From contig OZ024753.1 of NCBI GenBank assembly GCA_964016885.1, positions 2,480,001 through 2,544,000 of the forward strand: DNA of 64,000 nt, in the 5' to 3' direction. Positions 1-64,000 of the stretch are shown here, one piece after another. The notes beneath the pieces were generated by a model. That model did not search any database. It was not told where the DNA came from and saw only the letters and a list, made by a program, of their open reading frames with translations. Within the stretch, counting starts at the first letter, position 1. Each line of letters begins with the position of its first letter. This DNA is from Eledone cirrhosa (taxonomy: Eukaryota). The translations under genes and the position numbers were made by a program.

Positions 1-1163
1 TGTGCAATACATAATTGTTTTCTAAAATAGAGTAGTGGGTCGTGTAGTGTTATATGGAACGTATCAACTTGCTTCTCAAACCCCGTTGGAAATATTGCAT
101 ATAATATATTAATTACTAAAATTCTGATATTTTTCAAGAGTAACTAAATATCTAAACCCATATATTCCCTCTTCTCATTAGAAATTAGATATAACGATTT
201 TAATTCATTCTCTCGCGCCTTTTCTACGACTCAAGTCGACACTGAAGCTTTATTTATATATAATTTCGACGAACGACTCGATTTCGTTCCATACACTATT
301 ATTTGATACATTTAAAAGGTACTAGATTTTTTTCTAACTTCTTGTCTTGCTAAATACCATTATCTAGACATCTCTGCTTCCTTCGTTTTTTTACACTCAT
401 ACATCCACTTTATTAGATTTTTTTATCCTATTAGAAATCTTAAGCAAAGAAAAAAAATGAATATATTTTGAGAGTTATTAACAGTTCTTTTAGAATTCTT
501 TTGATATATTTTACAGACTTACCCACACCACAAGTAAACAATGGATTTCAATGTGTATGTTAATGATAATGGTGTTTACATAGATACGTTCCTTTCATGA
601 TTCTATTGATATTTCCGTCCATTTCAAGTTTTCTTTTAAACTGTCAATTCAATCGCTATATATTTTTCTATTTCAAAATGCTAGACTAATTGATAATGCC
701 TCGGTATTGAGTACTTACAGTCAGCCTTCCACAATAATTTAATTGATGCTACTAACTTAAAGATAAATATAAAATACTTTCGCAAACTTTTCCCCCCTAA
801 ACTAAATTAGATACTGTTTTCTCTGTAGCCCTGCATTTATCGTCTATAAATAATCATTAATTAGCTGCTAATGACTCGAATTCTTAGAAAGCTAAAACTC
901 TAATTATAAAAGCTGTATGAAGATATATCAAATAAATATAAAACAATTCTGTTTTAAACTTAATGAAACGTATCTTTTAAGGTGATCCTTAAAAATCTTT
1001 GTCTAGTTCTTTCTATTGAAATTGAATGTAATCAAATAAAGAGTTCAATTCTGTCTTAGGAAATTATTTGTTTAAATGCTTTGTTTACATCCAATAAGTT
1101 ATAGAATTTTATTTAATGTTCTTGAATCTGTAGCCCTTATCTCAGGAAGAAAGATATTTACGT

Positions 1164-4757
<3,594 letters not shown>

Positions 4758-4759
<2 letters not shown>

Positions 4760-5028
4760 TCATCATCATCATCATTTCATTTTTACGTCCATTTTTCCCT
4801 GCTTGCAAGGGTGGGACAGGAACTGATTCTGGCTTGATTTCTACAGCTGGATGCCCTTCCTAACACCAACCTCATTTACAGTGAGTGCTGGGTGCCTTTT
4901 TGCCGTGGCACCTCCACGACCACTTTACAGTGGAATGATATGGACCCCAGTCCCTATCGTCTCATTTCTACAGTTGAGTAAACTGGAGCAATCTGAAATA
5001 AAGTGTCTTGCTCAAGGAAACAACACAT
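4758..5028 (-). mobile_element. 5'-truncated CORE-type SINE with RTE-derived tail (family S1)
   Basis: Reverse complement of the 13190-13518 SINE from the CORE-like block (ccttgagcaagacacttta) to the (atg)n tail; tRNA head missing; flanked by TA arrays. Confidence 0.92.
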
Positions 5029-5616
5029 ATATATATATACATATACATATATATATACACACATATATATATATATACATATACACACATATATATATAT
5101 ACATATACACACGCATATATATATATTCATATACACACATATATATATATACATATACACACATATATATATATACATATACTCACGCATATATATATAT
5201 ACATATACACACACACACATATATATATATATACATATACACACACATTTATATATATATACATATACATATATACACACACATATATATATATACATAT
5301 ATATATACACACATATATATATACATATACATATACACACATACATATACATATATATACACACACATATACATATATATACACACACATATACATATAT
5401 ATACACACACATATATATACATATACATATATATATACACACATATATATATATATACATATATATATACACATATATATATACATATATATACACACAT
5501 ATATATATATACACATATATATATACATATATATACACACATATATATATATACACATATATATATACATATATATATATACACACATATATATATATAC
5601 ATATACATAAATATAT
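5029..5616. repeat. Compound (TA)/(CA) microsatellite
   Basis: Directly visible. Confidence 0.97.
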
Positions 5617-5932
5617 GATAGGAATTCACTTCGCCAAATTTCATTTCTTTGCCTGCTGTCCGAACGAAAATCATGTAAACGTAAGGTACAGACTTCATCT
5701 CTCTCTCTCTCATTTCGTATTTCAAGTCCAAATAGCCATTCTATCGCTAAAACAAACTACATTTTCTGTTCCTATTAAGTGCTAAATACGTTTAGGTTTT
5801 TGGACGTATTTAACTGAACAAATTTTGTATTTTTTTGTTAATCGCTTGTTAAATGCATAGACCTATCTCAATCATTACCTTCTTGCTAGCTACCCAACAC
5901 CCCTCCCTCCCACCCCCACACACCACCATTGC

Positions 5933-5997
5933 TATTACGTGGACCAATCATAAAACAGCCCCCACGTATCACCAGTATTATTACGCGGACCAATCAG
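5933..5997 (+). promoter_or_regulatory. Two CCAAT boxes in duplicated tattacgYggaccaatca units; candidate internal Pol II promoter of the LINE
   Basis: tattacgtggaccaatca (CCAAT at 5944) and tattacgcggaccaatca (CCAAT at 5990), upstream of ATGs at 6061 and 6121; resembles the NF-Y consensus. Confidence 0.4.
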
Positions 5998-6060
5998 AAA
6001 CCAGAGGCCTATACTATCGCTTGCCTGGTTGCCTTTCGATATACGATATATGATGGATGG

Positions 6061-9000
6061 ATGGACTGCGGAATCCTGGAGAGTGGAGGTGAGAGAGAAA
6101 AATCTGGACGCTCAGCGACAATGCCAAAGATAAAGACAAATTCACCCCTTGGACGAGAATGCGAGCACTCCTCATTGTTTCGACCGCGGACGGCTAACAT
6201 AACACCATCGCCCCCCGCCCCTCACCGCCCCCAACCCCCAAACGCAATCCAAAACTTCAGAGTTGGTACCATAAATGTAGGCACCCTAAAGGGTCGCGCT
6301 AACGAGGTTGTAGAAATGCTTGAACGTAAGGAGGTCGATGTTTGTTGTATTCAAGAGACCAGGTGGAGGGGTGGGTCTGCTAGGTTCATTGAGGGTAAAA
6401 AACGTTGTTATAAGCTTTTCTGGGTGGGAAACGACGATGGGCTGGGTGGAGTAGGAATCATGGTAGCAGAAAAGTGGGCAGATAAGATAATAGACGTAAA
6501 TAGAGTGAACGACAGAATAATTAAAATACGACTTGTCCTCAATAGAACTACGGTGACAGTAATATCTGCGTACGCACCCCAATCCGGACTGCCCGGCACT
6601 ATAAAAGACAGATTCTATGAGACACTGATGCTAACTACCTCCCAAATATCCGACAGTGACTATATAATTATCGCAGGCGACCTAAATGGTCACGTTGGAC
6701 AACATTGTGACGGCTACGACGAAATCCATGGAGGCTATGGGTTTGGTACTAGAAATGAGGAAGGCTCCAGAATCCTGGAATTCTGTGATGCAAATAACCT
6801 AACTATCTGTAACACTAACTTCAAAAAACGTGACAATCACCTGATCACCTATAGATCCGGGGAACACACAAGCCAGGTAGATTATATCCTTACCAGAAGA
6901 CGTGACAGAGTGTCTGTTGTTAACACTAAATCCCTCCCCCATGAAGAATGCACCTCCCAACATAGACTGATAATTAGCGACCTCATAGTCAGGACGAGAC
7001 GTACTCGACAACAGAAGAGGACTATCCTCAGGAGGAAAATATGGAAGTTAAAGGACCCCACAGCCAGGAATAAATTTCAAAGCATATTACTTGATGCTTT
7101 CGACAGTAAGGAAGAACATTTAGAGTCGGACAATATAGAGGGAGAGTGGGAATTTCTGAAAGCAAACCTGCTGTTGGCGACAGACGAGGTCTGTGGCTGG
7201 AGCAGGCCTGTAGGCAGGAGGAGAGTAACATGGTGGTGGAACAGTAAGGTGGAGGGGTCAATTAAGGCCAAAAAGCAGGCTTGGAAAGTATGGCGGGATG
7301 GGGGAAGTAGAGAGGACTATCAAGTGGCCAGGAGGGAAGCTAGGAGACAAGTGTACTTAGCAAGAAGGGAAGCTGAGGAAAGAAAGTTCAAGCATGTTCT
7401 ACAACGCGATGACCAAAAACGTGAGGTGTTCAGGATTGCTAGGCAATGCGTCAAGGAAAACCGTGATATTGTCGGGGAGAAGTGTGTACTAAACGACGAT
7501 GGCACACTTGCCATCACCGACGCTGATAAGAAGGTAGCTTGGAAGTGTCACTATGAAAGGCTTCTAAATGAGGAGAATAATTGGGAGAAAGGCAGTCTCC
7601 CCCATATCGACCAAATAGAGGGACCAGCAGTGTTAGTCGAGGGGAGTATAATAAGTAAGGCAATCAAGGATATGAAGACTGGTAAGGCGGCCGGGCCTTC
7701 GGAAATAGTTGCTGAGATGCTGAAGGCATCTGGCACGGTGGGACACACCATGGTCACCCGCATAGTTAACCAAGTCGTACAAAACGGGGTTGTTCCGAAG
7801 GACTGGCATGGCAGCATCATCGTTAACTGTTATAAGGGTAAAGGAGACGCCCTAGATAGGAGTAACTATAGAGGCATTAAATTAATCGACCAGGTCATGA
7901 AGGTCACGGAAAGAGTAATAGCGCAGCTAATCAGAGAGAGAATTGACCTAGATGAAATGCAGTTCGGGTTTGTGTCAGGCAAAAGTACCACAGACGCTCT
8001 TTTCATAGTACGACAACTACAAGAGAAGTACCTAGCTAAAGGTAAACCCCTCTACTTAGCTTTTGTCGACTTGGAGAAAGCCTTCGACAGAGTCCCCCGC
8101 TCCATTATCTGGTGGGCTCTTAGAAAACTAGGCGTTGACGAATGGCTTGTGAGGGCTATACAAGCCATGTATAAAGAAACAGTCAGCAAGGTTAGAATTA
8201 ACAACGAATATAGTGAAGAGTTTAGCGTAAAAGTCGGCGTCCATCAGGGCTCTGTTCTCAGTCCACTACTATTTATTATTGCCCTTCAGGCCATAACAGA
8301 GGAGTTCAAGACAGGCTGCCCATGGGAACTCCTATACGCAGACGACCTGACACTCATAGCGGAATCAATGGCCGAGCTAGAGAAGAAATTCCAAACATGG
8401 AAGCACGGCCTAGAGTCAAAAGGACTTAAAATTAACCTGGCTAAGACCAAAGTACTAGTTTGTAGGAAAGAAAACAAGGCGGCGGTCCCTTCTGGGAAAT
8501 GGTCGTGCTCGGTGTGTAGGAAAGGCGTAGGTAGAAACTCCATTTTATGTCCTAAATGCAAAGTATGGGTGCATAAAAGATGTAGTGGGATCACAGGTAG
8601 GCTAACTAAGAACATAGATTTTACATGTGGCCGGTGCTCTGGTGCAATAAGTAGCAGCAAGTGCCCACAAACTACTAGCTCTTTCAATTGCGCAGAGGGT
8701 TCTATAGAAATAGTGGACAGCTTCCGTTACCTGGGCGATAAAATCAGCAGTGGGGGAGGGTGCTCTGAAAGTACTGTAGCTAGAGTCAGAACTGGTTGGA
8801 AAAAGTTCAGAGAGCTTATACCACTATTAGCTGCTAAAGGGTTCTCACTAAAAATGAAAGGCAGGTTGTACGATGCCTGCATACGAACAGCAATGCTGCA
8901 TGGCAGTGAGACCTGGGCATTGTGTGCAGAGGATATACGCAGACTAGAGAGGAACGAAGCTTGCATGCTCCGCTGGATGTGTAACAGTAATATACGTGAA

Positions 9001-9291
9001 CGGCAAAGCATAAACGAACTAAGGAATAAATTAGAGATAAGAGGGATCAGATGTTGTTTACTCGAGAGAAGGCTACGTTGGTATGGACACGTGATGCGCA
9101 TGAAAGTCGATAGCTGTATAACAAAGTGCAGGGCAATAAAGATAGACGGTAGTCACGGAATAGGCAGACCTAGAAAAACCTGGGACGAGCTGATAAACTC
9201 CGACATCACACACTTACACCTCTCCAAGACAATGTCACTGGACCGAGACCTTTGGCGGTACTCAGTAACAGAGAAGACCCGCCTTACCTAA
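6061..9291 (+). CDS. RTE polyprotein: AP-like endonuclease + reverse transcriptase with inserted PHD finger
   Basis: APE motifs (GTINVGTL, CIQETRW, SAYAPQ, GDLNGH, DYIL, SQH); RT motifs (QFGF, FVDLEKAFD, GVHQGSVLSP, LLYADD with YADD at 8335-8346, FRYLG); RTE C-terminus ([22 protein letters not shown]). Start is ATG 6061 or 6121; the frame is open from 5929. Confidence 0.95.
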   Translation: MDCGILESGGEREKSGRSATMPKIKTNSPLGRECEHSSLFRPRTANITPSPPAPHRPQPPNAIQNFRVGTINVGTLKGRANEVVEMLERKEVDVCCIQETRWRGGSARFIEGKKRCYKLFWVGNDDGLGGVGIMVAEKWADKIIDVNRVNDRIIKIRLVLNRTTVTVISAYAPQSGLPGTIKDRFYETLMLTTSQISDSDYIIIAGDLNGHVGQHCDGYDEIHGGYGFGTRNEEGSRILEFCDANNLTICNTNFKKRDNHLITYRSGEHTSQVDYILTRRRDRVSVVNTKSLPHEECTSQHRLIISDLIVRTRRTRQQKRTILRRKIWKLKDPTARNKFQSILLDAFDSKEEHLESDNIEGEWEFLKANLLLATDEVCGWSRPVGRRRVTWWWNSKVEGSIKAKKQAWKVWRDGGSREDYQVARREARRQVYLARREAEERKFKHVLQRDDQKREVFRIARQCVKENRDIVGEKCVLNDDGTLAITDADKKVAWKCHYERLLNEENNWEKGSLPHIDQIEGPAVLVEGSIISKAIKDMKTGKAAGPSEIVAEMLKASGTVGHTMVTRIVNQVVQNGVVPKDWHGSIIVNCYKGKGDALDRSNYRGIKLIDQVMKVTERVIAQLIRERIDLDEMQFGFVSGKSTTDALFIVRQLQEKYLAKGKPLYLAFVDLEKAFDRVPRSIIWWALRKLGVDEWLVRAIQAMYKETVSKVRINNEYSEEFSVKVGVHQGSVLSPLLFIIALQAITEEFKTGCPWELLYADDLTLIAESMAELEKKFQTWKHGLESKGLKINLAKTKVLVCRKENKAAVPSGKWSCSVCRKGVGRNSILCPKCKVWVHKRCSGITGRLTKNIDFTCGRCSGAISSSKCPQTTSSFNCAEGSIEIVDSFRYLGDKISSGGGCSESTVARVRTGWKKFRELIPLLAAKGFSLKMKGRLYDACIRTAMLHGSETWALCAEDIRRLERNEACMLRWMCNSNIRERQSINELRNKLEIRGIRCCLLERRLRWYGHVMRMKVDSCITKCRAIKIDGSHGIGRPRKTWDELINSDITHLHLSKTMSLDRDLWRYSVTEKTRLT

Positions 9292-9752
9292 ATATATAGT
9301 AAAACCTACTCCAGCCAGTAGGCATCTCTAACAAATACACCCCGTCCCACCACCCCCACCCGATCCACACCACCCCGTTCTATGTAAAGTTATGTTGGTG
9401 CCGCGCCATCGAGGCCGAAACAAATGAGATCGTGTAGGTGTCACGACAAAAAAACACACAGTCCACGCTGTAATGTGGCCGTGTAGGCAACACGGTAAAA
9501 ACCTCCCAGACCCACACTGTAAATGTGGTTGGTGTTAGGAAGGGCATCCAACTGTAGAAAACCTGCCAGACAGTCCTATGCGAGCAAGACAATCACTCTT
9601 GCCTCAAGTGGGACTACCCCCGTCCAAACCCATGCAAGCGTGGAACACGGACGTTAAACGCTGATGATGATGATGATGATATATATATACACACACATAT
9701 ATATATATATATATACACACACACATATATATATATATATACATATATATAT

Positions 9753-9797
<45 letters not shown>

Positions 9798-10242
9798 TAT
9801 ATATATACACACACACATATATATACACACATATATATATATATACACATATATATATATATATATACACACACATATATATACACACACAGATATATAT
9901 ACACACATATATATATATATATACACATATATATACACACACATATATATATACATATACATATATATATACACATATATATACACACATATATATATAC
10001 ATATATATATACACACATATATACATATATATATACACACATATATACATATATATATACACATATATATATACACACATATATACATATATATATGCAC
10101 ATATATATACATATATATATACATATATATATACACACACACATATATATATATATACACACACACATATATATACAGACACATATATATATATATACAC
10201 ACATATATATATATATACACACATATATATATATATATACAG

Positions 10243-10310
10243 ATAACGAGGGAAAAGTGGTAAGGAACCAGGTGGACCATAACGCACCAAAGTACTCAAT
10301 ACTTGTTTCT
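10243..10310. repeat. 68-bp dispersed repeat unit, copy 1
   Basis: 67/68 identical to 12203-12270; 38-nt core matches the reverse complement of ~28933-28970. Confidence 0.9.
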
Positions 10311-10680
10311 ATATATACACATATATATATACACACACATATATATATATATACACACATATATATATATATATATACACACATATATATATATATACAC
10401 ACACATATATATATATATACACACACATATATATATACATATATATATATATACACACACATATATATATATACACATATATATATATATATATGCACAC
10501 ATATATATACACACATATATATATACACACACATATATATACACACACGCTTACATATATATATATATACACACACACACACATATATATATACACATAC
10601 AAATATATATAGACACACATATATATATACACACATATATATATACACACACACATATATATATACACACACACACACCC

Positions 10681-10713
<33 letters not shown>

Positions 10714-10823
10714 TATATATATATATACACACACATATATATATACACACATATATATATACATACACACATATATATATACACACACACATATATATAT
10801 ATATACATATATATATACACACA

Positions 10824-10865
<42 letters not shown>

Positions 10866-10914
10866 CATATATATATACACACATATATATATACACACAT
10901 ATATATATATACAT

Positions 10915-11322
10915 ATGGTGGCTGCCAACTCGTTTTTCGAGTATGGCCACAACTTTATATCCATGTAGGAGAACCCCTACCGATGCACTGAACAAGTGTG
11001 ACTTTTTAGTCCAGCCAGCGACTTGAAAACTCTGGTAAAAACACTACACTTGTGACAATTATTGACACATAGTGCTGGGCCCATGGTACCATGTGACGAC
11101 AAGTGCAGAGAGATCTCCAGATATAAAGCAATGCCTGTGCCGTGAAGCTTTTATAGTGAGCAAAGGCGCTGCACAAAGCCAGTCCCACTCTCTTAACCAA
11201 GATGATATTTACCAAAAAGAAGAACAAATCAACATCATTGGATACCATCAGGGTTGCAGGTGTTATATCAGAGTTTTCCTTCTCCTAGAATTCTGCCTTG
11301 ACAAAGGCTAAGGGATCATCAT
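10915..11322 (-). mobile_element. Short non-autonomous bipartite RTE derivative (5' UTR fused to C-terminal zinc finger and tail)
   Basis: Minus strand has ctaggagaaggaaaactctga (recalled as typical of RTE/BovB 5' UTRs), then encodes [25 protein letters not shown] (decayed C2H2-like), then a ctcg-aaaaa-cgag stem-loop tail; lies in (TA)n. Confidence 0.6.
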
Positions 11323-11331
11323 ATATGTATA

Positions 11332-11415
<84 letters not shown>

Positions 11416-11514
11416 GTAATAATAATAAAATTCAAGACTAAAATCCAAAGAGGGCTCGATAAGGATATGAAAGCAGCGATTCTTTGCTTAAACTTTAATC
11501 TGTTATTTTAATAA

Positions 11515-11554
<40 letters not shown>

Positions 11555-11556
11555 AT

Positions 11557-11609
<53 letters not shown>

Positions 11610-11630
11610 TATATATATACATATATATAT

Positions 11631-11693
<63 letters not shown>

Positions 11694-11700
11694 TATATAT

Positions 11701-11773
<73 letters not shown>

Positions 11774-11836
11774 TATATATATACACACATATATATATAT
11801 ATACACACACATATATATACACACACATATATATAT

Positions 11837-12019
<183 letters not shown>

Positions 12020-12202
12020 TATATATATACACACACATATATATATATACATATATATATACACATATATATACATATATATATATACACATATATATAC
12101 ATATATATATACACACATATATATATATATATACACGCACATATATATGTATACACACATATATATATATATATATACACACCCACACATATATCTATAC
12201 AC

Positions 12203-12270
12203 ATAATGAGGGAAAAGTGGTAAGGAACCAGGTGGACCATAACGCACCAAAGTACTCAATACTTGTTTCT
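12203..12270. repeat. 68-bp dispersed repeat unit, copy 2
   Basis: Same endpoints as 10243-10310, one mismatch. Confidence 0.9.
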
Positions 12271-12328
12271 ATATATATATACACATATATGTGTATATAT
12301 ATACACATATATGTATATAAATACACAC

Positions 12329-12359
<31 letters not shown>

Positions 12360-12386
12360 TATATATATACACACATATATATATAT

Positions 12387-12457
<71 letters not shown>

Positions 12458-12476
12458 TATATATATATATACACAC

Positions 12477-12547
<71 letters not shown>

Positions 12548-12562
12548 TATATATACACATAT

Positions 12563-12631
<69 letters not shown>

Positions 12632-12772
12632 TATATATATCCACATATATATATATATATACACACATATATATATCTATATATATATATACACACATAT
12701 ATATATCCACATATATATATATACACACATATATATATCCACATATATATATATATACACACATATATATAC

Positions 12773-12803
<31 letters not shown>

Positions 12804-13189
12804 CACACACATATATATATATACACACACACATATATATATATACACACACATATATATATATATACACACACATATGTATATATATATATACATACAT
12901 GTATCTGTGTGTGATTATATGTATTGTATAGATGAATTAAATATTCTTTAGATCCTAGTGGAGTTGTATGGCCTTGGAAGTTGTTTACATTCATTTTACA
13001 AATGTTCCTCCCGATCAGTTTAAAGCGCGTTCTTATTTTAATCTTTGTTGAGTAGCGTCAAATTTATTCAATTCGGGCTACTCACATAAAATCAATCACA
13101 AAATCTGACATATACATATGGGGACCCACACATCCATACACAGATATATATATAATGTATGCAAGCATCCATGCATAATATATATATAT

Positions 13190-13518
13190 GAGGCACATGG
13201 CTTAGTGGTTAGAGCATTGGCCTTGCAATCGAAAGGTTGTGAGTTCAATTCTCTGACCGGGTGATGTGTTGTTTCCTTGAGCAAGACACTTTATATCACA
13301 TTGCTCCAGTTTACTCAGCTGTAGAAATGAGATGATAGGGGCTGGGGTCCATATCATTCCACTGCAAAGTGGTCGTGGATGTGCCATGGCAAAAAAGCAC
13401 CCAGCACTCACTGTAAATGAGGTTGGTGTTAGGAAGGGCATCCAGCTGTAGAAATCAAGCCAGAATCAGTTCCGGTCCCACCTTTGCAAGCAGGGAAAAG
13501 CGGACGTAAAATGATGAT
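13190..13518 (+). mobile_element. Full-length tRNA-derived CORE-type SINE with RTE tail (S1)
   Basis: A box tggcttagtgg, B box gagttcaattc, CORE-like ccttgagcaagacacttta, block shared with the R-A 3' UTR, (atg)n tail; TA flanks. Confidence 0.93.
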
Positions 13519-14042
13519 ATATATATATGTGTGTGTGTATCTATTTATGTATGTATATATATATATATATATATGTGTGTATTTATTTATTTATTATTCT
13601 TCATTGTAGTCTCTGTATATTATGTTACATTTATACTGATATGCACTGAATATGAATATTATATTTCATAAGTTAAATGAGTAAATCCTATATAATGGCT
13701 TCATGCACATTAAATAAGAGCACATAGTTATGTAAATGTAAAGATAGCTTTAAATTATTTGAAAGTTTTATTTAACACTTTCTTACTGTATATTCTGTTA
13801 TAAATAGGGGCTCTCTGTTTAGTCAGGGAATGAAGCGTTGTGTATACGAACCCCTTAGAGGCCATTCTGCCTGGTGAGAGAGATGGCATAAAATATCTTC
13901 TGTCAAGACCCTTTCCTGAATGCTTGCAGTAGTTAGGATTCTGCTAAATGCAACTAAGAATATAAGTCTGCAAACCACATAGCCACTGGCGTGATTTGTA
14001 ATCTGATCGTATAGATCCAAAATAAATACTGTCTAACAATTT

Positions 14043-14482
14043 CACCAGGCTGATCATATGACAAGAAAATCTGACATTGTCGGAGGCCGTTCCAGCTGGT
14101 TTCCTTGAATGTTTCCTAACCTAGCATGAGTTTATCATTTCGAGCCAGAGACAATCTATGCAGTAAAAGCAACTCCTCCTCTCCTCTAAAGAAGGCCGAG
14201 GTCGTTTCATCTGCAGGGAAGCTGATGGTCTCAGTTGTTTGGGATGCAAAGGCATTGTGTTTATTGACTATCTTCAAAAGGTCCACACCATCAATGGAGA
14301 CTACTATGCCAACTTGCTGAGGTAATTATAAAAGACTATCAATACTAAACACCAAGGAAAACTGATGAAAGGAGCCTTGTTTCATCAGGACAATGCTCCA
14401 GCACACGATTCTTGGTTTCAATGGCTGCTGCATGTGACAGACTTTGAACTGTTTGATCACCCTCCCTATTCTCCTGATTTGG
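14043..14482 (+). mobile_element. Decayed mariner transposase fragment (catalytic region)
   Basis: Translates across frameshifts to SAGKLMVSVVWD, GALFHQDNAPAH and HPPYSPDL. Confidence 0.85.
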
Positions 14483-16234
14483 GCTGGTATATAATTTTAG
14501 CAAGCAGGAAATCATGAAGTTAATGTTGAACCCGGGAGGATTTTTATTCAGAGCCGGACAAAATACTACAAAGGCTTTTTTCTTTAAACTGTAATGACTT
14601 TACCTATTCATCACCTATCTCTGCCAATTCAAAATTAATAGAAACCAGAATAGTTAAATTACTCACGGAAATATAATCACTCTTATAACATCTGGAAACT
14701 GGTATACATTATACAATATATTTGAGTGTTTAGTGCAAAAAGATATTTGGAAATGTGTAATGAAACAGCCACCTCACAGAGCTCCCTCCACAAGTGGGCT
14801 GCTGTCTTTCTGATTTGACAGAGGAAATCAGCTGTGTGGTGACCAAAGAGACCCGAGCTCTTGACAGAGAGTGGTGCAAAGAGGAAGCAATCAGTCACAT
14901 GTCTGTATCTAACTACCTTTCTCTCCTCTGCATTGTCCTCTACCCCTTGATTTCTACAGAGCCCAAAAACATAAAACTAAAAACTACAAAAGAGATCAAT
15001 GCTTTAAAATTTTGCCTAAAATCACAGTATTAATGCCATAAATTCAAGCTACTGACAAAAAAATTAACCACAAAACATTTCCTGCTCAATAGTCGTCATT
15101 TTCTACGAGCATTTGGATGTATAGCTGAAACTTATGTCTCATAGTATTAAACAGATGAAAGCAAATTTCCATTTAGGGAGCTTGTCAAATGCATACTTCT
15201 TTCCCACTAGTTGCTCATTTATAAAACAAATTACATTAAACACAAGCAAATAACTAACACATGAATCAACAGAATACCAACAAACATGACCACACCACAT
15301 ATGCTACGTTATTCTATAAAATAGTTCACCTCTACACCTCAATGAAGTAATTTGATAGAATCTAAAATTAGGAGTCTGGTAGTCTGGTGTTTGAATATTT
15401 TAAGATATTTAATCCATAACACCTTGACAAGATGGAATCTATAGTTAATCTCTTATTCTTTTATTCTATTTTATTTCTGCTTTTTTTATTTCGCAGTATT
15501 ATTTTTTCAAGTTATTTAATGCAAATGTACAATGAAATTCCTGATTTCAGCTTAGATATGCTCACAATTTATTAGATTTTTAAAATAATTAGCTACCATA
15601 GCAGTAGACAGATTTCAGTATGTTTTACATTTAAATGATCTGATAGGAAACTGTCTTTTACTATGGAATTGAAATGCTTGAACTATATATTATATGAGAA
15701 CAAATCTCCAGCTAGCTATGTTAAATGAATTGTCTATTGTAGAGAGAATGAACTGTTGGTATTCTACTGGTCCTAGCTTATAACATGACAATTTTGTTAT
15801 TGAACAGCTGCAAATACCAAGACATACAAAAGGGGAAATACAATATAGCTGATAATTATATTAACTATCATGCAGTTTAATTTAGCTTGAAGAGGGAGAG
15901 CACTCATGATCTTTGTAAGATTCTAGCACTTGCAGGATTGCTGCAAATGATCTTCAGCTTGAACGTCCATAGGTTAATGTCCATAGGAAAAGTATGGGAT
16001 GAGATGTAATTTCATATGGCTGCAGTTCTATAGATGAACAATTAGATTAAGTGTTTAGCTGTATGATTTGCAGAATAAGATACAATAGAGATGAAAAAAG
16101 AAGGAAAAAGAGATGTATTAGATCAAATTTTGTAGATATAGTAAACGATATTCTGATTCACAGAAGTAGGCATCTTCTTCTTCTTCTTGAAAAGGTCAGT
16201 CCTCAAACCTTTTTTCCAGCAGGTCCTATTAGAA

Positions 16235-16926
16235 GCTTGAAATGATAAACCTAACACTTATCCTAGGTTAGGAAACATTCAAAGAAACCAGCTGGAACGG
16301 CCTCCCACAATGTCAGATTTTCTTGTCATGTGATCAGCCTGGTGTTCTTTTGATCAGATGTCAGAAGACATGGCACACACACTGTGCAGAAACCTTCATA
16401 ATGCCAAGGTCGTGGTGGATCATATCCTCAACTCTCTCACGGAGTATGCTAATAGCATTGGCTATTTGTTTTATAGCCAATTCCTTGTCATCCATCATCA
16501 TGTGGTGGACTTGATCAATGTTTTCCTTGTTGTTGGCAATTTCAGGACGTCCAGAACTTGGTTCATCTTCACAATTCTTTCTTCCCCTCCTAAATTCAGC
16601 AGCTCGTTTTTGCACTGTTGATAAAGCTAGAGCCTTATCCCCTAATGTAGCAAACATGTCAGTATGAAAGTCCTTGGTGACTAAACCCTTTTCCTGCAGG
16701 TACTTGATAAATCCATGATGCTAAATTTTATCCATTTTCAAGACAAGTCACTACTAGTTACTTTTGAAGTCATCTTTACACAATCAAATGTCAGTTTAAT
16801 TGAAATAAAACAATGCAGTTATTAATATGAAGTGTTGAAATTAATGCATGCAAGATTTCACAGCTCTAGCATTACTCCTTAATAGCCAGCATATCTCTTC
16901 AGCCCCCCCACCCCCCACCCCTTGTA
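16235..16926 (-). mobile_element. Decayed mariner element, 5' half (TIR remnant + HTH region)
   Basis: ORF 16361-16657 with STVQKRAAEFRRGR..EDEPSSGRP and LGIMKVSA; TA-caagggg..gctgaag terminus near 16926. Confidence 0.85.
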
Positions 16927-19470
16927 TATAAAAAGCTGGATTAAATACTTTTAAGTATTTTGTCCAACACATTAATGATTCTGTTAATTTACTGTCCTAA
17001 TAAACATTATTTATTTATTTATTTACTTTATTAAAAATATCAATAAAATCTGTGAGAATAATGAAGCTTATTATATCGATAGCAAATGTCAGTATATTCT
17101 GAAATTGAAGGAAACATGATGTGATGCATCAATGTGATACTCTGAATAGAATTCCACTTGATGATGAATAGTTCTTTGAGCACTGAAGGAAATTGTCTGG
17201 CACTTTATTGATTATGCTTCCACTTACACAAATCAAATTTGAAAGTTTTACCGATCAAATGTTTGGAAAATTAATCCCAGGATTGAAAAGAGCTTAGACA
17301 AATAGTCAAAGCATTTCAGTGAGTAAAGTTAAAATGATTTTTAAGTTTATGACAACTAAGAAGATTTCAGTAAGAGGATTCACCATAAATCTTACTATTC
17401 ATCATATAAAAGTCTTCTCTAAAGTGTGTTGCATTTTATCTTAAAATGTTAATTAATATAATATTTGTGAGAAGTCTTTGAAGTAGTGATCTTTTAAGCA
17501 GGAAACATTAATATCACACTAAATATAATAATCTAAGGCATATATCACGAGTTTCTCTTAATTGTAAACTTAACATTTGATATTAATCTTTGCGTAATGG
17601 CATGAATAGGTGTAAATATATTTGTGAATATACACTGGAAATGTGTGAGCTGAAAGCTATGAAAGCTTCTTTGGTTAGCAATTAAAACATCGTATTTATT
17701 AATTTATATTAAAAATGTGATAATTTGTGGCCCCAGTGTATAAGGAAATATGTAGGAATTTTGATACAACAGTTAAATTAATTTAAGAATGATAAATAAT
17801 GTTATTTTAATAATTTTATTGATGCTATAAAGATATTGAGATTAAAACTTGCAAATTATACTAGGGCTAAGTTTAATGAAGGTCATAAAGGCATAGACAA
17901 ATTATTGTAAGAAATGCTTATTCAGTTATCTTTCAAACTTATAACATATTTGTTTACACTCTATTTACTTAATCTTAATATCTTTTGAAACTTTTAATTA
18001 TTTTCTTAATGAATGTATAAATGTTTCATGGTTTTAAGCTTAAATTGTGAAACTACTAACCAAAGAGCTAAGAGATCAACTTCCATTAACAGTAGTTGTA
18101 CCTATAGTCGAGGCAAATATCTTTGCCTCCTTCTGCCTGATTGATAATGATATTGTACTTCTGACAGTCAGTTGGTTGCTTAGTAGTTGGAGAATATTGA
18201 TTTCTAATTTAGGCAAAAGGTCAGTAAATTTTATGGCAAAAGCAAAGATGACTATATCAAATCTAGTACATGACTTGTACTTTATTTTATTGACACCAGA
18301 ATGATGAACAACAAAGTTGACCTCAGCAGTATTTGTACTTAGAAAGTTAAGAGCCAGAACAAATACGGCACTAGCATTTTATCTGAAACTCTAATAATTT
18401 TGCCAATCTACTTCCCTAGCAGTAGTTGAACGATATTGCCTTCAAAACTAAGAGGTCTACCTAAATATCACATTTGCAGAAGATAAAGAAAATCATTTGC
18501 TCTATTTGAAAAATGTGATCCAGCATAAATATAGAATAAGGAATTTTAATTTTTCATGTTTGTATAATATTTTCTAGTAGAGTCTTAATAATTAGAAGCT
18601 AGTCATGCTGACATGGGGCAGAAGTATAAATTTTATATTATGTTAACACATAATAATGCTAAGATTATTATGACCCAATATAATATCCTACTAAATCATT
18701 CTGTCCAGCATATACTAGTTCTTCAAATATCTAATTAATATTTATAAGGGTTTGCCAGATGATCTTAAATTTTATTGGCATTGCTTTATATATCTAATCA
18801 TAAATAATATTTTCATTGATCTATTTTATAGCAAATATGTAATGCTGTTAATTATGGTTTTATGTCTAAATCCTTATCATTCTCACCTCCGATAACATTG
18901 CAGTGTCCATTTCTATTACTGTTGTAAACACTTTCATTAGATATTGAATTGCAGCAGCATAGATCTTGTGATGTGTATATAATATGGTGGTAAAGATGTT
19001 TAGTATAGTGCTATCAAGTGTTGGATACTTCAAATATTTTCATACTTCAAGAGTATGTTAATTTATGTTTCTTGACTTAATTCATCCCAACATTTCCATA
19101 TTGACTCTATGAGTTGTTGCTTTTTTCTTTTTTGAGAGTTTATTCCCTCTCTCTAGCAACCTATAAAGATATGTTGACAGAATGAGGTTATTGTTGGTGA
19201 TTTATGAAGGAGGAATCGATATTTCTGATTCAGAATACCTAATCATATGTTTTATAAATGTAATGATCTACACTGGTTAATTCTTAATTCAGGCTAGTCA
19301 GCAATTAAGGAGAACCAGCATGCAATGTTTCTTTATGGTAGATGCATTTTACAAATGAAAAGAGATGCTGTATATTTACTGCCCAACCCCATATAACATC
19401 AAATGTGTTAAATGGTAAATACAAACAATTCTTGCTTGCAAGTATGGCTAGATGATGGATGGTAGCTTGA

Positions 19471-19604
19471 TTTCTTTGAGTGAAGGTACAATTCTTTTGA
19501 GTGAAGGTACAATTTTTTTGAGTGAAGGTACAATTCTTTTGAGTGAAGGTACAATTCTTTTGAGTGAAGGTACAATTCTTTTGAGTGAAGGTACAATTCT
19601 TTTG
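19471..19604. repeat. 21-bp minisatellite (ttcttttgagtgaaggtacaa) x ~6.4
   Basis: Near-perfect tandem units without spacers. Confidence 0.95.
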
Positions 19605-20261
19605 AAAGTCACTGTGAACTACAGGACATAATTCTATGGTTTAGTTTAAAATACTGGACAGTGTTCATGTAGTAACCCCATAACCACCACTACACACACA
19701 TTGCATATAGTGATGTAGTGCAAAGAGGGGTGTACAGAGAGGTGGGCTGAGGGTGCAACATTCCCAGGCATCGATATTGAAGCAGGTGGTGGGGACATCT
19801 AACTAGTGTCATATAAGGTTCTCCATTCAACATGGCTACTGTGTAATGTCCACTTATGTTTCTGAAGTACTCATCCAAATCTACACCCAGTTTTCCATTC
19901 AGATCAAAAACGCTAAAGACTTTAATAACTCAATGTTTATATTCAGACAAACTTAAACAATGACCTGCATACTTGTTCATCTACCTTGTCAATTAACACA
20001 TTATTCAATGTAATTGAAGCATGGTATGACATGTTATTTTTAAGTTGGCTCTGTTTATTTCAGCTTTTATCTACTTTTTCATATTTAAAATGTCTTCCTT
20101 GCTTACATTTCTCAGTAATACTTAGTAATACTTGAGTTTTAGAATTTTGGTCTTTGTAATTATTATTACTATATATGTATATATGTGTGTGTGTGTGTAT
20201 AGATATATAGATGTATACATCATAATGATGATCACCATTAACATCTATTCCTTCTTGCCTC

Positions 20262-20440
20262 GTGTGTTATGAGCTAGTTACATGCATAATTAATAGGGTA
20301 ATAAAAGATAGTGCCATAGCAAATGGTTTGCACTGCAGGGTCATTGTAAACTGCTACAAGCTTATGAATGATCCACTTGAAAGAGGTAATTACAGAGACA
20401 TCAAGATAAACCAGGTCATGAAAGTTACTGAGATGGCTAT
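20262..20440 (+). mobile_element. Old RTE RT fragment
   Basis: IVNCYK...LERGNYRDIK.NQVMKVTE, homologous to the R-A protein. Confidence 0.8.
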
Positions 20441-20499
20441 ATTACAAAAAGAAGACATACTCTCTAAGCATTTGTCCTATCCACAGCAGCATATGTTGC

Positions 20500-21130
20500 T
20501 GCATGCCTCCATGGTGTATAGATGTAACAAGTGCAGTCAATTCTACATTGGCAGCACTATTTGAGCTCTGCACATTGGAGTAAAAGAGAACATCACAACA
20601 AACTCCTTTTTCTACAAGCATATTGTCAAATGCAAGAAGAGGGATATGAATATAACACCAGCCTAGCCACAGGACCCAACATAGGTGCCCTGCAAATCAA
20701 GGAGGCTCTTCTGATTAAGTAGTTAGAGCAACCCATTAATAAGAGAATGGAAAGAAATGAAGCACAGTGACTGATCTAGCACAATTGGATCATCCAGATC
20801 CAATGTGCACAACACTACAATTACATGCACACATGGGATGCGCATGATTGCCTGTACAAGATTTAATACATACATGTGTACTTACATTTACACTCACATG
20901 TACACACCTACCAACACATTATGTACAAACCGCCCACCTCACCCCTACACACATACACACATACACACATACATCTTATACATCCTTATATATTTACTCA
21001 CATCTATACATAGGCCACAAACCAGCCCCTTGTGGTCGTTTGCATGCATAAGTCATAGCACAACAACAGTTAAAAAATAGTAGCCAGGAAAAAGAATTTC
21101 CCATTTCTCTGGGGTTTTCCCCTATGGATC
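20500..21130 (+). mobile_element. Decayed Penelope-like element: GIY-YIG 3' end plus probable pLTR remnant
   Basis: VYRCNKCSQFYIGSTI*ALHIGVKE...KH...LQIKEALLIK...PIN; stops and frameshifts present. The pLTR extent is uncertain. Confidence 0.75.
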
Positions 21131-21136
21131 CTTCCT

Positions 21137-21323
21137 AATAATTGTTTCTATTTTTGACACAAGGCCAGCAATTATCCCAGTGCATTACTGGTACTTTATT
21201 CTATCAACCCTGTAAGGATGAAAGGCAAAGTTAACCTCCGGATTTGAACTCGGACTGTAAAAGGGGCGTAACTCTAAGAAGCAAAGCATGGTGTCCAACC
21301 CTCTACCGATACTGCCAATCCAC
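21137..21323 (-). mobile_element. tRNA-derived Meta-domain-like SINE (family S2)
   Basis: Reverse complement of the 36181-36370 type (gttaactttgcctttcatcctta..gataaaataaagtaccag). Confidence 0.88.
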
Positions 21324-21654
21324 TAATCTCTCTTAATAATGGATGTTATATTGGAAATGTTGGGACAAATAAAATTCTAAGGTAAGAATCAATAATTCTT
21401 TTCCTTTTATTTCCTCCTTCTCCCACTTTATTTTCTACCTCAACTTTCTCAATTCTCTTCCAGCTTTGTTACCTTGGTATTTCAAACCTACCTGCATTAT
21501 AACTGCTCCTTAAGCATAACCAATTTTCATTTGTATACACGCACACCTTATATATATATATATATATACATACATACGCACACACACACACACAGTAGAT
21601 GTACAGGGAAAGTTGGCAGTAGTAATCACAGTGATACACATTTTTCCAATACAG

Positions 21655-22288
21655 GTGGGTTCTATAGATAGCTTCCGGTACCTAGGTGATCAAATTAGCA
21701 TGGGGGGGTTCCGAGGCCATAGTATCTAGAATAAGGATGGGTTGGAAGAAGTTTAGGGAGCTGCTTCCTCTGTTGACTAAGAAGGGTTTCTCCCTGCGTA
21801 TGAAAGGACAGTTATATGATGCCTGTGTGAGATGCGTGATGCTGCATGGTAGTGATTCATGAGCAGCGACTGCAGAAGATATGCTGGAGGGAAATGAAGC
21901 AAGTATGCTCTGTTGGATGTGCAATGCCAATGTGCGTGAATGACCAAGCATAGATGAGTTGAGAAAGAAACTGTGTATAAGAGGGATAAGTTGTGGTGTG
22001 CAGGAGAGAAGGCTGAGATGGTATGGACATGTGATGTGCATGGAGGATGACCGCTGGGTAAAGAAGTGCCAAGAAATCCCAGTAGAAGGCAGACGCAGTA
22101 GAGGTAGACCATGAATAACATGGGCGGAGGTGGTGAAAGCAGACCTCAGATTGCAGAAACTCACCGAGGAGAGGACGAAGGACCGTGACAAGTGGAGAGA
22201 TGCTGTGCTGAATAGGACCCATCCAACCCTTGCAAGCAGGGAATAACGGACATAAAATGATGATAATGATGGTGGTGATGATGATGAT
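21655..22288 (+). mobile_element. 5'-truncated decayed RTE, second family (R-B) with short 3' UTR
   Basis: [32 protein letters not shown]; ends ccatccaacccttgcaagcagggaataacggacataaaa(tga)n. Confidence 0.9.
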
Positions 22289-23287
22289 GGACAGACCGAC
22301 CGACAGACATATGCAAGGTTTGATTCATTGCAGTCGCCACAAACTGTGGTATGAGTTGTAAATTTAATTTCTTAAAATACCACCAATACAACATATTCAG
22401 TTCAGCTGTTTCACTGCATACAATTAGTGTTTAATTTTTCAAAACTAATACCATACTGTTGGATTTTCTAATCTAAAAATGAAGTAATGGTGCGTGGTCT
22501 ACCACACTCATATCTGGAAGAAAAAAATCTATTTAGTTCGTGTTTGTCTAACTAGTCATTATCACCTGTCAGTTTTAGATGTCTTAGCTCATTGAAATTA
22601 GCATTGGAAACTATCCCTTCATTCCCGCAAATTATTTGTACACACGTCTCTACAGTAAAATCGATATTGCTAGAAATATATAATGTAATCTATAATGTCA
22701 CAGGAGTGGTTGCAGATATCAATGTTGTTGAAGACATCTTCAGTGCTGTCACAAGCATATAGTGATGTATCTCTCAAGTAGCTATAGGCTGTCATATTTC
22801 CTATCAATGTTCATTTTTGTTTTACCTGTAAATCCTAACAAAGTCATAGGTGCAAAGTAGTGACATGCAGTCTATCTTGGGCATTTAAAACCTGGTGGAG
22901 GCCATCCCCGCTACAAGTTTGAACAGAGCTGTCGTCTTCCAGAGAAGAGAGAGTGATAGAGAGGAAGGGAGAAAGACATATTGAGGAAGAATGGATGCAA
23001 ATATTGGACTGGAGCCTTTTTTACTGACCTCAAATGGATGAAAAATCAAAGGTGACCATAGAATACTGCAAAACATTCTATCTGATATTCTGAGGATTCT
23101 GCCAATTCACAGCCATTCTCAATAATCATACTCCCAATAATTGAGTAAAAGTAACACAACTAGGTAAGGACAACAGGAACATGAATGTTGTAATATTCAT
23201 TGATGATCCACCTAGCAGTTATAGGAAATCACTACAGAAAATGCAGCATAGTCAAATGGTTAAAGAGTTTCTTTTCTAATCATTAGG

Positions 23288-24988
23288 TTCCCTGAGGGCA
23301 CCTGTGCCCTATTTTCATTTCTACAAACTAGAACTTTAGTCTTAGACAAGTTGACTTTAAGGCCTTTTGATTCTAGGCCATGCTTCCATGTTTGTAATTT
23401 CTTCTCTAGTTCAGCCAATGATTCAGCTATGAGCGTTAGATCATCTGTGTATAGGAGTTCCCATGGGCAGCCGGTCTTGAACTCCTCTGTTATAGCCTGA
23501 AGGGCAATAATAAATAGGAGGGGGCTAAGTACAGAGCCTTGATAACACCAACTTTTACACTAAATTCTTCACAATATCTATTGTTAATTCTAGCCTTACT
23601 GACTGTTTCTTTATACATAGCTTGTATAGCTCTCACAAGCCATTCATCTACACCTAGTTTTCTAAGAGCCCACCAGATAATGGAGCGGGGGACACTGTCA
23701 AAGGCTTTCTCCAGGTCTACAAAAGCTAAGCAGAGGGGTTTATTTTTAGCTAGGTTCTTCTGTAGTTGTCGTACAAGGAAAAAGCGTCTGTGGTACTTTT
23801 ATCTGACACAAACCCAAACTGCATTTCATCTAGATCAAAACGCTCTCTGATTAATTGCGCTATAACTCTTTCTGTGACCTTCATGACCTGGTCAACTAAC
23901 TTAATGCCTCTATAGTTTCCCCTATCTAGAGCATGCCCTTTACCCTTGTAGCAGTTAATGATGATGCTGCTATGCCAGTCTTTTGGTATGACCTCATTCT
24001 GTATTACTTGGTTAACTATACGGGTGACCATAGTATGTCCCACCATTCCAGATGCCAACAACATCTCAGCAACTATCTCCGAAGGCCCAGCTACTTTGCC
24101 TGTCTTCATATCTTTGATTGCCTTCCTTATTATACTACCTTTAACTTGCACCGCTGGTCCTTCTATTGGATCGATTTGGGGAAGACTATCTTTTTCCCAT
24201 TTATTCTCCTCATTTAATAGTTTCTCATAGTCACACTTCCAGGCTATTTTCTTATCAGTATCAGTGAGGGCAAGTACACCGTTATCATTACGGACATACT
24301 TCTCCCCGACAATATCACGTTTTCCTTGACACATTGTTTAGTAATCCTGAACACCTCACGTTTTTGGTCCTCATGTTGTAGAAGATGCTTGAACTTTCTA
24401 TCCTCTACTTCCCCTTTTGCAAGGTACACTTGTCTCCTAGCTTCTCTCCTGGCCACTTGATAGTGCTCTCTACTTCCCCCATCGCACCATACTTTCCAAG
24501 CCTGCTTTTAGGCTTTGATGGTCTCCTCCACCTTACTGTTCCACCACCAAGTTACTCTCCTCCTGCCAATAGGTCTGCTCCAGCCACAGATTTCATCTGT
24601 TGCTTTCAGCAGGTTCACTTTCAAGAGTTGCCACTGTTCCTCTATATTGCACGTCTCTAATTGCTCTTCTTTATTGTCAAAGGCATCAAGTAATAAGCTT
24701 TTAAATTTGTCACTGGCTATGGGGTCCTTCAACTTCCATATTCTTCTCCTCAAGGTAGGCCTCCTCTGTCATTGAGTACATCTATTCTGACTATGAGGTC
24801 ACTAGCTACTAGGCTATGTTGGGAGGTGCATTCTTCATGGGGGAGGGATTTATTGTTTACAACAGACACTTTGTCCTGTCTTCTAGTAAGGATATAATCT
24901 ATCTGGCTGGCCTGTTCCCCTGATCTATAGGTTTTCTAAGTGGTTTTCTCGTTTGTTGAAGTTTGTGTTACAGATAGTTAGGTTTGTA
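23288..24988 (-). mobile_element. Older R-A-related RTE fragment (end of APE through RT), frameshifted
   Basis: ORF pieces 24508-24753, 24244-24456 and 23750-24334 are collinear and highly similar to the intact protein. Confidence 0.93.
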
Positions 24989-25111
24989 AACATGTACATG
25001 AGAGTGGATATATATACCTGTGTGTATACAAGATTGTGTGAATATGTACATGGGGGTGCATATATATGTTTATATATGTGTGTACATATACACGATTGTG
25101 TATATATATAT

Positions 25112-25563
25112 GAGACTTCCTCGTTAACTTGGTCTCGCCATGAAATTTTCAATATGGTCCAAATGCAACGATGGTGGAATACATCAAGCTTGTTATATAC
25201 ACTTTCCGTACTCTTCCATGTCTCACAGGCATATACCGCTGTTGGTACTACAATGGACATGTAAACACGGATTGGAGAGGTTAAGGGACATTGTCCTGAA
25301 AAGGAGCCACATTCTTCGCAGGCCACATCCTTCGTTTGCCGGCAGAACGACCTGCTCATATTGCCATGGATTGGGTACCAGAAGGTGGCAGGAGAGAATG
25401 GGGAAGACCACGAAAAACATGGCGGAGCACATTCATGGAGGAACTGCGGGAGATGGGAATTACCTGGAGAGGTGCTAGAAGGGCCGCCAGTGACAGGATC
25501 AAGTGGAGGAAGCTCGTCGCCCAATGTTCCACAAGGGACTGGAGGAATTAAGACAAAGACTAA
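25112..25563 (+). mobile_element. 5'-inverted, truncated RTE of a third family
   Basis: 25112-25273 antisense encodes VYACETW..LDVFHHRC..ISWRDQVNEEV; 25273-25551 sense encodes GHILRLP..GRPRKTWR..DRIKWRKLV; tail taagacaaagactaa; TA flanks. Confidence 0.88.
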
Positions 25564-27193
25564 AATATATATATATATATATATAACTGTAAAATTGGCT
25601 CCTGTATTTTGTTTGTTTCATTTAATAATTATTATATATATATATATTTTTGTTATTAACATGTGAGCAATGAACATTTAATAATTATTATATATATATA
25701 TATTTGAGTGTGTGCTTGTGTGTGTATATATAATGTTTATATATGTGTGTGTTTATATTTATATATATATGTATAAGATGTTATTTAATATTGCCAAGCT
25801 ATAATAGCCTCAGTTTCTTCCTACTACAACTCACAACAACATAGCAGTATTCATTTATATCCTAACATGTAAAAATAATTTTCACATTTTTTATATTTAC
25901 TGCTTTACTATATTTCTCACTCATCAATGAATGCCAAGAAGCCTAAGCAAGAGATTAATTGAGTAGGTTGTTCCCTTAAAATATGCCTTACACTTCACTG
26001 CTCAGTACTAAACAACAAGACATGGTTAAATCTTCAGTTCAAACTAGATTTCAGATATCTTTTGCTATTTCTAAGTTCATTGCTCACATGTTAATAACTT
26101 CAAATTGAATACACTATACACTCTCGCACTCCTGCTAGTTATATTTTCTAAATGCTTTTGATTTTAAAGACTTCAGTCTGAAACAATTAACTGAGTTATA
26201 ACATGATTTCCTTAAAATAGACCAAAGTGACCTTCAGCAACATAAAACAAAGCTACATTTAAGGATTATTATAATTATTAATAAAATTATTATTATTATC
26301 GTTATTTTTTGCAAAATGATTTTAAAACCTAAAACTGATGCTACCATTTTTATTTATTATTTTTGTTGATGGTTTTTCCCACTTTTTTGTATAATCATAT
26401 TAAATAACTAAAGTGTAAAAAACATGGATTCTTTTATATTATTATTTAAATTGTTTTCCTTTCAGTAATATTAAAGTGAATATTATTATTAATAATAATA
26501 CAAATAATAATGTCTTCATTATCATCATCATCGCTATTGCTTTTGATGAAGGTATTAGTGTTATTATTAATGAAAATAATTTTAATTCTTATTTATTAGA
26601 TATATATATATATATAGGTTTGTATGTATGTTTTTCATTATTTTTTATTCGTTTTATTTAATCCACTTGAAATGGTTCTTTGGAACCACTATTTCTCGAT
26701 TCCATACTCATATGCATTTTCCAATAACTCAGAGCTTTTATGTATAATTACAAATGTTTATAGAGGCCTGTTTAATGTAAAGTTGTAATGACATATGGGA
26801 ATGTAGAAGGTCCCTGGTGTAAAACTGCTGCAAATAAATACATATATACATACAGACAAAATATATGTACATACACATACATACACAGAACATACACAGA
26901 AAAAATATATGTACATACACATACATGCACAGACCCTACACACAAAAAAATATATGTACACATACATACACATATGTATACAGCACATATATAATAATAT
27001 ATGTACACACAAACACATACATAGAAATATATATGTAAATATGGGTATAAGGTGTATCATTACTAACACATCAATGATATTAAGGAAAAATAGATATTTC
27101 ATTGATTTTTATTTACTGTTTATAGAATCCATTTGATTGTTGATATTTTGTGATTAAATTGTTGTATACATGCAAACACAAGCATATATACAA

Positions 27194-27244
<51 letters not shown>

Positions 27245-27389
27245 AATGTGTGTCTGTGAATGTATATCTGTGTGCCTGTGTATGTATATGTGTGTGTCTG
27301 TGTATGTATATATATGTACATACATGTTTATATGTATATGTATAAATGTATATACCTATGTGTGTATGTATGTATATATATATATATAT

Positions 27390-28212
27390 GGGTTCTCCCT
27401 AAAAATGAAAGGCAGGTTGTACGATGCCTGCATACGAACAGCAATGTTGCATGGTAGTGAGACCTGGGCATTGTGTGCAGAGGATATACGCAGACTAGAG
27501 AGGAACGAAGCTTGCATGCTCCGCTGGATGTGTAACAGTAATATACGTGAACGGCAAAGCATAAACGAACTAAGGAAAAAATTAGAGATAAGAGGGATCA
27601 GATGTTGTTTACTCGAGAGAAGGCTGCGTTGGTATGGACACGTGATGCGCATGAAAGTCGATAGCTGTATTACAAAGTGCAGGGCAATAAAGATAGACGG
27701 TAGCCACGGAATAGGCAGACCTAGAAAAACATGGGATGAGCTGATAAACTCCGACCTCACACACTTACACCTCTCCAAGACAATGTCACTGGACCGTGAC
27801 CTTTGGCGGTACTCAGTAACAGAGAAGACCCGCCTTGCCAGTAGGCATCTCTAACAAAATACACCCCTCCCGCCGCCACCCCCACCCCATCCACACCACC
27901 CCGTTCTATGTAAAGTTATGTTGGTGCCGCGCCATCCAGGCCGAAACAAATGAGATCGTGTAGGTGTCACGACAAAAAAACACACAGTCCACGCTGTAAT
28001 GTGGCCGTGTAGGCAACACGGTAAAAACCTCGCAGACCCACACTGTAAATGTGGTTGGTGTTAGGAAGGGCATCCAACTGTAGAAAACCTGCCAGACAGT
28101 CCTATGCGAGCAAGACAATCACTCTTGCCTCAAGTGGGACTACCCCCGTCCAAACCCATGCAAGCGTGGAACACGGACGTTAAACGTTGATGATGATGAT
28201 GATGATGATGAT
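27390..28212 (+). mobile_element. 5'-truncated R-A RTE copy
   Basis: Nearly identical to 8839-9680 apart from a ~28-nt indel at the stop codon; TA flanks. Confidence 0.96.
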
Positions 28213-28427
28213 ATATATATATGTTTATAAGTATATATGTTTATATATATAAGTATGTATACGTACATACATATATGTATACAGACGTACAGTAGTATGT
28301 ATATATATATGTGCGTATGGATTCACGGAACATTTATTATAATCTTCGGTGTGTTTGTAAACAAACATCCCGTATAAAGCCGCAGTGTCTAGCAACCATC
28401 GTTGCTCATTTGTTCAACACTGACAAA

Positions 28428-28482
28428 GGAACGCTGTACTAGTTTCAAGCTTATTAGCTATTGTCAGCAACGTATACCTTCC
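28428..28482 (-). ncRNA. Minimal type I hammerhead ribozyme-like motif (Penelope type), core mutated
   Basis: Minus strand GGAA-GGUAUA-CGUUG-CUGACAA-U-AGCU-AAUA-AGCU-U-GAAAC-UA-GUA-CAGCG-UUCC: helix I CGUUG/CAGCG extended by GGAA/UUCC, helix II, palindromic ACUAGU; the core has A where CUGANGA has G8. Confidence 0.65.
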
Positions 28483-28792
28483 TGCCATATATATATATAT
28501 ATATATATGTGTGTGTATGTATGTATATATATATATATACTACTGTACGTCTGTATACATATATGTATGTATGTATACATACTTATATTTAAGTAACAGC
28601 CGTACTAAGAGTGAGAAATGAAATTTTGTTTCATTTTTTTCTGTTTGTTTATATATATATGTACATATATAATGTATATATGTGTGTGTGCATATATATT
28701 ATTGAGCAAGTTCCATGTGTCACACCATCAAAATAGTATTGGATGCTTCTATAGATTTAGTATTGCATCGATCTATATTCCTATTATATTAA

Positions 28793-28910
28793 GAAAAAAG
28801 TCAGGACCCCGATGGCTGAGCTCTGGCCATTTCGACAACTAGATCCGAATGAGTTAGGATCTAGCTGTCGAAACGGCCAGAGCTCAGCCATCCGGGTCCT
28901 GGCTCTTTTC
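28793..28910. repeat. GC-rich hairpin, 54-bp arms (5 mismatches) with a 10-nt loop
   Basis: 28793-28846 vs 28857-28910 compared base by base. Confidence 0.93.
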
Positions 28911-29069
28911 CTATTACCCACTCTACTACCCTAAGTATTGAGTACTCTGGTGCGTTATGGTCCATCTGGTATGTTACGATACCCTCTTTGGTCCTATTAT
29001 ATTAAATATATATTTAGAGAGAGAGAAATAATAAACATTGTTTTCTTTGATTGAGATGAAGAAAGAGTG

Positions 29070-29307
29070 TATTATGAATTGGTAGATCTACTGTCAGTCG
29101 ATTGACTTTCGTCAAATCGGACCGAGGAAACAATGTTCCCATGGGTCTTTTCAATTGTTAATTCTATCTATCGGTCGCAACTCCAGGTAGAAGGAGCAAT
29201 ATGAAATAAAGTGTCTTGCTCAAGGACATATCGCATCACTCGGTCCGAGAATTGAAATCACAACCTCACAATTACGAATCCAATTCTCTTACCACTCAGC
29301 CATGTGC
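29070..29307 (-). mobile_element. CORE-type SINE with a different, non-RTE 3' tail (S3), left copy
   Basis: tRNA head gcacatggctgagtgg..gatttcaattc, CORE-like block, tail with gatttgac-gaaa-gtcaatc stem-loop, ending cataata. Confidence 0.85.
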
Positions 29308-29308
29308 A

Positions 29309-29496
29309 TGAGTGGTAAGAGAAAAGGTGATGCATTATGTGCTTGAGCAAGACACTTTATTTCACGTTGCTCTTTCTACCTGGAGTTGCAACCGATAGAT
29401 AGTATAAACAATTGGAAAGACCCATGTAAACATTGTTTCCTCGGTCCGATTTGATGAAAGTCGATCGAATGACAGTAGATCTACCAACTCATAATA
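29309..29496 (+). mobile_element. S3 SINE, right copy (head partly deleted), head-to-head with the left copy
   Basis: Inverted homolog of 29070-29307. Confidence 0.85.
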
Positions 29497-29591
29497 TTAT
29501 AAAATTAAATCAAATTGTTTAGAACTACAAGTGAAGTCATTCTTTTCCTTTTTTCAAATATACCTAACTGTACCAAGGATTTCATACATTT

Positions 29592-29652
<61 letters not shown>

Positions 29653-29655
<3 letters not shown>

Positions 29656-29993
29656 GGCACATGGCTTAGTGGTTAGAGCATTGGCCTTGCAATCGAAAGG
29701 TTGTGAGTTCAATTCTCAGACCGGGTGATGTGTTGTTTCCTTGAGCAAGACACTTTATTTCACATTGCTCCAGTTTACTCAGCCGTAGAAATGAGATGAT
29801 AGGGACCGGGGTCCATATCATTCCACTGCAAAGTGGATGTGTAGGCGCCATGGCAAAAAAGCACCCAGCACTCACTGTAAATGAGGTTGGTGTTAGGAAG
29901 GGCATCCAGCTGTAGAAATCAAGCCAGAATCAGTTCCCATCCCACCCTTGCAAGCAGGGAAAAGCAGATGTAAAATGAAATGATGATGATGAT
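29653..29993 (+). mobile_element. Full-length S1 SINE
   Basis: Highly similar to 13190-13518; inserted in (TA)n. Confidence 0.94.
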
Positions 29994-30941
29994 ATATATA
30001 TATCCTGGGTATATTGTGTATTAGTTAATCAACCAACAATAGTGGTTGATTAGAGCACTTGATGAAGCACTAGTTTGAGGAGCCTGCAGGGTTGGGAAAT
30101 ACTAATATTTAAAAAATTTGACTGTTAATTGTTCAAGCTAGTCCCCACTCATTTTACTGTCACCTAGCTCTGTTGCCACCACACCCATAAGTAGAAACAG
30201 TTTCTACTAGTTCTATTGTATTGAAGATAAAATAAAGCATTAACTAGACATTATGTAGAAGTAAATATATGGGTAACATAACTTGAATAAATACCCTTGG
30301 AATATATTGAATACAGTTTGATCTAATAGTCTATTTTTGAGAACAATGTACCCATATATCTGCAAACTGATCTATTGAAATTCAAAGACATACATAGATA
30401 TGAAATACAGCATAGATAAGTGTATAGCTTTCTATGTTAATCAAATGCAGTTTTACTTTGAAGACAGCATTCAATTAAATATTTTTGTATCTTCCCTTAT
30501 AAATTCATGCCTTGGAAGGTTTTATCCTGTCAAGTAAATCATACAAAAAGAGAACTCCATTTGCAAAAGAAAGATTTATTACATTGAGATACTGTATCTA
30601 TGAATAGGAGATATCTTCAATAGATTTGCAGTAGGCAACATAAGCTTATAACATTAACACAAACTTTTGGTAATTGACAGTTTAACTTATATGTAATTGT
30701 ATAATATATCTTTTGATATAAAAACACCTAGAACTATCTCTGGTTCTATTTTCCAAAACTGTTTGTTTTAAATTTTTTATATTTATCCAAAAACCTCCCA
30801 TGTTTTTATGTAAGAACCTTCAAGATATTTTGCAAACAGTAGTTTAATGCAACAGTTAGTTGTTTTACCATTGCCTTCCAACTTCTTGCTTACTTTCAAA
30901 CATATTTGAAAATAATAGGCAATGTATTTCATAAGAAATAG

Positions 30942-31064
30942 GATAATGAAAGCGTTAAGTGTATCATCATCATAACACAGATTTTAAGATGTGAAGGTGA
31001 ATCACTAAAGAACTGTGACAGACTTCAGAGTGATGGCGTATTGAATGAAGGTGATATAGGACAG
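30942..31064 (+). other. Possible exon (123 nt, one frame open)
   Basis: Good donor ACAG|GTATGT, weak acceptor; DNESVKCIIIITQILRCEGESLKNCDRLQSDGVLNEGDIGQ, no recognised homology. Confidence 0.2.
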
Positions 31065-32192
31065 GTATGTTTTATACTCTTGTCAAATTAGAAACACAAT
31101 TGTTAATGATGTTTTATAATTATCTAGATGTTTGATTGTATATTAACCCTTTCCTTATGACATTTCTGATGAACAACACTGCATATAAAATCATATTGGA
31201 AATAATCAAGACTATGGTGAGATAATAAAAATAACCTCATTATTAAGCAGGGTTTTGGAATATAACTTAACAAAGATAAACAGTTTTGTATCTTAGAAGA
31301 GACAGTTTCAAACAATTTTATCAAATGGTTTAATATTGATTTGGTAAATAGTCACAAGATCAGCTATTTGTGGGAGAGGAGTATAGCCAATTGAAGCAGT
31401 CTCATTACAGAACGAGTCCTTATTTTATCAACGTCAGAGAAATACAAGGTACACCCTACAGGTATTTGAATTGAAACAAAATATTTATAGATAATTAGTT
31501 AATTACTTTACTATCTCTGCCACTTCATCATATTGGATATTAATATTAATTATTCTGTTTTGCAGATGAAATGACCTTTCTGTTTCATTATATGCACAAC
31601 ATCCAACCCTGATATTTTGTCATGAAATAACAAGCCAAATTAACTAGCTCCATTCCTCTACTTCTCTTTCTTTCCATCCTCTTTTCATTTATTCTATTGT
31701 TAAATCCCCAGACTCTGCATCAATCATATTGTCTAAACACTCTGTTCATGTTTTCCTACAAGCATCAACTTATAAAATTTAAAGATTGATCTCACCAGTC
31801 TAGAAAGTCCTCCAAATTTTATTATTACTGATATTCTATCAACTAATTAATGAAGAAATGTGTTAGATCAAGTTTGAAAAATAGCATCCAGCACTAGGGA
31901 AAATCAATTTCTTTAGTTTCTGTTCAGTTGAAATTTAATCAATGGTTATCTTTTCCCATAAACTTTTTAAATATGATTTCTCATACATACAAATATATCT
32001 AGTGTGACACAATATCAGATACAAATCAAATTTGATTATCATTGGTTGCACCAATAAAATATTTTAGAGTTTTCTACTAGAAGCTGTATTTCGTCCAGCA
32101 TTCAGCAATAGAAACTAAAAAATAAAATATTACAGTGGTATATATTCAATTAATGTTTTTCAATAATAATTGAATATTATTATTTATTGTAA

Positions 32193-32380
32193 GACGGTGG
32201 ATTGGCAGTATTGGTAGAGGGTCGGATGCGATGCTTTGCAGCAAAGAGTTGCGGCCCTTTATTGTCTGAGTTCAAATCCCATCGAGTTTAACTTTACACT
32301 TCATCCTTAAGGGGTCGATAAAATAAAGTACTTGGTAATTGCACTGGGTAATTGCTGGCCTTGTGCCAAAAGTAGAAACA
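32193..32380 (+). mobile_element. S2 SINE with 14-bp TSD attatttattgtaa
   Basis: TSD at 32179-32192 and 32381-32394; B box gagttcaaatcc. Confidence 0.92.
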
Positions 32381-32939
32381 ATTATTTATTGTAATTAAAC
32401 AATTATTAGATATACTGGTTCTAATTTAGCCATAAGACCAGAAAATTTGGAAGCAAAGTTGATTACATCAACCCCAGTAATAACTAGACTGGTACCTTAT
32501 ATCATCAACCCTCTGAAATATGAAAAGTTAAGTTGGCCTTGGCAGGATATGAACTCAGGAAAAAGACGCAACAATTACTGGGATAGTATTGATCCAGGGC
32601 CACCTGAAGGTTCTTTCTTCTTCCAAGGTAAGACTTCTCTCCCCTCTTCACTGGCAATCAACATATAGCCAGTACTCCTTTCCCTATTCCCAGCCTAGCT
32701 TCCCAGTTGTGCAGCCCATCTGGCCCAGACAGGTTTCGAAAATAGGCCTCTGATGATCTATACCCTCCTGCTATACCTCCTACTTGGTGTAACTTTCTAA
32801 CATTGATCTCTCACTGTATGATGCCACTGTATGATGCCACCTTGACACTTGCTCTTTCATCTTACTTTCATCATTGCCTCTATAACTGAACAAAGGGCAC
32901 AATGAGCATTCAAACGTCATAATGAGGGAGCTCAATTGA

Positions 32940-33362
32940 CATATAAAAATGCAGTCTACCCTAAAGAAGAGACATGCTAGTTCTATGACAAAAGGCACCC
33001 AGTTCACATTGTCTGAGGGCTCTGCTGGTACTGTAACAAAAAGCATGTGGTCCACTCTTGTAAGGTGTTCATACTTGTGCCATGACAAAAAGCATCCACT
33101 TCCACCATTAAAGTGGTTGTACTGGTGCTCAACTAAAAAGCACTCATTCTGTCTTAGATGGCGGTGCAAGGGCCATGACAAAAAACTACCAGTACACACT
33201 GTAAGGCATTTGACATTAAGAAATGTGCCATACATAGAAAACCAAGCCATAAAATGGTGCATATGAACAAAATATTATGACCTGCTCTGTCTAGCCTCAT
33301 AACCTAACAGCCAATCGAACCCATGCTAACATGGATAAGGATGTTAAATAGTGATGATGATG
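32940..33362 (+). mobile_element. Old RTE/SINE 3' end with degenerate ~45-50-bp internal tandem units
   Basis: Repeated ccatgacaaaaagca... units, then cacactgtaa..tagaaaacc..cccatgctaacatgga..gttaaa..(gat)n. Confidence 0.7.
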
Positions 33363-35983
33363 TGATCAGCACACCTTGTTTCAGTATTTGTCATGCCCAG
33401 TGAAATTTAAATGAGGATTAAAATGTTTTTTGTTTTATTTTAGGATTGTTATTGTTTCTCCAGAAAACAAAAGTTCAATACAAAAAAAATGAGAGAAACA
33501 AATAGAAAACATAGTTTATTTACCAAATAATTTCTTACGAGTGAGAAAAAGATAGAAGTTGGATAACTGATGTGGGATTGACTATTGTTATAAAAGAAAG
33601 CTCTGTTTGGAATAGAATGGAAATTTAAAAAATATTCTTTGAAGAAAGAGCAAATTTCGAGGAAATAAAAAAAATGAAAGTGAAAATAGTTTTGAAGTAG
33701 GTGTTTTCAACAAATAAGTGTACTGAAGTACAACTAATAGTCTTTCTTGATACACATTTATTTGCTCAATTTGACTCTTGATTTTGCAGCAATTTTTACG
33801 AGAGGAAGAAAGCAAACATGAAAAAATAAGTAGGAGGATTAAAGTAAAAATGTACATGACACAACAAAAAGATAGATAGACGGCTAGATAGATACATAGA
33901 GGGACAAGAAAATATACTGATAGACACAGACAGGCAGACATGCAGGAAGAATGAAAAAGAAAGAGAAAAATACAGACAAAAATTTGTCTGCAGAAGAAAG
34001 ATGGACAAATAAATCTATACAGTATAGACAGAATTTAAATGTCAATGTGAGTAATAGAAATTCAGATATATTGTTTCTTCATAAAAATAGAGATATATGT
34101 ATAACATATGTTTAAATTAGAAAAGAGTATCTTGGGAATCACAGATACTTAAATGCAAGAATAATCAAATCTTAATACATGAAAGAAAGGATTTGGAGAG
34201 GGTGAAAAAGAAAAGAAAAATATATTTCCTTTCAGCTGGAATAATAATGTCTATCATGAGAGATTTTGAAGGAGATCTTACAAGGAATATCTTCAGATAT
34301 GAGGGCATTGAATATAGAAGATATTAATGTTAGATGATATTCTGAGAAAAGCCACATGGTTCCATGCATTTGGCTATGTTTCTATTCAGTTTAAGTGGAT
34401 AGAGCCTACTAAGCAGGAGAAAAACAATAATCCATTAATAGTTATCTAAGTTTGGCCTAGAATCTAGAATTGTTTTTAAAGCAATAACTCAGGTATGATA
34501 CAAGTGTAATACATTTTTGGTTCATTGAGTTGCTGGGAACATTATCTTATTACAGTTGTTCTTTAGACAACTTTCTTTCCAGCTATATCTGGCCAACATC
34601 TCTTCAAAGTCACTGAATACTATTTAAACTTGCTGGTTTCTTTTTAAGTTTTCTAAGATTGATAACAAATACTTGTTGATATTTTTTCACCATCTGTGTT
34701 TCATTTTAATGTTATACACGTATATATATTATTTTGTCCTTTACAGCATGGAAAAACTTACATTAAAAGTGTTGGTATTGGCCCAGATACTATATTGTCA
34801 GGGGTTCAAATTTAATACACCTTTTGAGTTGAAAATCTGGGTTAAATGCTCAACTCAGCAAGTATACTTTTCTACTTTTATGTTAGATAATTCACTATGA
34901 AAAATTCTTTCTACGTTTGTCTTCTAAATTATTAGTTGTTCAACTGTTATTTTCTAATTTGAATATCATATTATATAAAATATATCTTGTTGCTGCTATA
35001 TTTTATGCTGATTTACAAAATGATTTTCAATGATATATTTATTTTTTGTAGATTAGTCTCAACTTATATATAATTATTAACTTGATTTTTATCAAAACTA
35101 TATTAATACTTTGATGCATTTCCTAAGTTTTAAATCATGTGTTTTGGACTCTGTGAGTTACATTGAAATTGAAGTTATTAGTCTTGATGTTTAGCCCCAG
35201 GTGAGTCATGATATTGTAAACCTATGGATCAAAGATATGCCAGTTTGATCATACTGTCTTTAATTCAACCCCAGATCAGCCCTGATACAGCATGAACCAC
35301 CTGCTGTTTATTCTAGCATAGTGCATCTAGGACTAAATTATCTAATGTAGATGGCATTAGTGGCTCTATCTGCTGTTGTTTAGCCTTAGGTAAACTCAGA
35401 TCAAGCAGACTTATGATGAAAGTTGTAGCCCTCTTATTCAGACACAGTGAATCTGGAACTACATTAATTAATTTATAGTAGTTAATATTACTTGTTACTG
35501 TTGCCATTTTGCCCTAGATCAACAATATTTATAACCAATCAGCTGTTTTAAGCTTGACAAACTGAAAGAAAGCCAAAGGTTTGAGGGGTGGGGTAAGTCA
35601 ATGAAATTACCCCAGAAATATATTGGTACTTTATTGTAGTAACCACAGATGGATGAAAGGCAAAGTTGATCTCTGAGATTTGAATTTGGAATGTAAAGAT
35701 CAATAGCTGAATTCTGCAAAGCATTTTCACTGATGTTCTAATGATTCAGCCAATCACCATACTTCTAGTAGCATATCATAATGGATGTAATATGTCTTAG
35801 CTACACAATCATGTGATCATTAGTACAGCTTCATAACCTCTCGGCCAGAATATTTCAAAACATATTATGTCCTATCAACACTGCTGTATATTCTCTGTAA
35901 TTTAGCAAATATCTTTAGCATTTGTACATACTTCTCTTTCCAACGCTTTCTTTGGTGCACACCTTATTATCAAAGCTTATATA

Positions 35984-36542
35984 GGGTGGTGGATTGGCAG
36001 TATCGGTAGAGGGTCGGACGCCATGCTTTCCAGCATAGTTACGTCCCTTTACGATCTGAGTTCAAATCCCGCCGAGGTTGACTTTGGCTTTCATCCTTAC
36101 GGGGTCGATAAAATAAAGTACCAGTAATGCACTGGGTAATTGCTGGCCTTGTGCCTAAAGTAGAAACAATTATTATCAAAGGGCGGTGGATTGGCAGTAT
36201 CGGGAGAGGGTCTGACGCCATGCTTTGCAGCAAAGAGTTATGGCCCTTGCCATTCTGAGTTCAAATCCCGCCGAGGTTAACTTTGCCTTTCATCTTTACG
36301 GGGTCGATAAAATAAAGTACCAGTAATACACTGGGATAATTGCTGGCCTTGTGCCAAAAAGTAGAAACAATTATTATCAAAGCTTATTTTATCGACCCTG
36401 TAAGGATGAAAGGCAAAGTTAACCTCAGTGAGTTCAAATCCCGCCGAGGTTAACTTTGCCTTTCATCCTTACGGGGTTGATAAAATAAAGCACCAGTAAT
36501 ACACTGGGATAATTGCTGGCCTTGTGCCAAAAGTAGAAACAT
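35984..36542 (+). mobile_element. Three serial S2 SINEs (two full, one truncated with a 5' inverted segment)
   Basis: Copies at 35984-36169, 36181-36370 and 36385-36542, separated by repeats of ttattatcaaa(gctta). Confidence 0.93.
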
Positions 36543-37214
36543 TTATTATCAAAGCTTACATATTTTACCATTATAGCTCACTTAGTCACATCTTTCCAAC
36601 TTCTTTTGTCTTATGGCAAACTATATTTGCTACAATGTAGATAACTATAGTTCAGTCTGTATTTACACCCTATCTACAATGATTTGTATATATATATAGA
36701 GGTTCACCACATGAATTTACCTTTTACAGCGGATTTTCTAGCAGAATGTCCTACTTTCCAAATGTTACATTTTTCTATCTAGTTTATTCTTATTGATTTT
36801 TTTTTTATACATAAGCACAAATCCCATGAGTTTAAAGCTTAATACAATGCTAGACAAATCCTAGTGCCAGGAGCTTACTTCTATGCTATAACACTCACAC
36901 GTGATTTACCATTATTAAACTTGCAGGCACTGTCATTTTGGCATATGTTTTCATTAGATAGGACTAATTCTTAGAAAACAAACGCCTAAGATTAGTTGGG
37001 ATTTTAAATTATTTACTGTCACAAAAAATGAATATATATTCTGTAATGTAATATTTGAATAGTGAAGAAAAAATTACTTGATAACATTTCTTGTGGGTAT
37101 TAGTATTTTTGTCGAATTTGCATCTTTGTTATTTAAGTTGTTTTTAATCTGTCTCTATGTATATATGTATAAATATATTTATGAATGCATATATACATAT
37201 AATATATATATAAG

Positions 37215-38097
37215 AGAGTATTGAAGTTTGCTTGAAGTATTGTGAAATAATAAAAAATTTGGTCGTTTTGGAAGCCTCAACAATGCAGATGGGTAAATCT
37301 CCGGGTAACAGAATCCGGTGGTGAAGAGAGAGATGAAAGAGGAAATGTTGAATGAGACGTATAGTGTGGAGAGGAACGTAGGAAAGAGTGTAAAAATAAA
37401 AATAACAACACGAGATAGTTACTTTGGGAGAGATTTAATTGTCCCTATATTTCGGATTTTGCATCCATCAACTGGGGGTTTTCTGAGGGGAAAGTTATCT
37501 GTTGGAGAGGAACGGTACGTGGCCTCTGTTATCCGCTGTTTGTGTGCAACTGAGATATTCTGTAGAGCACGCATGCACGCGGGATAGGTGTGGTCAAGCA
37601 ACGGTCGAGGCAGTTCCTCTTTACTGTGGGAGTGGGATGGTCCTTCGCTGTCAATCCATTGTACTACCTATATTCAGTCTTTCATACTGGCAATGTTGGT
37701 AGTCTACCTGGTTGTCGCTTGTTGGTCAGTGGATGGTGTGGGCGCTATACACACAATAACAATCGTTTGAATGCCTGTGTGTGTGTGTTGTTGTCTCGTT
37801 TGCAACCACTACTATATCGGTAGCACAATCCGGCCACTACATATCCGGATCAAGGAGCACATCAACACCAGGGCCTCGTCTTCCGGAAACACATAACCAA
37901 ATGCGGAAACAAAGACGGAAGGCCCATTGTCACAGTGTTAGCGACAGAATGTTACGAATCAAGGAAGCACATTCGATCAAACCTAGGACCACAAATAAAT
38001 AACCGATCCGAGAGAAGCAAGACCAGGTGGCTGGTGTAAACAAACGAGACAACAGCACATGCACACACAGTGGCATTCAAATGATTGTTATTGTGTA
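37215..38097 (+). mobile_element. Penelope-like relic: inverted pLTR + GIY-YIG 3' fragment + start of direct pLTR
   Basis: From 37801 encodes CNHYYIGSTIRPLHIRIKEHINTRASS..KH..LRIKEA; ~55-bp inverted repeats at 37748-37802 and 38041-38097; decayed hammerhead on the minus strand at 37443-37478. Confidence 0.8.
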
Positions 38098-38229
38098 TAT
38101 ATATATATGTGTATATATATGTGTATGTATATATATGTGTATATATGTATATATATGTATATATATATATATGTATATGTATATATATGTATATGTATAT
38201 ATATGTATATATATATATATGTATATATG

Positions 38230-38280
<51 letters not shown>

Positions 38281-38429
38281 GTATATATGTATATATATAT
38301 ATATATGTATATATGTATATATATATGTATATGTATATATATATGTATATATATATGTATGTGTATATATATATGTGTATATATATGTGTATATATATAT
38401 GTATATATATATATGTATATATATATATG

Positions 38430-38494
<65 letters not shown>

Positions 38495-38501
38495 GTATAT
38501 G

Positions 38502-38532
<31 letters not shown>

Positions 38533-39071
38533 GTATATGTATATATATGTATATGTATATGTATATATATATATATGTATAGATGTATATGTATATGTAT
38601 ATATATATATATGTATAGATGTATATGTATATGTGTATATATATATATGTATAGATGTATATATATATATATGTATATATATATGTGTATATATATATAT
38701 GTATAGATGTATATATATATATGTGTATATATATATATGTATAGATGTATATATATATATGTGTATATATATATATGTATAGATGTATATATATATATGT
38801 ATATATATATGTGTATATATATATATGTATAGATGTATATATATATATGTATATATATATGTGTATATATATATATGTATAGATGTATATATATATATGT
38901 ATATATATATGTGTATATATATATATATGTATAGATGTATATATATATATGTATATATATATGTGTATATATATATATATGTATGGATGTATATATATAT
39001 ATATGTGTATATATATATATGTATAGATGTATATGTATATATGTATATATATATATGTATATGTATATATG

Positions 39072-39134
<63 letters not shown>

Positions 39135-39179
39135 GTATATGTATATATATATGTGTATATATGTATATATGTATATATG

Positions 39180-39242
<63 letters not shown>

Positions 39243-39582
39243 GTATATGTATATATATATGTGTATATATATATATATGTATAGATGTATATATATATAT
39301 GTATATATATATGTGTATATATATATATGTATAGATGTATATGTATATATGTATATGTATAGATGTATATGTATATATGTATATGTATAGATGTATATGT
39401 ATATATGTATATATATAGATGTATATGTATATATGTATATGTATAGATGTATATGTATATATGTATATGTATATATATGTATATGTATATATGTATATGT
39501 ATATATATATATGTATATATGTATATGTATATATATATATGTATATATATATGTATATATATATATGTATATATATATATAT
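38098..39582. repeat. Compound (TA)/(TG) array with gtatagat variant
   Basis: Visible. Confidence 0.97.
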
Positions 39583-39924
39583 GGAGGCACATGGCTTAGT
39601 GGTTAGAGCATTGGCCTTGCAATCGAAAGGTTGTGAGTTCAATTCTCAGACCGGGTGATGTGTTGTTTCCTTGAGCAAGACACTTTATTTCACATTGCTC
39701 CAGTTTACTCAGCTGTAGAAATGAGATGATAGGGACTGGGGTCCATATCATTCCACTGCAAAGTGGTCGTGGAGGTGCCACGGCAAAAAGGCACCCATCA
39801 CTCACTGTAAATAAGGTTGGTGTTAGGAAGGGCATCCAGCTGTAGAAATCAAGCCAGAATCAGTTCCCGTCCCACCCTTGCGAGCAGGGAAAAGTGGACG
39901 TAAAATGAAATGATGATGATGATG
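39583..39924 (+). mobile_element. Full-length S1 SINE
   Basis: As 13190-13518. Confidence 0.94.
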
Positions 39925-39954
39925 TATATATATATGTGTGTGTGTATATATATA

Positions 39955-39985
<31 letters not shown>

Positions 39986-40034
39986 GTGTGTATATATATA
40001 TATGTGTGTATATATATATGTGTATATATATATA

Positions 40035-40081
<47 letters not shown>

Positions 40082-40580
40082 ATATATATATGTGTGTGTA
40101 TATATATATATATGTGTGTGTATATATATATATATATGTGTGTGTATATATATATATATATGTGTGTGTATATATATATATATATGTGTGTGTATATATA
40201 TATATGTGTGTGTGTATATATATGTGTGTGTGTATATATATGTGTGTGTGTATATATATGTGTGTGTGTATATATATGTGTGTGTGTGTATATGTGTGTG
40301 TATATATATATGTGTATATATATATATATATATATGTGTGTATATATATGTGTGTATATATATGTGTGTGTGTATATATATGTGTGTATATATGTGTGTG
40401 TATATATATATATGCGTGTATATATATATATATGTGTGTATATATATATATATGTGTGTATATATATATATATGTGTGTATATATATATGTGTGTATATA
40501 TATATATGTGTGTATATATATATGTGTGTATATATATATGTGTGTGTGTATATATATATATGTGTGTATATATATATATA

Positions 40581-40611
<31 letters not shown>

Positions 40612-40736
40612 GTGTGTATATATATATATATATATGTGTGTATATATATATATATATATGTGTGTGTATATATATATATGTGTGTGTATATATGTGTGTG
40701 TGTGTGTATATATATATGTGTGTATATATATATATA

Positions 40737-40767
<31 letters not shown>

Positions 40768-40786
40768 GTGTGTATATATATATATA

Positions 40787-40861
<75 letters not shown>

Positions 40862-40870
40862 ATATATATA

Positions 40871-40915
<45 letters not shown>

Positions 40916-40978
40916 ATATATATATATATGTGTGTGTGTGTATATATATATATATATGTGTGTGTGTATATATATATG
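39925..40978. repeat. Compound (TA)n(TG)n array
   Basis: Visible. Confidence 0.97.
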
Positions 40979-41298
40979 TCATCATTTCATTTCATTTTAC
41001 GTCCACTTTTCCCTGCTTGCAAGGGTGGGACGGGAACTGATTCTGGCTAGATTTCTACAGCTGGATGCCCTCCCAGTGAGTGTTGGGTGCTTTTTTGCCG
41101 TTGCACGTCCACGACCACTTTGCAGTGGAATGATAGGGACCCCAGTCCCTATCATCTCATTTCTACAGCTGAGTAAACTGGAGCAATGTGAAATAAAGTC
41201 TCTTGCTCAAGGAAACAACACATCACCCGGTCTGAGAATTGAACTCGAAACCTTTCTATTGCAAGGCCAATACTCTAACCACTAAGCCATGTGCCCCC
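40979..41298 (-). mobile_element. S1 SINE with a small internal deletion
   Basis: Reverse complement of S1, lacking the taaatgaggttggtgtta segment. Confidence 0.93.
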
Positions 41299-41301
41299 AT
41301 G

Positions 41302-41376
<75 letters not shown>

Positions 41377-41378
41377 AT

Positions 41379-43936
41379 ATTCTTTTACCTGTTCCAGCCA
41401 TCCGGCTGAGGCCATGCTGGGGCACCGCCCTTGTTGCTACACATTTTATCTCCAGCCTGTATAGGTTGGCCACTGGTGTAAGAGGGCGTTTGTTGCTGCT
41501 GCCCTTAGATTTCCCTCGTGTCTTGCTGTGGGCTCATCCGGGATCCTGGATAACAAGATGTCGAGATGTTTCTTGAAGACATCCACCTCCACGACATACA
41601 AATCTCTCGGATCCCTCGGCAGCTTGTTGAAGAGTTGAGGGCCCTTGAATCCCAGGCTATTGCAATACCTGCTTCTTATTCTAGATGTGGAAGACGGGAC
41701 CTTTGGCACCACACAGTGACGTCCTGTTCAACGGTTGGTCCAGCTCCCAATGCCAAAGTTTGGTGCTAGTCCCTCCAGGATTTTCCACATGTAGATCACT
41801 GCATATCTCTCCCGTCTTCGCTCCAAGGAGTAGAGGTTCAGTTCCTTTAGCCTCTCCCAGTAGCTTGTCTCCCTCATCTTGGCAATCCTCTTGGTGTAGC
41901 TTCGCTGGATTGCCTCAAGCTCCGTGGTTAGTTTGACACTATGGGGTGACCACAACTGGGAGCAGTAGTCCAGGCGGCTTAGGACAAATGTCCTCCATAG
42001 TGTCAACATGGTGTCTCGATCTCTTGTCCGGAAAGTCCTCAAGATCCAGCCAGCGAGTCGTCTGCACATTGTCGCCACTTTCATGATGTGTGAAGAAAAA
42101 GATGCATCATTGCTCATGTCTATGCCCATGTCTCGTATCGATTTTGACACGGGGATATCGGTCCCTCCTGGTCCTGTGTAGTTGTGTTCCACTATATTTG
42201 TGTTTGCAGGTTTGTAGGGCTTGGAATTTGCCAGCATTAAACTGCATGTTGTTTTCTTCCGCCCATCTGTATATGGCATCCAGATCCTGCTGTAAAAGGG
42301 CAGCGTCAGCCGGGTTTTTGATTGCCTGTGCTACCTTAGTGTCATCAGCATAGCTAGTGAGGGATGTTGTTGTATGTACTACAGCGGGCATGTCTGAGAG
42401 AGCCACCAAAAACAGTAGTGGTCCCAGGACTATCCCCTGGGGCACCCCACTTGTTATTGGTGTTTCCTTTGAGAGAGCCCCATTTGCTGCGACTGCCTGG
42501 CTTCTGTCCCTTAGGAAGCCATGCAGCCACTCACCTACTTTTCCAGTTATGCCGAGTCCGTGTAGTTTGTGACATATCATTCCGTAGTCGACCTTGTCAA
42601 AGGCCTTCGCAAATTCAAGATATATCACGTCCACATGTGAGCTGTCTAGTAGTTGTCTCAGTACCCAGTCGTAGTGATGTAGCAGCTGTGTAAGGCAGCT
42701 TCTTCCTGGGCGGAAGCCATGTTGCGTGCTAGTCAGGCGGTCATTTTCCTTGAGGAAAGTGATCAGTTTCTTTCTGACGACTCGCTCCATGACCTTACTG
42801 ATATGCGACGTCAGGGAGACTGGCCTATAGTTTTTGGCCTCCGCTCTGCTACCTCCTTTATGGATAGGGCATATTGTGCCTTCTTTCAGCTCCCTGGGTA
42901 GTACACCGCTAGCCAAGGAGCTTCTGAAGAGCATCTTCAGTGGAGTTGCTAAGGCCTGCTTACATATTTTTAAGAGAACTGCTGGGAATCCATCAGGTCC
43001 AGCAGCCGAGTCTGTTCTAATTTCATCAATGGCGTACACCACATCCTCCTCCATTATGTCTATGTGGTTGATGGTCGCCATTTCTTCATGTAGTGTTGTG
43101 GCATCAAAGAACTTCTCTGGCTTCGTTATTTGCATGTGCCTCAGTGGACATGTGAACACACTTTTGTACTGTTTGTTCAGTATTTCACATATCTCATGGG
43201 GGTTTTCGGTTAATGAACCGTCCGTATGCAAGAGTGGCCCAATCTTGCAGTGTACTGAGGCAGTTTCTTTTGCAAATTTAAAGAAGGCCTTAGGGTTTGT
43301 TTTAATGTTTTCTATGGCCCTGTTCTCTTTCTTTTCCCTCTCATTCTCATGGGAAAGCTTCAGTGCAATCTCGGTGCCAAGTAATGCACATTTCAAATAG
43401 GATTCCTTCTTGTTTTTGTTTTGTTGACTATTCAACTGGTTTGAGAGTTTGGTTCTATGTCTCATAAGGATTTTCCTATCTCTGGGAATAAGATTTTTGC
43501 ATATAGTGTATATCGTTGTCATGAAGTGTTGAAATTGTGTGTTAGTGTCTTGTGTGGAGGTGTTTTCACTCCACGTTTGCTTCCGGATTTCTCTCTCAAT
43601 CTATTTCCAGTTAGCCTTGTAGAAGTTAAGGCTGGATAACGTCCCGGAGCTTCTTGGTGGTTTTGTCTCTGTTGGTTCTCTTGGACCACATATCATTAGC
43701 TCTACTAAGTTATGATCCGAGAGAATTGTTGGTGTCACCTTTACATTGTGGATGAGCACTTCGTTGTTTGTAAAACAGAGGTCCAGGACATTTTCGCCTC
43801 TTGTTGGGAGGAGTATTGCTTGCTCCATGAACAGCCTGTGTGTGAGGGCCAGCAGGGATTCCATCTGTCTCTGTCCTATTGATGTCATTCCAGGGAGGAG
43901 GTGGCCCTCAGGCCATTTGACCTTTGGTAGGTTGTA
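41379..43936 (-). mobile_element. 5'-truncated, frameshifted CR1-group LINE (end of APE, RT, 3' UTR)
   Basis: [83 protein letters not shown]; TA arrays at both ends. Confidence 0.93.
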
Positions 43937-43939
43937 TAG

Positions 43940-43972
<33 letters not shown>

Positions 43973-44128
43973 GTATATATATATGTATATATATATGTAT
44001 ATCTTTATGTATATATATATGTATATATATGTATATGTATATATATATGTATGTATATGTATATATATATGTATATGTATATATATATATGTATATGTAT
44101 GTATATGTGTATATATATGTATATGTGT

Positions 44129-44160
<32 letters not shown>

Positions 44161-44180
44161 GTATATGTATGTATATGTGT

Positions 44181-44212
<32 letters not shown>

Positions 44213-44299
44213 GTATACTGTATATATATATGTATATATATATGTATACTGTATATATATATGTATATATATATACATATATATACTGTATATATATAC

Positions 44300-44358
<59 letters not shown>

Positions 44359-44372
44359 CTGTATATATATAC

Positions 44373-44417
<45 letters not shown>

Positions 44418-44466
44418 TATATATATATATATACATATATATACACATATATATATATATATATAC

Positions 44467-44512
<46 letters not shown>

Positions 44513-44643
44513 ATATACATATACATATATATATACATATACATATATATACATATATATATACATATACATATATATATACATATATATACATATATAT
44601 ATACATATATATATATACATATATATACATATACATATATATA
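43937..44643. repeat. Compound TA array switching from TG- to CA-interrupted
   Basis: Polarity switch near 44220-44280. Confidence 0.95.
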
Positions 44644-45713
44644 CATCATCATCATCATCATCATCAACGTTTAACGTCCGTGTTCCACGCTTGCATGGGT
44701 TTGGACGGGGGTAGTCCCACTTGAGGCAAGAGTGATTGTCTTGCTCACATAGGACTGTCTGGCAGGTTTTCTACAGTTGGATGCCCTTCCTAACACCAAC
44801 CACATTTACAGTGTGGGTCTGGGAGGTTTTTACCGTGTTGCCTACACGGCCACATTACAGCGTGGACTGTGTGTTTTTTTGTCGTGACACCTACACGATC
44901 TCATTTGTTTCGGCCTCGATGGCGCGGCACCAACATAACTTTACATAGAACGGGGTGGTGTGGATCGGGTGGGGGTGGGGGTGGTGGGACGGGGTGTATT
45001 TTGTTAGAGATGCCTACTGGCTGGAGTAGGTTTTACTATATATTTAGGTAAGGCGGGTCTTCTCTGTTACTGAGTACCGCCAAAGGTCTCGGTCCAGTGA
45101 CATTGTCTTGGAGAGGTGTAAGTGTGTGATGTCGGAGTTTATCAGCTCGTCCCAGGTTTTTCTAGGTCTGCCTATTCCGTGACTACCGTCTATCTTTATT
45201 GCCCTGCACTTTGTTATACAGCTATCGACTTTCATGCGCATCACGTGTCCATACCAACGTAGCCTTCTCTCGAGTAAACAACATCTGATCCCTCTTATCT
45301 CTAATTTATTCCTTAGTTCGTTTATGCTTTGCCGTTCACGTATATTACTGTTACACATCCAGCGGAGCATGCAAGCTTCGTTCCTCTCTAGTCTGCGTAT
45401 ATCCTCTGCACACAATGCCCAGGTCTCACTGCCATGCAGCATTGCTGTTCGTATGCAGGCATCGTACAACCTGCCTTTCATTTTTAGTGAGAACCCTTTA
45501 GCAGCTAATAGTGGTATAAGCTCTCTGAACTTTTTCCAACCAGTTCTGACTCTAGCTACAGTACTTTCAGAGCACCCTCCCCCACTGCTGATTTTATCGC
45601 CCAGGTAACGGAAGCTGTCCACTATTTCTATAGAACCCTCTGCGCAATTGAAAGAGCTAGTAGTTTGTGGGCACTTGCTGCTACTTATTGCACCAGAGCA
45701 CCGGCCACATGTA
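44644..45713 (-). mobile_element. 5'-truncated R-A RTE copy, almost identical to the intact element
   Basis: Translated part identical from TCGRCSG to TRLT*; few differences in the 3' UTR. Confidence 0.97.
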
Positions 45714-46053
45714 TACATATATATATATATACATATATATACATATATATACATATACATATATATACATATATATATATATATACATATATATACATAT
45801 ACATATATATATATATATACATATACATACATATACATATATATACATATACATACATATACATATATATATACTGTATATATATATATATATACATATA
45901 CATATACATATACATATATATACATATACATATACATATATATATACAGTATACATATATATATATATACTGTATATACATATACATATATATACATATA
46001 CATATATATACATATATATACATATATATACATATACATATATATACATATAC

Positions 46054-46109
<56 letters not shown>

Positions 46110-46134
46110 GTATATATGTATATATATGTATATA

Positions 46135-46195
<61 letters not shown>

Positions 46196-46214
46196 GTATA
46201 TATATATATGTATA

Positions 46215-46261
<47 letters not shown>

Positions 46262-46367
46262 GTATATATGTATATATATATGTATATATGTATATATATA
46301 TGTATATATATATATATATATATGTGTATATATATATATATATATATACAGTATATATATATATATA
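45714..46367. repeat. Compound TA array switching from CA- to TG-interrupted
   Basis: Switch near 46070-46100. Confidence 0.95.
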
Positions 46368-46864
46368 GATTGCCAGCTAAATCAACTATGGAGATATAAA
46401 AGATATAGAAGCGAAAACCAATGCAAACAAACAGTGAGTGTGTTTTATTATTATAATATTATAACAATATGACCGACCCCAAATATAACAATATATACAT
46501 AGACACACACACATGCACACATCCTTACATATATGGAAAAATATCAATAAGTGTTATTATTACTACAATTATCACTGTCGAGACCCTAATAATATTATTA
46601 ATAGTAACAAATACATTAATAATTGCTGATAGCAAGACAGATTATTGTAATGCTTATATAGATATGGATAATTATATGAATAACAAAATGCTAAAAACCC
46701 TAAATAATTCATAATTATCAATTATTGATTACTAACTATCAATTATTAATTAATATATAACCCTATTAACGATAAATAACAGAAGTAGTGATGATGACAA
46801 CAATAATAATAAAATTAATAACATGGTTATTAATGATAATAGCATCAACAATAATAATTATAAT

Positions 46865-47025
46865 AATAATTGTTTCTACATTTGGCACAAGGTCAGCAAT
46901 TTGAAGTGAGAAGAAAGTCAATTAAATGAACCTCAGTGTATTACTAGGACTTTATTTTATCTACCCTATAAAGATGAAAGCCAAAGCTGACCTTGGTCTG
47001 ATTTGAACTCAGAACATAAAGCAAA
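46865..47025 (-). mobile_element. Truncated S2 SINE in an (aat)n-rich tract
   Basis: attgtttcta..ggcacaagg..gatgaaag..gatttgaactcag. Confidence 0.8.
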
Positions 47026-47029
47026 CAGT

Positions 47030-47330
47030 CCAGATATAATAAAAGATAAAAACAACAAAATGTGCTTTGTGACAGATTGCATTGTGTCTTTCAGGATAGT
47101 AAAAACAATCTCAACATGCGAGGATCTTGAAATAGAGATTGAAAAGATGTGGGCTATGAAGGCCACCACTATTTCAGCAGTAGTTGGAGCACTGGGCCTG
47201 ATAAACAAAGTAACTGACAAACTCTTGGATCACAAAGCCAGGTAAATCTTGTATAAAAGAAATTCAAACAATCGTACTTACTAGAACTGAACCACATTTC
47301 GTGAAGAGCATTATCAATGAAATGTTGAGA
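47030..47330 (+). mobile_element. Decayed restriction-like endonuclease C-terminus of an R4/Dong-type LINE
   Basis: PDII.DKNNKMCF..D...EDLEIEIEKMWAMKATTISAVVGALG...IKEIQTIVL. Confidence 0.75.
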
Positions 47331-49257
47331 AGGCAAATCACATTTACCCCAGGACAAAAGGGTTCACTTGTTTAACATGGTCTTACTACAAGACACACTT
47401 GAGTTGAATGCAGCATTGATTTTCAGTTTCCCTGTACCACCAGGTTACTCATTATGTCTATTGATTTCCTTTCTGTTATTTCAGCAAAATATTAATTACG
47501 TCACTGATTTTCTAAACACATGTACATACCACTACCTCTATAATATGTTTAACCTATCCATTACCAAATAACTTTAATGTATATTTGCTTAGAAAACCTG
47601 TTTTCTTTAGTTTTTATTGATTTTATGTGGTTAACCTTAAATGTTACTCCTACCCTTTAATGCACTTTAAAAAGGCAAAAACAAAAACTCACAAGAACGA
47701 TATAATCTAAACAATTTATGGTCAATTTTGTGTGTTTTATATTATATTGCATCAATTTTCAATAATTCAAATGATAGTGTTAAACAATGCAGGTGATAGA
47801 ATAAAATTCATCAGAATATTTTAATCATAAGAAACTTGCTATTCTCAATTTCATAATATGCTACAGAATTCAGAATATTGTACACATTTATGATTCCATA
47901 TATTTCTCTTGCATAGTTTTATAGAAATCAATAAACAGAAATGTATTGCTGTTTCTTAATGAAATATTTTATGCAGTAATTTTTGAAACGAGAGGCTAAA
48001 AAAGCACATTAATCCGTAATAGCATCTTACGTTATACTATCACCTATTCTCAATAACTTCAAATCGGATAAAAGCAGCACATATTTCATGGGAATCAAAT
48101 TTCAAACTGCCTTAACTTGTAATAAAGACAAAGAGAAATATTATTAAATAAAGAGGAAAATAAACAAAAAGAATATTACATTTTATCTTTAGGAAGTATT
48201 CTTTCATCATTAGGTTACATGTTTACAATACTGTAATATTATTATTTAAAGTCACGGCATTTAACAATATTGCATTTATCTTCTGTATCATCAAACTCAA
48301 CACCAGGTACCTCATTAGTATTATTATTAATTTTGTTTCTAACAGTTTTATATGACTTTCTACTACATCCTCGGTTGAACTTTTGTGTACCTGAAGTGAA
48401 ATTATATATTTACATATTACATTAATTTTGTTTTGTTGTTTTTGCTGTTATTTTAGATTTTTGTCGGTTGTGCAGAGCATGCATAGTTTGAGTTTTATTA
48501 TTTTGTTGAGTTTTTCATACATGCTGTTTTATTTATGTAATGTTCTTTAGGGTGTGACAGTGACTGTGTGGTTATAATAATATCTGGTAACTGTGTTGAA
48601 TGTGATTTGTTTCTGTTATAATATTAACTATTGATTATGTATGAGTTACATGTTGTGTTATGCTGGGTGCTGTTTGTACCATATATTAGCTTGGTCATCT
48701 TATTGAATTGAAAATATCTTTTGTAGGATTTCGACAGTGCTTAACGCATATGACTTTCAAGCTTTTGTAATATTGTAATCCCTGGTATGGTTTTTATGCT
48801 TTTTATAAAACATTTGTAATCATGCTCCACATATTGGTCCGGTTTTCACTTTCCGTCATGCTTATCACAATTTCAAGTTCAAAATAATTCAACAGTTTCT
48901 CTATCTATGATGTTTTGCTACAAGTGACAGGAGATGTCTGTTAAAGTAAAGACATGTTTATTCCAGTATTTTATATTTTTTCTTTTTTGATATCAAATCT
49001 TTTTTATGATAGAAAATGGTTTACATTTAAATGCTTATATTTAATCTAAAACCTTTCAGCAAAATTTTATATAAGAACTTCAGTTAAATTACACTCCAAA
49101 CATCAGAAATAATGAGAAAGTGAGTTATATTATTAAATTCCTTCAATCATTGCCATTCTTCTGATGGTAGTAACGTCCTGTTTTCTTTCCAGCTTACTAA
49201 AATGTTATTTTGTGCTAAATCTAATTTGAAGACTCGCTATTCAAGTATGTTTTGCAG

Positions 49258-49340
49258 ATTCAGCTATAAGAACTTTATTAACACCAACATAGAAAAAACC
49301 CTGTGGACAGCTGTTTTACATCTACAGTTATGGCTTGCAG
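49258..49340 (+). other. Possible exon (83 nt)
   Basis: ttttgcag| acceptor and CAG|GTGAGT donor; one open frame FSYKNFINTNIEKTLWTAVLHLQLWLA, unrecognised. Confidence 0.3.
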
Positions 49341-49407
49341 GTGAGTATTGGAAATTGAACCCAAATGTGTACGTTCGTTGCTGAACTCATTATTAACTCT
49401 CTTGATA

Positions 49408-49621
49408 GGGCGGTGGATTGGCAGTATTGGTAGGGAGTCAGACGGCATGCTTTGCAGCATAGACTTACGCCCCTTTACGGTCTGAGTTCAAATCCTGTCG
49501 AGCTTAACTTTGCTTTTAATCCTCACGGGGTTGATAAAGTAAAGCACCAGTAATGTACTGGGGTCGATTTAATCGACTTTCCTCTTCCCCCAAATTACTG
49601 GCCTTGTGCCTATACTAGAAA
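49408..49621 (+). mobile_element. S2 SINE (long variant)
   Basis: Full head to tail; tcattattaact repeated on both flanks. Confidence 0.9.
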
Positions 49622-49669
49622 TCATTATTAACTTTCTTTTTATTTATGATACATCTACTTATGAGTTGC

Positions 49670-49900
49670 ATGATACTCACAAGCCATTCACCTACATCTA
49701 ATTCTCATAATGATCACCAGAACACATAATGTAGAATACGTTCAAATGCCTTCTCCTGGGCAACGAATAATAGGTATGATTACATGCTTCTAAGAACATC
49801 TCATATAGTTATAACACTAACAAGAATGCATTGGTTGTACCCCTTCTTGGAACACAACTAAACTTGATCTCATTTAAGCTAATTCTGTTTCTAATTTCAG
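49670..49900 (-). mobile_element. Very old RTE RT fragment
   Basis: Collinear decayed similarity to 23630-23850 (cacaagccattca.ctaca.cta..caccag..gccttctcc). Confidence 0.6.
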
Positions 49901-51084
49901 ACTTCTGCAGTTGCCTTTTTGTAAAACATTTCCTTTGCCCATTTATTTTTAGTTACATCAGCAAAAATAGTAAACAAGAAGTATATTGAATAAGCAGGAA
50001 TGGTTGATGATACCAACACCATTCCATTTCACAAGCTCTATAAATCTTATATTTATATTGCTATAGGAAAATAATATAGTAAAATTATCATTTTATCGTT
50101 TAGTTGAAAAATTATTATTGACAATAAAATTATCCATTTTCTGCTTAACTTATTCAATTATTTTGATGATTAAAAAAATTATATTGCACTGATTTTTTTT
50201 TTTATGCAATATAATTTAAGTTAAAATATATATATGTGTGTGTTCATGTATATGGTGTTTAAACAGTATATCTGCAGTTAGAAAACATAAAATATGTAAG
50301 GAAGTTAGCTGACAAATTATTACTACACATGAATGGTGCCATATGGAAAAGATTGATTGCTGTTACTACTTATGCATAAAGATATCTCTTTCTGTGGAGA
50401 GACGTATAGGTCTTGAAATAATGTAAATATGCTGAGGTATTATCAAATAAGCTCCCCTTCCCCAATGGTTTATTTTATCTATGTAAGGCCATCTTTGACT
50501 TTATCTTTTTATGACTGAATTTCTTTCTCGGCTCCTAGATGTGACCATATCTCCTAAGACATTAGTGCAGCCATGCACATGTGTGTGCTTGCATGCATAT
50601 ACAAGCTTACTTATGTGTCCATGAGATTAAACTTGAATCGATATGTCAAAAGATATGTTGAAAGTAGTTGTATAAAAGCATTAAAGATTACATCCATCTT
50701 GTAACCAGTTGAACATTTTCACAAAGAATCTGTCTTCTCACGTCATGTTTGGAAGTTGTGAGATAAGCATTGCAGGCCTAGTGGCTATTTTCAAGTATTC
50801 TCTTTAATACTCTGTAAGCATGAAAGAAAAGGTGCTTTATTACTGATAGAGAATTCTTTCTGAAGCTGCTCTATTTACTTAAAGCAACAACACAATTTCT
50901 ACATTTGGTTAATTCATGACTACAGGTTGAACTTTAAATAAATGTACCTCGGATTTCAAAATAAACAGTAAACTGTTTAGAATTCTGATTTCCTCTTCTC
51001 CTTAGATCCCTTTATAAGGTTAATGTTTTGTTTTGGATTTTGTATCTTGCATTTTTCAGTGTTTTTCCTATTTTCTTCTTTTAA

Positions 51085-51288
51085 ATCTTAACATCTTGTA
51101 ACAGTTTAGTAGAAAACGGGTTTGTTAATTCAAATGTTCATAGTATCTTTACTAATGGACAGATCAATGTTCAAAATTTAAGGTAAACTAAAGACTTTAA
51201 TATTTAATGTGGTGTAGTCATAGTGCTATTTTGATCTTTTGAAGACTGGATTGCAAATGTGGTGTCATGTAGTACAGGATGTTAAGGG
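51085..51288. mobile_element. piggyBac-like MITE
   Basis: TTAA at 51081 and 51289; imperfect TIR atcttaacatcttgta / tacaggatgttaaggg; related decayed right end at ~52720-52800. Confidence 0.6.
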
Positions 51289-51428
51289 TTAAAATAAAAA
51301 CTAGAAGACTTTGTATGAAAAGAGGGACATTTCTAGTAAAATGTAAATTGTGATTTTTATTTTTTTATATTATTTTTATTTTGAAATATAAAATTTGTGC
51401 AGGACCAACACAAACGTCTATAATAATT

Positions 51429-51626
51429 GTTTTCACATTTGGCACAAGGCCAGTAATTTGAAGGGAAGGGAAAAGTCAATTAAATCAATTCCAGTGTGTA
51501 ACTGGTACTTTATTTTATCAACCTCATAAGGATGAAAGGCAAAACTAACCTTGGCAGGATTTGAACTCAGAACATAAAGGGCCATAACTCAGTGTCATAA
51601 AGTATGTTGTCCAATGCTCTACAAAA
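51429..51626 (-). mobile_element. S2 SINE (long variant) with TSD gtctataataat
   Basis: TSD at 51417-51428 and 51627-51638. Confidence 0.88.
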
Positions 51627-52209
51627 GTCTATAATAATAATAGTCAATCGCTATAAATTAATGGGTGAGTAAAAGAATAAGTATCCCTAGAGATGGTAAA
51701 AGTAAACAAAGGCACCTGCAAGGTACCGAGCCCCACATTCCTTGGATGCCAGGTGAATATGTTAACCACATTGCTAGAAAGATACTGGCATTCATTCAAT
51801 TTAATTAGATTTTAAAACCTGCAGCCATGGGAAAAATTGAAATGAATGCGTCCCAATTCAAATAACCTCAATAACAATAGTTGATCACTATGAATAGAGA
51901 AAATTGGGTAAAGTTCCCCTGGAGATGGAAACTCTTAATTAGATTATTCAACTATTATTATGGTCTTTTGCATTTGGATGCACACATTTCAAATTTTTCA
52001 ATTCTTCTGAAGTCAACTATTTAATTTTTTCCACCACCCTCAGCAAATAATCAATAAATTTGGAGACTCTATCCAATAACTAGTTCCAATAGCAATAAGA
52101 TATCCTATCATACTAATAGATTCTTAGAATATATTCAGTATTTATTCCTTTATTTATTTTTTACACAGTAATAAGTTTGATGTTGGTCTTTTCTTCATTC
52201 CCACAGCAA

Positions 52210-52477
52210 GTGTTCCAGTTGATCCTCTCAGCAGAACATCTAATTAACATGCAAGTGGCAGAGCATTCTATAGACATGAATACCTTCAATGTAGTTCTCA
52301 GAGAGATTCAATATGACACAGTGGTATGACAAAGCTGGTTCTTTGAGTTATATGTATGGTTCATTTGTATCCAGTTGAGTGAACTGGAGCAACATGAATA
52401 AAGTGTCTTGTTCAAGGACATAATGCATTGTTGAGTATCAAAATCATGACCTTAACCACTAAGCCACATGCCTTCAC
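52210..52477 (-). mobile_element. Old CORE-type SINE with another tail
   Basis: gtgaaggcatgtggcttagtgg head and ccttgaacaagacacttta core on the minus strand. Confidence 0.75.
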
Positions 52478-53294
52478 AATAACAACTGCGATTTTAATAA
52501 ATTTCCTTGAAACTAGCAAATTGTTGCTAGTTTCTTAACTTGAGGATGTAGAAATAGCAGCTATGGTTTCTGATAAATTGAAAGGTTTTATCTCACTTAG
52601 CTCTGTAATGATTCAACAGAAATTATCTAAAATCAGGGCTTGTTAATGAAAATGTTTATTGTTGATTCATTTAAAAAAAATTACATTAAACTATAGTAAG
52701 GGCTTTACTTCTTAATATAAGGCAGTCATATTGGTGTTTTGAAATTTTTGAAAATGTCTTGTTAATGTGGTTTTATGTGGTACAAGATGTTAGAAGTTAA
52801 TAAGCTCATATTATATCAGTTGCACTGCAGAAGAGATTTATCTGAGGAATTAACTGTTAGGCAAACTAGAAATGCATGAAATATACATGGCAGTTTCTTC
52901 AGTTTTGAACAACTTAATGTTATAAGAATTGCTACTGCTGCCATTGTTGTTATTTGTCAGTGTTGTTGATGTTATATCTGAAATCTAGTGGAATATATCT
53001 CTTCATACATGTTTGATTACATATATCTTCAAATGTATACTTGTGAAAGTTTGTGAGGAAATAGATATGTACACATAAGTGCACAATTCAAGATATATTA
53101 TAATTGAATTTTAGTCAAATGCTGCTCATTATGTCAACATTAAATGTACACAAATTCAAATTAAGCTTGTTAGTCTATTGATAGTGGGGTGTATGTTGGT
53201 ATATGATTGTAGCATTAGGTTACAATAATAGTATTATACCAAATTAGAGTTTGAATATTTATTTAATATGGCTAAACATTGAATCTTCTTAATG

Positions 53295-53556
53295 TGGAGT
53301 TTGGCAGAATCGATAGTGCATTGGAAATCATGCTTACCAGCACAGAGTTACGACTTTTGTAGAGCATTGGACAACATACTTTATGACACTGAATTATGGC
53401 TTTTACATTCTGAGTTCAAATCCTGCCAAGTTTACCTTTGCCTTTCATCCTTACGGGGTCGATAAAATAAAGTACCAGTAATACACTGGCGTTGATTGAA
53501 TTCACTTTCCCCCTCCCCCAAATTGTTGGCCTTGTGCCAAAATCAGAAACCATTAT
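53295..53556 (+). mobile_element. S2 SINE with a duplicated head segment
   Basis: Two successive head segments before gagttcaaatcc. Confidence 0.85.
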
Positions 53557-53616
53557 TATATAAATACATTTTTGCATACATCAGGAAGGGAAATGACATT
53601 AGCATGAGGAAGAGTA

Positions 53617-53672
53617 AACCCTAACCCTAACCCTAACCCTAACCCTAACCCTAACCCTAACCCTAACCCTAA
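53617..53672 (-). repeat. Interstitial telomeric repeat (TTAGGG)9
   Basis: Nine perfect ccctaa units, 53619-53672. Confidence 0.97.
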
Positions 53673-53821
53673 ACAGAAACCAAGTCCTAATCAATCTAAC
53701 CTCAGAATCTGACAGCACATGAAGCATGGAAAATTAACATTAAATAGTGATAATGGTGATGATGATGATGACATGTGTATAAAGAGCCTTGCTCTAAATT
53801 AATTTGGAAATAAATCTTCTT

Positions 53822-53850
53822 GGGGGGTGGGGGGGGGGGGGGGGGGGGGG
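53822..53850 (+). repeat. Poly-G tract (G-quadruplex-capable)
   Basis: gggggg-t followed by a long G run. Confidence 0.85.
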
Positions 53851-53906
53851 TTGACAATTACTGACAACTTAACAGAGAATGCTTTTGGGGGAATTGTAAT
53901 ATGAGA

Positions 53907-54072
53907 GGTAGGCAGCGAATTGGCAGTCATTAGAACATCAGATAAAATGCTTTATGGAATTCGTTCCAGCTCTCTGCTTTCTGCTCTCTGAGTTCAAATC
54001 CTGCCAAGGTCAATTTTGCCTTTCATCCTTTCGAGGTCGATAAGAAAGTACTAGTCTAGTACTGGGGTCGAT
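53907..54072 (+). mobile_element. S2-related SINE, 3' truncated
   Basis: ggcagcgaattggcag..gagttcaaatcc..gcctttcatcctttcgaggtcgataa. Confidence 0.8.
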
Positions 54073-54420
54073 CTTTCTTTCTCATTTCCTCTCTCTCACT
54101 TTGTATCTTTCTCTGGAAGAAATCTGCTGTATTCATGCCTGGAAAGTGATGGGCGCCACCAGGCTTAACATGCCCAAGAAATGCCATATGTCAATATGGC
54201 ATCCCTATGACTCTATCGGGATAAATAATATGAGAGGAAGATGTGAAATTTAAATAACATTGTGGGTAAATAGATAGAGTAGGATAAAACCAGCGAAATG
54301 AGTAGCAGTTTTTATATTACTGCTACCATACCATGTCAATGGCCCGAAACAAATTTCTCAAAACGTTTAACCAACTACATGGAGTTAGCTATCAAGGCGA
54401 AATAAAATCTACTGTTTTAA

Positions 54421-54617
54421 CCCTTTCGTATTCACATTACTCTATATATACTATTATATTTTCATGGTAATTGCTTTATCTTACATAATATCAAATCTAT
54501 GAGATTTTGAAAGTATTTATTTTGAGAACAATATCTTAACATCAGTTTGAGTGACCAGTTACAGCCAGTTTCAACAGAAAAAGGTAGAGAATTCTGACCG
54601 GTTTGAACATTAAAGGG
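54421..54617. mobile_element. piggyBac-like MITE (197 bp)
   Basis: TTAA-cccttt...aaaggg-TTAA, with imperfect TIR ccctttcgtattca / tgaacattaaaggg. Confidence 0.7.
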
Positions 54618-57600
54618 TTAAATAGTGGAACTGAAGACCTGAACTAAATTTCTAGCTGAACAAAATGTTACCTAGAAGGAGATTTTTGTTGCTCCTGCTA
54701 TTGAGCTCCCAAACACAGCATATAAGTTATCAGTCTAGTGAAATGCTGCAGTCAGTAAAAGGAAATAATAATAAATAATGTTTAATGATTTTACTGCCAG
54801 CAAAATTTTGGATGCTGCCAAATTCTTTGAAAATGAACCAATAAACAAATTTACCAAGTTTGTCTGGATGCAATGATTCAAGACAAATTTGATATAGCTA
54901 GATGGAAAAAGAGAAGGGAAGAAAGAGAGAAAGAAGTTCAGTAATCAGTTTCAGAAAAGCTTCAGGTAGGCAAACTTCATAACTTCATCCACCAACCATA
55001 TTATAATTTCTATTTAACCAACAAATAATAACCTATACATTCTTCTTGTAGTATTGGTAGTAATTCCTCTTGCTTAATTATCACTGTGTGTGTGCAGTTA
55101 TCATAGTTTACTAACAAGAACTTTCTAGTTGGAAGTAAACCGTGGAGACATTTGATATTATTGTAGTTTCTCCAGTAGAAGTTCAATGTTGCAAGAGAAG
55201 CTGAACTGAGCTGAAACTGTGTCAGTCAATTTATTTGAAATCTGAAACTTCAGAGGACTGTGTTTGGTGTAGCAAACTGCATTATATTTGAAATGTAATT
55301 CCACCTTGGTCACTGTACCATTGGAACCTGGAGATATTTATTTCACTACATTGATAAAGCAATTGTTGATGCAGTAGGTATTGTTGGCTGTTCTCTGCAG
55401 CAATACTTTTGCCATTTTGTATACGGGGCAAAGCTGAAATTTACTGCCTAGACTGGAGTGCAGAAGTTGCCACTCCCACTCGCTTTCCCTTATTTTCACT
55501 ATTTATTTTCTTCTGTTTCTACTTGTTTTATATGGAAACATTATATTCTCTAGTTGGAGTTTGTTAAATAATATTGAAAAGTTCAAAATCAATGTTATTG
55601 GAGAGAAAAAGAAAAGAATGTTTGGCTAGATAGTTCCACTGTACAGAACACTCAAATATACTAACATACTCAGATAAAAGTTTATATTTTGTCTACTTAT
55701 AACTGTACACACTAACCATTACATGACACTGTCTAGTTATAGCTTTATTATGTTATGAATATAATCAAATTATTTAGTACATTAGACATGAAATATTTAA
55801 ATCAGAAATAGATCTGTCAATTTGACTGTAATGCCTGAGCAAATTATGTAATCTCTTGTGAAATTCAGCTATTGTCTGTTCCATTAGGAAAGATTTTAGA
55901 CAGTTGCTACAAAAGTGTAATCTTAAAGGAAGTGTTTCATCGCAATATCAAACACTTATCCATCTATTTTATATGGTATTTATAAAGGAAAAATAGTCAA
56001 TGCTAATTCATTTGTTACAATATATAACACTGTTAATTCCTTAGTTAGGATGCCTAACAAGCTTTAACTGTTTGTAGGCCAGTCATCTAACTGATGTGTT
56101 AAACATTCATATCACAAGTATATTATTAAATGTGTGGCAAAGATATTCACCACTCAATGGCCCAAGCTAATGCAGAATGTTAATACATTCTGACTGACTA
56201 GAAACTGAATAATAAAAGATAATCTTAATAGTTTGGTGTGTCGTTTTCAAGTCTCTCCATTTATACCAGGGATAGATTGTCAACCTGTTTAGTGGTAGAT
56301 ATGTCTCAAAATTATTTAATGCTTTGGGTAAAACAAGGGTTAAGAATAAAGATATGAAATATTTCATCATTGCTCACAAATAACAATTTTGCAATGAAGT
56401 GATATTTAATTATAATGACAGTAATATATTCATATACTAATGAAGTGAAGAGTAGGAAAAAATGTTTGTTATTGATTAAAGTAGTCTTCTACTAGTAGTT
56501 AAATATGTAAACTAATCTTCAATGTATCATAGTTATAGCTTTGTTATTATAAAGCTAAGGTTAATTGATTCAAATTAAATTTAAATCAAATTTATACTGG
56601 GAAAAAAGAAAATATTTCAAAGTTAAATTCATATATTCGCTTGATTGTAGTACTGAACAAACACAAAAAAATAATTCTCTCTCTCTCTAACACACACACA
56701 CACACACACTTATGAATATACTCTTTATTTTCATATTATTTTCAGTTTCACATACATTCATGTGTATGTAATTGTTTTCCTTATTTTTGTTGTCTTTATT
56801 CAATATTGATATAGCTGAGCATTAAAATTAATCATCTATTAAACTGTAAGTATGATTTACTGAGATTTATTGCCAAACAAATAATCACATTTTAAAAAAA
56901 TGTGTTATGTCTTAATTCAGATAATATTTGTAGATTGTCTGGCATTCTCCTAACTTCCTCCCCAGGATTTTAAAATGTTCTTATGTTGATGTGTGTAAGA
57001 GAGAGTTTGTCAGTTTTGACCTAACGCTTACACTGTCTTATTTAATCATTTTCTATGAAATATCATTTTTATTATTCAAAAAGTATTTCAAACAACAATC
57101 TAAAGAGATTAGGTATTTTTAAATCAAATGTAAAGAAGAGAAAAAATCTAATTGTTCAAGATATTTTTATTTATATTCTTTTTTTAGTTCCATTCAGCAG
57201 ACTTCAATATATGTTTAGTAACAAATATAAAGCTGAAATAAATAACAGGTTTTCTTTTTCAGTTTCATTGTTCATTCCTTATTTTAAATCATATGCTTAT
57301 GGTCTTGTTGGAACATTCTGATAGTTAGATAATTTCATATCTCTTGCAAGTTACCAGTTTTTCTTACTTCATATAAAGATGTTGTCATGATCTATTTTCT
57401 CTCTTCTATTGCCAGCACCTTGGTATAAATTATAAATTATGACACTTGAATTTTGTATCTTCTAATCTCTCTAGAAATAAGTTGTTATTGTGTGAGATAA
57501 ATCAATTAGGAAAAAGTAAATAGAACAATACAGTACACAGTTTAATGTTTGATACAGAGGAAAAAGAGTTTTAACCTTTTGAGCATTAGTCCTTCATTAG

Positions 57601-57656
57601 AAGATAGAATAAAAGAGAGAAAGAAAGGAATAAATAGAAAGATAGATAATAGTAAT

Positions 57657-57709
57657 TGTTTCTACTTTAGGCACAAGGCCAGCAATTACCCAGTGCATTA
57701 CTGGTACTT
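57657..57709 (-). mobile_element. 53-bp S2 SINE tail with perfect 20-bp TSD
   Basis: gaaagatagataatagtaat at 57637-57656 and 57710-57729. Confidence 0.92.
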
Positions 57710-59699
57710 GAAAGATAGATAATAGTAATGAAAGAAAAACAGGAAAAATATTTCAGGGGAAAAATGTGTATAGTTAGCCAGCCATATTGGAAAAATGCAA
57801 ATCAGAATGGGACTCGTGTATTAAGCAATTTTATTTAATCTAAATCTATAGCCATTACATGTATGACTTGGTAGTATCTCTCATTTCAACCCTTCCTCCC
57901 TTGATTCATCAGAACAGCCAGAATGTGACATCTATAAGGAGAGGGGTATATACCAGTACTGGGCTAGTGCTTTCTTTAGCAACTCTGAAAGGATTAAATG
58001 CAAAGTGGACTTCATCAAAATTTGAACCCAGAGTGCATTAACTGCCAATCAGTTCAATATCTAAAATGGATTTTACATTTGTATTCCTGCAGATTATTAT
58101 GTAATATGATAGCGGCAGTTATTTCCATACTAGTGCAGGTTGGGTTTTCTTTTATGAATTTGGTTTTGGAAGACATGTTTTATTTTTACTTTTCTTTGTG
58201 CTGTACGAGTCTGTTGAGTGAGGTTAAATGTAATTTTATGGATTACATTTGCTTGAGTTCATGGGTAGCTTTGGTTTATTGTAGATTTATTTACATTCAG
58301 GTTAAGGCAATTGATAGTCTTAGTTATATATATGTACATCATACCTTGATACTGTGTGGACTGAATTCCCTTGCAGTTTGTATTTTGGGATCAATCAGGT
58401 TTTCTGAAACCTAAGATATTATAAATAGAAGTCTTGCTATTTGAAACATTTTATGGGGTGTATGAAGCAAAGTGTTTCGAATTTGAGGAATAAATCAGGT
58501 AAGAGTAGGAGAAGTAAGATTAATCAAGTGAGCTGGAGAAAATATTGTATGCAGCTTGCTAGTTCTGATGAGCAGACACAGTTGTAGTAATTGTGGAAGA
58601 ATCAAAATGAATAGAAATTACATCTGTGAGCTGGAAAGCAAAGCTTTGCTAAGCAGTTCAATGGCCTTATTTGCAATGTGTGCTCGGATAGCTTCTGCAG
58701 AGATATGTATTCCATTCTATCATGAGAGTTACCCAAGCTTTGTAATTTGACTTGTCATATTTTCATGATTTATTGTCTATATTTATTAGAATAAAATAAT
58801 TCTTGATATGTTCTGGTGTAAATCAAGAGATGTTATTTTCCATCAGATGCCTTATTTTCCTTCTACTTCCTTATACCAGATTCTTACCTCCATATGCATT
58901 TTATATTTTATTTTATTTTTTCTCTGGGACTTATATTGAGTCTTCTTTGATAATAATACTTAGCTGTTTCCTACTACCATATGCTTTTAATATTCTTTTT
59001 GGGATTGATCTGTGATTTACATTTATTCATTCTTGTCATCTTTTAAGGACCAAGTTCTTTATCAATTCTTTTGAAAAGATAATGAAAAAATAACATTCTA
59101 TTATCATAAGAGTTAAGAGAAAAGTAAAACAGTGTTTTTGTAAGCTAGTTGATATTACAGTTTTTCTAAACTAGTCTTTCATCTTCTTTATATCTTAGTT
59201 TTTTTCTTTAGTTAGGAAAACTAGTTAATCTTAAAAATGAATCTCAATAAAAATCATGAAAAATTATCAGAATAAAAACCCTCGTGATTTAAAACAAGAC
59301 TTCATATTTTGACAGTCAGATTATATTGTAACTTTTGATCACAGGGATCTCTCATTCTCTATTGCAAAACTTTCCTTAATAAAGAATTTTCTTCTTAAAC
59401 AAAACAGAATAAATCAAACAAGGTAATGTCCCACAGCAGTATAAACTACTTGGTCATCTTTGAAGACTTAATATTTTAAAAGAAAAGACACTGGAATATT
59501 TTCTGTTGTTTTCTTCAGCACCAGAGAAAAATAATTTAACTTTTCCTGCATCAGTGATTGCTACATATCTATAGTACTGCTGGAGACAAAATGATTTTTG
59601 GCAAAATCCTGATGAAGCAAAATGAATCATTTCCCTTTTTGCAGTTAAATTATGACAATATCGACAAAGCCAAATGTAATCCACATATATTACATATGA

Positions 59700-60100
59700 A
59701 TTGAATATTATTAACCATCTTTCCAACAACAACCTTGAGCACCTTTTTGAATGCCGTGTGTCTAACACCTGTGGACATGCTTACAAAATCAAAAAACAGC
59801 ACAGCTCCCATGATTTTTGGAAACATTTTTCATGCTCAGAGTTGCTGAAGCATGGAACAAACTACCTGCATCAGTTGTTAGCTGTCAGGACACTGCATCC
59901 TTCAAAACTTCCATGCTTCCTAAAATTCTCTAACACTACACCTCATATACCCCTTCCATACACACGCACATATGTATCTGTGTGTATATGATGACTCATA
60001 CACTGTTCACCTTCCTGACATTTGTACATTATTCTATACATGCACTTTTGATGAGTTCTGGTTCACCTGAGTACTGTACACAACAATTTTCATTATGATT
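59700..60100 (+). mobile_element. CR1/L2-group LINE 3' end
   Basis: NT.GHAYKIKKQ...KHF..RVAEAWNKLPASVV...SFK, then UTR and an att-rich tail. Confidence 0.8.
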
Positions 60101-60674
60101 ATTATTATTTTATTAAAGGCAATAGAAGTACTCCTACTACATAACATTTTCATATGTAGTGTATAATTTTTCAATACGACTCTGTAAAATTTCTAAATAC
60201 GCTGCATAGTATTTTGATTTCTACTGAATAATATTTCTTTATATGTTGCCAAATATAGCCATATTTTTTATTTGTTTTGGTAAAGGTGTGTAGCATATTT
60301 GACATTTTGTGCTTGGTTAACAAACTTAAATAACAACAGAAAATCAATTACCTTATAGATGATCAAGTGCTCTTTAAATATCTTTTTGCTTTCCTCCCAG
60401 CACTAATTAAACCTATTTATGCTTAATGAAACAGCAGTCTTTGATAGCTAATTGCTAATTGGTAAGGATTCAATTGTCTCTAAATAAGCATGGAACTTTA
60501 ATAGAATGACGTGTACTGAAATGTGTTTCCTAATTATATTTCCTCATGAAATATTTTCAAGACAAAATCCCATTCTCTGTAAGTATCTATTCACATATTA
60601 AGCTAACAATCTTTATATAGGAATAAGAACAACATATGCACACATACAGACACATGCATATATACATAATATAT

Positions 60675-60995
60675 ATCATCATCATCATCGTTTAACGTCT
60701 ATCTTCCACGCTAGCATGGGTTTAGACGGGAATTGTCCCACGCGAGGCAAGATTAGTTGTCTTGCTCGTATAGGACTCTCTGGCAGATTTTCTACAGCTG
60801 GATGCCCTTCCTAACACCAACCACGTTTACAGTGTGGACTGGAAAGTTTTTACCGTGTTACCTACATGGCCACATTACAGCGTGGGCTGTGTGTTTTTTT
60901 GTCGTGACACCTACACAACCTTATTTATTTAGGACTGGATGTTGTGGCACCAACATAACTTTACAGAGAAAGGGGCGGTGTAGATGGGGGCGGGG
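60675..60995 (-). mobile_element. Diverged R-A 3' UTR fragment
   Basis: Collinear with 44644-44970; (atc)n abuts TA. Confidence 0.9.
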
Positions 60996-61400
60996 CATCC
61001 GAGAAGAATATTTCCAGCAGTGCACAGAATCATGAAAGAGAAGGATGGAAATGTGGATTAGACTTAAAGAGAGTTACCGTGAAGTGGGAACCGTGTACTT
61101 GTTTGAAATTGAAACAAATTGCTTGTTACACCAGTCATGTTACTTTTCAGACAGACCTCATATTTACATATTGTATATACATACATATATATGTGTACAC
61201 ATATGATATCCTACATACATATGCTTATATGAGAGGTGCTATACAAAACACATACACATACATCAACATATATATATGAATATATATATTCCCTTATGCA
61301 CATACACATATATAAATACATATATATATATAACCAACACACACATAATGAAACTGGAACATCAATGCATTATATATATATATATATATGGCTCCTACAG

Positions 61401-61472
61401 GACTAAAACTATTTCATTCGAACAAAATCAGGAAAGCCCTGGTGATTCCCTTCGAATGAAACAGCTCTAGTC
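61401..61472. repeat. Imperfect hairpin followed by the gtattgagtac motif
   Basis: gactaaaactatttcattcgaa / ttcgaatgaaacagctctagtc. Confidence 0.75.
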
Positions 61473-61548
61473 TTTTCTATATTGAAAATGTATACCCTCT
61501 ATGTATTGAGTACCTTACTTACTCTGGTTACCCCTAATTGAACCCAGA

Positions 61549-61586
<38 letters not shown>

Positions 61587-61824
61587 TTATGTGCCTGCGT
61601 GAAGATGTTTTTTTATACCACCTCTACATATGTGTATGTGTTTGCATTTTTTTTTCATCATTTTACGTCCGCTTTTCCCTTCTTGGAAGGGTGGATATGT
61701 ATGTTTATGTGTGTATGTATATATATATGTATGTGTGTTTGTGGTATGTAGATTGGGAAGACCACAAATCTGTGTGGTGCTCAATGCATGAAGATATATA
61801 TATGTTTATATGTAGATATATATA

Positions 61825-61875
<51 letters not shown>

Positions 61876-62407
61876 ATATATATTATATATATATATACAT
61901 ATATTATATATATATATATATACATGTATATTTATATATATTATATATACAAATATTTTTATGGGATTTCTAAGCTTCAGAATTACAGGTAATACGATTA
62001 TTTCTACATAAGTACCTGGATATTACATATACTTTAGCATACATTCAGTCAGGTAATACTCCTACACATTTTACCCAATAAATATTTATGTTGCGCTACA
62101 ATTTTAGAAAATATAATCTTAAAATAAATCACGACTTGAAATTAAGGTTAAATTTAATCTCATATGAAATATAGTAAAATTTAAAAAAAATATTTTGTTA
62201 AAAATCATTTAACTTAAATTATTATCTTGGCTAAAAAATAAAGCAATATGTCACTGACATTTTGACCACGCCTAGAACCCCAGTAGAAAATGAATATACT
62301 ATCTTAACCAAGATGTATAGACAACATATGTAGGCAGGGCTGTTTATTTGCTTTGGTACTTGTTCAGGCATCCTGTGTGTCTGAATTTACATTATGGTCC
62401 AGTTTGA

Positions 62408-62685
62408 GGAGGCACATGGCCTAGTGGTAAGGGTTTGGGACTTATGGTGATAATGGTGTGGGTTTGATTCCTGGGCTGGGTTGTGTATTGTGTTCTTGAG
62501 TAAAACACTTCATTTCACATTGCTTCAATATACTCAGTTGAAAAAGAGTACCGGCAATAACGAGGTTTAACCCTGCGAAGGACTGGCATCCTGTCTAGTA
62601 GGGAGTCTTGTACTCTGTTACTTCACATCAAGGGACTAGGATAAGCACTGGCCTGATGAGCCTCTGCACTCCAAACAGACTTTAG
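62408..62685 (+). mobile_element. CORE-type SINE with a further tail type
   Basis: ggaggcacatggcctagtgg head, ttcttgagtaaaacacttca core, tail ccctgcgaaggactggcatcc..ggcctgatgagcc. Confidence 0.8.
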
Positions 62686-63240
62686 TGGTTCAATTTACAT
62701 ATCCTGCTTTAAGGGTTAATAAATAAATAGATGAGATTTGGATAGAAAGTGTAAGAAAGTGAGATAATGATATAAGGCAGAAAGACTTTCATCGAGAGTT
62801 ACTTCCTTTCTGAAGCATCACAGATTCAAAGAATATATTGGATGTTCATTTACAAAGTATCCTTGGTTGTGTGGCTGTGTTATAATATTATGTATGAGCG
62901 TTTCTACATAAACTCACAATGGCATAGATACATATATACATATACAAACTCATGCACACTCTGATATACTTACATACATAATGGTATATATGTATGACTT
63001 GGGCGCAAATTTGGATATGGTCATAAATAGACCTTGAAACAGTAGATTGTGCTTTTTGCTCTGTGTATTAACTTGAATAAATAATATAATACACACGCAC
63101 ACACACACATACACACACATATATGTATATATATTTATATCCAGGGTGTGTAACATGAAGTTACAGTAGGTTCACCCAGGTGAGCACTCGATGTTTAGAT
63201 TCACATCAGTATCGAGGTGTAGAGCTAGACAGTGTGTAAT

Positions 63241-63424
63241 ATAATTGTTTCTACTTTTGGCACAAGGCCAGCAATTATCCCAGTATATTACTGGTACTTT
63301 ATTTTATCGACCCCGTAAGGATGAAAGCAAAGTTAACTTCAGCAGGATTTGAACTCAGACCGCAAAGGGACGTAACTATGCTGGAAAGCATGGCATCCGA
63401 CCCTCTACCGATACTGCCAATCCA
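63241..63424 (-). mobile_element. S2 SINE
   Basis: Reverse complement of the 35984-36169 type. Confidence 0.92.
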
Positions 63425-63425
63425 T

Positions 63426-63623
63426 AAGGACGATTTTTTTAAAGCCTTCATTACGTTTATTGATTAGTGATGCACGTTTCGCTATTGATCAGCTCAAGGT
63501 TTGATCTGTATCGATCTGGACCAACTCTGGAATCAAAAGCTCGTCGGACCTCTGCTGTTGTAATGACATTACAAGGCACATCAGCAATCAATAAACATAA
63601 TGAAGCCTTAACAAATTGTCCTT
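63426..63623. repeat. ~200-bp element with ~45-bp imperfect inverted ends containing a hammerhead 3' half
   Basis: aaggacgatt..cttcattacgtttattgatt vs aatcaataaacataatgaag..aattgtcctt; minus strand TGA-GCT-gatcaat-AGC-GAAAC-GTGC-ATC. Confidence 0.65.
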
Positions 63624-64000
63624 GTATTATTATATTATATATATAGGCTTTCATGTTTTTTGCACAAGTTACCAGCTTTGATGCATCTTCTATTCAAAAT
63701 GCCTCTATATCTATAGTTGCAGATAATATCTATCATGAGCAGAATGGAAGTCAACATAACAATTATGAAAATCATTCAACATTACAATTCAACTTCATCC
63801 TAAAGCAGTGTAGTGTAAAACTCTTATTTTGATACCTATTTAGAGCTAGATGAAATTAGTCTCTTATGAGTAAGTGTTTATTGTAAAAACAAAGCTCTAA
63901 TACTATTAAGATAGGTGATGCCAGCTTTGCAGATTTCATGATAACCTTTCAAATTAACCATACTTATTTCCTAATGAAGTTGTAAATATTTTGTCTTCTT

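Follow-up and report, generated by a model that had tools for sequence, protein, structure and literature searches.

PHD fingers carried by LINEs are known from ORF1, or the N-terminus, of CR1/L2 elements, where a targeting role was proposed and, as of 2014, functionally untested (PMC4120745; papers given by PMC number are cited throughout from the portions available). The preliminary description of the DNA analysed here, which named CR1/L2 ORF1 as the best-known home of such fingers, agrees with that source. Like the finger reported here, those of CR1/L2 are LINE-borne and their top structural matches are mostly Pygo PHDs (2vpb and 3zpv); they precede the endonuclease and belong to Jockey-group elements, whereas ours lies inside the reverse transcriptase (RT) palm of an RTE element. 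An insertion between RT motifs 6 and 7 is also known from R2 elements, i.e. insertion 6a. In R2Bm, the 6a loop (residues 672–677) reads an upstream target motif and is required for nicking (PMC10499050), and in vertebrate R2s 6a likewise wedges into target DNA (PMC11601368). The R2 loop is short and basic and reads bases of a fixed rDNA site; by contrast, the insert described here is predicted to be a folded two-zinc domain, in an element without a fixed site.

Where a retroelement lands is biased by chromodomains in the integrases of LTR retrotransposons and, for HIV, by the LEDGF PWWP tether. They resemble the present case in placing a chromatin-reader module beside the integration machinery; they serve integrases, whereas here the predicted reader fold is built into the RT of an element that inserts by target priming. 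Members of the RTE clade are defined by a single ORF with an APE endonuclease and an RT, and by a short tandem-repeat 3' tail instead of poly(A).

The window (i.e. the whole 64-kb stretch of DNA that was analysed) contains an intact LINE at ~5607–9680 (+). This element, its flanks and its relatives in the window comprise the following features:

4990–5606 (left edge approximate): (TA/CA)n microsatellite, 5' flank of the insertion
5607–5892 (+): 5' UTR, part of one ~455-bp monomer, beginning at the monomer's TATA-like box
5890–9291 (+): single intact ORF with APE, RT, PHD and thumb; 1133 codons stop to stop, with ATGs at 6061 and 6121
6268–6975 (+): APE endonuclease domain (PF03372, PF14529)
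7858–8460 (+): RT core (PF00078), with YADD at 8335 and KTKVL at 8443
9292–9680 (+): 3' UTR and (GAT)6 tail (9663–9680), the tail joined to the target at AT
9681–10240: (TA/CA)n microsatellite, 3' flank of the insertion
23288–24984 (−): older broken relative, 85% identical, stopping just short of the PHD
27390–28219 (+): 5'-truncated copy, 94% identical, microsatellite on both sides
44638–45713 (−): second copy, 99% identical, 5'-truncated within the PHD, microsatellite on both sides

The claim of an intact RTE-type LINE is borne out by the 1133-codon ORF. As in other RTE non-LTR relatives, APE and RT share one ORF (with no second ORF upstream inside the 5' UTR monomer), the 3' tail is a short repeat rather than poly(A), and 5' truncation is frequent. 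The PHD-bearing LINE family is very abundant and was recently copied. The 150 scored matches in this 3.0-Gb genome are all 100% identical to the 107-aa query, several own-genome matches sit in 1133-codon open frames, and the 30 copies fetched are ~99–100% identical to the window copy at the DNA level, with a (GAT)4–9 tail in 30/30. The first-pass search gave 61,555 own-genome candidates, a figure that is not a copy number. An active RTE is on record in Octopus bimaculoides (PMC9115989). For RTE-2_OV of Octopus vulgaris, the available part of the same paper describes a C2H2 finger and names no PHD domain, and it is by this description only that we set it apart from the present family.

Several repeats related to the family were also observed. 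Its 5' UTR forms a tandem array of ~455–478 bp monomers, each with a TATA-like box, and at least 10 monomers occur at one C7 locus (L074–L102, e.g. G000:C7:47578622-47583912); the arrangement is reminiscent of mouse L1 monomer promoters. Repeats at 4828–4930, 13362–13464, 29826–29928 and 39756–39858 match the LINE 3' UTR block 9468–9570 (80–83%) and are sited in (TA)n, and most of the four then carry a (GAT)n tail. These repeats are likely to be SINEs or truncated relatives mobilised by a PHD-clade RTE. A copy at 21667–22280 has a 3' end similar to theirs. The window also holds a broken RT of another LINE clade at 41728–43600 (−) (PF00078), which we take to be CR1/L2-like, and fragments at 14119–16720 (−) that are presumably a mariner-type transposase, judging by motif likeness.

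The finger lies in frame within the ORF, between RT motif 6 (KTKVL, 8443) and motif 7 (FRYLG, 8722):

8458–8493 (+): variable linker 1 after RT motif 6, in the sequence slot of the R2Bm 6a loop
8494–8637 (+): PHD finger (GKW..C4HC3), residues 792–839 counted from Met 6121, with 11 K/R and 1 D/E (Pfam; model pLDDT 91–95; Foldseek)
8638–8721 (+): variable linker 2 and beta-hairpin leading into motif 7
8722–8736 (+): RT motif 7 (FRYLG)

The first Cys begins at 8506 and the final Cys ends at 8637, and the spacing read there earlier, C-x2-C-x10-C-x2-C-x4-H-x2-C-x14-C-x2-C, matches exactly. The Pfam PHD model (PF00628) scores 28 bits on the whole ORF and 31.9 bits on the excised piece, over its cut-off of 24. 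C1 and RING folds were considered for the finger and rejected, both Pfam models falling below their own cut-offs. In a predicted structure running from the RT to the C-terminus (mean pLDDT 94.5), the finger is modelled confidently (91–95) and the flanking linkers less so (76 for linker 1 and 66 for linker 2). A Foldseek search with the excised finger returned PHD structures as its top rows (probability 1.00; none to E 0.001, the domain being short), with an rmsd of 1.9 Å over 47 columns for the TAF3 PHD and 1.9–2.0 Å for TAF3/Pygo PHDs. Across the query and 41 relatives (~45–57% identity, with one partial match at 64%), six ligands and the His are kept in 42/42 sequences and the last two Cys in 41/42, and therefore the C4HC3 pattern is not a chance one. 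Conservation of Cys and His across families was one of the points on which the earlier proposal of a PHD fold was to stand or fall, and on this point it stands. From profile match and predicted fold, we regard 8506–8637 as confirmed to encode a C4HC3 PHD finger.

The preliminary description had placed the finger near the end of the RT, beside the thumb. It does follow KTKVL; however, lying between motifs 6 and 7, it is inside the RT palm and before motif 7, not after the RT. A motif 6–7 linker length was obtained for 139 of 191 proteins. Of these, 64 (query included) have a linker of 80–93 aa and 75 have one of 20–33 aa; many proteins of the latter group are almost identical members of a single family. 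The short linker that had been attributed to ordinary RTEs is thus that of the PHD-less relatives, in contrast to the 80–93 aa insert of the PHD clade. The RT-to-C-terminus model matches R2Bm (Z 23.9, rmsd 3.3 Å, 446 aligned) and R2Tg (Z 25.8, rmsd 3.3 Å, 461 aligned). Query RT residues 90–286 align to R2Bm 462–666, and the alignment runs to 666–669, where the insert starts. By sequence position, the predicted finger fills the slot of the R2 6a loop.

Phylogeny and dN/dS of insert-bearing RTEs had been proposed as checks, and both came out in favour of a retained domain. A PHD match is found in 63/63 long-insert members. The tree was built from the 129 of 191 proteins with both RT segments (69 after dropping rows >80% identical), with the insert excluded. 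In this quick, midpoint-rooted tree, made up of unnamed relatives only, all 47 PHD rows fall under one branch (SH-aLRT 98), along with two rows without a whole finger (P0057, which retains a remnant, and P0065, which shows none). Named relatives come from O. bimaculoides and the catfish Neoarius graeffei, the best being an O. bimaculoides protein with 57% identity, from which an octopus host is likely. On these alignments, the insert likely marks one widespread RTE clade, with a single gain and rare losses as the simplest reading. The catfish PHD-RTE protein (P0005/P0193) carries an NCBI annotation as a slc22a21 isoform, a label that is likely to be a gene-model artefact.

Between three subfamilies of this genome, dN/dS is 0.08–0.14 for the finger (Fisher p 4e-9 to 3e-4) and 0.04–0.08 for its first half, for copies that were chosen by likeness to the PHD-bearing query, which favours intact fingers, and with synonymous sites in the finger differing at 31–62%. 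The same three subfamilies give 0.24–0.38 for linker 2 and ~0.05 for the RT core where synonymous sites are unsaturated. The predicted finger is under purifying selection. A tolerated passenger without function might be expected to leave rows such as the two in the clade that lack a whole finger, but the low dN/dS and the retention of the finger in 47/49 clade rows make this reading hardly credible. Internal deletions take out most of the finger in copies L125, L127 and L135, none of which was amplified as a subfamily among the loci seen.

Known PHD fingers offer several models for a ligand. In Pygo1, the methyl-lysine cage consists of W366, Y341 and D352 on a base of V350 and A356, and mutation of E360 abolishes binding (PMC2726290). 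Histone-binding PHDs are typically negative-faced, while basic VEL PHDs bind DNA or RNA weakly and do not bind the H3 tail, and some PHD fingers can bind non-histone ligands via the aromatic residue before the last Cys pair (PMC9640981). Two yeast PHDs are given in a review as H3K36me3 binders (PMC3241642), and PZP domains bind H3 and DNA together (PMC10124903). The candidate pocket of the present finger is as follows:

8500–8568 (+): predicted pocket residues W794 (8500), V803 (8527), S807 (8539) and W816 (8566), at the Pygo1 slots Y341, V350, A356 and W366, respectively

Pocket and charge were surveyed in the 81 of 191 proteins that fit the PHD pattern, near-duplicates included (median identity between pairs, 52%). 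The Pygo cage slots hold Val in 81/81, Trp in 80/81, Ser/Ala in 80/81 and W/Y/F in 72/81. The Trp two residues before the His, to which an aromatic-cage position had been assigned, is kept in 80/81, and the pocket-dividing Trp and semi-aromatic cage of H3K4me2/3 readers are both present. The acidic residues that such readers have at the cage lip and after Cys3 are lacking among the 81 proteins: the Pygo D352 slot is acidic in 1/81 and the E360 slot in 2/81. Net charge of the finger has a median of +7 (range +1 to +12; n=81), against +1.8 per 48 aa for the rest of the protein, and the first half has no acidic residue in 57/81. The finger therefore shares with the PHDs of Pygo1/2 and TAF3, which are H3K4me readers, the fold and the hydrophobic cage slots, but it lacks equivalents of D352 and E360 and is strongly positive where they have an acidic binding face. 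Modelling the finger together with residues 2–33 of the host H3 tail and two Zn gave a score of 0.11, under the mark of 0.34, and speaks neither for nor against binding.

Taken together, the retention of a hydrophobic pocket within a basic surface suggests binding at the level of the nucleosome, as far as residue conservation can indicate. In this combination we presume a likeness to PWWP readers. Alternatively, the finger could bind a non-histone host protein (e.g. an elongation or repair factor) that brings the element to transcribed genes. The aromatic residue used for such ligands (C7-2) is F/Y in 81/81, and a gene-body bias would also result. However, this residue belongs to the PHD signature and its conservation is expected anyway, surface conservation is highest on the front half with the pocket (dN/dS 0.04–0.08), and no partner is known; we consider a host-protein partner unlikely.

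Insertion sites were analysed at two scales. Locally, the tail joins a TA-rich microsatellite in 17/30 young PHD copies and 7/29 other PHD copies, and visible 5' junctions are TA-rich in 13/22 copies, compared with 8% of background 20-mers. Among PHD-less families, 3' flanks are TA-rich in 9/25 copies of family D (9 copies of which were readable at the linker, with a short one in each) and in 2/13 of family E. The finger as the cause of (TA)n targeting was rejected: PHD-less family D shares the preference (9/25 vs background 8%), which is therefore not the finger's work. It is probably the endonuclease and tail pairing, rather than the finger, that set the exact base at which the target is cut, frequently (TA)n with the junction at the AT of the tail.

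Some copies (L001, L002, L017 and L018) are inserted in 18–50 bp minisatellite arrays, with the same array unit on both sides; in the last of these, 26 bp on one side of the insertion match the other side, possibly as a target-site duplication. In the 3' flanks of L015, L019, L030 and L033, a single (TA)n tract often contains the copy along with further (GAT)n-tailed elements, arranged tail to tail or nested.

On the regional scale, all repeats were masked, flanks with too little unique DNA were dropped and a CpG observed/expected ratio (o/e) <0.6 was taken as CpG-poor. The 10-kb set as fetched comprised 40 young PHD, 20 older PHD, 40 family D and a small background of 20 random stretches. In this set, 25/29 young PHD and 15/18 older PHD flanks are CpG-poor, against 8/35 for PHD-less family D and 3/16 for random stretches. 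The 7-kb flanks give 22/27 for young PHD, 16/18 for older PHD (family B), 10/38 for family D and 5/15 for random stretches (PHD-bearing vs PHD-less, p=2.6e-6); short 3' flanks gave CpG estimates too noisy to separate the families well. Families B and D are of similar age and differ strongly (p=1.2e-5), in a contrast that does not isolate the finger because family D differs from the PHD families across the whole protein. Family E, judged PHD-less from the motif 6–7 slot alone, is also often CpG-poor (12/19 of its 7-kb flanks; median 0.42), indistinguishable from the young PHD family (p=0.38) and marginally different from random (p=0.048). This weakens the link of the finger to CpG-poor DNA. Family E is older (82% pairwise identity), and its skew may reflect better retention of old copies in introns; a PHD-independent bias is another possible cause.

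Several observations bear on the nature of these regions. TpG/CpA is up in step with CpG loss, as methylation-driven decay predicts, and the window itself has a CpG o/e of 0.30. PHD-clade pieces occur in 9/11 CpG-poor control flanks vs 3/40 CpG-normal ones. Within copies, the rate of change at CpG sites exceeded that at other C/G sites by a factor of 4.2 in family B, 2.8 in family D and 2.6 in family E. The near-identity of the young copies makes it likely that the surrounding DNA had lost its CpGs before they inserted. Flanks with a host Pfam exon are CpG-poor in 7/7 cases (0.28–0.52); the excess of exon-bearing flanks (6/60 vs 1/60) is not significant (p=0.11; low power), and no host exon was identified by eye within the window. 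Exons of exportin-1 (CRM1) follow directly downstream of one young copy and share its orientation (L009:422-499(−), L220; Pfam CRM1_repeat_3 and CRM1_C); this copy is likely in an intron. In O. bimaculoides, methylation is on constitutive gene bodies and is scant in promoters and transposons (PMC9476566). The copies thus lie mostly in CpG-poor DNA that likely represents the bodies of active, methylated genes, with methylation taken from CpG loss and from that paper on another genome.

No promoter bias was seen: after repeat masking, no flank of the young family has a CpG o/e >0.83, which makes H3K4me3 reading unlikely. The proposal that the finger steers target choice is therefore upheld only in part, i.e. 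as a correlation with CpG-poor flanks in two PHD families and not as a bias to promoters. A canonical H3K4me2/3 reader directing insertions to promoters or enhancers would agree with the kept Trp and with the nearest folds among those listed (TAF3 and Pygo PHDs). The absence of acidic H3 anchors, including the E360 equivalent on which Pygo binding depends, the strongly basic surface and the CpG-poor flanks, set against the scant promoter methylation of octopus, argue against it, and we regard H3K4me3 reading, towards which the preliminary description pointed, and promoter targeting with it, as improbable.

The main rival to a chromatin tether is that the finger is a nucleic-acid clamp only, which binds target DNA or element RNA and raises efficiency, with the regional bias arising from open transcribed chromatin or intron retention. 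A nucleic-acid-reading module had been named as an alternative in the preliminary description and stays a possibility. Such a clamp would suit the high positive charge and the scarcity of acidic residues in the first half, the position in the slot of the DNA-reading loop of R2, the nucleic-acid binding of VEL PHDs and the similar CpG skew of PHD-less family E. However, a plain basic clamp would not need the four near-invariant hydrophobic pocket positions, and PHD-less family D, of an age like that of family B, is without the skew (10/38 vs 16/18). A clamp alone seems to us rather doubtful.

The reading that we prefer is that the finger, in the RT slot that would face the target, serves to tether the enzyme to chromatin, favouring the bodies of constitutively active, likely methylated genes, and we judge its prospects to be evenly balanced. 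Like the 6a loop of R2, the slot would be turned towards target DNA on the upstream side, and the finger would hold the RT on nucleosomes or DNA in gene bodies during target-primed reverse transcription. The aromatic/Val/Ser/Trp pocket might hold a methyl-lysine while the basic surface holds DNA, and such tethering would yield a regional bias. Given this pocket and surface, an internal gene-body mark (e.g. H3K36me3) would suit the finger better than the H3 N-terminus. That the RT-embedded reader of this widespread animal clade recognises such a mark (e.g. H3K36me3 combined with DNA of the nucleosome) and thereby steers insertions into constitutively expressed genes is a more tentative suggestion, possible but not probable.

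In the literature searched, which took in neither Repbase nor the majority of subscription journals, we found no description of a PHD in RTEs or within any RT; an earlier description is possible. The available portions of PMC12988792, PMC9004415, PMC3849965 and PMC3747384 contain nothing on a PHD insert. Pfam annotations of database proteins already pair RVT_1 with PHD, and so the co-occurrence is on record, uncommented. An Atlas search with a homologue gave no feature match; by structure, it gave three RVT_1+PHD clusters, all of them named automatically.

The choice of genomic regions by LINEs that have no fixed target is an open question. This clade permits a direct test, with (i) a single-ORF, recently active element; (ii) a small, removable domain; (iii) natural PHD-less sister lineages; and (iv) a measurable bias. 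If the finger tethers the enzyme, the motif 6–7 slot would be marked out as a site at which an RT can accommodate an entire targeting domain, a point of relevance to RNA-templated gene-insertion tools. The finger would then do for a LINE, and from within its own ORF, what LEDGF or chromodomain tethers do elsewhere, and its action would explain how the gene bodies of this genome came to be filled with one transposable element family.
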